Shown: piece by piece, positions 1 to 64,000 of the stretch | Layout of the letters: every line of letters starts with the position of its first letter | Position numbering within the stretch: the stretch's first letter is position 1 | Assembly: GCA_963745835.1 (NCBI GenBank) | Contig: CAVUZH010000024.1 | Span: forward strand, 64,001-128,000 | DNA from: an uncultured delta proteobacterium | GTDB lineage: Bacteria > Desulfobacterota > Binatia > UBA9968 | Length of the DNA stretch: 64,000 bases | Direction: 5' to 3' | Notes under the pieces: model-generated | Told to the model about the DNA's origin: nothing | The model's input: the letters and a program-made list of their open reading frames with translations, nothing else | Database searches by the model: none | Translations under genes and position numbers: made by a program

Positions 1-215
1 AGCGCCTTTTCCAGTTTCAAGCCACCACGACTCACATAAGGCGCAACTGCTTTAAGCCGGACTTCCGCGGTTTGATCGACCAACGCGCCTGCTTTTGTCA
101 ACGGTTGCTCGTTTACCAGCACTTCAGCTGCGAGGATCCTGCGCCGTCCCTCTTCACGGCTCGAGACCAATTCGCGCTGTACCAGCAAAAGATCTAGGCG
201 CTCCCTCTTTCCCAT
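1..215 (-). CDS. tlyA: TlyA family rRNA methyltransferase/hemolysin, N-terminal part (runs off window)
   Basis: Manual translation from ATG 215: MGKRERLDLLLVQRELVSSREEGRRRILAAEVLVN...PYVSRGGLKLEKA (S4 domain + YVSRGGLKL motif); usual position after dxs. Confidence 0.9.
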   Translation of the reverse strand, partial: MGKRERLDLLLVQRELVSSREEGRRRILAAEVLVNEQPLTKAGALVDQTAEVRLKAVAPYVSRGGLKLEKA

Positions 216-2110
216 CCCTCTCTACTTTTCTTTTTTGCGCGCCGTACGATCTGTAACGCCGATTGAGCGATGCCCTCCTTGTCGAAGCCGCATAGCTTTC
301 TTAATTCGTCCTGAGTCCCGTGCGTAACAAAGCGATCGGGCACGCCCAGACGCCTAACCTCTACTCCGGTGATCCCTTCTTCAGCCATCATTTCCAACAG
401 CGCGCTGCCGAAGCCGCCGACCACTGTGTGATCTTCCACCGTGATCAAACGAGGCACGCGCAACAGCAAATCTCGGAACAAAACGCGGTCCAGCGGCTTG
501 ACGAACCGAGCGTTCACCACGGCCGCATCGATTCCTAAAGAAACCAGGTCCTGGGCTGCTCTCAACGCCGGCATAACGGTCTGGCCCACGGCCGCGATCA
601 CCACATCGCGTCCGTCCCTGAGCAGTTCAGCCCTGCCTATTTCTAAATTTTTCATCTGCGCATCCATTTCCACACCGCAGCCCTCGCCTCTTGGATAACG
701 AATTGAAATAGGCCCCGAATACTCAACCGCAGTTTTCAACATATGTTGCAGCTCATTCTCATCCTTTGGCGCCATGATGACGATATTTGGAATCGAACGC
801 ATATAGGCAAAATCGAAAACGCCGTGATGCGTCGGGCCATCTGCGCCCACCAGACCGCCGCGATCGAGAGCAAAGACGACATGCAAATTTTGTAAGCAGA
901 CGTCGTGCAAGATCTCGTCATATCCTCTTTGCAGAAAAGTTGAGTAGATCGCCACGACCGGTACGAATCCCTCGGTCGCCATGCCCGCCGCAAAGGTAAC
1001 GGCATGCTGTTCGGCAATGCCAACATCGTAAGATCTGTTCGGAATCTCGCGCGAAAATTTATCGATTCCTGTCCCACTTCCCATCGCTGCGGTAATACCG
1101 ATGACTTTGGGATTTTCCTTCGCCAGCCGGACCAACGATTCACCGAAAATATCCGTGTACGTTGGGATTGCACCTTTGCCTTTTTTCGGTTTACCCGTAA
1201 GAACGTGAAAAGGAGTCACGCCATGAAATTTTACCGGCTCTTTTTCAGCAGGCGGATAACCTTTTCCCTTAGTCGTCAGGACATGGACTAGAGTTGGTCT
1301 CTCTATCTTCTTAACGTTCTCCAGAGTCGTGATCATCTCTTCGATATTATGACCGTCGATGGGACCGACATACTGGAAACCAAGGCTTTCAAAGAGAAAT
1401 CCAGGCGTCACCAAGCCGAGAAAAGATTCCTTGACTTTTCGCGCCAGATGAAACAGATTTTCGCCCTTAGGCAGAGTTCGTAAAAGCGTGGAGAGATTTT
1501 TTTGCAATCGCACGCCAGCATCGGTAGTAAATTGCTTGCTCAAAAACGACGACACCGCACCGACCCGCGGATCGATGAAGATGGCGTTGTCATTGAGAAC
1601 CACAATCAGATCCTTCTCCAAATGCCCGGCCTGGTTCAAACCTTCGTAAGTCAATCCCGCGCTCAAGCCGCCATCGCTGATTACCGCAACCACCTTGCGG
1701 GAAGATGACTCGAGCGTCTTCGCCTCGACCATACCGAGCGCGGCTGAAATGGAAGTACCCGCATGACCCGCGCCAAAAACGTCGTACTCGCTTTCATCCC
1801 GACTCAAAAAACCACTGAGACCGCCAAATTGGCGGATGGTTGCAAGTCGGCTGCGGCGCCCGCAGATGAGCTTGTGCGCATAGGCCTGGTGTCCCGTATC
1901 CCAAACGATCCGATCTTCGGGCGTGTTGAACACATAGTGAAGCGCAAGCGTAAGCTCCACAGCCCCGAGGGTGGAAGCGAAGTGTCCGCCCACTTCTGAA
2001 ACAACCGAGATCACTTCCTGACGTATCTCGGCTGCGAGTTGATTGAGTTCATCAAGCGTGAATCCGCGAATGTCTTTCGGGTACTCGACACCGTCAAGCA
2101 AGTTAGCCAT
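194..2110 (-). CDS. dxs: 1-deoxy-D-xylulose-5-phosphate synthase
   Basis: GGHFASTLGAVEL, WDTGHQAYAHK, DVGIAEQHAV, DRGGLVGADGPTHHG motifs. Confidence 0.98.
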   Translation of the reverse strand: MANLLDGVEYPKDIRGFTLDELNQLAAEIRQEVISVVSEVGGHFASTLGAVELTLALHYVFNTPEDRIVWDTGHQAYAHKLICGRRSRLATIRQFGGLSGFLSRDESEYDVFGAGHAGTSISAALGMVEAKTLESSSRKVVAVISDGGLSAGLTYEGLNQAGHLEKDLIVVLNDNAIFIDPRVGAVSSFLSKQFTTDAGVRLQKNLSTLLRTLPKGENLFHLARKVKESFLGLVTPGFLFESLGFQYVGPIDGHNIEEMITTLENVKKIERPTLVHVLTTKGKGYPPAEKEPVKFHGVTPFHVLTGKPKKGKGAIPTYTDIFGESLVRLAKENPKVIGITAAMGSGTGIDKFSREIPNRSYDVGIAEQHAVTFAAGMATEGFVPVVAIYSTFLQRGYDEILHDVCLQNLHVVFALDRGGLVGADGPTHHGVFDFAYMRSIPNIVIMAPKDENELQHMLKTAVEYSGPISIRYPRGEGCGVEMDAQMKNLEIGRAELLRDGRDVVIAAVGQTVMPALRAAQDLVSLGIDAAVVNARFVKPLDRVLFRDLLLRVPRLITVEDHTVVGGFGSALLEMMAEEGITGVEVRRLGVPDRFVTHGTQDELRKLCGFDKEGIAQSALQIVRRAKKKSREGWERGSA

Positions 2111-3043
2111 TTATGAAATACTCTCCTCTGCCGCTCTCCCTCTATCCTGGATAGCTCGTGCAATGATATGTTTTGCGATCGCCCGTAGCGGTTCTGAGCT
2201 CTCGCCGAAGGATACCAGCTCCCGATCGCACAACTTCAATAATTCCTGCAAGCGTTCGGTCGCTTGAACGATTCCGACCACTGATGGATAGGTCGCCTTC
2301 TTGAGCTCATTGCGACCCGACTCGGCGCCCTCGCCAGCAATGGTTTCTCCGATATTATCGAGAACGTCGTCAGCGATTTGAAAGGCCAATCCTAAATACT
2401 CGCCGAATTTGGAAAGCCTTCGCAACTCACCAGTCTTTGCACCCGCGATCTCGGCGCCGATCCGAAGCGCGGCAAGAATCAGAGCGCCTGTCTTTCGGAC
2501 ATGGATATACTCGACCGTAGCAAGATCGACATCTTTGTTTTCCGATTCTAAATCCACTGCCTGGCCGCCGACCAAGCCCGCCACACCGGCTGCATGGGAT
2601 AGTTCGTGAATTAGCCGGAGCACCAACTCGGCAGGCAGCCGCCTGACTTCTGGACCGGAGATCAAATGAAAAGCCTCGGTGAGCAGACCATCTCCCGCCA
2701 GCAAAGCCATTCCTTCGCCAAACACTTTATGTGCGGTGGGTTCGCCGCGGCGCAAATCATCATTATCCAACGCCGGCAGATCGTCGTGAATAATCGAATA
2801 AGCGTGGATCAACTCCACGGCGCATGCAAACGGCATAAGCTCTTTCTGTTTAGCGCCAAACATTTCGCCCGCCGTTAATGTGAGGATCGGGCGAATTCGT
2901 TTGCCGCCGGGAAACAGCCCATATCGCATGGCTTTAAGAATTGCGTGCGTCTGTCCGCCATAGACCTTCAGAAACTGCTCGAGAGCGCGATCGATGGCCG
3001 TCCTCCGCGTTTGAAGATAGTCGGCCAGTTCAGACTGAGTCAC
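2111..3043 (-). CDS. ispA: Farnesyl diphosphate synthase / polyprenyl synthetase
   Basis: GGKRIRP, HDDLPALDNDDLRRG, KTGAL, FQIADDVLD; immediately upstream of dxs. Confidence 0.95.
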   Translation of the reverse strand: MTQSELADYLQTRRTAIDRALEQFLKVYGGQTHAILKAMRYGLFPGGKRIRPILTLTAGEMFGAKQKELMPFACAVELIHAYSIIHDDLPALDNDDLRRGEPTAHKVFGEGMALLAGDGLLTEAFHLISGPEVRRLPAELVLRLIHELSHAAGVAGLVGGQAVDLESENKDVDLATVEYIHVRKTGALILAALRIGAEIAGAKTGELRRLSKFGEYLGLAFQIADDVLDNIGETIAGEGAESGRNELKKATYPSVVGIVQATERLQELLKLCDRELVSFGESSEPLRAIAKHIIARAIQDRGRAAEESIS

Positions 3044-3165
3044 CGGGTCGGATCCTCATGGACGTAATGGCGGTGAGCAGGCTCGTTAAACTGCGTGAAT
3101 GTATAAAAAGCAAATTACCTTGCAATTTACCCCGACAACGTTGGTTCTTCAATTGCAATTTGCCG

Positions 3166-4011
3166 TCATTCTCCTTGTGAAGACAATGCCCTCGCTCTGC
3201 CAGACGGACGCAGGTCTCGCAGCTCGCGCGCCGCTACAGTGCTTCCGTTCCTGCCGAACACGAGAAAAGCAATTGCGATAGCGCCCAAACCCACCCAAAC
3301 CGCCAACCAATACTGATTCAACACACAGAATCCGAGCGGCAAAGCGAAATTGATGATGTATACCGAAATTGCAAACCTCAGCTCGCTATGCGGGGCTGGC
3401 GCTATTTTGGAGAGTATGACGAATAGCACCAACCCGGTAACGCCCCAGCCGAGCAAGTTCATCCAGGGCATCCCGTAGTATGTGCCGCTTTGCCCCCAGA
3501 TCCAGTAACTGGTGACTTTGCTCATCGCCGGGTCGAGCAAAAGATCCCACGCGACCAGAAGAGCCGTGGCGAGAATTACGGCCGAACGCCCGTCCCTGCG
3601 CTGCCGCGCAATTACCCAGCAGGCCCAACTCATCGTGAACCAGCTCAATGGAATCAAGAGCGGCACGCGATCCAACCATTTAAAACCGAGCAGCGCGGTA
3701 TAAGAATACGCGCCAAATGGGATTCCGTACGTAGTGCCAAGTAGTTCGCTGACAAGACTGACCGAATAGATCAAGGCAAAGGCCCATAGACCCCTCGTCC
3801 GGTCACGCAAAACCGCTTCTGCCACGACAGCAAGACCGCCGAACAGCATATTGCCGACGGCAAATCCATAAAAAGCCCAAGTAAAAAAACGTGCGCCTGG
3901 GTCGAGTTGTATCAGAAGCTCGGGGCGAGAAGTGAAGATACCGTAGCCCAGCAAACTAGCAGCGACGATAGCGCCCTGGACGATTAAACACAGCCACGGG
4001 ATATAGTGCAT
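3166..4011 (-). CDS. cruF: Carotenoid 1',2'-hydratase, CruF/DUF422 family membrane protein
   Basis: SELLGTTYGIPFGAYSYT..LG...VPLLIPLSWF, WDLLLDPAM, YYGMPWMNLLGW; follows crtB. Confidence 0.88.
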   Translation of the reverse strand: MHYIPWLCLIVQGAIVAASLLGYGIFTSRPELLIQLDPGARFFTWAFYGFAVGNMLFGGLAVVAEAVLRDRTRGLWAFALIYSVSLVSELLGTTYGIPFGAYSYTALLGFKWLDRVPLLIPLSWFTMSWACWVIARQRRDGRSAVILATALLVAWDLLLDPAMSKVTSYWIWGQSGTYYGMPWMNLLGWGVTGLVLFVILSKIAPAPHSELRFAISVYIINFALPLGFCVLNQYWLAVWVGLGAIAIAFLVFGRNGSTVAARELRDLRPSGRARALSSQGE

Positions 4012-4048
4012 CGGGCAATCTCCCTGCTACGATTATATTTCTCCCAGA

Positions 4049-5002
4049 TCACCTGAGTTCTGAATGCCGCCATACCCGATGAATTGGCACGGCAGACCAT
4101 GGCCGCATCAATCGGGCCGGCATAGAAGCGATTACGTGAAGCACCCCGAAGAGTATGACCCAAAGTTTACGCGCGCCTGTAACATAGCTCCGCTGGTCCC
4201 AAGCCGACGGCCCTTTATGCAGGAGAAGTGAACCGATTTCGGCATAAACATGCCGCGCCGCCGCCACGGCGCAAGCGGAACGAAACGACAAGTGCCACAA
4301 GCCGGCATCTCCTGAAAGATAATACCGATCCGCTTCCTGCAGGAGCCGCTTCGTTATTAGCGCCAGTTTTGCGCGATTTTTTACCGCGGCTATCTCTTCC
4401 GGCTCTACACCTGCTTCTTCTAACCATCTCAAAGGCAGATATATTCTACTCATTGATGCGTCCTCGGTAATATCCCGGGCGATGTTGGTAAGCTGCATTG
4501 CAATTCCAAGCTCTGCTGCGTGCTTAAGCGCCTGCTCATCGCGCAGCCCCATCACGTGAGACATCATTAATCCGACGGTTCCGGCCACGCGGTAACAATA
4601 AAGCGCAAGATCATTAAATGTCTGGTATCGGGTGCCACGAGCATCCATCGCCATCCCTTCGATTAGTTCCAACGCATAATGAGCCGGAATCGAATAACGT
4701 TGGACGATGTATTGCATCGCGATAAATACCGCTTGCTCCTGAGCGGCGCCAGAAAAGACCGACCGGGTGGCCTCAGAGAGCTTGGCTAGGCGCTGTTCAA
4801 GTTGTTCGCGGCTCTCCTCCATTCCCGCCCGGTCCACCTGGTCATCACAGTAACGGCACCAGCCATAAAGAAAAAAAGCCGCATCCCTGGTGCCCGAATC
4901 AAAAAGCCGCGCGGCGAGCGAAAAACTTTTTGAACCTTTGGTGATCATCCAGCGGCATTCGTCCAAGGCCGCTTTGACTTTCGGCGACATTGCTTCAGAC
5001 AT
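4049..5002 (-). CDS. crtB: Phytoene synthase
   Basis: GSKSFSLAA, WCRYCDDQVD, YCYRVAGTVG, QLTNIARDITED. Confidence 0.96.
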   Translation of the reverse strand: MSEAMSPKVKAALDECRWMITKGSKSFSLAARLFDSGTRDAAFFLYGWCRYCDDQVDRAGMEESREQLEQRLAKLSEATRSVFSGAAQEQAVFIAMQYIVQRYSIPAHYALELIEGMAMDARGTRYQTFNDLALYCYRVAGTVGLMMSHVMGLRDEQALKHAAELGIAMQLTNIARDITEDASMSRIYLPLRWLEEAGVEPEEIAAVKNRAKLALITKRLLQEADRYYLSGDAGLWHLSFRSACAVAAARHVYAEIGSLLLHKGPSAWDQRSYVTGARKLWVILFGVLHVIASMPARLMRPWSAVPIHRVWRHSELR

Positions 5003-6530
5003 AGGATAATCTTTGCACCTGGTTGGAACTCCGCACTACCACAGCTTTTCTGATGTCATCCAGAATAAGCCCGGCGGTGGCCTTGGCAGAGTTTACGACC
5101 CCGGGAATTCCTGCCCCGGGATGGGTCCCGGCGCCGACAAGATACAAGCCGATGAGATTTGGGTCACGATTCTGAACCCGAAAATACGCACTCTGCATCA
5201 AACGAGGTTCCAGTGAAAACGCCGATCCAAAATGGGCATTCAGCTCTGAGTGAAAATCCTGCGGGGTAAAAATCCGTTGCGTGACAATCTCATTGCGCAG
5301 GTTTGGAATGTAATGCCGCTCAAGATACTCCAGAATTCGCTCGGCATAACGCGGCCCTTCCACGCTCCAGTCCACTGACAGCTTGCCCAAATGAGGAACG
5401 GGGGATAGCACATAGAAGGCCTCGCAACCCGGCGGCGCCAGCGACGGATCGGATCGTGTCGGCGCATGCAGGTAAAGCGAGAAGTCATCTGCCAACCGAC
5501 CGCGGCGGAATATGTCCTTCAGGAGCTCCCGGTAACGCGGTCCAAAGATGATGTTGTGGTGTTGCAGGTTTGAATACCGGCGACGCGTACCGAAGTAGAT
5601 CAAAAACAACGACATGCTGTAGGACATCGCGGCCAGTCTTTTGCGCGTGTGCTGGATTTTCGGCTCGCGACGCAGAAGGCGATCGTAGGTATGAACCACA
5701 TCGGCGTTACTGGCCACTAAATCACACTCGTGTGTCTCGCCGGTTTTGGTCGCGATCCCCACAACACGATTGCCGCGGGTTAGAATCTCGGACACCTCCG
5801 ACTCCAATCGAATTCTCCCGCCCAATTCCTGAAACAGCTTCAGCATTCCCTGCACGAGTGCGCCGGTGCCGCCTCTGGGGAAAAACACGCCCCATTTCCG
5901 TTCCAAACAATGAATTAACGTATAGATCGACGTGGTCGTAAACGGATTGCCGCCGACGAGCAGAGGGTGAAAGCTAAAAAGCTGTCGAAGATGCGGATCT
6001 TGAATAAACTTGGCGACAATACTATGCACCGATCGATAAGCTTTGAGCCGGAGCAGTTGCGGCGCTACCTTCGCCATACTCGACCAATCCAGAAATGGTA
6101 CATGCGCCAGCTTCACATATCCTTCTTCGAAAACTCTCTCGGAATATCTCAGAAAACTTTTGTAACCGTGCAGATCCCCCGGTGCTTTGCTGGCGATCTG
6201 TCGCTCGACATCGGCCAGGTCGGCCGAATAATCGAAGCTGAAACCGTCCTGCCAAAATAGACGATAAAAGGGTTTAACCGGCAGCAGCGTGACATAATCA
6301 GCCATTGATCTTGCTGCCAACGTAAAAAGCTCTGTTAAACAATTGGGAGCTGTAATCACTGTTGGTCCGGCATCGAACGTAAAGCCCTGGTCGCGATAAA
6401 CATACGCCCGGCCTCCTGGCTGATCGCGTTTTTCAAAGATTACCGTGCGACAACCGGCTGCTTGCAAACGGATGGCTAGGGCGAGCCCGCCGAAACCGCT
6501 GCCGATGACAGCGGCAGAGACTCTATCCAT
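4995..6530 (-). CDS. crtI: Phytoene desaturase (start revised to ATG 6530, MDRVSAAVIG)
   Basis: IGSGFGGLALAIRLQAAG, FDAGPTVIT, YLVGAGTHPGAGIPGV. Confidence 0.96.
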   Translation of the reverse strand: MDRVSAAVIGSGFGGLALAIRLQAAGCRTVIFEKRDQPGGRAYVYRDQGFTFDAGPTVITAPNCLTELFTLAARSMADYVTLLPVKPFYRLFWQDGFSFDYSADLADVERQIASKAPGDLHGYKSFLRYSERVFEEGYVKLAHVPFLDWSSMAKVAPQLLRLKAYRSVHSIVAKFIQDPHLRQLFSFHPLLVGGNPFTTTSIYTLIHCLERKWGVFFPRGGTGALVQGMLKLFQELGGRIRLESEVSEILTRGNRVVGIATKTGETHECDLVASNADVVHTYDRLLRREPKIQHTRKRLAAMSYSMSLFLIYFGTRRRYSNLQHHNIIFGPRYRELLKDIFRRGRLADDFSLYLHAPTRSDPSLAPPGCEAFYVLSPVPHLGKLSVDWSVEGPRYAERILEYLERHYIPNLRNEIVTQRIFTPQDFHSELNAHFGSAFSLEPRLMQSAYFRVQNRDPNLIGLYLVGAGTHPGAGIPGVVNSAKATAGLILDDIRKAVVVRSSNQVQRLSYV

Positions 6531-7641
6531 AGGCAACTGCGATCTCCTCGCCGAGCTCTTGTAAATCTTCAAAAGCACGTTTCGACCAGCGTACGTTGGC
6601 GCTGTCAAGGCGCTCTTTTAACTGCCGAAACGCGCTGTCCAAATAACCTCGGGCACAGACACGGACCCGTTCTGTAAGGTTATGCGCCTCAGACCATGAC
6701 TCCAGTTTACGCGCATCCGGTAAACTGCCGACTGCGGTACAGAACTCCGCATACGCTTTGGAGCTGCTGCTTTTTGCGGCGCATGCCCAGACCCATGAGG
6801 GTCGAGATAATCTAAGATCTTCATACCGCTTGGCTGGTTCGCACTTGCCGATGAGATTACCCAAATCATCGAACATCTGCAGCGAGACGCCGAGGTCCTG
6901 GCCGAACTGATCCAAAATCGACAAGGCACCTTCCGATGCTCGTGCAATGGCGCCGCCCAGAATGGTGGCAAAGCCCATCAATGCGCCGGTCTTGAGTTTC
7001 ATCGATGCCAGGCAAACTGGGGCAACCCGGTGCTGGGGCAGGGATCTAACGGGGGCGCCCAAATCAACCGCCTGCCCAAAGTGGGCGCGCAGCAGAGTTC
7101 GATGACAATGCTCATAGAGGTAAAAAATCTTATCGACCGGTAGTTCGGTTTCGCGAAGCAATTCGAATGGCCAAAAGTAGAGCCAGTTGCCTGCGTTCAC
7201 CGCGATGGGGACACCAAATTGAAGATGCAGTGCCGGACGGCCCCGGCGCACACTGCTGCCATCCTCGATATCGTCGATAACCAGGGATCCTGTATGAATC
7301 AATTCGACTATAGCGGCGCACCAGCCGCATTGTTTGGTGGCAAGAACGGAGGCTGGAGTGTCGCTAACGAGACGGTAGCTCAACGTCACCAACTGTCCAC
7401 GTATGCGTTTACCACGGGTCGAAGTCGCTTCGGCGAGTGGATCAAGTAAAGCGTCACGAAGAACATCCTGGACAATCGAGGGGTCATCCAAACCGAGCAG
7501 TTCCGCCATGCGTTCAGTCTTGGGCAACATGCTGCGCAGTCCTTCTCGACCTATATTCCGCTGCTCTTGATTTTTCGCCTGGTCTGAGAAAATCCGCTCA
7601 GCCGACACCTCGTTCGACAAATTGAGGCTTAAGTTTTTCAA
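6523..7641 (-). CDS. crtE: Polyprenyl (probable GGPP) synthase of the carotenoid operon; probable TTG start at 7641
   Basis: GKRIR, IHTGSLVIDDIEDGSSVRRG, KTGAL, QMFDDLGN; GGAGG just upstream of TTG; upstream of crtI. Confidence 0.8.
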   Translation of the reverse strand: MKNLSLNLSNEVSAERIFSDQAKNQEQRNIGREGLRSMLPKTERMAELLGLDDPSIVQDVLRDALLDPLAEATSTRGKRIRGQLVTLSYRLVSDTPASVLATKQCGWCAAIVELIHTGSLVIDDIEDGSSVRRGRPALHLQFGVPIAVNAGNWLYFWPFELLRETELPVDKIFYLYEHCHRTLLRAHFGQAVDLGAPVRSLPQHRVAPVCLASMKLKTGALMGFATILGGAIARASEGALSILDQFGQDLGVSLQMFDDLGNLIGKCEPAKRYEDLRLSRPSWVWACAAKSSSSKAYAEFCTAVGSLPDARKLESWSEAHNLTERVRVCARGYLDSAFRQLKERLDSANVRWSKRAFEDLQELGEEIAVAYG

Positions 7642-7651
7642 GAATCCTCCC

Positions 7652-8551
7652 TTAAGATCGGAAGATGTTGTGGCTCGATAGTAGATCTTCCGGCGAAGTC
7701 CCCAATGAATTCGCCAGACGCAGTACCACATCCATTGAAATGTTCTGTTTTCCGCCTTCAATGGCGACGATGGAAACACGCGTAAGGCGCGCCGATTCGG
7801 CTAATTGCTCTTGGGTCCAACCCTTTTTGTTGCGCAAGTCGCGCACTCCGCGACCCAATCCGATCAGGTATTCCTTCAACACAGCTTTAGGCCGCCCGGA
7901 TTTCAGCAGCTTGCCGGCAAGCTGCACTCCTTCGAGGGCGTTACGAGCAACTGCGCATGTTGCGTCTGACGGCCACTCGTTTCGTATCATTGCCTGCCCA
8001 CCTAAAAGAATCTTTGGCGCATCCGGCATCGTCCTGAGTTCTCCCACCAGACGGCGCGCGTGAGCGAGACCGCTCGACGTCCTGACAGAGAGTGCCACTA
8101 AGTGCGGTCGTCGAATTTTGATTGTCTCGATCAATGACGGCGTGGGAACGTCGGCTCCGAGAAAGTCCACCGACCACCCTTCAATATCCAACAAGTCAGC
8201 CACCATCCGGGCGCCGATGCAATGCAGTTCCCCTTCCACACATGCAACCAAGATACGTTGCGGCAACCGTGGCCTCTCGCTGCTGTGCATGCCGCGCAGT
8301 CGGTCCATATGCTTCAGCACAAGATGAGAGGCCAGTTTTTCCAGGCCGACACCGATCTCTCCGTCACACCAAAGCTGACCTATCTCGATCAATGCGGGGG
8401 TGATCAAATTTAAGTAGACATCGCCGAGCGGACGCTGCGCAAGCATCAACTGATGGATGATCTGGAAGGCAGCCTCATCGTCACCGTTCAACAGGGCTCG
8501 AACATAAAGCTGCTGTCGTTGACCAGTCTGATATTTATTTACTGCGCTCAT
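7652..8551 (-). CDS. Cobalamin-binding (CarH-like four-helix bundle + Rossmann) regulator with C-terminal XRE/Cro-C1 HTH
   Basis: IGQLWCDGEIGVGLEKLAS (Wx9E), EGELHCIG...GWSVDFLGADVP (ExHxxG), C-terminal VRDLRNKKGWTQEQLAE..LTRVSIVAIEGGKQNIS; start taken at ATG 8551. Confidence 0.88.
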   Translation of the reverse strand: MSAVNKYQTGQRQQLYVRALLNGDDEAAFQIIHQLMLAQRPLGDVYLNLITPALIEIGQLWCDGEIGVGLEKLASHLVLKHMDRLRGMHSSERPRLPQRILVACVEGELHCIGARMVADLLDIEGWSVDFLGADVPTPSLIETIKIRRPHLVALSVRTSSGLAHARRLVGELRTMPDAPKILLGGQAMIRNEWPSDATCAVARNALEGVQLAGKLLKSGRPKAVLKEYLIGLGRGVRDLRNKKGWTQEQLAESARLTRVSIVAIEGGKQNISMDVVLRLANSLGTSPEDLLSSHNIFRS

Positions 8552-8558
8552 CAGCGTT

Positions 8559-9464
8559 TCATAGATGCAAGGACTCCAGAGCCGGCAGCAGATTGCCATA
8601 CTTAAATTTATAACCAAGGTTCGTGGCGGCCTGCGGCACAGCACGTTGACCGTTCAGCAGCATCTCGGCCATCTCGCCGAGCAGCAGAGTCAATATACCG
8701 CCCGGGACAGTCGCCCACGAAGGCCGGTTAAGAACCACGCCCATCGTTTTGCAAAATTCCGTCATGGTTACCGGATTCGGAGCCGTGGCATTGAAAGGAC
8801 CCCGAGCATTTTGGTTTTCGATTAGAAGCAAGAGTAAGCCGATTTGGTCTTCAATATGAATCCAAGGCATCCACTGATTCCCCGACCCCAGAGGACCGCC
8901 GACAAATAACTTAAACGGCATGACCATTTTTGCTAGCGCGCCCTGCCCTTTATCGAGCACGATCCCTGTTCTTACGAGCGCGACGCGTATACCATACGAT
9001 TCGGCCTTTCTAGCCTCCCTTTCCCAATCAACACAGACTCGCGCCAAGTAATCACTACCGGGGGCAGTTTCTTCGGTAACGATTTCCTCACCGCGGCCGC
9101 CGTAATAACCTACCGCAGAGGAGCTGATGAAAAATCTTGGTTTCTGTTTGGTCTTAGCAATGGCGTTGACCAAAGCCTTGGTGGTCTCAACCCGGCTAAA
9201 CCTGATTTTCTCCTTCTGCACATCGCTCCATCTCTTGGCCGCGATTGGCTCGCCTGCGAGATTAATGATGCCATCCACACCATCAATGGCCTCTTCCCAT
9301 TCACCGGATTCGCCGGGCACCCAAAAAACCCACTCCTGCTGAGTGACATTCGATTCTCGAGGAGGGTTACGGCTCAGTAAAATGAGATGATGACGCTGCC
9401 TCCACAGATGATCGGCAAGAAGAGATCCGATGAAGCCGCTGGCTCCAGTTATCACAATTTTCAT
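8559..9464 (-). CDS. TIGR01777 family (YfcH-like) NAD-dependent epimerase/oxidoreductase
   Basis: ITGASGFIG, INLAGEPIA..RW, SSAVGYYG, GGPLGSGNQWMPWIH. Confidence 0.92.
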   Translation of the reverse strand: MKIVITGASGFIGSLLADHLWRQRHHLILLSRNPPRESNVTQQEWVFWVPGESGEWEEAIDGVDGIINLAGEPIAAKRWSDVQKEKIRFSRVETTKALVNAIAKTKQKPRFFISSSAVGYYGGRGEEIVTEETAPGSDYLARVCVDWEREARKAESYGIRVALVRTGIVLDKGQGALAKMVMPFKLFVGGPLGSGNQWMPWIHIEDQIGLLLLLIENQNARGPFNATAPNPVTMTEFCKTMGVVLNRPSWATVPGGILTLLLGEMAEMLLNGQRAVPQAATNLGYKFKYGNLLPALESLHL

Positions 9465-9488
9465 CTACTACTCTCGTCATTTCTTCTT

Positions 9489-9514
9489 CTAAAGTCAAGT
9501 ATAGTTGACTTTAG
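9489..9514. promoter_or_regulatory. 26-bp palindromic operator candidate in the divergent carotenoid promoter
   Basis: CTAAAGTCAA-GTATAG-TTGACTTTAG, perfect 10-bp arms; weaker TTGAATAGTCAA at 9527-9538; overlaps TTGACT -35-like hexamers. Confidence 0.65.
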
Positions 9515-9681
9515 CCGATAAATGTATTGAATAGTCAACATACAAGCTCAACATTAAGAGACATTCGAGATAAATAGACCTAAACCGGAAAGAAAAAGAA
9601 ATGTCGCGGCGTTGGATTTAGTGAGAGTGAGATTCAAAGGCTGATGTTCCGGCAACTTGATCGACCCGCCTTGCGGACGGC

Positions 9682-10158
9682 ATGAAAATCTATCACCTAA
9701 AAACCGAACTGTGGCTGCCTCAATCGCGCTCTGAGATTTTTAAGTTTTTCGCCGACCCGAGCAATCTTGAACGGCTCACGCCCGGCTGGCTCCGGTTCGA
9801 GATCATCAGCGAAGCCCCGCCAATAATGCGAGTAGGAGCACGGCTGGACTACCGTTTGCGCATTCACGGCGTGCCGATTAAATGGCGAAGTGAGATTAGC
9901 GTTTGGAATCCGCCGCACCGATTTGTCGACCGGCAGACTAAAGGTCCCTACCAGTTTTGGGAGCATGAACATACTTTTTTTGAGCAGCAGGGCGGCACTT
10001 TAGTTAACGATAACGTCCAATACTCGGTTTTCGGCGGCGCTCTGGTGAATAGATTTTTTGTCGCACCGGATCTGGATCGAATCTTCAAGTACCGTCATAC
10101 GGCTTTGAAAACCATCTTTAATCCGCGGGATGAAAAAAGACTCGGCAACGGTTTGTGA
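9682..10158 (+). CDS. SRPBCC (START/RHO_alpha_C) family ligand-binding protein
   Basis: FFADPSNLERLTP, W.SEI..WNPPHRFVDRQTKGPY..WEHEHTF. Confidence 0.9.
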   Translation: MKIYHLKTELWLPQSRSEIFKFFADPSNLERLTPGWLRFEIISEAPPIMRVGARLDYRLRIHGVPIKWRSEISVWNPPHRFVDRQTKGPYQFWEHEHTFFEQQGGTLVNDNVQYSVFGGALVNRFFVAPDLDRIFKYRHTALKTIFNPRDEKRLGNGL

Positions 10159-10322
10159 TTTCTAATTTAAACGCGCAATGTTCCTCGACAAGCCGATGTG
10201 CGTGGAATTGGGCTGTCGTTCGGGTCGGGAACTGCAATCTGACTCATCTGTTTATCAATGGAACGTCCACCTGAACGAATCGACAGGTTAGCGCATCGAA
10301 TTTCGATCGGGTACAAGTCGAA

Positions 10323-11150
10323 ATGATACCCCTGGGGCAGGACAGCGTTACGAACACGGATCCAAAAGACAGAATGGCAACAGCCCGACGGTGCATTGGC
10401 CGATACTTGGTGTTACTAAGCAGCTTGATGTTTTTGAGCGGCGTTTCCGCGGCACAAGACGATAATCCCCTACCACCCGGCATGTATCGTCTGGAAATGA
10501 TCCTGGCATCGGTGGCACGTTTGCCGTTTTTTGGCATGTCCAAATCCGCATCCAGGTCGATTTCATTAATAGAGGTTAGAAGCGATCGCACCGGGTTACT
10601 GCAGCGTCACGAAGTATGCGACTTCCATGTGCTCCAAGATTCCGCGATGATCAAGATGGTATTTCCCGACAAGTTCGTTGCCGCATTGGCCAAACACTCC
10701 TATCCCATCCAAGTTGAGAAAGACGGTCAAGGATGGCGCTATCGAGCGGATCTAGGAGTTGAACGAATCGGCTACAAGCCGAGTTCGAGCGAACCGAATT
10801 TGCCGACGAAGTTAGATGACCCTTCGGTTTATGATTGGGATGGTGACGGGCATCCGGGCGCGACCCTGAAAATTTCCGTGCCGCTACTGCCCGACGGAGA
10901 GTTGTATGTCGTCCAGCGAGGTCACTCGATTCTCAACGGCCGTATCACTGGGCAAGGAAGAGTCGAGGGTAGCATTGAGGTGCGCAGCTTCGAACACCGG
11001 GTCCTTGGCGCTTGGCCGGGGTTCTTGAATCGCTCTCCGGAAATCGTGCCCGATCCCGCAGCAAGCCGGTTCACGATCATCGCTATCCCACAGGACAGTA
11101 TTTGCGAAACCTTGCGGGGCTCGCCCCGCCAGTCGACGCAGAAAGATTAG
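10323..11150 (+). CDS. Hypothetical exported protein (start possibly 10374)
   Basis: Long ORF in the operon; hydrophobic signal-like segment ending VSA-AQD; DWDGDGHPG motif. Confidence 0.7.
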   Translation: MIPLGQDSVTNTDPKDRMATARRCIGRYLVLLSSLMFLSGVSAAQDDNPLPPGMYRLEMILASVARLPFFGMSKSASRSISLIEVRSDRTGLLQRHEVCDFHVLQDSAMIKMVFPDKFVAALAKHSYPIQVEKDGQGWRYRADLGVERIGYKPSSSEPNLPTKLDDPSVYDWDGDGHPGATLKISVPLLPDGELYVVQRGHSILNGRITGQGRVEGSIEVRSFEHRVLGAWPGFLNRSPEIVPDPAASRFTIIAIPQDSICETLRGSPRQSTQKD

Positions 11151-11161
11151 TAGGAGCTCAA

Positions 11162-12317
11162 TTGTTTTTGTTGCTGGGCTTATTGCAGACGATACTTGCA
11201 GCGCGAGTATTTTTTCGCATGTCGAAAACTTCGCAATGCAGGGTTGTTGAAACATCCGACCAGCCCTCATCGGCGCGCATCACCATACTCCTACCAGTCC
11301 TCAATGAAGCAACGCGCATCGCAAATTGCCTGGAATCCCTCATCGCTCAACCCAATGAAGTGGCCGAGATTTTAGATAATTGATGGCGGATCCACTGATG
11401 CGACCCGAGCCATCGCTGAATTGTATCACCTGCACGATGATCGCGTGCAATGGATCGATGCCAGCCCCGCCGAGTCGCGCTGGACAGGCAAGGCCTGGAA
11501 TCTTAACTTCGGTCTCGCTCGCTCAAATCCGGCGAGCCAATGGATTCTTTGTATCGATGCCGATGTGCGAGTCTCCCCAAAACTATCTCGCTCCTTAATA
11601 AGCCACGCGGCGCGCACTGGAGTATCCACATTTTCGCTAGCCACCCGTCAGCATCTATCCGGGTCATCGGAAGCGTTGATCCACCCTCCTTTATTAACGA
11701 CTTTGGTTTACCGCTTCGGGCAACCCGGCCGCGCTTATCGCAAGGTTCATCAAGTACAAGCCAATGGACAGTGTTTCTTTAGCCCTAGGGAGACTCTACT
11801 CGGCGCAGAAGCTTTTGCCGCCGCTCGCTCATCTCTTTGTGAGGATATTACAATCGCGCGTCGATTGGTCGAACGGGGCGAAGCGGTCGGCTTTTATGAA
11901 ACCTACGGTCTGGCGGAAGTATCCATGTATCGTAATTGGCGTGAAACCTGGAGAAACTGGCCAAGGTCGCTGCCGATGCGCGATCAGTACTTCGCTTGGC
12001 GGCAGGCATTGGGACTGCTCGAAGTGTTTTTTGTCCAAGGCCTGCCACTGCCGATGCTGATTTTCGCTTGGAATATAGGCGCTCCGAGATTATTTTTCGC
12101 TCTAAATGCGCTTCTTTTAGCCCTACGAGCGGGAGTTTTGTTCGGCACCGCCAGAGCCTATGATCAGCGGCCCTGGACTTACTGGTTGTCGCCGCTCTGT
12201 GATTTCGCCGCGGCTGTTCGGCTCATCCAAAGCGCACTGTTACGGAAACACAGCTGGCGCGGCCGTTCCTATGTTCGCAGAAGCGCTGGGATGTTTGAGC
12301 CAAAAGAAACTTGCTAA
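11162..12317 (+). CDS. cruG: Carotenoid glycosyltransferase, GT2 CruG-like; one extra base near 11375 splits it into two ORFs
   Basis: LLPVLNEA..I..CL; removing one base gives EILIIDGGSTD; WTGKAW, IDADV, LVYRFG, ANGQCF, EDITIAR, ETWRNWPRSL; AGGAG before TTG 11162. Confidence 0.78.
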
Positions 12318-13060
12318 TTAGTGCCTACTCCAAACAACAAAGCATGGTGTCACAGGGATCCGTAGTTGAATCCGCAACAGCAAAGTCGATGCGACTGATC
12401 GCCCGTGCTGTCGCGTTCGGCCGCCTGCAGACCATATCTTCAGGCGTCGGGCACATCCCTGCGAATGGACCTGCGCTTATTGTCGTCCGGCATTATCATC
12501 ATCTGTACGATGGTCTGGCGCTGTTTGCTGCCCTGCCGCGCCAATTCCATATTCTTGTTACACTGGACTGGGTTCGAAACGCGGCGCTGCAATCGCTGAT
12601 GACACAGCTAACGCGCCTGGCGCGATGGCCTGTGGTCCTGCGAGCCGACGCCTTGCTACATAAAAATGATCGGGGCGGACATTCTCACAACGGTTTCTCA
12701 CTCGCGGATGTGGAGCGATACCAGCGCAGGGCGTTCAAGAACTCGGTGCAGTTGCTCGTAGAAAATCGCTTGCTCGTGGTTTTTCCTGAGGGGTACCCGA
12801 ACATAGATCCGGCTTATACGCCGAAGATCGACAACCACGGCTTCTTACCGTTCAAGCGAGGATTCGTCGCAATCGCCCGTGCCGCTGAGCGCCGCCTGGG
12901 CGCATCACTGCCGATTATCCCGACAGGTCTACAGTACAGCTCGGGGAAAACTTGGCATGCACATGTGCGGTTTAGCGAGCCGATCAATCGTGAAAGCTAT
13001 GCGTCCGATAATGACTTGATCCGCTACTGTGAAGAGAAAGTAAGGCGGTTGTCGTCTTAG
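12311..13060 (+). CDS. PlsC-like acyltransferase, probable carotenoid-glycoside acyltransferase
   Basis: IPANGPALIVVRHYHHLYDG, VFPEGYP, PFKRGF, PIIPTG; directly follows the glycosyltransferase. Confidence 0.8.
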   Translation: MLISAYSKQQSMVSQGSVVESATAKSMRLIARAVAFGRLQTISSGVGHIPANGPALIVVRHYHHLYDGLALFAALPRQFHILVTLDWVRNAALQSLMTQLTRLARWPVVLRADALLHKNDRGGHSHNGFSLADVERYQRRAFKNSVQLLVENRLLVVFPEGYPNIDPAYTPKIDNHGFLPFKRGFVAIARAAERRLGASLPIIPTGLQYSSGKTWHAHVRFSEPINRESYASDNDLIRYCEEKVRRLSS

Positions 13061-13113
13061 ATTTGCCAAATTCTATAGTAACTCGAGATTGGGGTCTGCA
13101 GCCGTGTTCCAAC

Positions 13114-13377
13114 TCACTGGCCTGACTCGGAGTCCGCCGGGCCGTTGCCAAATGCTTGTAACCGCAAATGGCCCTGCTTGTCCTTTACCAGCAACTCCAC
13201 TTTCTTTTCGACTTCGCTCAACTTTTGATTGCAGTAGCGCACCAGTCCCACACCTTTTTCGAAAGCCGCCAGTGAATCTTCCAGCGAAAGATCTCCCGAC
13301 TCTAACTGCTCGACCACCTGCTCTAAGTCTGCGATGGCCTCTTCGAATTTCAATTCTTGCGGATCTTTCTTTGCCAT
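13114..13377 (-). CDS. xseB: Exodeoxyribonuclease VII small subunit
   Basis: FEEAIADLEQVVEQLESGDLSLEDSLAAFEKGVGL. Confidence 0.95.
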   Translation of the reverse strand: MAKKDPQELKFEEAIADLEQVVEQLESGDLSLEDSLAAFEKGVGLVRYCNQKLSEVEKKVELLVKDKQGHLRLQAFGNGPADSESGQ

Positions 13378-13392
13378 ACCTGCTCCGTCTGA

Positions 13393-14292
13393 TTAGTTGC
13401 CGATAGCGCTTTCTGGTTGTTGAGATTGGCCGAATGAAATTTTCTGGATCAATTCCATCGGGTCAACCCGAGCAGTACCCAAGCGCGCAGCCCAATGTAA
13501 GTGCGGCCCGGTCACGCGTCCGCTCATACCCGACAAAGCAAGCACATCGCCACGACGCACCATCGCGCCCGCATCAACTTTGAGCTCGGACAGATGGAAA
13601 TACATCGTGTACAATCCGCCGCCATGATCGAGAACGACGCTTTTACCGGCGAAAAAATAGTCTCCCGTCAATACGACTCGGCCGTGATTGGCCGCCAGCA
13701 CCTCGGTACCGATGGGGGCGCGCAGATCCGCGCCGGTATGAGGCGCTCGCGGCTTTCCGTTGATGACGCGACGATAGCCAAAGGAAGAAGAGGATTCCTG
13801 CGGGACTGGCCGGATGAAAGGAGCTTCCCAGAAACGTTCGGCCGCCGGCGTCGAGAATGCCAGCGCAAAATCTGCCCGTTCGATACGAATTAGCTCGAGC
13901 GCCTCCGGACTTAACTGATCGAATGATGAAGCCACAGTAAACGACTCCTGACGAAAGGCTTTCGATAGCGTCTGTACGATCGTTTCCGCGCGCCGCTGCC
14001 TGCCGGCATCGTTCGTGGCGGTGATGGTGATTTTAGACATTCCCGGTTTAGCTTCCAGATCGACACCTATGATTGCTGCAAACAATCCTGGCGCAAGCGC
14101 ATAGAACGGGAGATTCTGTTCGGCCCATCGTGCTTCAACCGAGGATAAGCCTTCGCCGTAGATTTTTAGCTCGACGATTTCACCTCGCGGGATTTGGAGG
14201 CGCGCCGGCCACCTCAGAGGAAAAGACTCTGTCGCATGGACAGCCGAACCTGAGAAACAGAGTAGGAGAACGACTGCGCCCACAGTGATCAT
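13393..14292 (-). CDS. M23 family metallopeptidase (start at ATG 14292)
   Basis: HTGADL, DHGGGLYTMYFHLS, SGRVTGPHLHW; N-terminal signal peptide. Confidence 0.92.
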   Translation of the reverse strand: MITVGAVVLLLCFSGSAVHATESFPLRWPARLQIPRGEIVELKIYGEGLSSVEARWAEQNLPFYALAPGLFAAIIGVDLEAKPGMSKITITATNDAGRQRRAETIVQTLSKAFRQESFTVASSFDQLSPEALELIRIERADFALAFSTPAAERFWEAPFIRPVPQESSSSFGYRRVINGKPRAPHTGADLRAPIGTEVLAANHGRVVLTGDYFFAGKSVVLDHGGGLYTMYFHLSELKVDAGAMVRRGDVLALSGMSGRVTGPHLHWAARLGTARVDPMELIQKISFGQSQQPESAIGN

Positions 14293-14293
14293 G

Positions 14294-15532
14294 TCACTCT
14301 TTGCCTTCGACACGACAAGTCGCTTTGCCCTGCGCCAGGGTAATCCGCACAAGATCACCGAGGACTAGGCCCTCGGCCGTCTTGACGATAGCGCCATCCG
14401 AAACTTTGTGCGTGATACTGTAGCCACGATCGAGAACAGCCAGTGGACTCAAGGCAGTCAAGCGGCTACTCTCGTGGCCCAAACGTTCTTTAAAGTGGTT
14501 CAGCCGATCTGAAAAACGGCGCTGCAGATCCACAGAAAGATCATCCAGATGTTGTTGCTTTTCGCGCAACTTGCGCCCGGGATCCGATAATCTTTTGACC
14601 AGCCCGCGGCAGATTTCCTGGGCGCCGTCTATTTTAGTTTGCATACAGCGAAGCAACTGATTCTCGATCAGTTGCAATTCCGCCAGCAGATCTTTTTTGC
14701 AAGGCACAACCATTTCCGCGGCGGCGGTCGGCGTCGGCGCGCGTTGGTCGGCGACAAAATCCGCGATGGTAAAATCAACTTCGTGACCGACGGCGGAAAT
14801 CACCGGCACCGAACAGGCAAAAATCGCCCGCGCGACGACTTCTTCGTTGAAAGCCCAAAGATCTTCCAACGAGCCGCCACCCCGCCCGACAATCATGACT
14901 TCCACACCGGTCGTACATAGATCCGCAATGGCTGCGGCGATCTCTTTTGCAGATCCGAGACCTTGAACTTTAACGGGCCGGACCACCACACGCCGATCAG
15001 GGTAACGATCCCGGATGATTCTCAGCATGTCGTGTAACGCCGCGCCAGTGTCGGAGGTCACGATTCCAATCGTCTCAGGTAAGAACGGCAAGGGCCGTTT
15101 TCGTTCGGCGGCAAACAAGCCTTCCTGAGCCAGCCTTTTTTTGAGCTGCTCGAACGCCAGGTAGAGCGCGCCTTGACCTCGGGGCTCCAGTGATTCGACA
15201 TAGATCTGCAAATCGCCGCGCGCTGTGTAAAGACTGACCCGGGCAAAACATAAAACCTGCATGCCATTCTCCGGCACGAATGCTAAGTTCTGCCCCTGTC
15301 GTCGAAACAGCACCGCTGAAATCTGGCTCTTGTCGTCCTTGAGCGTGAAGTAACAATGGCCGGAGGGAGGGATCCGAAAGTTAGAAATCTCGCCAAGCAC
15401 CCAAACCGCATCCATGCGTGTTTCCAACGTCACCCGAACGAGCTGATTCAGCTGACTGACGGTGAGATACTTAGGAGTTTGGGTAAATAGCGGTAAACCC
15501 GCTTCTTTCCTAATCACGATCTGGTTCCACAA
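14294..15532 (-). CDS. xseA: Exodeoxyribonuclease VII large subunit (start uncertain)
   Basis: GEISNF..SGHCYFTLKD, GRGGGSLEDLWAFNEE, SAVGHEVDFTIADFVAD.RAPTPTAAA. Confidence 0.96.
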   Translation of the reverse strand: MWNQIVIRKEAGLPLFTQTPKYLTVSQLNQLVRVTLETRMDAVWVLGEISNFRIPPSGHCYFTLKDDKSQISAVLFRRQGQNLAFVPENGMQVLCFARVSLYTARGDLQIYVESLEPRGQGALYLAFEQLKKRLAQEGLFAAERKRPLPFLPETIGIVTSDTGAALHDMLRIIRDRYPDRRVVVRPVKVQGLGSAKEIAAAIADLCTTGVEVMIVGRGGGSLEDLWAFNEEVVARAIFACSVPVISAVGHEVDFTIADFVADQRAPTPTAAAEMVVPCKKDLLAELQLIENQLLRCMQTKIDGAQEICRGLVKRLSDPGRKLREKQQHLDDLSVDLQRRFSDRLNHFKERLGHESSRLTALSPLAVLDRGYSITHKVSDGAIVKTAEGLVLGDLVRITLAQGKATCRVEGKE

Positions 15533-15562
15533 AAAAATTAGCCCTCCGTGGGAGGGCTAATT
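15531..15562 (-). terminator. Rho-independent terminator after ctpA
   Basis: AATTAGCCCTCC-loop-GGAGGGCTAATT followed by a T run on the minus strand. Confidence 0.8.
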
Positions 15563-15586
15563 CACAGTCACAGTAACCAACAAAGA

Positions 15587-16945
15587 TTATGCGGCCTTCT
15601 TCTGCACGACTTGCTTGAAGACATCCCAGCTCTTTAATAGATCCAGAGCACGCTTTAATTGAGCGTCATTGTCAATCGTTTCATCTCCAGTCGGAGCCGA
15701 AGATGGAATCTGCTTTTCCCGCTCTCTGTCCAGTTGCTCTTGTGACGACGGATTCTGCTGCTGGTTTTGCAGATGGCCGGGCAAATTTTCCTCGCGCAGG
15801 CTCTGCCTCTTGCGATCGTCGGGCTTGCCGTCCTGCTGTGGTGTGCTCTCAACGATGATATCGGGAACGATTCCGGTGGCCTGAATAGATCGTCCCTTGG
15901 GTGTAAAATAACGCGCAGTCGTAAGACGTAGCGCCGAGTTATCGTCCAAGGGAAGAATGGTCTGGACCGACCCCTTGCCAAAGGTTGTGGTGCCCAATAC
16001 GACGGCTCGCTTGTGATCCTGCAAAGCGCCGGCAACTATTTCGGAGGCGCTGGCGCTGCCGCCGTTTACCAGCACGACCAACGGGAAATCCATCGAGGAG
16101 GCATCTTTCTGGGCAAAAAACTTCTGCTTTTGAGATTCGATTCGTCCGTCGGTATAAACGATCAAGCCCGCATCCAAAAAGATGTCGGAAATCCTGACCG
16201 CTTGCGTCAGTAAACCGCCGGGATTGTTGCGCAGATCTAGAACGAGCCCTTTCAAACCGCCTTTTTCCGCCGCCATTTTCTCCAGCGCCCTCTGTAAATC
16301 ACGGTCACTGCGCTCCTGGAACTGCGCCAAACGAATATAGCCATACCCCGGCTCCAAGGTTCGATTGCGAACGCTTTGAACCCGAATGGTATCGCGGGTC
16401 AAGCTTAGATTGATCAGTTCCGGATTCCCTTCTCGTTTGATCGAAAGATTGATTTTGCTGCCTTTCGGGCCGCGCATTCTTTTGACGGCATCGACCAGTG
16501 TCATGTCCTTGGTAAAATCATCTTCAATTTTGAAGATCATATCGCCCGGCTTGACCCCGGCTTTAAACGCCGGCGTATCTTCAATCGGTGAAACCACCGT
16601 CAGCACACCGTTTTTAACAGTGATCTCGATTCCAAGGCCGCCGAATCTCCCCTGGGTATCCATTTGTAGTTCTTTATAGAGGTCGGGGGTCAGGTAAGCG
16701 CTATGAGGATCGAGTGAAGTTAGCATCCCATTGATCGCGCCGTTGACGAGATTTTTGGTTTCTACATCCTCGACATAATTCTTCTTGACGATGGAAAGTA
16801 TGTTGGTAAAGGTTTCTAAGGTTTCATAGTCCTGCCGGGGCACCGCCGAAACATTCGGAACCCACTGTCCGGCTAGAACGAATCCCAGGGCAATTCCAAC
16901 AAGTAGAATTGAAAGACTCACACCATGCTTAGTCATCGAACGCAT
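15587..16945 (-). CDS. ctpA: S41 carboxy-terminal processing protease
   Basis: LDPHS, PDZ GGLGIEI, DLRNNPGGLL, SASASEIVAGALQD, TFGKGSVQ. Confidence 0.95.
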   Translation of the reverse strand: MRSMTKHGVSLSILLVGIALGFVLAGQWVPNVSAVPRQDYETLETFTNILSIVKKNYVEDVETKNLVNGAINGMLTSLDPHSAYLTPDLYKELQMDTQGRFGGLGIEITVKNGVLTVVSPIEDTPAFKAGVKPGDMIFKIEDDFTKDMTLVDAVKRMRGPKGSKINLSIKREGNPELINLSLTRDTIRVQSVRNRTLEPGYGYIRLAQFQERSDRDLQRALEKMAAEKGGLKGLVLDLRNNPGGLLTQAVRISDIFLDAGLIVYTDGRIESQKQKFFAQKDASSMDFPLVVLVNGGSASASEIVAGALQDHKRAVVLGTTTFGKGSVQTILPLDDNSALRLTTARYFTPKGRSIQATGIVPDIIVESTPQQDGKPDDRKRQSLREENLPGHLQNQQQNPSSQEQLDREREKQIPSSAPTGDETIDNDAQLKRALDLLKSWDVFKQVVQKKAA

Positions 16946-17017
16946 AGGATCTCACCTCGCCAGTTCTGGCCACGTTTGTAGTAAAACAATACTATATCAA
17001 CGGTTTGGAAATAGCTA

Positions 17018-18166
17018 TTATCTTCGAAACCAGGGCGCCGGATCGATCGATTTGCCGTCCTTGCGCATCTCGAAATAAAGCTTTGATCCCGCCAGTGAAT
17101 CGCTATCCCCGACTAGGGCAACGGCTTCTCCCCGTCGTACGAAATCTCCGTTTTTCCTGAGAAAATCCGATAAATGAGCATAAACTGTGTAATAGCGGTC
17201 GCCGTGATCGATTATCAACATTTTACCATATCCGGAGAATCGGTCGGCGAAGACAACTTTCCCCTTCTCAACAGCCCGAATCTCCTCCCCGACGGGAGCT
17301 TCGATCTCCAAACCCTTACGGAAGACCTCGGTCGAAAACTCATGGTGTTTGGTCTTACCAAAGCCGCCGATCACTTGGCCTTTAACTGGCCAATCGAGCT
17401 TCCCACGCATGCTTTCTAAACCGCCATCGGCCGAAGCTTCCTTAGATTTGGCCGCTGAGCGCCTGGAAAGTTCCTCGATCATTCTCTGCAAGCGTACGGC
17501 AGCCTGCTCTAAATCTTTCAATGCGCGCTGGCGCGATTCTTTTTCCTCTCTGATGCTGGCGAGCAACTCGCGTTTTTTTTGCGCCTCTTTTTGGACCGCT
17601 TCCTTGACCTGGGCCAAGTCACGTCTCTGATCGTCAACGTCTTGCCTTTTGCGGGCCAGTTCTTGCGCAAGCATTTCCTGATGCGCCGCCTGCTCGTTCA
17701 ACGATTGCACCATCGCTCGGTCAAAGGCCACGGTGCGTTGCAAGTAATGTTTTCGCTTGATTAATGAGTTTAAGGATAGATCGCCATTGAAAATCATCAT
17801 TGGACTGCCGCTGCGCTGCCAACGATAAAGCGCTTCAGCGCGTCGCGCCAAATAGCTTTTGCGCTGCTCCAGCGACTCACGCATTCGCAGCGCCTCCGCT
17901 TCTTTCTTCTGCATTTCCGAGACGACTACTTCTAGTTTGGCGGTCGACTGTTTGAGTAGTTTGTTTTTTCGTTCAAGTTCGCTCTCCACCTGACTCAGGG
18001 ATTGAATTACCGAACCTTCCTTTTTGTTCACCTGAGAAAGGACACGTTTTTCCGATTCAATTTTTTTCTTGATGCCTTCCAGATCTCGATTGACACTCGC
18101 CGAATGAGCGAGCGCCCCTAGCAAACCGGCAAGAAGGCAGACAGCTACAACCGCTAGCCGCGCCAC
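17018..18166 (-). CDS. envC: Murein hydrolase activator EnvC (coiled coil + degenerate M23)
   Basis: Long coiled coil; M23 domain lacking Zn ligands (RKGLEI, KLYFEMR); follows ftsX. Confidence 0.88.
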   Translation of the reverse strand: MARLAVVAVCLLAGLLGALAHSASVNRDLEGIKKKIESEKRVLSQVNKKEGSVIQSLSQVESELERKNKLLKQSTAKLEVVVSEMQKKEAEALRMRESLEQRKSYLARRAEALYRWQRSGSPMMIFNGDLSLNSLIKRKHYLQRTVAFDRAMVQSLNEQAAHQEMLAQELARKRQDVDDQRRDLAQVKEAVQKEAQKKRELLASIREEKESRQRALKDLEQAAVRLQRMIEELSRRSAAKSKEASADGGLESMRGKLDWPVKGQVIGGFGKTKHHEFSTEVFRKGLEIEAPVGEEIRAVEKGKVVFADRFSGYGKMLIIDHGDRYYTVYAHLSDFLRKNGDFVRRGEAVALVGDSDSLAGSKLYFEMRKDGKSIDPAPWFRR

Positions 18167-19062
18167 TTTCTAAGGAACCTCCTAAGAGAAAAGAGACTGC
18201 CAAGGCCGCCGAGCAGCAAGCCGATCGCAACGATCATCGTGATGCTGGCGGGATCAAGAAAACGCAATTGCATCTTGGGCCCGAACAGAGCCAATTGGCC
18301 GACCAGATATTGCTGCAACAACACATAACATAGCCATAGACAGAATAAAGAAACGCCCGCGCCAACTGTGCCTTGAAGCATGCCTTCAACCACAAAGGGT
18401 GCGCGAATCAGTTCTTCCGAAGCACCAACGAACTGCATAATTTCGATCTCGTCTTTACGCGCCAACAATGCCAACCGAACGGTACTGCCGACAATGAAAA
18501 AGGTCGCGATGAAAAGAATACCGCCTAGCGCCCACTTGGCCCACTGGACCGCTAACACGAACAGGTTGAGTCGGTCAACCCACTGTTGCGGATACTCCAC
18601 AGCCGCAATGCCGTTGATCTTGCCGAGGCGACCCGCGAGATCCTGAACTCGCGGCGGGTCCCGAAAAACGGGCTTAACGGTGATTTCAAACGACGCCGGC
18701 AAAACATCGCTGGGCAGACCCTCTAAAACAGCGGACTGGGCGCCTAAAGCGGTTTGGAAATCGTTCCAGGCTTGCTCTTTGGAGATATGCCGCAAACCCT
18801 CGACTTCCGGCATTGCCCGAATCCGGTCCATCATCGCTTCCACTTGCTCAGTACCGACATCGTTAGCGAGATAGGTGTTTATTTGAATCTGATCTCCCCA
18901 GCCGTTTAGCATATGCTGAAGATTCTCTTGAAGGAGGATAAAAACACCGAAAACGAATAACGAGGTCGCCATAGTTCCCGAAGTAAGGACGTGACTCCAC
19001 AGCAGCTCCCATAAGCTTTGGCGCACACGACGAGCGACAAACGCGATATGCGACCAGCTCAA
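18154..19062 (-). CDS. ftsX: Cell division permease FtsX
   Basis: LPASFEI, RKDEIEIMQFVGA..IRAPFVVEG. Confidence 0.93.
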   Translation of the reverse strand: MSWSHIAFVARRVRQSLWELLWSHVLTSGTMATSLFVFGVFILLQENLQHMLNGWGDQIQINTYLANDVGTEQVEAMMDRIRAMPEVEGLRHISKEQAWNDFQTALGAQSAVLEGLPSDVLPASFEITVKPVFRDPPRVQDLAGRLGKINGIAAVEYPQQWVDRLNLFVLAVQWAKWALGGILFIATFFIVGSTVRLALLARKDEIEIMQFVGASEELIRAPFVVEGMLQGTVGAGVSLFCLWLCYVLLQQYLVGQLALFGPKMQLRFLDPASITMIVAIGLLLGGLGSLFSLRRFLRKWRG

Positions 19063-19742
19063 GACGCGTGCGCCTCCGTCACTCTTTCGAGATCATCAAC
19101 GAGGCGACCCTGACGCAGTGAAAGAATTCGGCTGCCATACCGCTTGATCAGATCCAGATTGTGACTGGCAACGATGAGAGTAGTTCCAGCTTCGCGCAAT
19201 TTGAGAAATATTCGCATGATTTCTTCGGCAAGGCCCGGATCGAGGTTTCCAGTCGGCTCGTCAGCCAAGATCAATCTGGGTTCATTGATCAAAGCTCGTG
19301 CAATCGCGACGCGTTGCTGCTCCCCGGCTGAGAGCATCAGCGGTTTGGCTTGTGGTTTTTCTAGTCCGAGTTCCCTCAGTATGCGAACAGCTTTGATCTG
19401 AGCCTCGCGGCGCGACACGCCTACCACTTGCGCCGCTAATGCGACATTTTCCATTACGGTGAGCCGCGGTAACAATCTGAATTCTTGAAAGACAAGCCCA
19501 ATGCGCCTCCGTAGGCGAGCGACTCCGCGGCTGCGCAAACGCGTGACGTTCTGATGATCAATTAGAATCTGTCCTTCACTGGGTTCTTCCTCCCGGAACA
19601 GCAGCTTAAGCAGCGTGGTTTTCCCCGCGCCGCTAGGTCCGGTGAGAAAAACGAACTGACCATCCTCGATACTCAGCGTAATGTCGGTCAGAGCCGGTGA
19701 ACTCGGAGGATAAGTTTTGGTAACATGAAGCAGTTGGATCAT
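19059..19742 (-). CDS. ftsE: Cell division ATP-binding protein FtsE
   Basis: [33 protein letters not shown]; upstream of ftsX. Confidence 0.93.
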
Positions 19743-19882
19743 CGAGGCTAGGGCCGGCAAGCAGTTACAGGTCTGCCAAGCTGTGCAAAAAGCTTGACTT
19801 GGTATAGGGTGGTTGTTACAGTTGCCAAGGGCTTGAATTTATTAATTTATCTATAAAAGATGTCAGCTATACTTACAAGCTC

Positions 19883-22111
19883 ATGGAGGGCAGCGTGACG
19901 CATCAGCAAAAGACAATTGAAAAACTGCGGATAGTTTTGATCAAGCCCTCCAAGTATGACGACGACGGTTACGTCATTCGCTTTTGGAAAGGCGTCCTAC
20001 CGAGTAACACGTTAAACGTTCTCCATGGCTTGACTGAAGATGTGATACAGCGCCGTGTGTTTGGAGATCTTCCGATAGAGATTACCACATTTGACGAAAC
20101 CGCAGAAAAAGTTCCTTTGCACAAAATCATTCGCTGGAACAGCGAGCCTAATACGCAGCTGCTGGTCTGTATGGTTGGCGTGCAAACCAATCAATTTCCC
20201 CGCGCTGTTGATATGGCAAGGATCCTGCGCGCCGAGGGGATCACGGTGATCATCGGCGGCTTTCACACGAGCGGAACCGTCAACATGTTGGGTGAGCAGG
20301 AACCCGACATGCAAGAACTTTTTCGGGAAGGCATCTGCGCGGTATCCGGCGAAGTCGAAGGCAAGTGGGACATGATTCTAACGGACTTTCTCGAAGGGAA
20401 ACTCAAACCCCTTTATAGCTTCGCCCAAGATTTACAAAGTTTGGTCGACATCGAAGATTCGCCATTGCCGAAAACCAGCTCCAAAACCATGGAGCATTTT
20501 GCCTACCCTAGCTTTGGCACGGCAGATACATCACGCGGGTGCCCATTTGCCTGCAGCTTCTGCACGATCATCAATGTTCAAGGGCGTAAGATGCGTGAAC
20601 GAAGCCCGCAAAGCATCGCGGCAATGATGCGCCGGAACTATCGCGATCATGGCGTGTCATTTTATTTTTTCACTGACGATAACTTTGCTCGCAAAAAACT
20701 CTGGCGCGAAACGTTTGAAGAGATTATCAAACTTCGAGAAGAAGGTCTCGATGTGACCTTCATGATGCAGGTTGACCTCGCAAGGAAGCCGAAAGACTTC
20801 GTTTCACTGGCGGCGAAAGCGGGCTGCACGCAGGTCTTTATCGGCATGGAAAGCGTCAATCCGCAGAACTTGGAGTCTGAAGGCAAAAAGCAAAACAAAG
20901 TTGAAGAGTATCGCGAGATCATCCAAGAATGGCATCAAGTCGGAGTAGTGGTTCATACCGGCTATATCATCGGCCTACCCTGGGATTCAAAAGAGCAGGT
21001 TCCGAACGACATCCGCTTTCTCATCGACGAGGTTGGCCCCGATCAGGCTTCATTTTTTATGCTAACTCCCCTGCCGGGGTCGCACGATCATCGAGAGATG
21101 AAAAAACGGGGCGATTGGATGGATCCGGATTTCAATAAGCGCGACTCATTTCATGCCACCATCAAGCATCCGCTGATGAGCGAACAAGAGTGGACCGATT
21201 GTTATGAAAACGCCTGGAGAACATTTTACAGCAAAGAAAATATGATCAGGGTCCTTTCCAGGTGGGCCGATAATCCGAGAAACTACTGGAACTTGATGTC
21301 GATTTTCTTGTGGTACAAGAACGCGGCTTTGATTGAGAAACAGCACCCGATGGTCGCCGGTTTTTTCCGGCTCAAGGATCGTAAAGCCCGCCGGCCAGGC
21401 TATGCCATCGACTCTATACCGGTTCATGCCTGGAAGCGCAGTAAAGAAATTACGCACCTGCTAGTCAATTGGGCCAAGTTTTTGAAGGAGATTGAAGAAG
21501 TTTGGCTGCAAACCAGAAAAAAAAGCGACACCGAGGAGCGGTGGGTCGAGCAGATCCAGAAAATACAAACAGATATTTGGCAAGCTTTACGAATTGCTGA
21601 GCTACAAAATGTTTACAGTAACGCACGAGAAACGCTTTCGGGACGGGCCAGAGCCCTGCTAGATCCTCTGGAAGAGCTCTCGTCGAGAATTCTTTACAAC
21701 CGCAGCGATCTGAACCGCTTTCTAAAGCAATGGGAACACCTGAGAAATAGGATACAAGAGGTCCGTTCCGTCGAAACGGAAGCGGCACGAAGTTGCCTTG
21801 ATGAGATGCACAGCCTACAGGCGAACGTACGTCTCAGCGACCGCGTGAACGAGTGGCAGGAAGCTTACACAAAGTTACGGGGTTCATTGCCATCGCGTGC
21901 TAGCTTACGGCTGATTAAGTTCGACGCGATTAACAATCGGGTGGTCTATTCCAGACAGGAACTGCAGCGGATTTGGAGCCATACGATTCACAATGCGCGC
22001 CAGATGAAATTATGGCACATCCGGCCGTGGCGCCTTACGCGGGCGATGATCCAGGATTTCTCGTTAACCACTTCCTTCGCCGCAAACTTTAAGGAATTCG
22101 CCAGACGATAA
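19883..22111 (+). CDS. Cobalamin-binding radical SAM protein with long helical C-terminal extension
   Basis: B12-type N-domain (VIIGGFH), SRGCPFACSFC, FTDDNF, FIGMES, LTPLPGS. Confidence 0.88.
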   Translation: MEGSVTHQQKTIEKLRIVLIKPSKYDDDGYVIRFWKGVLPSNTLNVLHGLTEDVIQRRVFGDLPIEITTFDETAEKVPLHKIIRWNSEPNTQLLVCMVGVQTNQFPRAVDMARILRAEGITVIIGGFHTSGTVNMLGEQEPDMQELFREGICAVSGEVEGKWDMILTDFLEGKLKPLYSFAQDLQSLVDIEDSPLPKTSSKTMEHFAYPSFGTADTSRGCPFACSFCTIINVQGRKMRERSPQSIAAMMRRNYRDHGVSFYFFTDDNFARKKLWRETFEEIIKLREEGLDVTFMMQVDLARKPKDFVSLAAKAGCTQVFIGMESVNPQNLESEGKKQNKVEEYREIIQEWHQVGVVVHTGYIIGLPWDSKEQVPNDIRFLIDEVGPDQASFFMLTPLPGSHDHREMKKRGDWMDPDFNKRDSFHATIKHPLMSEQEWTDCYENAWRTFYSKENMIRVLSRWADNPRNYWNLMSIFLWYKNAALIEKQHPMVAGFFRLKDRKARRPGYAIDSIPVHAWKRSKEITHLLVNWAKFLKEIEEVWLQTRKKSDTEERWVEQIQKIQTDIWQALRIAELQNVYSNARETLSGRARALLDPLEELSSRILYNRSDLNRFLKQWEHLRNRIQEVRSVETEAARSCLDEMHSLQANVRLSDRVNEWQEAYTKLRGSLPSRASLRLIKFDAINNRVVYSRQELQRIWSHTIHNARQMKLWHIRPWRLTRAMIQDFSLTTSFAANFKEFARR

Positions 22112-22135
22112 AAACCGGTGCCAGAGAATTGCGTG

Positions 22136-22969
22136 TCAGTGAATCTGGACGTATCGGTGTCTTACCGATTCGATCTGCGCTTTTATCATCGCCGCATCTT
22201 CGGCACCAGGAGCTAATCTTAAGTAGCTTTCCAGATCATCGAGTGCGGGCGCATAACATTCAAGGGTGATATACAAGAGCCCGCGATCGCGAATTTCGCT
22301 GGCGGCGCTCGGATCCAGTACCACCAACTGATCGAGCACCGACAGAGTTTTCAACGGTTCGCCTCTCTCCAGGTAAATCCATTTCAGGTTATTGAGCATC
22401 CGCCGCAAAATGTCTCGTTTGCCTAAAGTGGCGACAAAACCGGGTTGATACGACACCTGACCTCGATAAAGCTGTTGCAGCATTCGATCCAAATCTTCCC
22501 GAGCACGGATCTCTCCCCCGTTGAAAACATCGATCAAAATTTCCACATCGCCATCGTCATACTTGACCAGAAAATGACCCGGGAAACCTATTCCCTCAAG
22601 CGATAATCCCACTCGCCGGGCCACCTCCATGTAAACCACCGAAAGGCTGATAGGAATTCCTTTCTTGCGAGTGATGACATCGTTTAGGAAACTATTTTTC
22701 GGATCGTAGTATTCAGAACGGTTTCCTTGAAAACCTAGCTCTTTGAAGAGGACCGTGTTGAGTGCGGCGATAGTGCGGTAGGGATTTTTCTCGCCACCGA
22801 TTCTAAGCTCGACTGCCTGTCCCAGCCCATCGAGCTGGGACAGGTAATCGTCAATTTTAAGATCCGGATACTCATGCATGGCAATTGCTAGAGCCGCGCG
22901 GCCGAGATCGATCTGATCTTCCGGACAATCGATGGCCTCGCGAAATGCAACGTAGAGATCGTTGCTCAC
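22136..22969 (-). CDS. SirB1/YchA family transglutaminase-like + TPR protein
   Basis: GFQGNRSEYYDPKNSFLNDVI.RKKGIPISL, FPGHFL, RMLNNLK, RDRGLLY. Confidence 0.9.
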   Translation of the reverse strand: MSNDLYVAFREAIDCPEDQIDLGRAALAIAMHEYPDLKIDDYLSQLDGLGQAVELRIGGEKNPYRTIAALNTVLFKELGFQGNRSEYYDPKNSFLNDVITRKKGIPISLSVVYMEVARRVGLSLEGIGFPGHFLVKYDDGDVEILIDVFNGGEIRAREDLDRMLQQLYRGQVSYQPGFVATLGKRDILRRMLNNLKWIYLERGEPLKTLSVLDQLVVLDPSAASEIRDRGLLYITLECYAPALDDLESYLRLAPGAEDAAMIKAQIESVRHRYVQIH

Positions 22970-22980
22970 AACGAAAGCTC

Positions 22981-24762
22981 CTATCGCGGCTCTGAAACCA
23001 CGTCCACCAAAGCCGGCAATTGCTTCTCCTTTACGTATTTCAACGCGCGCTCGATCGCCGGACGCAATTCCGAGGTTCGGCGGATCGTCCCTTCGGCATG
23101 CACGCCAAAAGACTGCGCCATCTTGGCATAATCGACCTCCGGATCGTCCACGTGAGTTCCTATACCGGCGTTCTCGACCGGTCGCTTGCGAAACTTAGCC
23201 ACTTCGATCCCATGCTCTTCGGAGTTGTAAAAAGACTGATTGTTGTGCAGCACCATCAGTAGAGGAATCCTGTGTTTGGCCGCGGTCCAGAGACAACTCG
23301 AGGTCATGAGCAAGTCGCCATCCGACTGGATATCGATTGCGACTTTGCCGGTCCCTTTCAAAGCCAAGGCTGCGCCGATGGCTGCGCTGGCGCCGTAACC
23401 AACTCCGGCGCCGCCGCTGGCGCCAAGATACTGGTTCGGTTTGGTGAAGTCCCATAAACGGCGAGCCCAGCCGTTTGAGGTTCCGTTCACCAGCACCCAA
23501 TCCTCTCTTTTGATCACCTCACCTAGATCATACGCGAGAAAAGCGGTCGAGATGTTTTGCAGCGAAGCCTTGGCTTGCGCATCGGCCAACCACTTAGCCC
23601 GCCGACTCTTACTTTTGTCGGCCAGTTCTTTCTGTCTTGCCTCGATTGACGATTTCCTCTTCGAATCCTTGCCTAAAAGTTCGCGGCAGAGGCGAGTCAG
23701 TTCCGGCACCGCCACCGAAGTATCGGCCGTGAGTGGAATATCGGTGGGCTGTAAGGCCTGGTAATCTCCGGCCCACGAGCGCACCAGCATGTCGTGCATC
23801 GAAATAGTGATGATCTTTACTGATGGTGAGGTCACATAGACGCAGTCGCGGGTTTGCTTGCTAACGGTCGTAAGAGATCCATACAAATCGGCGACGTCCA
23901 GAGCCAAAATCACATCGGCTTTGGGCAAGATCTCCTTTGCCCCATCGGTAACATCCAATGGGTGGGTGGTTGGGAAATTAAAGCGCGCCCCTTTATCGAT
24001 CACTGGAATCGCCAACAGCTCGGCAAGCTCAACCAATGTCGGCACTGTTTGTGGGTTGCGTCCCAAGCTATCTGCAATGATCAAAGGCATTTGAGCATTG
24101 ACTAATAGCTCGGCGGCGCGCTTCAGCTCCACAGGGTTGGCCTGTACTGGAGCTGGCGGCGCATAACGGCTAATATCCGGCAACTCGACAGGGGTGGAAA
24201 CAGACTCTTCCTGAATGTCGGCGTCGTAATTGATATAAACCGGCGCCATCGGTTCCGTCGTGGCGATCCGGTATCCGCGAATGAAAGAATCCGGAACATC
24301 GGCAAGCGTATAGGGTTGATCGTCCCATTTCACGTAATCCCGAACCTGGTTTCCCTGCACAAGAGCGGTGTGAATCCAATCGATGCGAGGCCGGCGTCGC
24401 TTGGTGTTCATCGGACCGGTGCCGCCCAGGACAATGATTGGCACCCGGTCTATCCAAGCGTTGAAGATTGCCATACTCGCGTGTTGCAAGCCCACCATGT
24501 TGTGAACAATGGCGATCATCGGCTTACCTTTCGCCTTGGCGTAGCCATGAGCGATCGCCACGGAAAATTCCTCATGGCAACAAAAAATCACTTCCGGCTT
24601 GTAGTTCCCACCGTAGTTTACGATGGAGTCATGAATGCCACGAAAGGTCGCTCCCGGATTGAACGCCGCATATTCGATGTCATGGGCTTTCATTAGATCG
24701 ACAACGACATCCGACCCGTATTGTGGTTGCTTCTTTTCTACCCTGCTTTGCGATTTCGCCAC
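22981..24762 (-). CDS. Thiamine-diphosphate-dependent enzyme (ALS/decarboxylase superfamily)
   Basis: NPGATFRGIHDS, HEE.SVAIAHGYAKA, SDGD...NN ThDP motif. Confidence 0.9.
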   Translation of the reverse strand: MAKSQSRVEKKQPQYGSDVVVDLMKAHDIEYAAFNPGATFRGIHDSIVNYGGNYKPEVIFCCHEEFSVAIAHGYAKAKGKPMIAIVHNMVGLQHASMAIFNAWIDRVPIIVLGGTGPMNTKRRRPRIDWIHTALVQGNQVRDYVKWDDQPYTLADVPDSFIRGYRIATTEPMAPVYINYDADIQEESVSTPVELPDISRYAPPAPVQANPVELKRAAELLVNAQMPLIIADSLGRNPQTVPTLVELAELLAIPVIDKGARFNFPTTHPLDVTDGAKEILPKADVILALDVADLYGSLTTVSKQTRDCVYVTSPSVKIITISMHDMLVRSWAGDYQALQPTDIPLTADTSVAVPELTRLCRELLGKDSKRKSSIEARQKELADKSKSRRAKWLADAQAKASLQNISTAFLAYDLGEVIKREDWVLVNGTSNGWARRLWDFTKPNQYLGASGGAGVGYGASAAIGAALALKGTGKVAIDIQSDGDLLMTSSCLWTAAKHRIPLLMVLHNNQSFYNSEEHGIEVAKFRKRPVENAGIGTHVDDPEVDYAKMAQSFGVHAEGTIRRTSELRPAIERALKYVKEKQLPALVDVVSEPR

Positions 24763-24817
24763 TGTGTGTCTCCTCTTGTTTAGAACATCCTAGTCAATTC
24801 AATCACCCATGCGCCTA

Positions 24818-25732
24818 TCACTTGCTCGCATTTGGCGCAAGACGCGTATTGCTCAAAAGTCCCTGTTGATAAAACAACTCCAGCGTCTCCATGAGATCTC
24901 CCTCACGCGCGCCTTTCGCCGAGGTTTCGCGGATCTCCAAATCGGCAATGTTGCCCAGAACTTTTTGGATCGCCGGGGCCATTAAAGCTTGCATACCGTA
25001 ATGGGCATACGTGCGCTGGAGCTCATCCATTTCCTCAGCGCGACGTCTCGCATGGATGCGCAGTCCAACGATGCTAGAACTGACTTTCTCGAGCAAACCG
25101 GGGAAGCTCTCATCGTATCGTTTGATGATCTCATCGAGCAGACCGAAGCGCTTGGCCCCCATAAGCAGTTCAACGAACAGTCCCTGCAATCCTTTCGTCA
25201 ACCCGGCATAAACTACTTTGAAGGCGGATGCCTGCGATGTTCCACTTCCAAGAACTTGCACGCTTAGACCATAACCGCCAAGCTCGAGAATGCGGGATGC
25301 TTCGGGACCGGAGGCGTAGATCACCGCTCCTTTGTCCATTTTAGAGGCTGAACCGATTATGCAGCCATCAACAAAGTTCACACCGCTTTCACTGACGACT
25401 CTGTTAATCGTCTCCGCAGTCATCGGCGAAATCGCATTGGCGTCGAAATAGATCAAGTCCTTGCGATGAGCATCGCCCGCGGCCTTGGCGATTTCTGCTG
25501 CTAGCTTGAGTGCTGCCGATGGCACCACGATCGAGACGATTAGATCCGCGCTCGAGCACAGTTCTGTCAGGGAACCAGTGGACTCGACTCCTGCGTTTTC
25601 AGCGCGCCTTTGTGTCACCGGACTACGATCTCGATCATAAGTCAGCACCTCGGCACCCCGAGCTTTCAAGAGCTTTGCCCAGTGATATCCCATCTCGCCA
25701 ATGCTCATGATTCCAATTTTTGCGAAAGCCAC
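24818..25732 (-). CDS. NAD(P)-dependent beta-hydroxyacid dehydrogenase-like protein with DUF1932
   Basis: IGEMG, DANAISP, FVDGCIIG, ASAFKVVYAGLTKG, HARRRAEEM. Confidence 0.85.
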   Translation of the reverse strand: MAFAKIGIMSIGEMGYHWAKLLKARGAEVLTYDRDRSPVTQRRAENAGVESTGSLTELCSSADLIVSIVVPSAALKLAAEIAKAAGDAHRKDLIYFDANAISPMTAETINRVVSESGVNFVDGCIIGSASKMDKGAVIYASGPEASRILELGGYGLSVQVLGSGTSQASAFKVVYAGLTKGLQGLFVELLMGAKRFGLLDEIIKRYDESFPGLLEKVSSSIVGLRIHARRRAEEMDELQRTYAHYGMQALMAPAIQKVLGNIADLEIRETSAKGAREGDLMETLELFYQQGLLSNTRLAPNASK

Positions 25733-26046
25733 AGATACCTCCTGTCATCGAGGCCAAAACGTTCACATAGAACCGCTTCTCTGGTCGGCATTTCTTGCTT
25801 TGGCACTATGCGATCCGTCACGTTGTTCCTGTCTAATGACACATCGCCCGCTATTTTGAAAGATTCTCAGGGGATCACTTAGAGGTCGATCAATTCGAGC
25901 GATTGTAGATTGAACTGGGCTCGACTAGTTCGTTTCTGATAGCTTACAATTTTATGTTATCTAGAATTTTAGCGTCGGTTAAAAGTCTTGTTAGCAAGGG
26001 GGGTGGCTTTTCGATTTATTGATTCGTTGAATGCAATACAACTCAC

Positions 26047-26084
26047 AAAAAAATGCCCCGTCGCAGGGCGATCGGGGCATTTTT
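26047..26084. terminator. Rho-independent terminator (bidirectional-looking) downstream of the CsbD gene
   Basis: AAAAATGCCCCG..TCGC-AGG-GCGA..CGGGGCATTTTT. Confidence 0.75.
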
Positions 26085-26150
26085 GCAATTGAGATGACAG
26101 GCTTTCCGGAGCAGGATCAGTCCGCCGTAACCTCGAATGCACAATCAACT

Positions 26151-26621
26151 TTATTCGTCATAGGATCGATCACTGCCGCCAATACTACGCGCTATCAAGT
26201 AGCCCAAACCGATGCCGATCAAACAGGCTTGAATTGGATAGCGACGAACCCATGCGGCTATCTCACCGGTCAATTCATCGAAATCTCGCTCCTGCAAATA
26301 GGACCGGGCCGCTTGCACTCGGCTAGCCATCGCCCCCGCCGCCTCACCGGCTTTGTTGGACACGGTAGCTCCCAGTTCGTCAACTTGAGATCTTAGGTTG
26401 GAACCTATTCCACCGCCACCGGTCCCATACTCGGAAAGGCGACGATCGACTTCTCTCTCCGCCTGCTCGCGAGTTTGACCGTACCTTTCTTGTACCAAGC
26501 CTACCAACTTGTCTTTTTCTCCGCCGATTATCTCTAAATCATCGTCGCTGAGCCGGCCCCACCAAGATCGTAAGGTGCCACGCATTTCTCGCCATTTTCC
26601 TGAAAAAACATCTTCGTTCAT
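26151..26621 (-). CDS. CsbD family stress protein with C-terminal DUF883/ElaB-like membrane anchor
   Basis: GKWREMRG...WGRLSDDDL..IGGEKDKLVGLVQERYG; tail VRRYPIQACLIGIGLGYLI; GGAGG RBS. Confidence 0.88.
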   Translation of the reverse strand: MNEDVFSGKWREMRGTLRSWWGRLSDDDLEIIGGEKDKLVGLVQERYGQTREQAEREVDRRLSEYGTGGGGIGSNLRSQVDELGATVSNKAGEAAGAMASRVQAARSYLQERDFDELTGEIAAWVRRYPIQACLIGIGLGYLIARSIGGSDRSYDE

Positions 26622-26681
26622 AGCATAACCTCCTCGTAATTTGATCGCGACGATCTTTACATGTCAAAATCAAAAATGAGG

Positions 26682-26696
26682 GCAAATCATATGCCA
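26682..26696 (-). promoter_or_regulatory. Sigma-54 (-24/-12) promoter upstream of the CsbD gene
   Basis: Minus strand TGGCATATGATTTGC = GG-N10-GC, about 60 nt upstream of the start codon. Confidence 0.7.
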
Positions 26697-26815
26697 CGCC
26701 GAGGCGTGAAAAAGCGCCGGAATAAGCCGAAGCATTATTTTTTTGTCTACGGACTGCGACGCGAGCGCATTATCTGTCCCATGACCGGGAAAAGTTTTCG
26801 CTGTCGAGCTTAAGC

Positions 26816-27052
26816 TCATCGAGGTATCAAAAAGATTTGATCCTCATTCTCCTGTACGAACATCTTACCTGTCTTCAAGCACAACGTTTTGTGGCCGCCA
26901 ACGGCGAGGAGCTGGGGAGGCTGGTTTCTTCCCTTGTAAGTTTCACTGATACTGCGCTTATCGGCAGGACCATCATCGAGGTGAAGCCGAACACGCATCG
27001 GATGTTCGGCACCACATTCACTGCAAAGTACGTGGATTTCATACTGAGGCAT
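26816..27052 (-). CDS. Small hypothetical protein, possible Zn-binding (CxxC..H....C)
   Basis: 78 aa ORF with AGGAGG RBS; CSECGAEH ... CLKTG. Confidence 0.65.
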   Translation of the reverse strand: MPQYEIHVLCSECGAEHPMRVRLHLDDGPADKRSISETYKGRNQPPQLLAVGGHKTLCLKTGKMFVQENEDQIFLIPR

Positions 27053-27228
27053 GATGAAACTACCTCCTTTTCACCACTCTACATGTTCAAAGCAAGCATC
27101 ATCAGCACTAACTTATTTCTAGTTCCCGATCGCTGGGAGAAGCCCAGTGTAGATGCATTGGCCACAGGTTTCATCTACAGAAAAAGCCTCGACTCGCTGA
27201 AACCGCGGATGCTCTAGCCAGACTTGCG

Positions 27229-27318
27229 TGGTGCCCGGAGCCGGACTCGAACCGGCACGGACCTTTCGGTCCTCGGGATTTTAAGTCCCGTGTGTCTACC
27301 AAATTCCACCATCCGGGC
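27229..27318 (-). tRNA. tRNA-Leu (anticodon UAA)
   Basis: GCCCGGATGGTGGAATTTGGTAGACAC...CTTAAAA...long variable arm...GGTTCGAGTCC...GGGCACCA with encoded CCA. Confidence 0.96.
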
Positions 27319-27393
27319 GTTAAAAATCCATCGCTCAAAAGATTCTGCCATCTCGATCAGAAAGGTCGAACGAGAAAGTTTCAAACCAGCCGC

Positions 27394-29519
27394 TTACACG
27401 AAAAGCGGCGCCAGCACGAGCGTAATTGTCGCCAATAATTTGATCAGCACGTGCAAACTGGGACCCGCAGTATCTTTAAAAGGATCACCTAACGTGTCTC
27501 CAACCACCGCGGCTTTATGCGGTTCCGATCCCTTGCCGCCGTAGGCACCGGTTTCGATATATTTCTTGGCATTGTCCCAGGCTCCGCCACTATTGTTGAG
27601 AAAGGTAGCGACGAGAATACCGGCGATGGTGCCTACCATTAGAAATGCCGCGACCGCCTCGGCACCGACGCCGAAAGAGCGGAACAGTAAGCCGACAGCA
27701 ATTGGCATCGTCACCGCGACCACGCCGGGAAGGATCATCTGTTTCAGCGCACCCACGGTAACGATATCGACACAGCGACGATAATCAGGTTTTACCGTGC
27801 CCTGAAGTATGCCTGGATTTTCTTTGAACTGGCGCCGGACCTCGTTGATAACGTAATACGCGGCTTTGCCGACTGCCCGGATCGCATACGCGGAAAAAAG
27901 AAAAACCAGCATTGCCCCAAGCAGTGCGCCGACAAATACTTCCGGCTTGGCTATATTGACCGCTTCGAGCCGATGACCATAGTGAGCCACTTCGTCGAGA
28001 TAAGCCGAAAATAGCAGGAACGCCGCCAGCGCCGCTGATCCTATAGCATAACCCTTGGTCAACGCCTTAGTGGTATTTCCTACGGCGTCGAGCCTGTCGG
28101 TTTTACGGCGAACCTCCTCGGCTGGCCGCTCATTTCGACGATACCGCCGGCGTTGTCGGTGATCGGACCGAAGGTGTCCATTGCAAGAATATATGCCGCC
28201 GTTCCAAGCATTCCCATGGTGGCAACCGCGGTGCCGAAAAGGCCCGCATTTTTAACTCCGCTATTCAGCCCCAAATAGTAGGAAGCAATAATCGCTACCG
28301 AAATGACGACTACCGGCGCCGCTACACACTCAAAGCCAACCGCGATTCCCGCGATAATGTTTGTTGCCGGTCCGGTTTGAGAGGCCTCGGCGATTTCTCT
28401 CACCGGGCGATATTTATATTCAGTATAGTACTGCGTTATATAGACGAAAGCTTGCGCCATCAGAATGCCGATGACGCCGCAGAGAAAAAAGTAAAACCAC
28501 GCGGACTGGGCTTCTGGGTACTTCGCCGGATCGACAGCTAGAAGCCATTGAGCGCAAACGAAAAAGCCAACCATCGCCAACCCGCTGGTTACGTAATATC
28601 CCCGGTTCAAAGCGTGCATCGGGTCGCCGTTCTCATCTGTTTTAACGATCATGATACCGACGATCGAGGCGAGGAGACCAAGTGCACGCGCGACTAACGG
28701 AAAAACGATTCCTTTGATGCCGAAGTAGGGATAGAGGCCCACTCCAAGGATCATCGCGCCGATATTCTCCGCCGCGGTGGATTCGAACAAATCAGCACCA
28801 CGGCCGGCGCAGTCCCCGACATTGTCGCCAACCAGGTCTGCGATAACCGCCGGGTTACGCGGATCGTCTTCAGGGATGCCGGCTTCTACTTTGCCGACCA
28901 AATCCGCGCCGACATCCGCTGCTTTGGTGTAAATGCCTCCGCCGAGCTGAGCAAAAAGCGCGACAAAAGATGCGCCAAAGCCGTATCCGACAATCGTGAA
29001 TGGAATTTTCTGCGGGTCGTGCCCAAGGAACTCGAGCAGCGCGTAGAGGCCGCCGACACCGAGCAGACTCATAGCAACGACAAATAAGCCTGACACAGCG
29101 CCGCCGCGCATTGCGATGCGCAGGCCTTCGTTGAGACTAGCGCGGACAGCCGAAGCGGTTCGGATATTTGCGCGAATTGACACCCACATGCCGATATAAC
29201 CGGCAATTACCGAACAAAGAGCCCCGAGAGCGAAAGAAAAAGTCGTCCAAAAGGCCATTTGTACGGGCGCCACCGGATCTGCCGGACTGGGCGCGCGAAC
29301 ATATGCGTACAGAAAAAAGATCACCGCGGCCAAAACAGCGGACATCAATATAATCGTTCGATTCTGCCGTGAGAGAAAAGCTTCAGCGCCTTCCTTGATG
29401 GCATCGGATATCTCCCGCATCTTTGGGGTACCGGTGTCGCGCGCCAGCACCCAACGCGCCAGATAGATAGCGAATACCAGCGACAAAAAGCTTACGGCGA
29501 TAACAAATGCAACCATCAA
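27394..29519 (-). CDS. hppA: Membrane H+-translocating pyrophosphatase, K+-independent type; one base missing near 28120
   Basis: DVGADLVGKVE, DNVGDCAG, DNAGGIVEM; frame-corrected junction [29 protein letters not shown] (GNxxK = K+-independent); GDTLGDPFKDTAGP. Confidence 0.92.
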
Positions 29520-29551
29520 TCCTCCTCGTCCCTATGACTGAGAAACCAAGC

Positions 29552-30298
29552 TCACTCAGATTTACGCCAGACATATGCGACACCTATACTTAGAATGTAT
29601 AGCAGCAGCATTGGTACGGCTAACAACAATTGATTAATGATATCCGGCGTCGGTGTTAAAAACGCAGCCAGTATGAATATCACAATAACCGCATAACGAA
29701 AGGACCGTCGCATGAAGCGGTGATCCCAGACTCCCAACCTGACGAGTACAAATGTGATAATTGGCAACTCAAAGGTGATTCCGAAGGCCAGCACCATACG
29801 AAAAAAAAAAGTGAAGTACTCGCCTAGCCGGATTGCCGGCGTAACTCCCAAAGTGCCGTACTGTTCGATAAAATACGAAAATGCCACCGGAAGGACAATT
29901 CGGTAACAGAAATACGCGCCGCCGAGAAAGAATAGAGTCGCACACAGAACAAACGGGATGACTAATCTGCTCTCGTTGCCGATCAGGCCCGGTCTGATGA
30001 AACGCCAGACTTCGTAAAAAACGAAAGGAGAGGAAAAAAGCACGCCCGCTAAAAACGAGACTTTTATTTCAGTGAAAAAGGCTTCGGTGACGGTAGTACC
30101 AATTAAATTTTGGCCGGGAGGCAGAATTTGCTTGAGCGGATCCACCATAACCGCAAAGATCGCATCGGCGAAAAAATAGCAGGCCAGTGAAGCGACAACA
30201 ACCGCAGCCAACGCCCTCAGCAAGCACCAACGAAGCTCTTCAAGGTGCTCCGTAAAAGTTAAATAACTATCCGATACCACAGGCCTTCCACGGCGCAA
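29552..30298 (-). CDS. tatC: Twin-arginine translocase subunit TatC
   Basis: TFTEHLEELR, YEVWRFIRPGL, FELP, AAFLTPTPD. Confidence 0.95.
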   Translation of the reverse strand: MRRGRPVVSDSYLTFTEHLEELRWCLLRALAAVVVASLACYFFADAIFAVMVDPLKQILPPGQNLIGTTVTEAFFTEIKVSFLAGVLFSSPFVFYEVWRFIRPGLIGNESRLVIPFVLCATLFFLGGAYFCYRIVLPVAFSYFIEQYGTLGVTPAIRLGEYFTFFFRMVLAFGITFELPIITFVLVRLGVWDHRFMRRSFRYAVIVIFILAAFLTPTPDIINQLLLAVPMLLLYILSIGVAYVWRKSE

Positions 30299-30301
30299 TT
30301 A

Positions 30302-30337
30302 CAAAAAGGGGAAGGATAATTACCCTTCCCCTTTTTG
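30302..30337. terminator. Rho-independent terminator after the proline-rich lipoprotein gene
   Basis: CAAAAAGGGGAAGG-loop-CCTTCCCCTTTTTG. Confidence 0.8.
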
Positions 30338-30365
30338 GTTGGCAAATAACCTGAGGGTTAGAACC

Positions 30366-30614
30366 TTACTTGGTTTTCGCCTCGTCCTTCGTTTCAGGAG
30401 CTTTTTCACTAGTGGCTGGAGCCCCCGCATCGCCGCCCGGTGTCGGCGTTGCTGGTGCCGGTTCCGCCGGAGCTGGCGGCGGTGCTGGCTCTGCAGCTGG
30501 TGGAGGCGGAGGCGGCGGTGGAGCCGGCTCTTCTTTCTTGCCGCACCCTGCACTTGCAAGAGTCAAAGTAAAGAGGGATATCCCTGACATTAGAACAATT
30601 TTCTTACCGATCAT
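30366..30614 (-). CDS. Small proline-rich lipoprotein
   Basis: GGAGGTG RBS, signal peptide with lipobox SAGC, then GKKEEPAPPPPPPPPAAEPAPPPAP. Confidence 0.75.
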   Translation of the reverse strand: MIGKKIVLMSGISLFTLTLASAGCGKKEEPAPPPPPPPPAAEPAPPPAPAEPAPATPTPGGDAGAPATSEKAPETKDEAKTK

Positions 30615-31079
30615 TAGTTCACCTCCTTTCCCGTCACACATCTACAAAAAACGTTTAACTAAGTAAATTTTATTACATATGTCAGTCGTGGATGCAAGGC
30701 TTTTGAACGCTTCGAGAGCGCGCGCCGCTATAGTCAACGATTACAGAAGAGCGACTTTCAGCAAGAATCGCTGCGCGCAACATTTCACTCGGTCTTCATA
30801 CGTTGGCCAGCTCTCCGTTCAAAGCGGCAGAGATATTGTGCCGGAGATCAGTCGAACCAAAAGCTGGCTTTGTGTTTAGGCAGCAGCCAATTGTCAAACG
30901 AGCCTGCTATCCGTGATGCCCGCGAATTTTGATCCGAGGAATGATGTTGGCCACAGTTCTTGTGCATAAGTTGTTGATAACCGAACGAGAACCGGCGTGT
31001 ACCTGCGAAAGATCGCGGATCCGAGCAGAATGCCCGGTTTGACAGCAGTCTTTCCCCTAGTTCCGTCCATGCTTACGAG

Positions 31080-32741
31080 TCAGCGTCTGCGCAGGCGCGA
31101 CTGCGCCGCGCGCCGGCATTGATCTAAAATCTGCCATTCAGTACTCCTAAGCAGATAACTGAGCCCGAGATACAATGATATTCCGAGACAAATCAGGCAA
31201 GCCAGAATCAAAGCTTTCGAATACACGGCGATTCCGGTGCCTGTCCAGTCAACTTTACCAGCGAGCCAAAAAAGCGGTATCGCCATAAGCAAGGTACTGA
31301 TGAGATTCCGCAGAAAGGAGTGGGCGACATCTCCTAATGGAATTCCTTCTAGGCGCCTATGCAGAATAAACAACAAGATAAAGAAGTTGCATAAGGAGGA
31401 AATCGTTGTCGCTAACGCAAGTCCGCCATGCCCCAACGAAACTAAACCGATGCTAACTGATGCCGAAGCGACCATTCGGGTTATCACGCCGGCGGAATTG
31501 CCATCAACATTGATCTCACCCATCAGCGCAAGACTGGCAACGAGATTTATGACAAACGCTATGATTCCAACAAATACCGGGGTCTTAGTGTCCTCCATTG
31601 CATAAAACACTGGCGCGACTAACTTCGTTCCTGAGATACTCCAGAGCCCGAATGAAAAAAAAATGAGGGCTTGAGCCGAGTTCAGCGTGGCGGTCGAATC
31701 GAACGCGCCTCGTTGAAAAAAGATCGCGAATAACGGAACCGCCAGGACAGCTAAGCCGGCTGTCGCGGGTAAACAAATGAAATTAACGATTCTGAGCGCG
31801 TACGCCAGCGTCGCGCGAAGCTCTTTGACGTTACCCGTAACCACCAATGTGGAAAAGCTGGGTAGGGCTGCCGTGCCCAGGGCTATAGCAAAAATTCCCA
31901 CCGGAAACTCTAAAAATCGGTCTGCATAATACAGATAAGAAACGCTTCCGCTCGGCAGAAAGGAAGCCAGCATAGTGCTAACCAGAACGTTGATTTGATA
32001 CACCGCCGCTCCGAATGCCGCTGGTCCCATCAGGTACAACAGACGACCCAATCCCGGGTGTTTTAAATTAAAATTAAACCGCAAATGAATACCTTGTTTC
32101 AGCAAATAAGGTATCTGAAATACAAGCTGCGCCGCTCCACCGATCAGAACTCCGAACGCCAGCCCAAGGATCGGTTCATCCAGCAACGGGTAAAACAGAA
32201 TTGCGCAGACGATATTGCAGAGGTTGAATAGAACGGGCGACATCGCTGGCGCCATAAAATGGCGCAGTGCGTTGAGTACTCCCATGGCCAAAGCAACCAG
32301 ACTGACGAAAAAGATATAGGGAAACATCCAACGGGTCAGCGATACCGCCACCTCAAATTTCTCAGGCTCCTGGACAAAACCGGGAGCGAAGAACTGAGTA
32401 AGAGGGCGGGCAAAAACGATTCCGAACAATGTAATCACAGCGAGAAATATAGCTAAAAAGGTAAATACAATTTGAGTAACTTTAATCGCCTCGGCCTTTC
32501 CTTCTTTGGCCAAGTAGTTGGTAAAGACCGGTATAAAGGCTACCGTCAAAGCGCCTTCCGCTGTAAGTCGCCGCAAAAGATTGGGGATTCTAAAGGCGAC
32601 GAAGTAGGCATCGGCGGCACCCTGCGCGCCAAAGAGAAACCCGATAACAATATCGCGAAACAAACCCGAGACTCGGCTGAGCAAGGTGAAAAAGCCTACC
32701 ACTCCGGCGGCCCGCGTTAATTTCCCGGCTTCCTCGTTCAA
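31080..32741 (-). CDS. murJ: Lipid II flippase MurJ
   Basis: SRVSGLFRD, AFRIPNLLRRL.AEGA, LYYADRFLEFPVG, FYAMEDTKTP. Confidence 0.96.
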   Translation of the reverse strand: MNEEAGKLTRAAGVVGFFTLLSRVSGLFRDIVIGFLFGAQGAADAYFVAFRIPNLLRRLTAEGALTVAFIPVFTNYLAKEGKAEAIKVTQIVFTFLAIFLAVITLFGIVFARPLTQFFAPGFVQEPEKFEVAVSLTRWMFPYIFFVSLVALAMGVLNALRHFMAPAMSPVLFNLCNIVCAILFYPLLDEPILGLAFGVLIGGAAQLVFQIPYLLKQGIHLRFNFNLKHPGLGRLLYLMGPAAFGAAVYQINVLVSTMLASFLPSGSVSYLYYADRFLEFPVGIFAIALGTAALPSFSTLVVTGNVKELRATLAYALRIVNFICLPATAGLAVLAVPLFAIFFQRGAFDSTATLNSAQALIFFSFGLWSISGTKLVAPVFYAMEDTKTPVFVGIIAFVINLVASLALMGEINVDGNSAGVITRMVASASVSIGLVSLGHGGLALATTISSLCNFFILLFILHRRLEGIPLGDVAHSFLRNLISTLLMAIPLFWLAGKVDWTGTGIAVYSKALILACLICLGISLYLGLSYLLRSTEWQILDQCRRAAQSRLRRR

Positions 32742-32799
32742 ATTGACTCCGATAACCCAAGATGGTAGGTAAATGGAAACATTATTTAGGAGGCTAGCT

Positions 32800-33072
32800 T
32801 TGGCAGTTCATCCGTCGGTAATTAAAAGACACAGGCAAAGTCTGAAACGAAAGGCAAGAAACCAGGAGACGAGATCCAAGGTGAGGACCTTGATCAAAAA
32901 AGCGCGCCAGGCAGTCTCAACTCAAACACCCGATTCTCAGGGCGCTGATATCAAAGCCGTCAATAAGGCACTCGGTAAGGCGGTGAGCAAGGGAATCATC
33001 AATCGAAATACCGCATCACGCTGGCTTTCCCGATTGGCACGGGCGGCCGCTCGCACCTCCCCGTCTGCATAG
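32800..33072 (+). CDS. rpsT: 30S ribosomal protein S20 (TTG start)
   Basis: AGGAGG RBS; AVHPSVIKRHRQSLKRKARN...KGIINRNTASRWLSRL. Confidence 0.93.
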   Translation: MAVHPSVIKRHRQSLKRKARNQETRSKVRTLIKKARQAVSTQTPDSQGADIKAVNKALGKAVSKGIINRNTASRWLSRLARAAARTSPSA

Positions 33073-33120
33073 CAGGCGTATCCTCGCTACCCGTCAATGC
33101 GGCCGCAGGACTGTCGGGCG

Positions 33121-33744
33121 TTAGAACATCTCCATCAATCTTTGATGCAGCTCTCGCGCAAAACGTTCGACTAGCTGTCCCCGCACCGCGCGGTTTTCTG
33201 TCTCGGTCAATTGGATATCAGTCAGCCGACGAACGTCCGACGCATCCAACGTCCTGGTTTTGAATTCCGAGGAGCTGGTCACTACCGCGGCCCGGGAGCC
33301 GCCAGAGATATCCGTCAGGCGCGTGCCCTGGGTTCGCCAGATAATTTCATTTGGCTCTCGACGACGCAGCGATGCATCGACAACCATGGCCGTTTCATAC
33401 TGAAGCACTTCGTCATAGCGGTTAACTGAAGCGACATGGCTCTCAAACGAGCGCACGACTCCCGCAACAATCCCGTCGGCTTGATCAAGCGTATCAACCA
33501 CACGGAGTTGCCCGCGCCGGTAAAATTCGCTACGCAGCGCTGAGGTTAGTTCTTTCTCCAGACCGACATTGCGCGTTTGATTGATGAACGCTTCAATGTA
33601 AACCGTCCGGATGTCGTTCGGAAAAGCCTCGCTTCGTCCGGCAAATGAATAGCCGCAGCCAGCCATTAACAGAGCGGCACAAAGGTAACCGAGTGTGGTT
33701 AACGCACTTGCCCGTTCCATAGTTTGCCGCAGAGTATTTTTCAA
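33121..33744 (-). CDS. lptE: LPS assembly lipoprotein LptE
   Basis: Lipobox LMAGC-GYSF; directly downstream of leuS. Confidence 0.82.
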   Translation of the reverse strand: MKNTLRQTMERASALTTLGYLCAALLMAGCGYSFAGRSEAFPNDIRTVYIEAFINQTRNVGLEKELTSALRSEFYRRGQLRVVDTLDQADGIVAGVVRSFESHVASVNRYDEVLQYETAMVVDASLRRREPNEIIWRTQGTRLTDISGGSRAAVVTSSSEFKTRTLDASDVRRLTDIQLTETENRAVRGQLVERFARELHQRLMEMF

Positions 33745-33747
33745 GCC

Positions 33748-36342
33748 TCATCCCTCCAAGACAATGTTGACCAGCCTCCGCGGTACGTAAACGATCCGCT
33801 GGACCTTTTTCCGGCCGATAAAAGCTTTAACCCTTGGCTCTGCCAGAGCGTCAGTCTCAACCTGATCTCTCTGGATATCGGCAGGGACGGTCATTTTCCC
33901 GCGCACTTTGCCGTTGACTTGCAAGACGATAAGAAATTGCTCTTCTTCGAGCGCCTCCGGTGAATACTCCGGCCAGGGTATTTGATCCAGTGGTTGGCTT
34001 TTGTTGATGTTTTGCCAGAGTTCGCTCATCAAGTGCGGCACGAATGGATAGAGAAGCAGGATGATCGTTTCCATGCCGGTCCTGATCACCGGCGCAGCCA
34101 AGCGTCCTCCGTCCCGGTTCGCGGCAATATTGAGTGCGTTAAAGAGCTCCATAATAGCCGCAACCGCGGTATTGAAGTGAAATCTTCCATCGATATCATC
34201 CGTGACCTTCTTGATCGTCCGGTGGATCATGCGACGGAGGTCACGCAGCTCAGCGGCTCCGTTGAGCTGTCCCAAATCGGCATCGTCAACAAGCAGCATT
34301 TCTCGATGCTGTGAAACAAAGCGCCACAGCCGACTTAGAAACCGAGACGCCCCCTCTACTCCTTGATCGCTCCATTCAAGATCCTTCTCCGGAGGAGCCG
34401 CAAACAAGGTGAATAGCCGAGCCGTGTCGGCGCCGTAGGCTGCGACAAGTTCTTCCGGATCGACGATGTTTTTCTTCGACTTGGACATTTTTTCAACGCG
34501 GCCCTTTTCGACCGGCCGTGTGCAATGAGGGCAGCGCCATCCATCCTTTTCCGAACCGGCAAGTTCGGTGGGCAGGAGCCAATTATGCTCCAGGCAGCGA
34601 TAGGTTTCTTTGCAAACCATTCCTTGGGTAAGAAGATTGGTAAAAGGCTCATCCATATTGGCAAGCCCAACATCCCTCAGAGCTTTGGTAAAGAACCGAG
34701 CATAGAGCAGGTGCAGCACGGCATGCTCGACACCGCCGATATATTGATCCACTGCCATCCAGTACTCGGCCTGTTTAGCATCAAAGGGAGCAGTAATCGT
34801 TCTCGGAGAAGCGTAACGCAAGTAATACCATGACGAATCAACGAAAGTATCCATGGTGTCGGTTTCGCGACGAGCGGCGGCACCGCATTGGGGGCACTGA
34901 ACATCAGTAAAATTTTTGCTGGCAGCAAGCGGAGAGCGGCCCTTGCCGGTAAACGGCACATTGATGGGAAGGGTAACAGGGAGCTGATCTTCAGGCACGG
35001 GCATGACGCCACAACGCTCACAGTAAATAATCGGAATCGGCGTTCCCCAATAACGTTGCCGCGACACACCCCAATCGCGCAGGCGGTAGCGAACGGCCTT
35101 TTTACCCCATCCCTCTTTTTCGAGATGCTCGGCAATTTTTTCTTTTCCGTCGATGTTGCTTAAACCGCTAAACGGCCCGCTATTGACCATCATGCCTTCA
35201 TCAACATACGCTTCGGTCAAATCTTCGGCGCGCAGAACACTGCCCGCGGGTTGAATCACAACGCGGATCGGCAATCCATACTTGCGGGCGAATTCGAAAT
35301 CCCTTTGATCGTGGGCAGGCACCGCCATGACGGCGCCTGTGCCGTACTCCATCAAGACAAAGTTCGCAAGATAAATCGGAATATTTTCACCGGTGAAGGG
35401 ATTCGTGCAGTACGCTCCGGTGAAGATTCCTTCCTTTTCACCTTCTTCACTGCCACGCCCCGTCGACTTCTGCTGTTTTATTTTCTCGGTAAATTCTCGA
35501 ACAGCATCTTCTTGTGGTAGCCCTTGAGAAAGCTTCAAAGCCAAAGGATGCTCAACCGCCAGCGAGATAAACGTGGCGCCAAATACGGTGTCAGGACGAG
35601 TGGTGAAAACTTTCAGCGTTTCTGCACGCCCGACGAGCGGAAAGATGATTTCCGCGCCGACGGATTTGCCGATCCAATTGCGCTGCATGAGCAGAACTTT
35701 CTCGGGCCAACCAGAGAGTCTTTCGAGATCTTGTAACAGCTCCTCGGCGTATTCGGTGATGCGAAAAAACCATTGATCCAATTCTTTCTGAGTCACTGTA
35801 GATTCACAGCGCCAACAAACGCCTTCAATCACCTGTTCATTAGCGAGGACGGTTTCGCAGGAAGGACACCAATTAACTAAAGAACTCTTCTTGTATGCCA
35901 GCCCGCGTTTATAGAACTGCAGAAATATCCATTGATTCCAGCGGTAATATTCGGGATGGCAAGTGGCGATCTCACGCGACCAATCGTAGGACAGGCCCAT
36001 ACGCTTGAGCTGCGCTTTCATGTACAAGATGTTTTCTTGAGTCCACTTCTCGGGATGAATTCCCCGTTCGATGGCAGCATTCTCCGCTGGAAGGCCGAAG
36101 GCATCCCACCCCATGGGATGAAGCACGTTGTATCCGCGCATGCGCTTGTAACGAGCAACCACATCACCGATGGAATAATTGCGCACATGGCCCATGTGAA
36201 TACGGCCCGAAGGATAAGGAAACATCTCAAGCACGTAGTACTTAGGTTTTCCCTGCTCTTCGGCAGCTTGAAAGGATTTATTTTCCTCCCAGAATTTCTG
36301 CCACTTCTCTTCGATTTCTCTGGGTTGGTAACGCGATTCCAT
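33748..36342 (-). CDS. leuS: Leucine--tRNA ligase (start at ATG 36342)
   Basis: [33 protein letters not shown]. Confidence 0.98.
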
Positions 36343-36346
36343 GCTG

Positions 36347-36763
36347 TCAGTGAGCTTTGGCAATCTCTGCATGCGCCAGCTGATCCAACACGCCGTTGAT
36401 AAACGAACCCGAATCGCCGGTGCCGAACCGTTTGCCCATCTCGATAGCTTCATCGAGACTGACATTGAGGGGAATGTCCGGGCAGAAGATCAATTCGTAT
36501 GCCGCCATCCGGAGAATTAGCAGATCCACTTTGGCCATGCGCACGAGCCTCCAGTTTTCCGTGCACTGCTCGATCAATCGATCGATATCGGGACGTTGGC
36601 TGACGACTCCGGATACTAAACGGCGCGCGAATTCTTTGGCCGGCGCACTGCCTTCGAAATGACTGAGGAAGAGATCAACCGCTGCCGCTGAAGCATCCCC
36701 GGTAATTTCAATCTGATAGAGAGCCTGGAGGGCCAACTCCCTGCCTTTGCGCCTAGTTCCCAT
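36347..36763 (-). CDS. nusB: Transcription antitermination factor NusB
   Basis: [32 protein letters not shown]. Confidence 0.96.
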
Positions 36764-36835
36764 GACTAAAAGAATCTTTGTGGATATTCTGAACGATCCG
36801 ACGCCAGTCCCCTCGACGACGACAAATCCATACGG

Positions 36836-37306
36836 TTATCGAGCAAGCTGGCGCAGCACGTTTACCATCTCAATGGCAGTTAAAGCGGCTTCATATCCTT
36901 TGTTCGCATCCTTCACTCCGGAGCGTTCCATTGCCTGTTGCACGTTGTCGGTTGTCAGGACACCGAAACCGATCGGGATGCGGTATTCCCAAACGGCCTT
37001 GCTAAGTCCATGAGTTACAGCATCGCAGACATACTCGAAATGCGGCGTATCGCCTCGAATCACGGCACCCAGACACACGAGCGCATCAAATTTTCCGCTG
37101 GCCGACATCCTTGCCGCGACGATGGGAATTTCAAACGCTCCGGGCACATGAACCACCGTCAGATCGTCATCCGCGCCGCCATGAGTCTTCAGACCTTCCA
37201 ATGCGCCTTGGAGAAGCTTGACGGTAATGAAATTATTGAATCGGCTGACAATGACGCCGATTTTCATGCCGCGCGCATCAACGGTGCCTTCGATGACTTT
37301 GGCCAT
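36836..37306 (-). CDS. ribH: 6,7-dimethyl-8-ribityllumazine synthase
   Basis: SRFNNFI, VPGAFEIP, GAVIRGDTPHFEYV. Confidence 0.97.
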   Translation of the reverse strand: MAKVIEGTVDARGMKIGVIVSRFNNFITVKLLQGALEGLKTHGGADDDLTVVHVPGAFEIPIVAARMSASGKFDALVCLGAVIRGDTPHFEYVCDAVTHGLSKAVWEYRIPIGFGVLTTDNVQQAMERSGVKDANKGYEAALTAIEMVNVLRQLAR

Positions 37307-37316
37307 AAACGGAACG

Positions 37317-38543
37317 TTAAGATTTGGCCGGTTTCGCTTCCAGATTGGTTAGCAAGTGGCCGAGTTTTTTTTGCTTGGTGCGCAGGTAATGAATATTGGT
37401 GTCACGAGGCGATACTTCGAGAGGAACTCTTTCTTTGACCCTGACCCCGTACTCTTCGATACCAGAAATTTTTCGCGGGTTGTTGGTCAACAGGCGAACG
37501 CTTTTCACCCCGAGATCCCGCAGCATCTGAGCGGCGATCCCATAGTCCCGGAGATCTTCTTTGAACCCTAGTTCCAGATTGGCCTCCACGGTATCATAGC
37601 CCCGATCCTGCAACGCATATGCTTTAATCTTGTTGGTGAGGCCTATGCCGCGACCCTCTTGATGCATATAAACTAGTACCCCTTTGCCAGCCTGATCAAT
37701 GAGCCTGAGTGATTGGCGGATCTGGTCGCCACAGTCGCAACGCTCTGAGCCGAAAACATCTCCGGTCAAGCATTCCGAATGCAAACGCACCAGGACGCTG
37801 TCTGGATTGCTGATATCCCCTTTAACCAGCGCCATATGCTCGGAAGCATCCACTTCGTTTCGATAAACGATAGCCTTGTACATGCCGCCATGGATTGTTG
37901 GAAAGATTTCCTCGGCGGCTCGTTTGACCAAGCTTTCATTGCGCAAGCGATAAGCGATCAGCCGGGTCACGGCCACGACTTTTATACCCAGCCGCTCCGC
38001 GAGCTGTTCCAGATCCGGCAACAATGCCACAGCACCGTCATCATTGAGTATGTGGCAGATCACCCCTGCAGGAGTAAATCCGCACAAGCGCGCTAAATCG
38101 ATCGAAGCTTCCGCTCGCCCCGAGCGTGCCAGTACTCCCCCGGAGCGCGCTTGGATCGGCTGGATATGTCCCGGGACGATTAAGTCCGCATGTTTTGCTT
38201 GATCCGCAACAGCGACTTGAATCGTATGCGCGCGCCCCTTGGCGGAGACCGCGGGCACACCTTCGAGCCGCGCGGAAAAGGCCGCTCCGAATAGATGCCC
38301 CGAGAAGTTGCTGCTCTCATGCGGAATCAGCAGAATGCCCAGTTGGCGAATTCGCTCTTCGGTGAGTGCCAGATAAATGACCCCTCTGCCGTGGTGCAGC
38401 ATCTGATTGATGATGTCGGCGTTGACTTTCTCGGCCGGAACGCAAAAAAACCCGTCGCTGTCTGCAGCCTCCTCATTGACGAGAATAATCATCCGCCCCT
38501 GGCGAAGGTCTTCGAGGGCTTCATCAATACTGGAGATGGGCAT
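37317..38543 (-). CDS. ribBA: RibBA-type fusion: intact GTP cyclohydrolase II, degenerate DHBP synthase domain
   Basis: RLHSECLTGDVFGSERCDCG, QEGRGIGL, LTNNPRK intact; RibB active-site motifs substituted. Confidence 0.92.
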   Translation of the reverse strand: MPISSIDEALEDLRQGRMIILVNEEAADSDGFFCVPAEKVNADIINQMLHHGRGVIYLALTEERIRQLGILLIPHESSNFSGHLFGAAFSARLEGVPAVSAKGRAHTIQVAVADQAKHADLIVPGHIQPIQARSGGVLARSGRAEASIDLARLCGFTPAGVICHILNDDGAVALLPDLEQLAERLGIKVVAVTRLIAYRLRNESLVKRAAEEIFPTIHGGMYKAIVYRNEVDASEHMALVKGDISNPDSVLVRLHSECLTGDVFGSERCDCGDQIRQSLRLIDQAGKGVLVYMHQEGRGIGLTNKIKAYALQDRGYDTVEANLELGFKEDLRDYGIAAQMLRDLGVKSVRLLTNNPRKISGIEEYGVRVKERVPLEVSPRDTNIHYLRTKQKKLGHLLTNLEAKPAKS

Positions 38544-38568
38544 GGTGGTACCTAAATGGCGTCGAGCG

Positions 38569-39174
38569 TTAAAGCTGATTTTTAGTTCGTTGGTTAACGA
38601 AGTGACGAACGTACTTGCCGATCAGATCTGTTTCGACATTGACTTTATCACCAACCCTACGGGCGCGCAAATTAGTGTTTTGCAAAGTAAATGGGATAAT
38701 CGCGACGCTGAACTCCCGGGCGCTGCATCGGTTTACAGTCAAGCTGATTCCATCAACGGCAACCGACCCCTTGGAGACCAGCAGTGATCCCAAACGTTGC
38801 GCAAGCCGGAAGGAAAAAAATGTGAAATCTCCTTTTTTTTCGACCGAATGCACAATCCCGACGCCGTCTATGTGGCCGGTAACCAAATGCCCGCCCAGCC
38901 GATCCTCGAGCCGCATCGAACGTTCGAGATTGAGCAGTGTGCCAGGTTCGAGAGTAGCTAAACTGGTGCGCTCCAATGTCTCCGGCGAAACATCAAAGGC
39001 CACTGTCCTTTTGCCTTTTTGAACGACCGTTAAGCATGCGCCGTTGACGGCGATACTAGCGCCCAATGGGATCCCCCGAGGTGCCAAACTTGATTCCACA
39101 GTCAAAACCGCTGACTGCTTACTGAGCACTAAGCTAGCGACGCGTCCGACATCTTCGATCAGACCGGTAAACAT
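38569..39174 (-). CDS. ribE: Riboflavin synthase (alpha chain)
   Basis: MFTGLIE, NGACLTV, GGHLVTGHID, DGISLTVN. Confidence 0.96.
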   Translation of the reverse strand: MFTGLIEDVGRVASLVLSKQSAVLTVESSLAPRGIPLGASIAVNGACLTVVQKGKRTVAFDVSPETLERTSLATLEPGTLLNLERSMRLEDRLGGHLVTGHIDGVGIVHSVEKKGDFTFFSFRLAQRLGSLLVSKGSVAVDGISLTVNRCSAREFSVAIIPFTLQNTNLRARRVGDKVNVETDLIGKYVRHFVNQRTKNQL

Positions 39175-39195
39175 GATGCAGGCGAACCTTCCAGC

Positions 39196-40326
39196 TTAGC
39201 GCAATCGGCCAGCCCCGCTCGTCTCAAGGTATCCTGAAACCAGCAAGTCGGCGCCTGATTTCTGAATTGTCAGATTCTGAAGTATGACAGATTGCTTGAT
39301 ATGTTCGACTCCCAAGCTGTCGATCATGTAACGCCCGTCGCCACCCAGAAGTTTTGGGGCATAGAAAAGCAGCATCTTGTCTACCATCTTCTCCTTCAAA
39401 GCGCCGGCAGCGGTGGTTGCCCCGCCTTCAATAAGCACGCTGGCAATGCCGGTTTTGGCCAGTTTTCTCAGCAGCGGAAGCCACCGCACCGCGCCTTCGC
39501 GCGCAGGCATCCGCCAAACCGTTGTGCCTAAATTTTCCAGCGCGCGAATCTTACCCGCGGGTGCGGTATCGCTTGTCACAACGATGTTTTTATCGCTGCT
39601 GCGCTGGCGCAAAAACTGGGCGTCAAGAGGAACTCGTAAACGCGCATCAAGGATGATCCTCCAAGGATCTCGTCCTCCCGGCATACGGCAAGTCAATTGC
39701 GGATTGTCGGTAATCACCGTGCCCGCTCCCACCAGCACCGCATCGTAGCGATTGCGCAAGCGATGCACGGTGGCGCGAGATTCTTCGCAGCTAATCCAAC
39801 GGGCATCTCCGCTCGCCGTAGCAATCTTTCCGTCGAGTGACGCCGCCAGCTTGAGCGCAACAAACGGCACTCCGCAAGTAATGAACTTGGTAAATGCCTC
39901 GTTCAGTGCTCGACATTCTGCTTCGAGAACACCGGTGCGAACTTTTATGCCCGCCCGGGTAAGGGCTCGCAGTCCTTTGCCGGATACCAATGGATTAGGG
40001 TCTTTCATGCCGACAACTATTTCCTTGACACCTGCAGCGATCAAAGCGCGGGTGCATGGCGGTGTTCTACCGTAGTGATTGCATGGTTCGAGATTGATAT
40101 AGAGTATGGCTCCCTTAGCCTTACTACCGGCCTTTTCGAGAGCAACGATCTCGGCGTGGTCGCCGCCGGCAAATTGGTGAAAACCAGATGCGATCATTTT
40201 CCCATCGCGCAGCAGCACCGCGCCGACCATAGGGTTGGGGCTGGTCCTTCCGGCGGCTTTCGCAGCAAGGCGGCAGGCCATCCGCATATAGAGCCGATCA
40301 AGTTGCTCTTGGCGTCGCAGCCGCAC
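39196..40326 (-). CDS. ribD: Bifunctional riboflavin deaminase/reductase
   Basis: SPNPMVGAV, HAE, LEPCNHYGRTPPC, KLAASLDGKIA, IEGG. Confidence 0.96.
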   Translation of the reverse strand: MRLRRQEQLDRLYMRMACRLAAKAAGRTSPNPMVGAVLLRDGKMIASGFHQFAGGDHAEIVALEKAGSKAKGAILYINLEPCNHYGRTPPCTRALIAAGVKEIVVGMKDPNPLVSGKGLRALTRAGIKVRTGVLEAECRALNEAFTKFITCGVPFVALKLAASLDGKIATASGDARWISCEESRATVHRLRNRYDAVLVGAGTVITDNPQLTCRMPGGRDPWRIILDARLRVPLDAQFLRQRSSDKNIVVTSDTAPAGKIRALENLGTTVWRMPAREGAVRWLPLLRKLAKTGIASVLIEGGATTAAGALKEKMVDKMLLFYAPKLLGGDGRYMIDSLGVEHIKQSVILQNLTIQKSGADLLVSGYLETSGAGRLR

Positions 40327-40329
40327 CGG

Positions 40330-40833
40330 CTAACTCCTTTTCTGTCGCGAAGCGCTTACTCGAGCCGCGGATATTTCTTTTCGTTCCTTGAGAAGCTCCT
40401 CGAGCTCCACCATGAACTCGTTGATATCTTTGAATGAGCGGTACACTGAAGCGAACCGAACGTAAGCCACCTCATCGGTGTCGTGAAGTTCTCGCATCGT
40501 CGCCTCGCCGATTACTGAGCTCAATATTTCTTTTTCCCCGCGTTCCTGAAGGCTTCGCTCGATCCGATCGGCAATGGCTTCGATGGTATTGATGCTAACG
40601 GGCCGCTTCTCACAGGCCCGTTTAAGCCCATTGATTATTTTGATCCTCTCGTAAGTCTCCCGACGACCATCTTTTTTAACCACCAATGGCATCATCTCTT
40701 CGACCCGTTCATAGGTGGTGAATCGGCGCGAGCACTTGGAGCACTCGCGTCGGCGCCGGATCATATTGCTATCCTTGCTCAAGCGTGAATCGATGACGCG
40801 GTTCTCGGTCTCATGACAAAAGGGGCATTTCAT
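40330..40833 (-). CDS. nrdR: Transcriptional repressor NrdR (start at ATG 40833)
   Basis: MKCPFC..VIDSR..IRRRREC..C..RFTTYE, ATP-cone, [10 protein letters not shown]. Confidence 0.97.
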
Positions 40834-40957
40834 CCGATTGTTCCTTCGAGCACAGCCAGCTAGTTGACTTATATAAACCAGGCAATAGGTTATCGCAGGA
40901 CCGCAGAGTAAATCCTGTGAGTGGCGGGATTGATGTAGGTTGACTATAACGATCAGG

Positions 40958-42211
40958 TCAATTTGACGGAAGCCGGTGCGGATAAACTGGAAATTTCCTG
41001 CACAGCGCGGCCACCTGCTTAGCAACCTCGCTTAAAATGTTTTCATCGTCCACATGGCCGAGCGCCCTGGCAATCAAATCGCCGATCAGAGCCATTTCCT
41101 CCTCCTTCATGCCACGAGTCGTAACGGCGGGCGTACCGATGCGAATTCCGCTGGTGATAAATGGGGACCGCGTATCGAATGGCACGGCGTTGCGGTTAAC
41201 CGTGATGTTCGCCCGATCGAGAGTCTCCTGCGCCGCTTTGCCTGTCAGTTCAGATTTCCGCAGATCCACCAGCATCAGATGATTGTCAGTCCCCCCTGAG
41301 GTAAGACGGTAGCCGTTCGAGGTGAGAGATTTCGCCAGAGCTTGAGCGTTCTTTACAATTTGCTGTTGATAGATCCTGAACCCTGGATCGAGCGCCTCTT
41401 TCAGCGCCACGGCCTTGGCCGCGATTACGTGCATCAAGGGACCACCTTGCATGCCGGGAAAGACTTTGCTGTCTATTGTTTTGGCATGAGCGGCGCGGCA
41501 CAAGACCATTCCTCCACGAGGACCTCGTAGAGTTTTGTGGGTCGTGGTGGTTACAAAATCCGCATAAGGGACTGGACTAGGATGCACACCCGCTGCAACC
41601 AAGCCGGCGATATGCGCCATGTCGACCATCAAAAGCGCTCCCACTTCATCGGCAATTTGACGAAATTTAGCAAAGTCTATGATTCTCGGATAGGCACTGG
41701 CGCCGGCAATAATCAGCTTCGGCCGATGTTCGCGCGCGAGTTTGGCCACTTCATCATAGTCGATGATTCCAGTTTTTTCTGAGATCCCGTAGGGAATGAC
41801 ACGATACAGAATGCCGGAAAAATTCACTGGGCTGCCCATTGATAAATGGCCACCATGCGCAAGATTCATCCCGAGATAACAATCGCCCGGCTTAAGCACG
41901 GACAGATACACGGTCATGTTAGCTTGGCTGCCGGAATGAGGCTGCACGTTTGCATGATCGGCGCCAAAGAGTTCTCGGGCCCTGGCTATGGCCAGAGATT
42001 CGACCTCATCGACAAATTCACAGCCGCCGTAATAGCGCTTGCCTGGATATCCTTCTGCGTACTTATTAGTCATCACGCAGCCCTGAGCTTCCAACACCGC
42101 TTCGCTGACGACGTTCTCAGACGCGATCAGCTCCAAATTCTGTTCGAGCCTGTTCGTTTCTTTTTGGATCGAGGCAAAAACTTCGCTGTCGGTTTGCTGC
42201 AGAAAAGACAT
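40958..42211 (-). CDS. glyA: Serine hydroxymethyltransferase
   Basis: [35 protein letters not shown]. Confidence 0.98.
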
Positions 42212-42696
42212 CAATCAAGATCCTCGCGCTTGCTACCGCTGGTGTTTCTCAATGTTCCTAAATCTCGCTCAATTTCAGTTATCTTGTCGAGACGTCGTTG
42301 ATGGCGGCCGCCGGCAAAAGGCGTGCTAATCCAGATCTCCAAAATCTCGCGGGCGAGGGAAGGTTCGGTGGTAGCTCCGGCGAGAACCAAAACATTTGCA
42401 TCATTGTGCTCGCGACTGGTGCGCGCTGTTTCACGATCCTGCACCAAAGCGGCCCGAACATTGGGATATTTGTTGGCTAAGATGGACATCCCAATCCCGG
42501 TGGTACAGATTAATATCCCTCGATCGGCCTCTCCTTCTGAGACTTGCTGCGACACCAGCCGGCCAAAATCGGGATAGTCGACCGATTCACTGCCATGTGT
42601 GCCGAGGTCCTGCACATCGATATTTTTTGAACGGAGCACGCCGGCTAAGAAATCTTTGAGTTCTACTCCGCCGTGGTCACTACCCATAGCAATCAT
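42211..42696 (-). CDS. rpiB: Ribose 5-phosphate isomerase B
   Basis: [41 protein letters not shown]. Confidence 0.95.
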
Positions 42697-42842
42697 GAAA
42701 TTATTGAGACGGAAATCTTTTCCCGGCGAAAGCGAGGTAACAGGAGTCGTTGTACACTCGTGCGAGCTCGAGTCCTAAATGGCCAAAGCTCCAGCTCCGG
42801 ATGCATCATCTCGCCGCCGAAATTTCTGAATAGATCCAACAG

Positions 42843-43079
42843 CTAACGATGATTATCGATATACGAGATGACGTCCTGGACAGTCTTAATTTTCTCGGCA
42901 TCCTCGTCGGAAATCTCCATCTCATATTCTTCTTCCAGGGCCATCACTAATTCGACAATATCCAACGAATCCGCCCCTAGATCTTCGATGAAAGATGCTT
43001 CAGGAACCACCTCATCCTCGCTTACCCCCAATTGTTCACACACGATCTCTTTTACCCTAGCCTGCACAGATGCCGCCAT
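42843..43079 (-). CDS. acpP: Acyl carrier protein
   Basis: [19 protein letters not shown]; GGAGG RBS before ATG 43079. Confidence 0.97.
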
Positions 43080-43111
43080 TTTGTTTTCCTCCTGCTTATC
43101 CGCCATTCTTG

Positions 43112-43855
43112 CTACATGTAAAGTCCGCCATTAACATTCATCACTTGACCGGTAATATAGGCTGCTCCCGGTCCCGTGAGAAACACCACCAGTTGCGCCA
43201 CTTCCTCGCTCCTGCCAAACCTGCCCAAGGGAATCGAGCGAAGAAATTCCTCCTGAAGTTGCGGCGATAAATTAGCGGTCATCTCGGTTTCGATAAAGCC
43301 CGGAGCCACGGCGTTCACAGTGATCCCGCGCGACGCGAGTTCCCGCGCGATTGATTTGGTAAACCCGAGGATTCCCGCCTTTGTTGCCGCGTAGATTGAT
43401 TGTCCGACGTTGCCGGTCTGTCCAACCACCGAAGAAAGATTAACGATCCTACCATAACGCTGGCGGATCATGGCACGGCAAACCGATTTGGTACAAAGAA
43501 CCGTACCCCTGAGATTAGTCCCTATAACCTGATCCCAATCTTGGGCCTTTGAGCGAATTAGAAGAGTATCAGAGATCACCCCGGCATTATTCACCAGAAT
43601 ATCAACTTTCCCTTGTCCGTCAACGATTTTCTTGACAGCCACATCAACATCACTTTCGACTGCGACATCGAATCGGCAAAGTTCGCCTTGGCCACCGGTG
43701 CCGTGAAGCTCTTCGAGCGCCAACTCCGCAGCCTCTTGATTGCCGCGGTAATTAATCACCACGTATGCCCCCGCTTGACCGAGAGCCACGGCGATAGCCC
43801 GACCGATGCCGCGACTTGCGCCTGTCACCAGCGCTACTTGCCCGTTCAATTTCAT
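43112..43855 (-). CDS. fabG: 3-oxoacyl-ACP reductase
   Basis: [25 protein letters not shown]. Confidence 0.95.
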
Positions 43856-44808
43856 TTGATGTCATTCCTTAAGCGGGCAAGGTCTTGCGGTGCTTCGAAC
43901 GTATCAACCTCTATTTTCGGGCTGATCCGCTTCACTAATCCTTTTAGAACTCTTCCAGGACCGACTTCAAGCATTTTAGAGATGCCGAGACTCTCCAATC
44001 TCCGGACAGACTCTTCCCAACGTACCGGTCTCATCGCTTGCTCCGCTAGCAATAGCTTGATCCGGGCAGCATCAAGATTCACCTCGGCGTTTACGTTGCT
44101 GATAACTCCGACTGTGAATGGACGAATCGTCACATCGTTCAGAATACGTTTCAATCCTTCCGCCGCCGGCTTCATCAATGGACAGTGAAATGGCGCGCTG
44201 ACCGGCAGCTCGATAACACGCTTTGCGCCGTTAGACCTGGCAAGAAGCATTGCGCGGACTACGGCAGGCTTGGAACCGGCGATCACGATTTGATCGCCGC
44301 CATTATAATTGGCAGGTGCGACCACTTCCCCGTCCTCTGCCTGTTTACAGATAGAGCTGACCGCTGCCACGTCGAGACCCATGATAACCGCCATTGCGCC
44401 TGTCCCCGATGGCACAGCCGCCTGCATCAAACGACCGCGCTCTCGCACGATCCTTACGGCGTCGCTGAACGAGAGCGCGCCGACGCACACCAGCGCGCTG
44501 TATTCGCCGAGGCTATGACCCGCCACATAAGCCGGTTTAACCGCGGTTTCCGATTGCAAAACGCGGAGCGCGGCTACCGAGACAGCCAGAATGGCCGGCT
44601 GTGTGTTCTCAGTGAGTTGAAGATCGGCTTCCGGGCCGTGAAAACATAGCTGGCTGAGTGAAAATCCGAGGGTCTGTTCGGCCTCTTCAAAAGCTTGCGC
44701 GGCAACTGGATAGTGCTCGCACAAATCTTTGCCCATACCGACATACTGGGAGCCTTGGCCGGGAAAAAGAAATGCCACATTGTCTGTAATCGCCACTTCA
44801 GTTTCCAT
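43852..44808 (-). CDS. fabD: Malonyl-CoA:ACP transacylase
   Basis: FPGQGSQ, GHSLGEY, VSAPFH. Confidence 0.96.
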   Translation of the reverse strand: METEVAITDNVAFLFPGQGSQYVGMGKDLCEHYPVAAQAFEEAEQTLGFSLSQLCFHGPEADLQLTENTQPAILAVSVAALRVLQSETAVKPAYVAGHSLGEYSALVCVGALSFSDAVRIVRERGRLMQAAVPSGTGAMAVIMGLDVAAVSSICKQAEDGEVVAPANYNGGDQIVIAGSKPAVVRAMLLARSNGAKRVIELPVSAPFHCPLMKPAAEGLKRILNDVTIRPFTVGVISNVNAEVNLDAARIKLLLAEQAMRPVRWEESVRRLESLGISKMLEVGPGRVLKGLVKRISPKIEVDTFEAPQDLARLRNDIK

Positions 44809-44840
44809 CGCTCTGCAGTTGACCCGATCGCATGACTCGA

Positions 44841-45879
44841 TCAAGGCCGGATCGTAGTCAGCAAAGTCTTGTTTTCAGTTGCGGCCTGAGCCATGGATTC
44901 CAAAGCCGCGCTAATGTGACCGTTTACATTCTGTGAAACTGATTCACTGGCAACGCGAATGGCGTTTTTTATTGCCAGCGCAGTTGACCCGCCATGGGCG
45001 ACAATGGCGACTCCATCCAATCCCAGCAACCGTGCTCCGCCGTATTCGGCGTAATCAAGCTTTCGATAGGCATGCCGCAGCGATCTGTCGGGTCAGCAAA
45101 TAGCCCAAGCGGCTCAACCAGCTTTTCTCAAAGCCGCTTTTTAAAATTTCGCCGGCAAAGCTCGCTACCCCTTCCATGGTCTTCAGTGCCACGTTTCCTG
45201 TAAAGCCATCGCACACGATGACATCGACCTTACCGTTGAAAAAGTCCCGGCCTTCGACGTATCCGACATAGTTTACCGGCGCGTTGTCGAGAAGCTCGCT
45301 GGCCGCTCGGGTCAACTCGTTCCCTTTGCTGTCTTCTTCGCCGTTGCTTAGCACACCGACTCGCGGATTGCCGATACCCAACCCACGCTCTGCGTACACC
45401 GAGCCGATGATCCCAAACTGTAGTAACTGGCGCGGCTTGCAGTCGACATTGGCTCCCGCATCGATGATGATGGTTCCCTTAGATGTTCCGGGGACGATAG
45501 CTAGAATCGCGGGTCGAGTGACTTGAGGTAAAGTGCCGATGACCAGCATCCCGATGGCCATCATGGCCCCCGAGTTTCCGGCGCTGACGACGGCTTGCGC
45601 ATCGCCGCGCTTGATCATCTCGAACGCGACCTTCATCGACGAATCTCTCTTCCTCAGTGCAATGCTGGGGGATTCGTCCATAGATACCGTTTGTGTGGCG
45701 TTAATAACAGGAAAACGGGGGAGCTTGCCGCCGATGCGCAAACATTCTTGTTCAATGGCGAGTTTGTCCCCGACAAGAATCAATTCCGCATCGACGTCTT
45801 GGGCCGCAAGCAGCGCGCCTTCAACAACAACCGCCGGGGCATGATCTCCCCCCATCGCGTCGACTGCGATTTTCGGCAT
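44841..45879 (-). CDS. plsX: Phosphate acyltransferase PlsX; one extra base near 45087
   Basis: IAVDAMGGDHAP, SAGNSGA, CDGFTGNVALK; second frame continues RSLRHAYRKLDYAEYGGARLLGLDGVAIVAHGGS. Confidence 0.93.
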
Positions 45880-45893
45880 AGAGGAATGAAGTA

Positions 45894-46076
45894 CTAACTC
45901 TCGTCAACTTTAAGAACCGCCCGGCCGCGGTAGAAGCCGCAGGCACGGCAAGCGCGATGGGGCATGACGGTTTCGCCGCACTGCGAACACGTGCTCCATT
46001 GCGGCGGGGTAAGGGCATCATGCGATCGCCGCTGGTTTTTTACTCGTTTCGAAGTTCGTCTCTTTGGTACAGGCAT
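45894..46076 (-). CDS. rpmF: 50S ribosomal protein L32
   Basis: MPVPKRRTSK...CSQCG...PHRACRACGFYRGR. Confidence 0.96.
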   Translation of the reverse strand: MPVPKRRTSKRVKNQRRSHDALTPPQWSTCSQCGETVMPHRACRACGFYRGRAVLKVDES

Positions 46077-46137
46077 TTTAACCCTATCCTTCCCGTCGGC
46101 AAACGGCAGAACCAATGTTCAGAAAATTGGCAATAAA

Positions 46138-46677
46138 CTAACGATTGATTTTGAGCGTCCGAAAAATCGCAAGACGCGCGTCGGACGGCGCAGCGGGATC
46201 GCAGGCGCACTCTTCAATATTGAGATTAACTCCACAACCACCACACAATCCCCGGCAATCTTCACGACACAGCGGGCGGGTCGGCAAGGCCAGTAGAACT
46301 TGCTCTTCGATTAACGGCGCTAGCTCTATAATATCGCTTGAGTAGTAACTCAAACCTAGCTCCTCTCGCCTCAACTCCTCAACTTTGCGCCCGGGGCGCG
46401 CCGGGTCCGGAACTAACACTATGTCAAACGACTTTTCGACGTCAAACGAATAATTAGCTAAACACCGACTGCAGCAGCCTTCGAATCTGCCGCCAAAAGA
46501 TCCCTGGAAAAAAAGCTCCTGCCCCGATCTGTAATAAACCAGACTTCCATCCAGCACCGGTGGAAAGTGAAAATCCCGATACTTTTCATTTGCGAAAAAC
46601 GAATTTAAATCCTCAATCTTCTCTGAAAACATGATTTCTTTGGGAGACTGAGTTATCTGGTCGACGGGAATTTTCAT
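46138..46677 (-). CDS. yceD: YceD/DUF177 family protein
   Basis: CSRCL, LALPTRPLCREDCRGLC..CG.NLN; upstream of rpmF. Confidence 0.9.
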   Translation of the reverse strand: MKIPVDQITQSPKEIMFSEKIEDLNSFFANEKYRDFHFPPVLDGSLVYYRSGQELFFQGSFGGRFEGCCSRCLANYSFDVEKSFDIVLVPDPARPGRKVEELRREELGLSYYSSDIIELAPLIEEQVLLALPTRPLCREDCRGLCGGCGVNLNIEECACDPAAPSDARLAIFRTLKINR

Positions 46678-46707
46678 AGCGAAAGAACTGGTTGGCCGGA
46701 CGATTTG

Positions 46708-46735
46708 AATATATTGGATCCTGCTCTATTGTCAA
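46708..46735 (-). promoter_or_regulatory. Sigma-70 promoter candidate for the yceD-rpmF-plsX superoperon
   Basis: Minus strand TTGACA-16 nt-TATATT. Confidence 0.55.
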
Positions 46736-47051
46736 GTTGGCAGGTATCACAAACATACAAAAGTCTGTGATTTATCCGTAACTTCCGACGCTGGCTCTCT
46801 TCATCAGTAGTTAAATCCACAGTGCTAAAGGCAGCGCTGCTATTTGCCGTTCGCGGTATTGTTCGGCGCCAAACGATATTGATGCCGCGGTCCCCCTTCG
46901 ACCATTCGATTGTTCGAACCCGCGGCCGAGGTTCACGATTTTATATGCTTCTCTTGACCCTTCCTAAGACAGGGGCCAAATCGCGCTGATTGAAAGATTT
47001 GAACCGATCAACGTACGCCCAACGAGCAAATTAACAACGCGCCAGTGACCG

Positions 47052-47079
47052 TTGACAAGCCCGCAATCATCAATAGAAT
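47052..47079 (+). promoter_or_regulatory. Sigma-70 promoter candidate for the HtrA-like gene
   Basis: TTGACA-16 nt-TAGAAT. Confidence 0.6.
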
Positions 47080-47180
47080 TCAGGCGGAGACCTTTAAACC
47101 GGCGTAAAGCCGCGCAGAATAGTACTGCGCGACATGCTCGCGCTAACAGCAGCGAGTAAAATCGCATAAGGAGCAGGACT

Positions 47181-48071
47181 TTGAACGGCCATCTCGGCTT
47201 GATCCATGCCATCATTCCGGCAACAGTAGACATCCGCGTATCGATCCCAGAAGATCATCCGTCCACCAGGAACCTAGGCTCGGAGCGCACCGGATCCGGA
47301 ACCATAGTCGATCCGGAAGGGTACGTTTTAACGGTTAATTACGTGGTGACCGGAGCTTCGTCCATTACCGTCACCGTAGCCGAAGGAGAAGAGTATCCGG
47401 GTGAGATCGTCACACAGGATCTCGATAGCGGACTCGCGCTTTTAAAAATCCCTGCTCGCGGGCTGCCTTTCCTCAAGCCGGCAAGCGAACCGGCCGCACT
47501 TGGCCAGGCTAGCCTCATCGTTGCCAGCAGCGGAAACAACGAACGAAAAGTGAGCGGAGGCTATGTAACTTCACTGGAACCGTACGACGGCCATTGGGAA
47601 TATATGCTCGACCAAACGGTGAGAGTGACAGCCGTCAATCCGGGCTTCGGCGGCGGCACATTGGCGAATTTCAAAGCAGAGATGTTGGGCGTGGTTTCCT
47701 TGAATCTTGCTGATGTTGGAAAATTCTCATTGGCCATTCCGATCCGCTATTACTTCGATCAGGAGCAGGCGTTCAGACAACGTTCCCTTGTCAGTCAAAA
47801 GCCTTGGTTAGGTTTCTATCCCCACTTGCTCGCTGGACATGTGGTTGTCGGCGGAGTGACGGAAGGAAGCCCGGCTGACCGTCAGGGACTTAAAGAGGGC
47901 GACATCATTCTGGATGTTGAGAAAACGCAGATCCGCTCGCGGCGGCAACTCTATCAGGAGCTTTGGAAGAAGCGACCGGGAGAACGCATCTGTCTGCGTG
48001 TCTTAAGGAACGAAACCAGTATCGAGCTAAGCTTAATCGGCGCCGACCGCCGCAATCGCTATGGCAGCTAG
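47181..48071 (+). CDS. HtrA/S1C-fold protein with PDZ domain, catalytic triad absent
   Basis: GSGTIVDPEGYVLTVNYVV, DSGLALLK, VNPGFGGG, PDZ GSPADRQGLKEGDII. Confidence 0.82.
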   Translation: MNGHLGLIHAIIPATVDIRVSIPEDHPSTRNLGSERTGSGTIVDPEGYVLTVNYVVTGASSITVTVAEGEEYPGEIVTQDLDSGLALLKIPARGLPFLKPASEPAALGQASLIVASSGNNERKVSGGYVTSLEPYDGHWEYMLDQTVRVTAVNPGFGGGTLANFKAEMLGVVSLNLADVGKFSLAIPIRYYFDQEQAFRQRSLVSQKPWLGFYPHLLAGHVVVGGVTEGSPADRQGLKEGDIILDVEKTQIRSRRQLYQELWKKRPGERICLRVLRNETSIELSLIGADRRNRYGS

Positions 48072-48535
48072 TCGTCGCCACCGACCTTCTGTAATTTACC
48101 TTCTCCAGTCACCTTGATGGCGGTTGCCGGAGTATAGGCTTCGGGTTCATAGTTGATCAAGGCTTTATCGCTCTGCTGCAAATCTTTTAATTTGACTCTG
48201 CTGCCGGCTTTTTCGATATTCGTTTTCTCATCAACTCCAACCACCTCCTCGCGAACCTTTCCCTTGCGCTCCACTTGGAAGGTAATCGTTCGCTGGCCGA
48301 CGCTGCTGATGACACCCTCAACTTCGACAGCCTTGGATTTGGTTTCTTTTGTTTCGCTCTTTGTGGCTTTTGCCTCTGCCGGTGTCTTTGCTTCGGCGAC
48401 AGGTTTGGCCTGCGCCGGTGTCGGTTTTTGCGCGGGTGCGGCCGTTTGTTCCTGAACAGATGAACACGCGATTAAACCCGCAGCGAGCAGGAGCGAGCCG
48501 GTTGATAACGTCAAGAAATCAGTTGTTCGCTTCAT
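48068..48535 (-). CDS. Hypothetical lipoprotein (Ala/Lys-rich linker + small beta/OB-like domain)
   Basis: Lipobox LIAC; GGAGG RBS; VEGVISSV...VDEKTNI..LKDL. Confidence 0.7.
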   Translation of the reverse strand: MKRTTDFLTLSTGSLLLAAGLIACSSVQEQTAAPAQKPTPAQAKPVAEAKTPAEAKATKSETKETKSKAVEVEGVISSVGQRTITFQVERKGKVREEVVGVDEKTNIEKAGSRVKLKDLQQSDKALINYEPEAYTPATAIKVTGEGKLQKVGGDD

Positions 48536-48685
48536 TACATTCCTCCGAACCTTTTTACCCGAAATTCACGAATATGATCGCCGAAAATTTCTAGAACTTA
48601 AAGCATACTTCATTTCAAATTGTCAAGGCGCGTCGGGAACTATGGCGTTGAGAAAAGCTCCAAAACAACATACGAGTGAGAGCGC

Positions 48686-49129
48686 ATGACTTCGAGCAAA
48701 CCGAACAATTTAAATGTGACAACCTATCGAGTCATCTATGGTGATACAGATCAAATGGGCGTGGTCTACTACGCCAACTACCTACGCTGGTTCGAAAGAG
48801 GCCGCGGTGAGTTTCTGCGTGCAAGCGGAATCCCGTACGCAACCATCGAGCGACGGGGCATGCATTTTCCAGTTGCGGAGCTGTCATGCCGATACTTCAG
48901 ACCAGCTCGTTACGATGATCTGATTGTCATCGAGACACGGATAGCTTCGGTCAGCCGCGCATCATTGACATTCACCTACCGAATCATGCGCGAGGCTGAA
49001 GCCACGCGGCTGGCCTCCGGCTCGACCAAGCACGCCTGCGTCGATGGTCAGGGCAGGGTCATGAGAATTGAGGAGGAGCTGATGAAGGCGCTCGAAATCA
49101 TGATTTGCCCACCCGAAGACACTGCTTGA
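48686..49129 (+). CDS. YbgC/FadM family acyl-CoA thioesterase
   Basis: RVIYGDTDQMGVVYYANYLRWFERGR, PARYDD. Confidence 0.9.
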   Translation: MTSSKPNNLNVTTYRVIYGDTDQMGVVYYANYLRWFERGRGEFLRASGIPYATIERRGMHFPVAELSCRYFRPARYDDLIVIETRIASVSRASLTFTYRIMREAEATRLASGSTKHACVDGQGRVMRIEEELMKALEIMICPPEDTA

Positions 49130-49165
49130 AAATGATGCTGCTTATTCTTATTATGGATCACTATA

Positions 49166-50335
49166 TTACAAGTGATCAGGGACAGGTTCACTGGCCTCAC
49201 GAAGAGCCTCCTCAATCTCGCTTTTAACCTCCGGGTTAGCTTCTGAAAGCAATTTCTGCCGCAGTGTCGCGAGCGCCTCAGATGTACCAATCCGGCCCAG
49301 CGCCCATGCGACATGACCGCGAACTAGTGGCTCTTCGTCATTCAGTGCCTCGGTCAGCGCCGGCACGGCTTCGGGCGCGCGATTATTGCCCAGCGCCACG
49401 GCTACATTGCGCAAAAATCCACGTCGTTTTGCCCGGACAATGGGACTGCCGCGAAACCGCCGGCGAAATTCCTCTTGGTCGATCGACAGCAGCGCAACCA
49501 AATCGGGAGCATAAAGGCCTTGGCGCGGCAGGTAAGACGGTTCATCGGTGGAATTCGCTTTAACATTATAAGGACATACTTCCTGGCAGATGTCGCAGCC
49601 GAAAATGTGATTACCGATAAGGGGTCTCAGATGACGTGGAATAAAACCCTTGAGCTCGATCGTAAGATAGGAGATGCAGCGACGCGCATCCAAAAGATAG
49701 GGCCCGATGAAGGCGCCGGTTGGGCAGGCTTTTAGGCACAGGTCACATTGACCGCAGCGGTCACGAATGGCCTGATCATAAGCAAGGGGCAGACTGGTAA
49801 ACAGCTCACCAAGGAAAAACCAGGAGCCTTTGTTCGGCGAAATCAGCTGAGTATTTTTCCCGATCCATCCTATGCCGGCACTACCCGCAAAGTCCCGCTC
49901 TAGAATCGGGCCGGAATCGACGAAAGTTCTGCCTTCCACCGTCTCGCCGCCAATCTCACGAAGAAATACGAGCAGGGTTTCCAGTTTATCCCGGATAATC
50001 TCATGATAATCATCACCCCAAGCATAGCGCGAGATCCAGCCGCGCCCGCGTTCTGACGGGGTTGGCCGTTTAAACGGCGTGTAGTAATTCATCCCCACGG
50101 AAATGATTGACACCGCCCAGGGGACAAGCAGCCGTGGATCGCGCCGCAAAAGCTCGGTTCGCTCCATATACTCGAGATGACCGTGAAGTTTCTTCCGCAG
50201 CCAATCAGCGAATGACTCCTCGTGCGGCGGCACCCGCACTGGAGAGATTCCAACGAGTTCAAAGCCGAGCCTTTGCGCTTCATTCTTGATGCGCTGAGAC
50301 AGCTCGGCCAAATTCGGCTCAGCGGTGGAAATCAT
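49166..50335 (-). CDS. queG: tRNA epoxyqueuosine(34) reductase
   Basis: ISRYAWGDDYH, VDSGPILER, CGQCDLCLKACPT, CISYLTIE, GCDICQEVCP, HEAT tail. Confidence 0.95.
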   Translation of the reverse strand: MISTAEPNLAELSQRIKNEAQRLGFELVGISPVRVPPHEESFADWLRKKLHGHLEYMERTELLRRDPRLLVPWAVSIISVGMNYYTPFKRPTPSERGRGWISRYAWGDDYHEIIRDKLETLLVFLREIGGETVEGRTFVDSGPILERDFAGSAGIGWIGKNTQLISPNKGSWFFLGELFTSLPLAYDQAIRDRCGQCDLCLKACPTGAFIGPYLLDARRCISYLTIELKGFIPRHLRPLIGNHIFGCDICQEVCPYNVKANSTDEPSYLPRQGLYAPDLVALLSIDQEEFRRRFRGSPIVRAKRRGFLRNVAVALGNNRAPEAVPALTEALNDEEPLVRGHVAWALGRIGTSEALATLRQKLLSEANPEVKSEIEEALREASEPVPDHL

Positions 50336-50398
50336 AACGCCAGAAAACTCCGGAATAAGATTGACGCGGAACTACAACTGGAGAAGACGGCCAAGCGC

Positions 50399-50848
50399 TC
50401 AGTGAAGCGGGCCGCCGCCGCGCGACCCGGTGACAGTGGAGTCCAACAATGGGCGTCTGCCGGCAAAGCCCTCCTCAATTCTGTGCCAGTAGGCAATCTC
50501 AGGTTCGCCGTATTGCCAACAAAGAAAGACAATCTCTTCTCCCAATAAACAGGGAAAATCGAGCAATCCTTGTTCTACGCCTTTGCACACACAGCCATGT
50601 TGTTGAATTTCATTGACAGCGTCGTTGATCTGCTTGATCAAGGCGGCGATCTCATCGTTCCGCTGTAAACGGCGCATCAGGTTGGGCGTTTCCGGGTCGA
50701 TCTGCTCCGCGCGAATCACTATTTCGCTCTTGGCCCGCAGGCGTCGTATGATCTCCAAAATGCGTTCGATCGTCGGACGCACTATAGGCAAAAGGGCGTT
50801 CGCTTCGTTGATCGTGAACAATCTGGAATAAGGCGAAGATGAATCCAT
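50399..50848 (-). CDS. DUF2203 domain protein
   Basis: FTINEANALLP, GLLDFP...LCWQYGEPEIAYWH..EEGFAGRRP. Confidence 0.88.
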   Translation of the reverse strand: MDSSSPYSRLFTINEANALLPIVRPTIERILEIIRRLRAKSEIVIRAEQIDPETPNLMRRLQRNDEIAALIKQINDAVNEIQQHGCVCKGVEQGLLDFPCLLGEEIVFLCWQYGEPEIAYWHRIEEGFAGRRPLLDSTVTGSRGGGPLH

Positions 50849-50885
50849 ATCATCCACTTTGGTCGTCGGCACTTCAACGAGAAAG

Positions 50886-51750
50886 TTATAGCCGCAGGCC
50901 GGTTCGAACAGCTTTAAGTAATGCAATGTTATCGGAATGGCCGGTCATGTGAGCCGTGATTTTGCCGCGAATGGGTCTTCCCAGCAGATAAAAATCCCCG
51001 ATAATGTCAAGAATTTTATGACGCGCCAGTTCCTCCGGAAAGCGCAAGTCTGTGTTGACGATCTTCTCATCATCGATCAAGATACAATTACTAAGCTTGC
51101 CTCCGTTGATCAAGCCGAGCTTTTGCATTTTCTCCATATCGCGCAGAAAACCGAAGGTCCTTGCCGGCGCAATTTCTTCTTTGAAGGAAGTCGGACTCTG
51201 ATGTGTGAATAGTGTATTCCTGCACGCCGACCGGTTTCGGATAGTTCAGAACGTAGTGGACCGAAAACGTCTCCGCTGGTTCAATACTGATCCATTCTCC
51301 TGCGTCGTCACCGATGCGATAAGGACGATCAATGACGATTCTTGACCAGCTTTCGTCTTGCTCGTGCAGCCCAGCTTCCTCGATGAGTTCGCAAAACTCC
51401 GCCGCCGATCCATCTAAGATCGGAACCTCGCCTTGAACTTTCACCAGCAAGTTCGTAATTCCGTAACTATGGAGGACCGCCAAAAAATGCTCTACGGTCG
51501 CAACCGTAAAACCACGATGGCTCAATGATGTCGCAAATCCCGTTGATCCGACATAATCTAAATGCGCGGGTACGCTCACATCACCTGAGATACCCTCGAA
51601 TAAGATGCCGCTATTTGGCGGGAGCGGATGCAGAATCAATCCTGTTTTGATACCTGAATGCAATCCTTGACCTGAACTCACCACGCTTTTTCTTAAGGTC
51701 TTTTGTCGGATCGGTTCGGCGGATGTGACTATCCGCGGAGCTGTACTCAC
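50886..51750 (-). CDS. lpxC: UDP-3-O-acyl-GlcNAc deacetylase LpxC domain (one extra base near 51210); probably the C-terminal part of a REC-LpxC fusion
   Basis: RQKTL...GQGLHSG, TVEHFLA, EVPILDGSA, EIAPARTFGF, RHKILDIIGD, TGH; Zn and catalytic residues present. Confidence 0.92.
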
Positions 51751-52207
51751 TGAGTCGGTCTCCTCGACCCCATGGCGCTGTGCCGATTTCGGAGAGGCTC
51801 TGAGCTACAGGGAGCTCGCCCAGAGCGCGTTGCACGGTATGAAGCAGGCCGTCGAGCGAGACCGGCTTTTCGATAAAATCGAAAGCGCCAAATTTAGTTG
51901 CGGTCACCGCCGTGTGGATATTTCCGTGCCCGGAGATCATCACGACATTGGTTGAAGGCTTCTTGCTCTTGATCTCCTTGAGCAAGCCAATACCATCGAT
52001 TTTCGGCATCCAGATGTCGAGCAGCACGAGCCCGGGTTGCTCCGCTTCGATCATTTCCAGGACGCAAGTGGCATCGGCGGTATCGAGTACCCGATATCCC
52101 TCGTCCGTCAGCACTTCTTTAACCGACTCCCGAACCTTGTCCTCATCATCGACAACAAGGATGGTTTTCTGAGATGATAACTCCTTCACCGCCCCTCCAT
52201 TTTTCAT
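51751..52207 (-). CDS. NtrX-type response regulator receiver domain with no AAA+/HTH; probably fused to LpxC
   Basis: ILVVDDE, LLDIWMP, MISGHGNIHTAV.ATKFGAFDFIEKP; as assembled, its frame runs about 140 nt into lpxC before stopping at 51611. Confidence 0.85.
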
Positions 52208-54438
52208 AGCTGCGCAGCCTTCCTTTTAAACTCGCGTAGCGCGCCCTGCTCCCGCACCGGAAACTCTATCACGAACCTGGTGCCGCGCGGTTCGTTGTTC
52301 CGTACCCGAATATAACCGCGATGATCTTCGACAATTTGATTGACGATGGTTAGCCCCAGGCCGGTACCCTGTTTTTTAGTGGAAAATCCAGGCTCGAATA
52401 TTCTAACTCGAGCTTCCGCCGCCATGCCGCAACCATCGTCGGCAACTTCAAGGTAGACCGTGTTCCGAGTGCGATCATAAGCACTCGATATCTGCACATG
52501 GCCGCCGTCGCCAACGGCGGCCACGGCGTTGTCTAATAAGTTAATCATTACCCGTTTGATTTGCTCCCGATCGAGCTCTAGCGCCGGCAACTCTCCCGGC
52601 CGGAATTCAAAATCGATATGGTTATGTCCTTCCTTAAACAGGAATAGCGCGTCCTGGACAATCACGTTTAGGTCGTTGGGCACCGGCTGAGCCGTAGGTA
52701 GTCTTGCGAATTGCGAAAACTCATTCACCAGATTCTTGAGCTCGACCACCTGCTGGATAATCGTCGTCGTGCATTTGTCCAGTACCGCGCCGTCCCCTTG
52801 CAACAGTTTAGCATAGCGTTTGCGCAGTCTCTCGGCCGAGAGCTGTATCGGCGTGAGCGGATTTTTGATTTCGTGAGCGATTCGCCGCGCCACTTCGCGC
52901 CACGCTTCCATCCTCTGTACTTTTTGAATCTGGGTAATGTCTTCCAGAAAAATCATGATACCTAAGCTGTCATTAGCATCATCTCTGAGGGTAGCGGCGG
53001 TCGCAAATACGGTAAGGAGATGGTCTGGTAGCTGTATCTGCAATTCAGTCTCGCTGCTTTCGCGATCTTTGAGGTTGTCGATCAAGTCGCGCATGACCAT
53101 TAGCGGCGCGGTTTCAAACGCTTCCCTGTAGTATCTTCCGAGAGCAGCAGAACCATCCACACCTAACATTTGTTCGGCCGCCTTGTTCCAAGAAGTGATC
53201 TTCCCATTCGGGTCGACAGCAATCACTCCAGCGGTAATATTAGCGAGAAGTGTTTCAACGAACTTGCCGCGACGCAACAATTCCAGGTTGCTCTTCTTTA
53301 AGTCTCGGGTCATCTGGTTGAAAGACTCAACCAAGGTCCCTAACTCGTCATCGCCGGCCGCCTCAATTTGATAATCCCAGTTGCCATGAGCGACTTCGTG
53401 AGTCCCCGCCGCCACCTGCTGAATCGGGATCGTGATTCCTTTGGCAAGATAAAGGCCGAACCAAGTCGCGGCGAAGATAATCACCAGCGTAATTAATAGC
53501 AGGGTCAGAATGTAACTGTTTTTCACCGGGTTCTTCAGAAAACCAAGGTGCTTGTACTGCTCATAGGACCGGGAGATTTCGAGGGCGCGTTTGGTGATGC
53601 TCTTCGGCACGTAATAATCGACTACCACGACTCCCTGAATCCGCTTGCCGCTGTCATAGATCGGAACACCGCCGCGAATAACGTCGCCCTCGCCGAAAGC
53701 CTGAGTTCGGGTAACTTCCAGGCCGCGCAGCGCCCGGTTAAGGAAATCGGCTTCAGCCTTGATGCTAACTCCAGTGGGTACCTGGTCATTGAAAGCCACT
53801 ACTACCGGCAGGTGATCTGGTGAAAATAATTCCACAGTGCCGAGATTGTACTCACGCTGCTTGATCTGGATAAATTCTTTAAGATCGCTCCGCCGTCCGG
53901 TCTCGAACAGCCCCTGTTCAGTGACGCGCCGGCTTAGCTGCCGTGCATAGAACAGCGCGTTGTTTGCCGAGTTTTGATAATAGGTCTGGCCGATTTCCAA
54001 AGATCCCTGAAGCGCGGTCTCGACCTGTATATCGAACCACCTTTCAAAGGAGCGGGTGACGAATCCCCCGGCAATGACGAACAGCAACAGTGTCGGAATC
54101 AGCGATAGGCCGACAAATGCAATCACCAGGCGAACTCTCAGTCGTGAGCCCAGGATCCGCCGTTTGCGTTCGAATACCAGCTTCACCAGGTTTCTGACGA
54201 CCAGAAAAACCAGGAGAATCAGAAGAATGATGTTGATGTTGATTAAGAGAAAGAAAACTATGTTATTGCTGAGAGAATATTCCGACGAGACATCGGGAAG
54301 CTGCACCTCGAAGAATGCAAAGGCCAGCACCACCAGTGAAGTGATGAGAATCGCCAGTCCTTCACGCTTTCGTCGTTTAGTTTCATCCAACGTGGGCGTC
54401 TCGCTGATCTGCTGTTGGGTTTTGAAGGTTTTGCTCAT
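52204..54438 (-). CDS. ntrY: NtrY-family sensor histidine kinase (TM, periplasmic, HAMP, PAS, HisKA, HATPase)
   Basis: WREVARRIAHEIKNPLTPIQLSAERL, DELGTLVESFNQMT, STKKQGTGLGL. Confidence 0.9.
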   Translation of the reverse strand: MSKTFKTQQQISETPTLDETKRRKREGLAILITSLVVLAFAFFEVQLPDVSSEYSLSNNIVFFLLININIILLILLVFLVVRNLVKLVFERKRRILGSRLRVRLVIAFVGLSLIPTLLLFVIAGGFVTRSFERWFDIQVETALQGSLEIGQTYYQNSANNALFYARQLSRRVTEQGLFETGRRSDLKEFIQIKQREYNLGTVELFSPDHLPVVVAFNDQVPTGVSIKAEADFLNRALRGLEVTRTQAFGEGDVIRGGVPIYDSGKRIQGVVVVDYYVPKSITKRALEISRSYEQYKHLGFLKNPVKNSYILTLLLITLVIIFAATWFGLYLAKGITIPIQQVAAGTHEVAHGNWDYQIEAAGDDELGTLVESFNQMTRDLKKSNLELLRRGKFVETLLANITAGVIAVDPNGKITSWNKAAEQMLGVDGSAALGRYYREAFETAPLMVMRDLIDNLKDRESSETELQIQLPDHLLTVFATAATLRDDANDSLGIMIFLEDITQIQKVQRMEAWREVARRIAHEIKNPLTPIQLSAERLRKRYAKLLQGDGAVLDKCTTTIIQQVVELKNLVNEFSQFARLPTAQPVPNDLNVIVQDALFLFKEGHNHIDFEFRPGELPALELDREQIKRVMINLLDNAVAAVGDGGHVQISSAYDRTRNTVYLEVADDGCGMAAEARVRIFEPGFSTKKQGTGLGLTIVNQIVEDHRGYIRVRNNEPRGTRFVIEFPVREQGALREFKRKAAQL

Positions 54439-54473
54439 GGCACCTGCTAAGAGACTAAAATGCGAGAAGAATT

Positions 54474-54686
54474 TTATCTTCTAAAGAGGTACAGAACAAG
54501 GCTGATGAGGATGCTGATAACAATGCACGTGGCGATTGGAAAGTAAAAACTGAAGCGACCTCGCTGGACGTAGATATCACCCGGCAAATGCCCGAGCCAA
54601 GGGATTTTTCCACCGAATGTAAACAGTACTCCGACGGCAATGATTGCGACCCCCAGAATGATCAAAGTTCTACCGAACTCAGGCAT
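54474..54686 (-). CDS. DUF2905 domain membrane protein
   Basis: LGHLPGDIYVQRGRFSFYFPIATCIVISILIS. Confidence 0.9.
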   Translation of the reverse strand: MPEFGRTLIILGVAIIAVGVLFTFGGKIPWLGHLPGDIYVQRGRFSFYFPIATCIVISILISLVLYLFRR

Positions 54687-54734
54687 ATGGTTCGATCCCG
54701 CTGGTTGAGGGAGGGATTTCAGGTCGTTGCTACT

Positions 54735-55808
54735 TCAAAACAAACTAGGTTGGTTCTTGGGGGCACTGCCCTTTTGTCCCCTAGGTTTTTGGCCGAAGTG
54801 ATTGTAGGCCAACGGCGTCGCCATCCGCCCTCTAGGCGTTCGCTGGATGAAACCCGCCTGAATCAGAAATGGCTCATAGACATCTTCAATGGTGTCTTTC
54901 TCTTCGCCAATGGCCGCTGCCAGAGTCTCGATTCCAACCGGTCCTCCGGAGAACTTTTCGATCAGGGTCAATAGCAACATGGTATCCATTTTATCGAGGC
55001 CGATGGAGTCAACCTCCAACATCTGTAACGCCTCGACCGTTACCGCGAGCGTAATCCGTCCGGCTGCTTTGACCTGTGCATAGTCGCGCACACGGCGTAG
55101 CAGGCGGTTGGCGATTCGTGGTGTGCCGCGCGACCGCCGCGCGATCTCGGCAATTCCGTCCTGTTCGCCAGCCACGCCGAGAATCACAGCCGAGCGCTGG
55201 AGAAGATCAGTAAGGGTTTCCGGTGAATAAAAATCTAGCCGGAAGCTCAGGCCGAAACGATCCCGCAGCGGCGAGGTCAGCAGACCTGATCTTGTCGTTG
55301 CGCCAATCAAAGTAAATGGCTTCAACTCAAGCTTGATGGATCGGGCCGCCGGACCTTGTCCAATCATGATATCGATCTGAAAATCTTCCATGGCGGGATA
55401 TAGAACCTCTTCGACAATATGGTTGAGGCGATGAATTTCATCGATGAACAAGATATCGCCTTCCTCCAAATTGGTGAGAATCGCCGCCAGATCACCGGCA
55501 CGCTCGATAACCGGCCCTGAAGTCCCTTTGATATTGACGCCCATCTCACGGGCGATGATGTAGGCCAGGGATGTTTTTCCTAATCCTGGCGGGCCATGAA
55601 ACAAAAGGTGGTCTAAAACCTCGCCACGACCGCGGGCTGCGTCGATGGCTACTTTAAGGTTTTCTTTAACCCGATCTTGGCCGACGTATTCCGCGAATCC
55701 ACGGGGCCGCAGATTTACTTCGTAGTTCAGATCCTCATCGCTTCGCGCCGGCGAGATCTCCCGCGATTCCGAGGATTTGTCCGAATCGATGATGGGTGAG
55801 TGGGCCAT
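54735..55808 (-). CDS. ruvB: Holliday junction helicase RuvB
   Basis: [34 protein letters not shown]. Confidence 0.98.
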
Positions 55809-55816
55809 AATCAGTG

Positions 55817-56410
55817 TCAGCGACTCATGCGCCGAAGTACCTCTTTAATCACCTGCTCGAGACTGTGATTGCCCGCTTGAACGCAGTCACGCACGTTCTT
55901 TTCAACTTCCACTTTACGATAGCCCAGATTAACGAGAGCCGAAACAGCGTCTTGGAGCAGCTGCGGGTCGCGCCCTTGCGCAGGAGTTTCTGTGGCTTGA
56001 GATTCGAGAAGCGCAAAGCGATCACGAAGCTCGACGATCATGCGCTCGGCTAGTTTCTTGCCCACGCCAGGGATCGATACCAAGCGCAACTGATCGCCTC
56101 CCTTGATCGCACGGGTGAGTTCATCGGCGGGGATTCCCGACAAAATGTTCAGCGCAAGTTTAGGTCCGATGCCGGCGACGCCGTTGAGTTGCAAGAAAAC
56201 TTGTTTCTCCGCCGGCTCCTGGAAGCCAAAAAGCTGGAGAGCATCCTCGCGCAAGTGCGTATGGATATGTAGCCGGACCGGCGCGCCGATCTCCGGCAGA
56301 TGATAAAACACATTGAGCGGGATGAAGACCTGATAACCGACTCCACCGACATCGACGACGATTTCTCCTGCAACCTTCTGCGCCAGAGTGCCGCTGATTT
56401 GAGCGATCAC
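55817..56410 (-). CDS. ruvA: Holliday junction DNA-binding protein RuvA
   Basis: [37 protein letters not shown]. Confidence 0.97.
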
Positions 56411-56452
56411 GACTGTGTGATCTTCCGGTTAATTTGAACGTCGTTCGACATC

Positions 56453-57043
56453 TCAAGGAAGGATCGACTTGCGCGGCCGCAACGGCGCAATGGTTCTTGG
56501 CAGGGCTTCGATGAGGCGCGCGCGCAACACCTGCATATGAAGATGGCAAATTGCCGCAGCGAGCGCGTCCGCGGCGTCGGCCGGCAACTTGCCGCGAAGA
56601 CGCAACAAAGAAGCAATCATCATTTGTACCTGCTGTTTAGTGGCGTGGCCGTATCCTACCACCGCGGCCTTGATTTCAACGGCGGCATACTCATGAACTG
56701 CCAAGCTCCTTCGGGCAGCGGCGAGAATGGCTACGCCGCGCGCCTGACCGAGCTTGAGCGCGCTCTGCGCGTTTCGCGCGAAAAAAACCCGCTCGACGCA
56801 AACACCATCCGGATTATAGGAATCGATGACTTCCTCAAGGCCGCGGTAAATGCGCTCCAGCCGAGCCGCCTGCCCCTGAGTGCCCGCCGTAATCACCGTG
56901 CCATGCGCCAGATGGACCAATGAAGTGCCTGTCGCCTCAACGACTCCCCAACCGGTGACTGCCGAACCGGGATCGATACCGAGAACCCTGCGCGCCAGCG
57001 GTTGTGCATCAGCCCTGCGCCGGACAGGCGAAGACCAGCTCAA
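56453..57043 (-). CDS. ruvC: Holliday junction resolvase RuvC
   Basis: [31 protein letters not shown]. Confidence 0.96.
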
Positions 57044-57786
57044 CTAGCCTTCTCCATTAACTCACTCGGGATGTTGAAATTAGCCGAAACGCTCTGGACA
57101 TCGTCATGATCTTCAAGTTCCTCCGTTAGCTTCAAAATCTGTTCGACATTCTTCTCGTCGACATCAACAGTGTTCTTCGGCACCATGGTGATTTGAGCGC
57201 TGGCGATCGCTACTTTTTCGAGTTCGAGCCGTTCCTTGACTTTGTCGAACTCTTCGACGGCTGTGATCACTTCGAAAATTTCATCTTCATCCCTAACATC
57301 CTCGGCCCCGGCATCAAGAACAATTGACATCAAGCGATCCTCATCAACTTGCGTTTTTTCGATCGTGATCAGGCCCTTTTTGTCGAACATCCAGGCGACG
57401 CAGCCGGCCTCGCCCATATTGCCGCCGTGTTTTGTAAACAGGCGACGGATCTCCGAAACCGTGCGATTTTTGTTATCCGTCAGCACATGCGCCAATATGG
57501 CCGCACCACCCGGCCCATATCCTTCGTATTGAATCTCGTCGTAGGTGACACCTTCAAGCTCGCCGGTTCCCTTTTTGATCGCCCGATCGATGTTCTCGGT
57601 AGGCATACTTGCAGATCGAGCCGTGAGTACCGCCGTGCGCAGGCGCGGATTCGCATTGATATCGCCGCCGCCCATTCGCGCCGCAACCGTAATTTCCTTG
57701 ATCAGCTTGGTGAAGAGCTTGCCCTTCCTCGCGTCTTTTGCGGCTTTCTTGTGCTTGATCGTGCTCCATTTTGAATGGCCTGACAT
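57040..57786 (-). CDS. yebC: YebC/PmpR family protein
   Basis: [29 protein letters not shown]. Confidence 0.96.
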
Positions 57787-58062
57787 AAACTAAGACACTC
57801 CTTTGTAAGTTGTCGGTAAGGTAGCACAATCTCTGCGCTGCGTAAACGGCGCTTCGTATTGAAAATGCGCCTTTGTAATGCATTCTAATTGACCATTCGA
57901 ACAAAACCACGTAGTGTGAAGCACGTTTTCACGAGCTCAATAGGAACTCACATAGTAAAGATCTGCATTCCGCCTTGCCAACTGGCGTCATAAGCCTTCC
58001 AATAGACAAAAATCTTCGAAGAGTCGTTTACTCAATCGTCATACAGGGAGCGAAACAAAATC

Positions 58063-58629
58063 ATGTCATTTTACATTAGCGAACTCGCCGCGTTCGCAGC
58101 CTTTTTCGTGTACGGCAGCTTTTTCGAATGGACTTTACACAAATACCTCATGCATCAGCCGCGCTGGAAATATCCATTTCGCGCTCATGCATTGGTGCAC
58201 CATGGTCTCTTCCGCACGGGAACCGATTACTTTTTGTCGGATAAGAAATATCTGAGAAAGGTTCGCTTCGCTTGGTGGAACGCACCGTTTATCATCGCTC
58301 TTCACGTTCCTGCAATACTTCTTATACAGAACCTTGTTGGCGCCCCTATACTCGCCGGCGCGTGCGCGGCCATGGCGGTTTATTATGCGCTTTACGAGTA
58401 TCTGCACTACTGCATGCACATTCCCACGGGGCGGCGCCTGGAGCAGACTCGGTGGTTTCGCTGGCTCGACGCGCATCATCATATGCATCACAAACGGCAC
58501 CTGAGCAATCTAAATGTTGTTTTACCGTTGGCTGATGCCGTATTCGGTAGTCTGATAAGCGCAAAAGAAAGAGTTCCTACCCCGGATCGGCAGCAGGGGG
58601 CTTACAGGATGGAAGCCTTGCTAGGTTAA
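58063..58629 (+). CDS. Fatty acid hydroxylase/sterol desaturase superfamily di-iron membrane enzyme
   Basis: His boxes HKYLMH, HALVHH, HYCMH, HHHMHH; NLNVVLPLAD. Confidence 0.85.
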   Translation: MSFYISELAAFAAFFVYGSFFEWTLHKYLMHQPRWKYPFRAHALVHHGLFRTGTDYFLSDKKYLRKVRFAWWNAPFIIALHVPAILLIQNLVGAPILAGACAAMAVYYALYEYLHYCMHIPTGRRLEQTRWFRWLDAHHHMHHKRHLSNLNVVLPLADAVFGSLISAKERVPTPDRQQGAYRMEALLG

Positions 58630-58710
58630 TAGATGATTTGCATGTCGCTCGGAACTCCGGTTCGATGTGCCTTGGCGCCAGGGATTCGATAAACATCGAT
58701 CCTGACGATT

Positions 58711-59391
58711 TTGCCGGGAGGGATCTTGAAGCCGATTTCCGATTTAAAACTCGTTCTCCTCTCGGTAATACTCATCTACCTGGCAGCATGTTCCTTGCCG
58801 CCCTCGAGAATCCCTCCTCCTGTCACCGCGCCCAGGGTCATTCAAACCGGCATCGCCTCATGGTATGGGCCCGGCTTTCACGGGAAGACTACTGCCAGCG
58901 GCGTTATCTATAACCAACACGACCTCACGGCGGCGCATCAAACATTGCCGCTCGGCACTCGAGTGCTGGTAACCAACTTAGAGAATGGCAGATCGATTGA
59001 AGTTCTGATCAACGATCGCGGACCCTTCGCGAAGGGAAGAATTATAGATTTATCCTATGCGGCAGCGGAAACGCTCGGCATGATTGGTCCCGGAACCATC
59101 CCGGTGCGGATCGAAGTTGTCGGTAGCAGCGCTGACAAAATATCCTTGATTAAAGATTCACTCGACTACACGCTTCAGCTAGGCTCGTTTTCAGTACTCG
59201 AGAATGCTCGCCAGCTGCGCGACCGGGTCGCATCGAAGTTTTCCGAGGTTGCCATTGTCCCTTTGAACACCGGCGCGAGCACGTTTTATCGTGTCCAACT
59301 CGGACAATTTTCTACTCGGTCCAGTGCCGAGGAACAAGCGCGACAGGTGACACAAGAGGGGTATCCGGTTGTTATTTTAGAGAAGTGGTAG
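58711..59391 (+). CDS. rlpA: Septal ring lytic transglycosylase RlpA (DPBB + SPOR)
   Basis: Lipobox LAAC, GIASWYG..FHG, TAAHQTLP, INDRGPF..GRIIDLS, SPOR domain. Confidence 0.93.
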   Translation: MPGGILKPISDLKLVLLSVILIYLAACSLPPSRIPPPVTAPRVIQTGIASWYGPGFHGKTTASGVIYNQHDLTAAHQTLPLGTRVLVTNLENGRSIEVLINDRGPFAKGRIIDLSYAAAETLGMIGPGTIPVRIEVVGSSADKISLIKDSLDYTLQLGSFSVLENARQLRDRVASKFSEVAIVPLNTGASTFYRVQLGQFSTRSSAEEQARQVTQEGYPVVILEKW

Positions 59392-59614
59392 ATCAGAACG
59401 GTCGCAACACCTACGATAACCAAGCACAGGTTTTAGGCTCCTTGTTAATTGTTGCCGGTTTCTCCAGAGGCACCGACTCTGTCGGCAGCAAGGCGATTTT
59501 ACTGCTCAGGCCAAAGTTTTACTCTCAGGTTTATGTTAGACACGCCGATGACATGCAGATCGGGTTGCAGACAAATGGCGATTCGACGCTCTTGATTCGG
59601 CACAAGGCGATGTA

Positions 59615-60532
59615 TCACTGGCCAAGCAGATGATAGCGGCCATCTTCTCTTTTCACACGTTCATCGCGGATGAGCTTCTCCAGATGCGCCTGAACTGAAA
59701 ATTCCGCCACCCTTTGCAGGCCGGCGGACACATCCACATAGATGGATTGGGTGATATCCCCGATGGTATTAAGTCCCTTGCGCAAAGCATCGAGCACCTG
59801 CTTCTCGCGCATCATCCGATGCCGCAAGTATTCCCTGATCTTTGCCTCCGGTTTGCCAACCAAAGGCCCGTGTCCGGGCAGAATCAAATCGATATTGAAC
59901 TCCAACAGCCGCTCCAACGATTGCAAGTAATCGGTCATGTTACCGTCAGGCGGGTGAATCACGGCCGTTCCGTGTCCCAAAATATTGTCACCGCTAAACA
60001 GCACCTTCTCGCCTGATTCATAGAAACAGCAGTGGCCCGATTCATGACCTGGAGTGTGCAGGACTTGGAGCTCGCCGCCGCCAAAGGAAATCCAGTCTTG
60101 GTCATCGTACCGAAAGTCCTCCCCGCCCAAATAGCCTGCGCGCGAACGGTGAATGCCGAGCTTTGCGCCGGTGCGCTTCTTGAGAGCCAGTGCCCCACCA
60201 CAGTGATCGATATGGATATGCGTCAGAAGGATCTTCTCAATTTTTTTGGCGCCCATGGCTTCGGCCTGTTCGATGATTCCATCCATGTTTCCGTCTGAGC
60301 TCAGCGCCACATCGATGACAACTGCGCTGTCCTTACCAACGATATATTGGTTGGTCCCCTGCAAGGTCATCATGCCTGGATTATCCGCGGTAAAATTTGC
60401 GATGTGAGCTGGTTGATTCATTATCGGCCTTTCAACGGCGTAGCTATTTCCACGGAGTAGTCGCGCAGGGCCGAAGAGAAGCGCCAGACCCGGTCCAATT
60501 AACCCAAGCGCTTGTCTCCGATTCATCGGCAT
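59615..60532 (-). CDS. MBL-fold metallo-hydrolase (LACTB2-like with C-terminal winged helix)
   Basis: NPGMMTLQGTNQY, THIHIDH, TPGH, FSGD, PGHG. Confidence 0.9.
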   Translation of the reverse strand: MPMNRRQALGLIGPGLALLFGPARLLRGNSYAVERPIMNQPAHIANFTADNPGMMTLQGTNQYIVGKDSAVVIDVALSSDGNMDGIIEQAEAMGAKKIEKILLTHIHIDHCGGALALKKRTGAKLGIHRSRAGYLGGEDFRYDDQDWISFGGGELQVLHTPGHESGHCCFYESGEKVLFSGDNILGHGTAVIHPPDGNMTDYLQSLERLLEFNIDLILPGHGPLVGKPEAKIREYLRHRMMREKQVLDALRKGLNTIGDITQSIYVDVSAGLQRVAEFSVQAHLEKLIRDERVKREDGRYHLLGQ

Positions 60533-60601
60533 TGGTCGGGAATGCCAGCGGCTGGCCCAAGCTCAATCTCTGAGCTCGTTCGAAGCCTTGGTTCCAGCGA
60601 T

Positions 60602-63295
60602 TCAGCTTTGTAAAAGTTGCCTGAGCACGAACTCCAAGATTCCGCCGTGACGGTAGTATTCAAGCTCGGCCGGGGTATCGATGCGGCAAATAGCCGTGAA
60701 CTCTTGAACCTCGCCGTCGTCCTCCATCGCTCTCACGGTAAGAGTTTGTCTCAACTTGAGGCCGGCCGAGATGCCGACGATTTCGAAAGTCTCAAAGCCG
60801 GTAAGATTATAATACTTCAGGTTTTCACCAGGCTTAAACTGCAGCGGCACGATTCCCATGCCAATCAAATTACTACGGTGAATACGTTCATAGCTCTCGG
60901 CGATAACCGCTTTCACGCCTAACAACCGGGGGCCTTTGGCCGCCCAATCACGCGAGGAACCGGAGCCGTACTCTTTTCCAGCAACAACTATGAGCGGGAT
61001 GCCTTCTTTTTGATATTGTATCGCGGCATCGTAGATTGACATTTGCTTCTTGTCCGGCAAATGAACCGTCACGCCGCCTTCAGTGCCCGGCGCCAGCATG
61101 TTTTTCAAACGAATATTTGCAAACGTTCCGCGCATCATGACTTCATGATTACCGCGACGCGCGCCATACTGGTTAAAGTCTTTGGGCAAAACGTCATTGT
61201 TGCTGAGGTAGCGCGCCGCCGGGCCGTTTCTCTCGATGGAACCCGCCGGCGAAATATGATCGGTGGTAACCGAATCACCGAGCAACGCTAGTACACGCGC
61301 TCCCTTGATCTCCTTAAGCTCGGCCGGGGTTCTCGACATTCCGTCGAAGTAGGGCGCTTCACGCACGTATGTCGACTGCAAATCCCATTGGAAGAGCTCG
61401 CCCTGCGGCACCGGCATGTTCTTCCACTGCTCATCGCCTTCGGTGGCCTGACCGTATTCCTTTTTAAACATCTCCGACCGCACCGATTTACGCATAGTCT
61501 CCTGAACTTCTTGGGGCGTCGGCCAAATGTCTCGCAAATAAACCGGCTTACCCTCCGAATCATTTCCTAGCGGTTCGTTATAGAGATCGGTATCCATACT
61601 ACCGGCCAACGCATAGGCAACTACCAGAGGCGGTGAGGCGAGATAATTGGCGCGGACATTAGGATGAATACGGCCTTCGAAGTTTCGGTTGCCGGACAAC
61701 ACCGCAGCGGCAACCAAGTCCCCTTCCTGAATCGCGTTAACCACTGGCTCAGGCAGTGGTCCGCTATTGCCGATGCAGGTGGTGCAGCCATAGCCAACCA
61801 GATGAAACCCGATAGCTTCTAAGTACGGCAGAAGGCCGCTATCCTTTAGATACTCGGTCACCACCTTCGACCCAGGTGCTAGACTGGTTTTCACCCAGGG
61901 TTTACTCGCCAGACCCTTCTCTGCGGCCTTTTTGGCCAGCAATCCGGCGCCGATCATGACCGACGGATTTGATGTGTTCGTGCAACTCGTGATCGCAGAG
62001 ATGACAACCGAGCCATGCGTGAGCGCGAACTTGTCGCCATTATTCTGCACAGTGACCGTCTTGTTGAGATCCCCACCCTTCATTAGAGACGGCAGCGCTT
62101 CTTTGAATGATTTCTTGCTTTCAGTCAACGGTATCCGATCTTGCGGCCGTCGCGGACCCGACAAGCTCGGCACCACCGTTGCCAGATCAAGCTCGAGTGA
62201 ATCGGTGAACATAGGATCAGGCGAAGAATCGGTGCGGAACATGCCTTGCTCTTTGGCATAGCTTTCAACCAAGTTGATCAGGTGTCGGTCTCGGCCGGTT
62301 AGTTCCAAGTAGCGCAAGGTCTCATCGTCAATTGGGAAGTACCCAATGGTCGCGCCGTATTCAGGCCCCATGTTGCCGATGGTCGCGCGATCGGCCAAGC
62401 TCAGACTAGACAAACCTGCGCCGTAAAACTCGACAAACTTCTCAACCACTCCCTTTTTCCGAAGCATCTGCACAACCGTCAGAACCAGATCCGTTGCGGT
62501 TGCTCCCTCCGGAAGTTTGCCGTGCAGCTTAAAACCGATCACTTCGGGGATGAGCATGATGATCGGCTGGCCAAGCAGCGCCGCTTCCGCTTCGATGCCA
62601 CCTACTCCCCAGCCGACGACACCCAAACCATTGATCATGGTCGTGTGTGAATCGGTGCCGACAACGGTATCAGGATACGCGAAGTGCGCGCCGTCTTTTT
62701 GCGCGCGGAAAACCACCGGCGCCAGATATTCAAGGTTCACCTGATGGCAAATTCCGGTATCGGGCGGGATCAGGCGGAAATTGTCAAAAGCCGTTTGACC
62801 CCATCTTAAAAATGCATAACGTTCGACATTTCGCCTAAACTCTATTTCCGAATTCTTGTGCAACGCATCCGCGCTGCCGAAAAAATCGACTTGGACCGAA
62901 TGATCGATCACCAGATCGACAGGAGCTAGCGGATTGATTTTTTTTGGATCTCCGCCTAAACGCTTCATCGCCTCGCGCATCGCCGCGAGATCGACTACGG
63001 CAGGAACTCCAGTTAGATCCTGCATCAGCACCCGCGCCGGCATAAACGCAATCTCTTTTTCCGACTTAACCTTCGGGTTCCAATTTGCGAGCGCTTCAAT
63101 GTCGCCCTTGGTAACGTGATGGTTGTCTTCCTGCCTTAACAGGTTTTCCAATAACACCTTGAGAGAAACAGGCAATCGAGAAATGTTCTGAAAGCCTGTG
63201 TTCTCTAGCAAATCGAGCCGGAAGATATCATAGCCTCGATCGCTCACTCTCAGCACCTTGCGCGTGCCGAAGCTGTCCACATACTTCTGTGCCAT
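60602..63295 (-). CDS. acnA: Aconitate hydratase A
   Basis: [50 protein letters not shown]. Confidence 0.98.
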
Positions 63296-63739
63296 TGACT
63301 GCTCCTTGTATCTCTAACGGAACCTAGGTGAGTCGTCCTATTTTGTAGCTAGCCCGACGGGATAAAGCAACAGGAAGGTTGACAGTTGAGCGGTCCGGAG
63401 AAAACCCGAGCTATACCCAGCCTCGGGCTGCCGCGGCGGGAAAATCTTTTAAACCTTTATTAGGTGCAACTTAGCAACATCAGATAAGCCGCCTGGCTCA
63501 CCCCACCGGGCAGGCTGTCCTTACGGATTGTCGGCAATTAGTACACCATTTCGCTGAAAACGCGGGAGAACCGGACCGGGTGCAATCAGGCGAGAAGCTG
63601 CTGACTTGGGGAAGATCAGCGCTCTCCAACACAGGATCGCACTGAAGCGCACGGTTGTAGCGGCCGGCGATTTAGCCGCGTTCTGTATCGGATAATAAAA
63701 AGTTTCGCTTGATTGGGTGAAGCCGCTGATGCGCGAGAG

Positions 63740-64000
63740 TTAAAGGCCCGGAACTTCGGCTTCATGCGCGTGAGCTACTGCATCGAGCCGCCTCTGATCC
63801 AATCGTGTTCGGTCGAGAATTACTTTGCCATCGTGCGCCGCGCGAACGGCATCCAAGGAGACGATGAACTCTCCCGAATTCTCAACGTAAATTGTGATCT
63901 CATTACGATTTCCCAGCCGCACATCGCGCACGGCGCCGCAAGGATCACGCCCTCTCCTAGATATACCTGAGCTCCGATCTCGACATTTTTCTTCTGTTCC
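63740..64000 (-). CDS. Small hypothetical protein, 5' end outside the window; probable missing base near 63941
   Basis: GAVRDV...IYVENSGEFIVSLDAVRAAHDGKVILD...AVAHAHEAE; adjacent frame upstream reads VEIGAQVYLGEG. Confidence 0.6.
   Translation of the reverse strand, partial: GTEEKCRDRSSGISRRGRDPCGAVRDVRLGNRNEITIYVENSGEFIVSLDAVRAAHDGKVILDRTRLDQRRLDAVAHAHEAEVPGL

Follow-up and report, generated by a model that had tools for sequence, protein, structure and literature searches.

The window, 64,000 nucleotides of contig CAVUZH010000024.1 (assembly GCA_963745835.1) from an uncultured member of the Binatia (Desulfobacterota), carries on its minus strand a gene for a membrane sensor histidine kinase of NtrY type followed by a gene in which a response regulator receiver (REC) is joined to LpxC (Table 1). 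As given in the window, REC::lpxC is broken into three frames. The REC frame stays open for 140 nt into the lpxC frame, which is itself open back to 51804, and lpxC is present in two pieces: 51750..51091 corresponds to positions 1-175 of the 268 positions of the Pfam LpxC model and 51137..50886 to positions 190-266. The pair is flanked by genes for a DUF2203 protein and a small DUF2905 membrane protein, which are found in the same places in 19 and 10, respectively, of 27 relatives' loci. The true start of the DUF2203 gene is likely to be an inner ATG at ~50848; in 18 of the 19 relatives' loci the matches start at residue 26-27 of the listed reading frame.

Table 1. Features of the ntrY-REC::lpxC locus in the window.
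Feature	Coordinates	Strand	Remarks
Gene for a small DUF2905 membrane protein, located between ruvB and ntrY	54474..54686	-	PF11146, 85.4 bits
ntrY-type membrane sensor histidine kinase gene	54438..52204	-	744 aa
ATGA, overlap of ntrY stop and REC::lpxC start	52207..52204	-	read from sequence
REC::lpxC gene	50886..52207	-	~439 aa minus the two extra bases; three-frame translation; single ORF in relatives
REC frame	52207..51611	-	198 aa
Receiver (REC) domain	51833..52162	-	phosphoacceptor Asp in LLDIWMP; PF00072
Linker between REC and LpxC, unconserved, flexible	51706..51832	-	length and sequence comparison, AF2 pLDDT
Extra base 1, 1-nt insertion (A, sense strand)	51781	-	puts REC and lpxC in different frames
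LpxC domain (UDP-3-O-acyl-GlcNAc deacetylase)	50889..51705	-	split at ~51212; PF03331 in two frames
Extra base 2, 1-nt insertion (C, sense strand)	51212	-	splits LpxC
lpxC stop codon	50886-50888	-	
DUF2203 gene, directly downstream of the fusion	50399..50926	-	PF09969, 126.5 bits

The kinase contains NtrY_N (36.5 bits, cut-off 23.2), HAMP, PAS, HisKA and HATPase_c domains, all above their Pfam cut-offs, and gives the only NtrY_N match in the window's genome. Residues 16-125 of the fusion match Response_reg with 107.9 bits (cut-off 30.2). This receiver has the DD pair, LLDIWMP, SGHG and FIEKP, and Pfam detected no AAA+ or HTH domain after it. LpxC was recognised in both pieces (147.8 and 92.9 bits, PF03331 cut-off 27); no single frame of the window holds the domain, which is split by the frameshift at ~51212. 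The intact orthologue P0001 scores 254.3 bits with TIGR00325 against an equivalog cut-off of 187.25. The window's pieces contain the motifs TVEH, HKILD and GH, residues E239, H240, H396, K397, D400, D404 and H423 are invariant in all 44 fusions compared, and deacetylase activity is predicted. The zinc ligands and catalytic residues are E78, H79, H238, D242 and H265 in E. coli numbering. The preliminary description had reported the overlap of the two genes, the intact receiver with no AAA+ or HTH domain behind it, the open frames across the junction and the intact LpxC catalytic residues, and each of these was found. One match of the zinc-ribbon model PF18073 in the genome carries no information on LapB, because this 28-position model also matches 10 of 14 control genomes, including Gram-positives.

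A single open frame spans the REC-LpxC junction in all 27 relatives' loci, which come from three families of the order and encode proteins of ~437-457 aa; 25 of the loci are complete, one is cut by a contig end and one has its own frameshift inside REC. Both PF00072 and PF03331 are present in the best 120 of 120 database homologues. These data bear out the receiver-LpxC fusion proposed earlier, and the adjacency of ntrY extends to the relatives, where it lies directly upstream in 25 of the 27 loci, the other two being cut by contig ends. The check for a second lpxC proposed in the preliminary description found none: the window's genome has one LpxC locus, as have 29 of 30 relatives. Open frames of 1007-1423 aa in relatives G106, G140 and G173 were considered as a triple fusion of kinase, REC and LpxC and rejected, because ntrY is in another frame and the extra length comes from a stretch that happens to be open ahead of a normal REC::lpxC gene. 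By word matching, six metatranscriptome runs contain 22-31% of the sampled sequence words, a figure that does not count as evidence of expression.

In diverse fusions the linker measures 23-61 aa (median 35) and its sequence is unconserved; AF2 gives pLDDT <50 over residues 134-162. A weak hint is offered by the AF2 model of the fusion, for which a pTM of 0.83 is predicted despite the disordered linker. Complex prediction with REC and LpxC as two chains, run without controls, gave no support for contact and weighs in neither direction, and no solved PDB chain spanning both domains was found. A linker of this length and variability gives no structural clue to how the domains are coupled.

The best NCBIfam match of the receiver is NtrX (NF051870, 132 bits), followed by FixJ with 102 bits, and its nearest PDB structures are 5m7n (105 bits) and 4d6x (102 bits), the next family scoring 82 bits. 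Only positions 3-139 of the 452 in NF051870, that is receiver and linker, are matched, and the 132 bits compare with a whole-protein cut-off of 600. Because the receiver is NtrX-like while AAA+ and HTH are missing and the whole-protein score lies below the cut-off, the fusion is, judged by sequence, derived from the NtrX family and no member of it.

Proteins from other lineages connect the two architectures. They include REC-AAA+-(HTH)-LpxC forms of 650-736 aa and REC-HTH-LpxC forms of 491-505 aa, and 15 REC-AAA+-LpxC long forms are among the best 150 cluster representatives. Sigma-54 activators (bacterial enhancer-binding proteins) are characterised by a GAFTGA loop and a Walker-B Asp-Glu. 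The GAFTGA motif and the Walker-B Glu are missing in all 15 long fused forms, 13 of which keep the P-loop; unfused NtrX-like neighbours have both GAFTGA and Walker-B Asp-Glu (4/4). In an LpxC tree built from a quick search with a sample biased towards the query, short fused forms are nested among long forms on starred branches and the 59 LpxC proteins that stand alone fall into a starred clade of their own; the branch that joins the main fused group has a support of 93 and no star. The unfused gene order in the window's phylum is lpxC-ntrY-ntrX in all four loci examined. Two of these four have a strict sigma-54-like motif, TGGYRY-N5-YTGCW, before lpxC, which is suggestive of a sigma-54 promoter there.

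From the intermediates and the unfused clusters we conclude that REC-LpxC very probably derives from an NtrX-type regulator. An NtrX-type sigma-54 activator in one cluster with lpxC would have been fused to LpxC, after which AAA+ and HTH would have decayed and been shed repeatedly, the phosphorylatable receiver and the enzyme being retained. The collapse of NtrX onto LpxC suggested in the preliminary description agrees with the intermediates and with the nesting of short forms among long ones; the ancestral order ntrY-ntrX-lpxC given with it does not agree with the order in the unfused loci. More tentatively, the regulator may have been captured by its own target: a former activator of lpxC transcription, fused to LpxC, would have shed its ATPase and DNA-binding parts, leaving NtrY to tune LPS directly.

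Our overall explanation, which we regard as probable, is that NtrY and REC-linker-LpxC form a two-gene two-component system of NtrX descent, in which phosphorylation would exert the control. The NtrY-type membrane kinase would pair with a response regulator that has LpxC as its output domain, and from gene adjacency we infer that it is the cognate kinase of the receiver. Phosphorylation of Asp64 by NtrY would change LpxC output, and lipid A flux would follow an envelope or redox signal sensed by the kinase. That the activity or stability of LpxC is regulated by phosphorylation seems slightly the better bet. Our lead model is CheB-like, with a receiver that would restrain or stimulate the catalytic domain through a tethered contact altered by phosphorylation. 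This specific mode, argued from analogy, is doubtful; alternatives would be phosphorylation-driven dimerisation or controlled proteolysis.

The fusion could also be real and its receiver a relic or phosphate sink, with LpxC constitutive and NtrY signalling mainly via another regulator. Decay of AAA+ and HTH after fusion implies that relic domains do persist for some time, and many fusion genes have no adjacent kinase, as at L036, L037, L079, L080, L082 and L083 outside the window's class. Since fusion P0140 has Asn at the phosphoacceptor position (1 of 44) and the long form P0151 has a degenerate receiver, the receiver is, to judge from these proteins, not indispensable everywhere. However, across 44 fusions with identities down to 30% its signature residues are kept in 41-44 (D20 in 41, D64 in 43, and D21, S92 and K114 in all 44), while the adjoining AAA+ and HTH domains were repeatedly lost, and the frame is preserved through a linker free to vary in sequence. 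The window's genome has no NtrX-type regulator above the cut-off (best 397 bits vs 600), and in genomes whose fusion locus is kinase-less, a single NtrY homologue is encoded elsewhere and no REC gene adjoins it (5/5 genomes). We consider a relic receiver rather unlikely.

A further possibility is that the receiver controls turnover of LpxC and not catalysis, phosphorylation exposing or hiding the fusion for an AAA+ protease and so replacing the E. coli C-terminal degron route. In its favour, the linker is disordered in the AF2 model, fused LpxC in the window's family ends directly after its last helix with no tail, and E. coli LpxC is under proteolytic control (PMC3333781). No adaptor or protease gene is linked to the locus. 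We consider this reading unlikely.

Alignment with four congeners places the two extra bases in the sense-strand contexts GGC[A]CAG and ACA[C]TAT, and none of the four has either. The first had been taken for one G too many in the GGGG run at 51768-51771, which the alignment corrects to an A at ~51781; the second, expected near 51210, is the C at ~51212. Removing both restores the single protein of ~435-440 aa that had been predicted, namely a frame of 439 aa, which is also the length of orthologue P0001 from congener G001 (97% identical). Environmental DNA covering both sites agreed with this repair: the insertions are absent from every covering soil or rhizosphere contig in three of three runs (X2, X3 and X11, from three studies) and the window's version occurs in none, while run X1, which has most window DNA and is possibly the source sample, covers neither site. 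In the same assembly, a further 1-nt insertion, again unique, splits plsX, and there are at least four split genes of NtrC type. Since the bases are absent from congeners and environmental contigs and these other genes are likewise broken, the two insertions are most likely assembly errors. We think it very likely that the fusion is real and encoded by a single ORF, its frameshifts being artefacts.

If the sequence were instead correct as given, the strain would have a real pseudogene or split gene, made up of a stand-alone receiver with an out-of-frame tail and a broken LpxC. Both insertions are in the window as read, and the covering contigs come from runs other than X1, the possible source sample. 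A GAGGAG 9 nt before GTG 51750 had also been put forward as allowing separate translation of LpxC; it does lie there, but it represents Glu-Glu codons of the variable linker and is unconserved in congeners. The second shift would end LpxC after ~position 175 of 268 and put HKxxD and GH out of frame, in the sole LpxC locus of a genome with LpxB and LpxK intact. Together with the four congeners, the environmental contigs and the similarly broken genes of this assembly, this makes a pseudogene very unlikely. Programmed frameshifting through both shifts, which two +1-type interruptions in one gene might suggest, has a negligible probability, as the insertions are missing from all close relatives and environmental contigs, the sites are unconserved with no slippery run, and plsX is broken by the same kind of insertion.

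LpxC catalyses the committed step in making lipid A and sets the rate of the pathway, excess or shortage of the enzyme being lethal. It is also an antibiotic target, and its control outside E. coli is an active question. If the more tentative reading of a regulator captured by its target is true, the NtrY sensor would tune LPS output directly, within seconds, by phosphorylating the sole LpxC; this would apply to an entire class of soil bacteria as well as to several further lineages, and LpxC would be controlled in a way that differs from every described mode. A standard phosphorylation switch is joined to the enzyme and was retained as the other parts of the parent regulator decayed, and the sensor kinase adjoins it. 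Direct post-translational two-component control of outer-membrane synthesis could be tested with a small set of purified proteins. The forms, from the unfused cluster through the full regulator-enzyme fusion and the HTH-only intermediate to the receiver-enzyme, would document with unusual completeness how control of transcription turned into control of the protein itself. Public domain annotations show the REC and LpxC architecture, and some census may list it. No paper describing a fusion of REC or NtrX with LpxC was found in a literature search limited to main texts outside subscription journals, and a term search of the 2025 review PMC12444477 did not find 'fusion', 'fused' or 'receiver'.

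Several known systems come close to the fusion. LpxC also occurs in nature joined to another domain in LpxC-FabZ (NCBIfam NF009667), where the partner, at the C-terminus, is a metabolic enzyme; in REC-LpxC it is a signalling domain at the N-terminus, and NF009667 is matched only partially (205 bits vs a cut-off of 465). In E. coli, LpxC is controlled by FtsH, LapB and YejM proteolysis, with a C-terminal degron route; unlike the fusion, the protein degraded there is a stand-alone LpxC. With NtrY/NtrX of alphaproteobacteria the locus shares the NtrY_N, HAMP, PAS, HisKA and HATPase_c architecture of the kinase, and its receiver is nearest to NtrX receivers. NtrX, however, is a DNA-binding REC-AAA+-HTH protein, whereas the receiver of the fusion is covalently joined to LpxC and AAA+ and HTH are gone. 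In R. sphaeroides the cell envelope is shaped by NtrY/NtrX, and lpxC mRNA goes up 8.8-fold when NtrYX is lost, an effect judged indirect (PMC7240162). For the D. vulgaris NtrC-family regulator DVU2934, PMC3333781 gives lpxC as the single mapped target, and in S. fumaroxidans lpxC adjoins the orthologous operon. The likeness would lie in a sigma-54-type response regulator dedicated to lpxC and in the linkage, which recurs as lpxC-ntrY-ntrX in the four unfused loci of the window's phylum; in contrast to the fusion, control by DVU2934 is transcriptional and exerted by a separate protein. CheB, a methylesterase response regulator, has its receiver at the N-terminus and a hydrolase at the C-terminus, with a flexible linker between them. 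Its enzyme is unrelated to LpxC, a zinc deacetylase, and REC-LpxC is known from sequence alone, yet in both a receiver, a flexible linker and a hydrolase are joined in one chain.

A kinase gene of the ntrY type and a gene joining a receiver (REC) domain to LpxC, here termed REC::lpxC, are adjacent on the reverse strand of the window. As assembled, REC::lpxC is distributed over three reading frames; the stop of the REC frame falls 140 nt inside lpxC, and neither an AAA+ nor an HTH domain was found in that frame. The sequence details given in the preliminary description were all present at the locus, including GAGGAG 9 nt ahead of GTG 51750. The order ruvB, DUF2905, ntrY, REC::lpxC, DUF2203, queG is maintained across much of the family, with the DUF2905 gene occupying the same place in 10 of 27 relatives' loci. 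In 19 of these 27 the fusion gene is followed by a DUF2203 gene. In 18 of those 19, homology to the listed ORF sets in only at its residue 26-27, so translation probably starts at the ATG around 50848 rather than at the TTG at 50926.

Features of the kinase-fusion locus and split genes elsewhere in the window and its genome
Feature	Coordinates	Strand	Description
ruvB, ruvA, ruvC	54735-57043	-	upstream of the kinase-fusion system; ordinary, intact
DUF2905 membrane protein gene	54474-54686	-	70 aa; between ruvB and ntrY
ntrY-type kinase gene	54438..52204	-	744 aa; NtrY_N, HAMP, PAS, HisKA, HATPase_c (Pfam)
ATGA	52207..52204	-	kinase stop overlapping REC-frame start (sequence)
REC frame	start 52207, open to 51611	-	complete PF00072, 107.9 bits, residues 16-125
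lpxC piece 1	51750..51091	-	Pfam LpxC positions 1-175 of 268
lpxC piece 2	51137..50886	-	Pfam LpxC positions 190-266, in a further frame
DUF2203 gene	50399-50926	-	3' of REC::lpxC; no NCBIfam match
queG	49166-50335	-	downstream of the system; ordinary, intact
plsX	45055-45879	-	PF02504, positions 2-266 of 324
Split NtrC-type genes, window's genome (G000)	C15:252967-254296, C19:430006-431335, C14:222848-223757, C22:9599-10363

The locus was taken from 27 of 30 relatives of the same genus, family and order, representing three families; omitted were G009, whose short contig bears only fragments, and two unpublished genomes (G012, G018). Receiver and LpxC lay fully within a single open frame in 25 of the 27 loci. 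In G025 the contig stops within the receiver, and the 30-contig assembly G006 carries a 1-nt deletion there; in both the REC-LpxC junction is in frame. The junction is continuous in 27/27 loci despite a barely conserved linker sequence. The deletion in the congener G006 (L005) is its own, at the equivalent of window 51959, and 1-nt indels unique to this assembly are numerous elsewhere in the 20 kb under comparison. Adjacency to ntrY, described in the window, also holds in the relatives: 25 of the 27 have an NtrY homologue directly upstream of the fusion, and the remaining two are cut off by a contig edge. REC::lpxC is the only LpxC locus detected in the window's genome, and the fused gene is the sole LpxC-family match in 29/30 relatives (G012 and G018 counted); the exception is G030, with a further match where a contig ends. 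The best 120 homologues in a collection of 5.8 billion proteins, whose source MAGs bear the names 'Deltaproteobacteria bacterium' and 'Candidatus Binatia bacterium', all carry both Pfam domains, and their sources annotate them as LpxC only. Taxon names of homologues are throughout the labels of their sources, not those of the window's record. These data establish the anatomy of the gene, its pairing with the kinase gene and its status as the sole LpxC, and the REC-LpxC fusion is real and conserved.

Alignment of the sense strand with four same-genus genomes (87-97% identical) revealed two bases present only in the window: an A at about 51781 (GGC[A]CAG) and a C at about 51212 (ACA[C]TAT). The preliminary description had correctly supposed one surplus base ahead of lpxC but placed it in a GGGG run; the actual site is about 10 nt upstream, with the same consequence. 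Both sites were also compared with contigs from public soil and rhizosphere sequencing runs. Three runs from three studies (X2, X3 and X11) cover both sites; X1, the run richest in sequence of the window, covers neither. One base fewer was seen at 51212/51213 in 4/4 covering contigs and at 51781/51783 in 3/3, and the window's version of either site occurred in none of the covering contigs from X2, X3 and X11.

Over a 20-kb comparison with three congeners, nine insertions and three deletions proved unique to the window. Three of the nine insertions hit clear coding sequence, two in REC::lpxC and one in plsX, and the remaining unique indels fall outside listed ORFs of at least 90 aa. The plsX insertion, 1 nt at about 45084, splits the gene into 281 and 83 aa, the remainder being read in a different frame; an intact frame of 351-352 aa is present in all three congeners (G001, G004, G006). 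At least four genes for NtrC-type sigma-54 activators in the window's genome are likewise broken up, with their pieces lying side by side in different frames. The genome comprises 25 contigs and 7.28 Mb (congeners, 3.9-5.5 Mb) with 9.3% contamination, which together give it the look of a long-read bin that was left unpolished and may be mixed. Assembly error is by far the likeliest cause of both frameshifts in REC::lpxC, because congeners and public contigs lack the bases, plsX and NtrC-type genes are also split, this is the sole LpxC locus, and LpxB and LpxK are intact in the genome.

The intact orthologue from the 97%-identical congener G001 (P0001, 439 aa) was used to identify the two halves. 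The LpxC half scored 254 bits against a cut-off of 187 for the NCBI equivalog model. The receiver half matched the NtrX model best (132 bits, model positions 3-139), followed by FixJ (102 bits), and its closest solved structures were 5m7n (105 bits) and 4d6x (102 bits), both Brucella NtrX; the next family scored 82 bits. No chain covering both REC and LpxC was found among solved structures. Judged by these sequence matches, the protein is a member of both the LpxC and the receiver families, apparently derived from NtrX yet outside the NtrX family. Across 44 aligned fusions, with identity down to 30%, no variation was seen at D21, S92 and K114 of the receiver or at E239, H240, H396, K397, D400, D404 and H423 of LpxC; the phosphoacceptor D64 is present in 43/44. 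The linker is unconserved and spans 23-61 aa (median 35). An AlphaFold2 model built from the same alignment had a mean pLDDT of 85.5 and a pTM of 0.83, with residues 134-162 below 50. Two homologues, P0140 (454 aa, REC-LpxC), with Asn at the phosphoacceptor position, and P0151 (695 aa, with AAA+), in which the acidic pocket and the Asp are both gone, are possible phosphorylation-independent variants.

The observation holds up, the first reading of the locus was largely right, and the wider series of architectures is richer than it proposed. Representatives of 50%-identity clusters were searched and the best 150 sorted by domain: 47 were REC-LpxC (fragments included), 15 REC-AAA+-LpxC of 650-736 aa (long forms), seven AAA+-LpxC, mostly cut at the N-terminus, 77 LpxC only and four REC only. 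Two REC-LpxC proteins (491 and 505 aa) have HTH_8 between receiver and LpxC. By source name, long forms come from 'Deltaproteobacteria' and Nitrospinota MAGs (JGI calls one cluster NtrX), REC-HTH-LpxC from Nitrospinota and Candidatus Entotheonellia; loci retrieved through named records extend the range to Thermodesulfobacteriota and 'Nitrospirae' MAGs. The P-loop is retained in 13/15 long forms, and neither the Walker-B Glu nor the GAFTGA loop was seen in any of the 15. From this pattern the long forms would be expected to bind ATP without hydrolysing it, and not to activate sigma-54. A recognisable HTH remains right ahead of LpxC in many. NtrY directly precedes the long form in loci L034 and L035, not in L036 and L037.

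A quick maximum-likelihood tree was made of 108 LpxC domains (at least 240 aligned residues) from the 150 representatives and P0001. The 59 stand-alone enzymes formed one starred clade, the opposite side containing every long form and the majority of the short forms (without AAA+). Short forms were nested in long-form groups on starred branches, for example P0140 within P0128/P0151/P0154, and P0131 beside P0142. Read most simply, a complete regulator would have become fused to LpxC once or a few times, with its AAA+ and HTH parts then being lost repeatedly.

Among the matches listed for 150 other genomes of the phylum, 19 genomes, including all four of the same class, had a full-length single-frame match; in 11 the frame with LpxC measured 690-837 aa and in four 450-497 aa, and in most of the remainder LpxC stood alone, at about 300 aa. 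We inspected 16 of these loci directly. All four unfused loci read lpxC, ntrY, ntrX on a single strand, and they encode an NtrX-like protein of 458-507 aa in which GAFTGA, Walker B and an HTH are all present. A strict sigma-54-type (-24/-12) motif lies 40-50 nt ahead of the lpxC frame in two of them (L072, position 1066; L074, position 1113; gene-strand coordinates), as the sole strict match on that strand of each 7-kb locus; the other two gave no match. Where fusion genes had no neighbouring kinase, one full-length NtrY homologue was found elsewhere in 5/5 genomes, with no receiver gene beside it in any of the five. In genome G064, a stand-alone lpxC immediately precedes an ntrY that no ntrX follows (L086, C33), and a separate 442-aa REC-LpxC is encoded elsewhere (L079, C11), possibly a snapshot of duplication prior to loss of the old copy.

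Overall, the data demonstrate that selection has preserved the reading frame and the residues for phosphorylation in the receiver during the decay of the other parts of the parent regulator. NtrY would phosphorylate D64 of the fusion receiver, and this would alter LpxC output. We favour a CheB-like tethered contact between receiver and enzyme, changed by phosphorylation, because the linker is too variable for fixed-helix signalling and LpxC is active without a partner in other bacteria. Phosphorylation-driven dimerisation of the fusion and its controlled proteolysis are both live alternatives to such a contact.

Two-component regulators whose output is an enzyme are already known. A published account of a REC-LpxC fusion was not found in the literature searched, supplements and subscription journals lying outside it. 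The words 'fusion', 'fused' and 'receiver' are absent from a 2025 review of lipid A regulation (PMC12444477). NtrYX is described in one study as shaping the envelope and affecting lpxC mRNA indirectly (PMC7240162). According to another, lpxC is the sole mapped target of an NtrC-family regulator of D. vulgaris, and in S. fumaroxidans lpxC lies beside the orthologous operon (PMC3333781).
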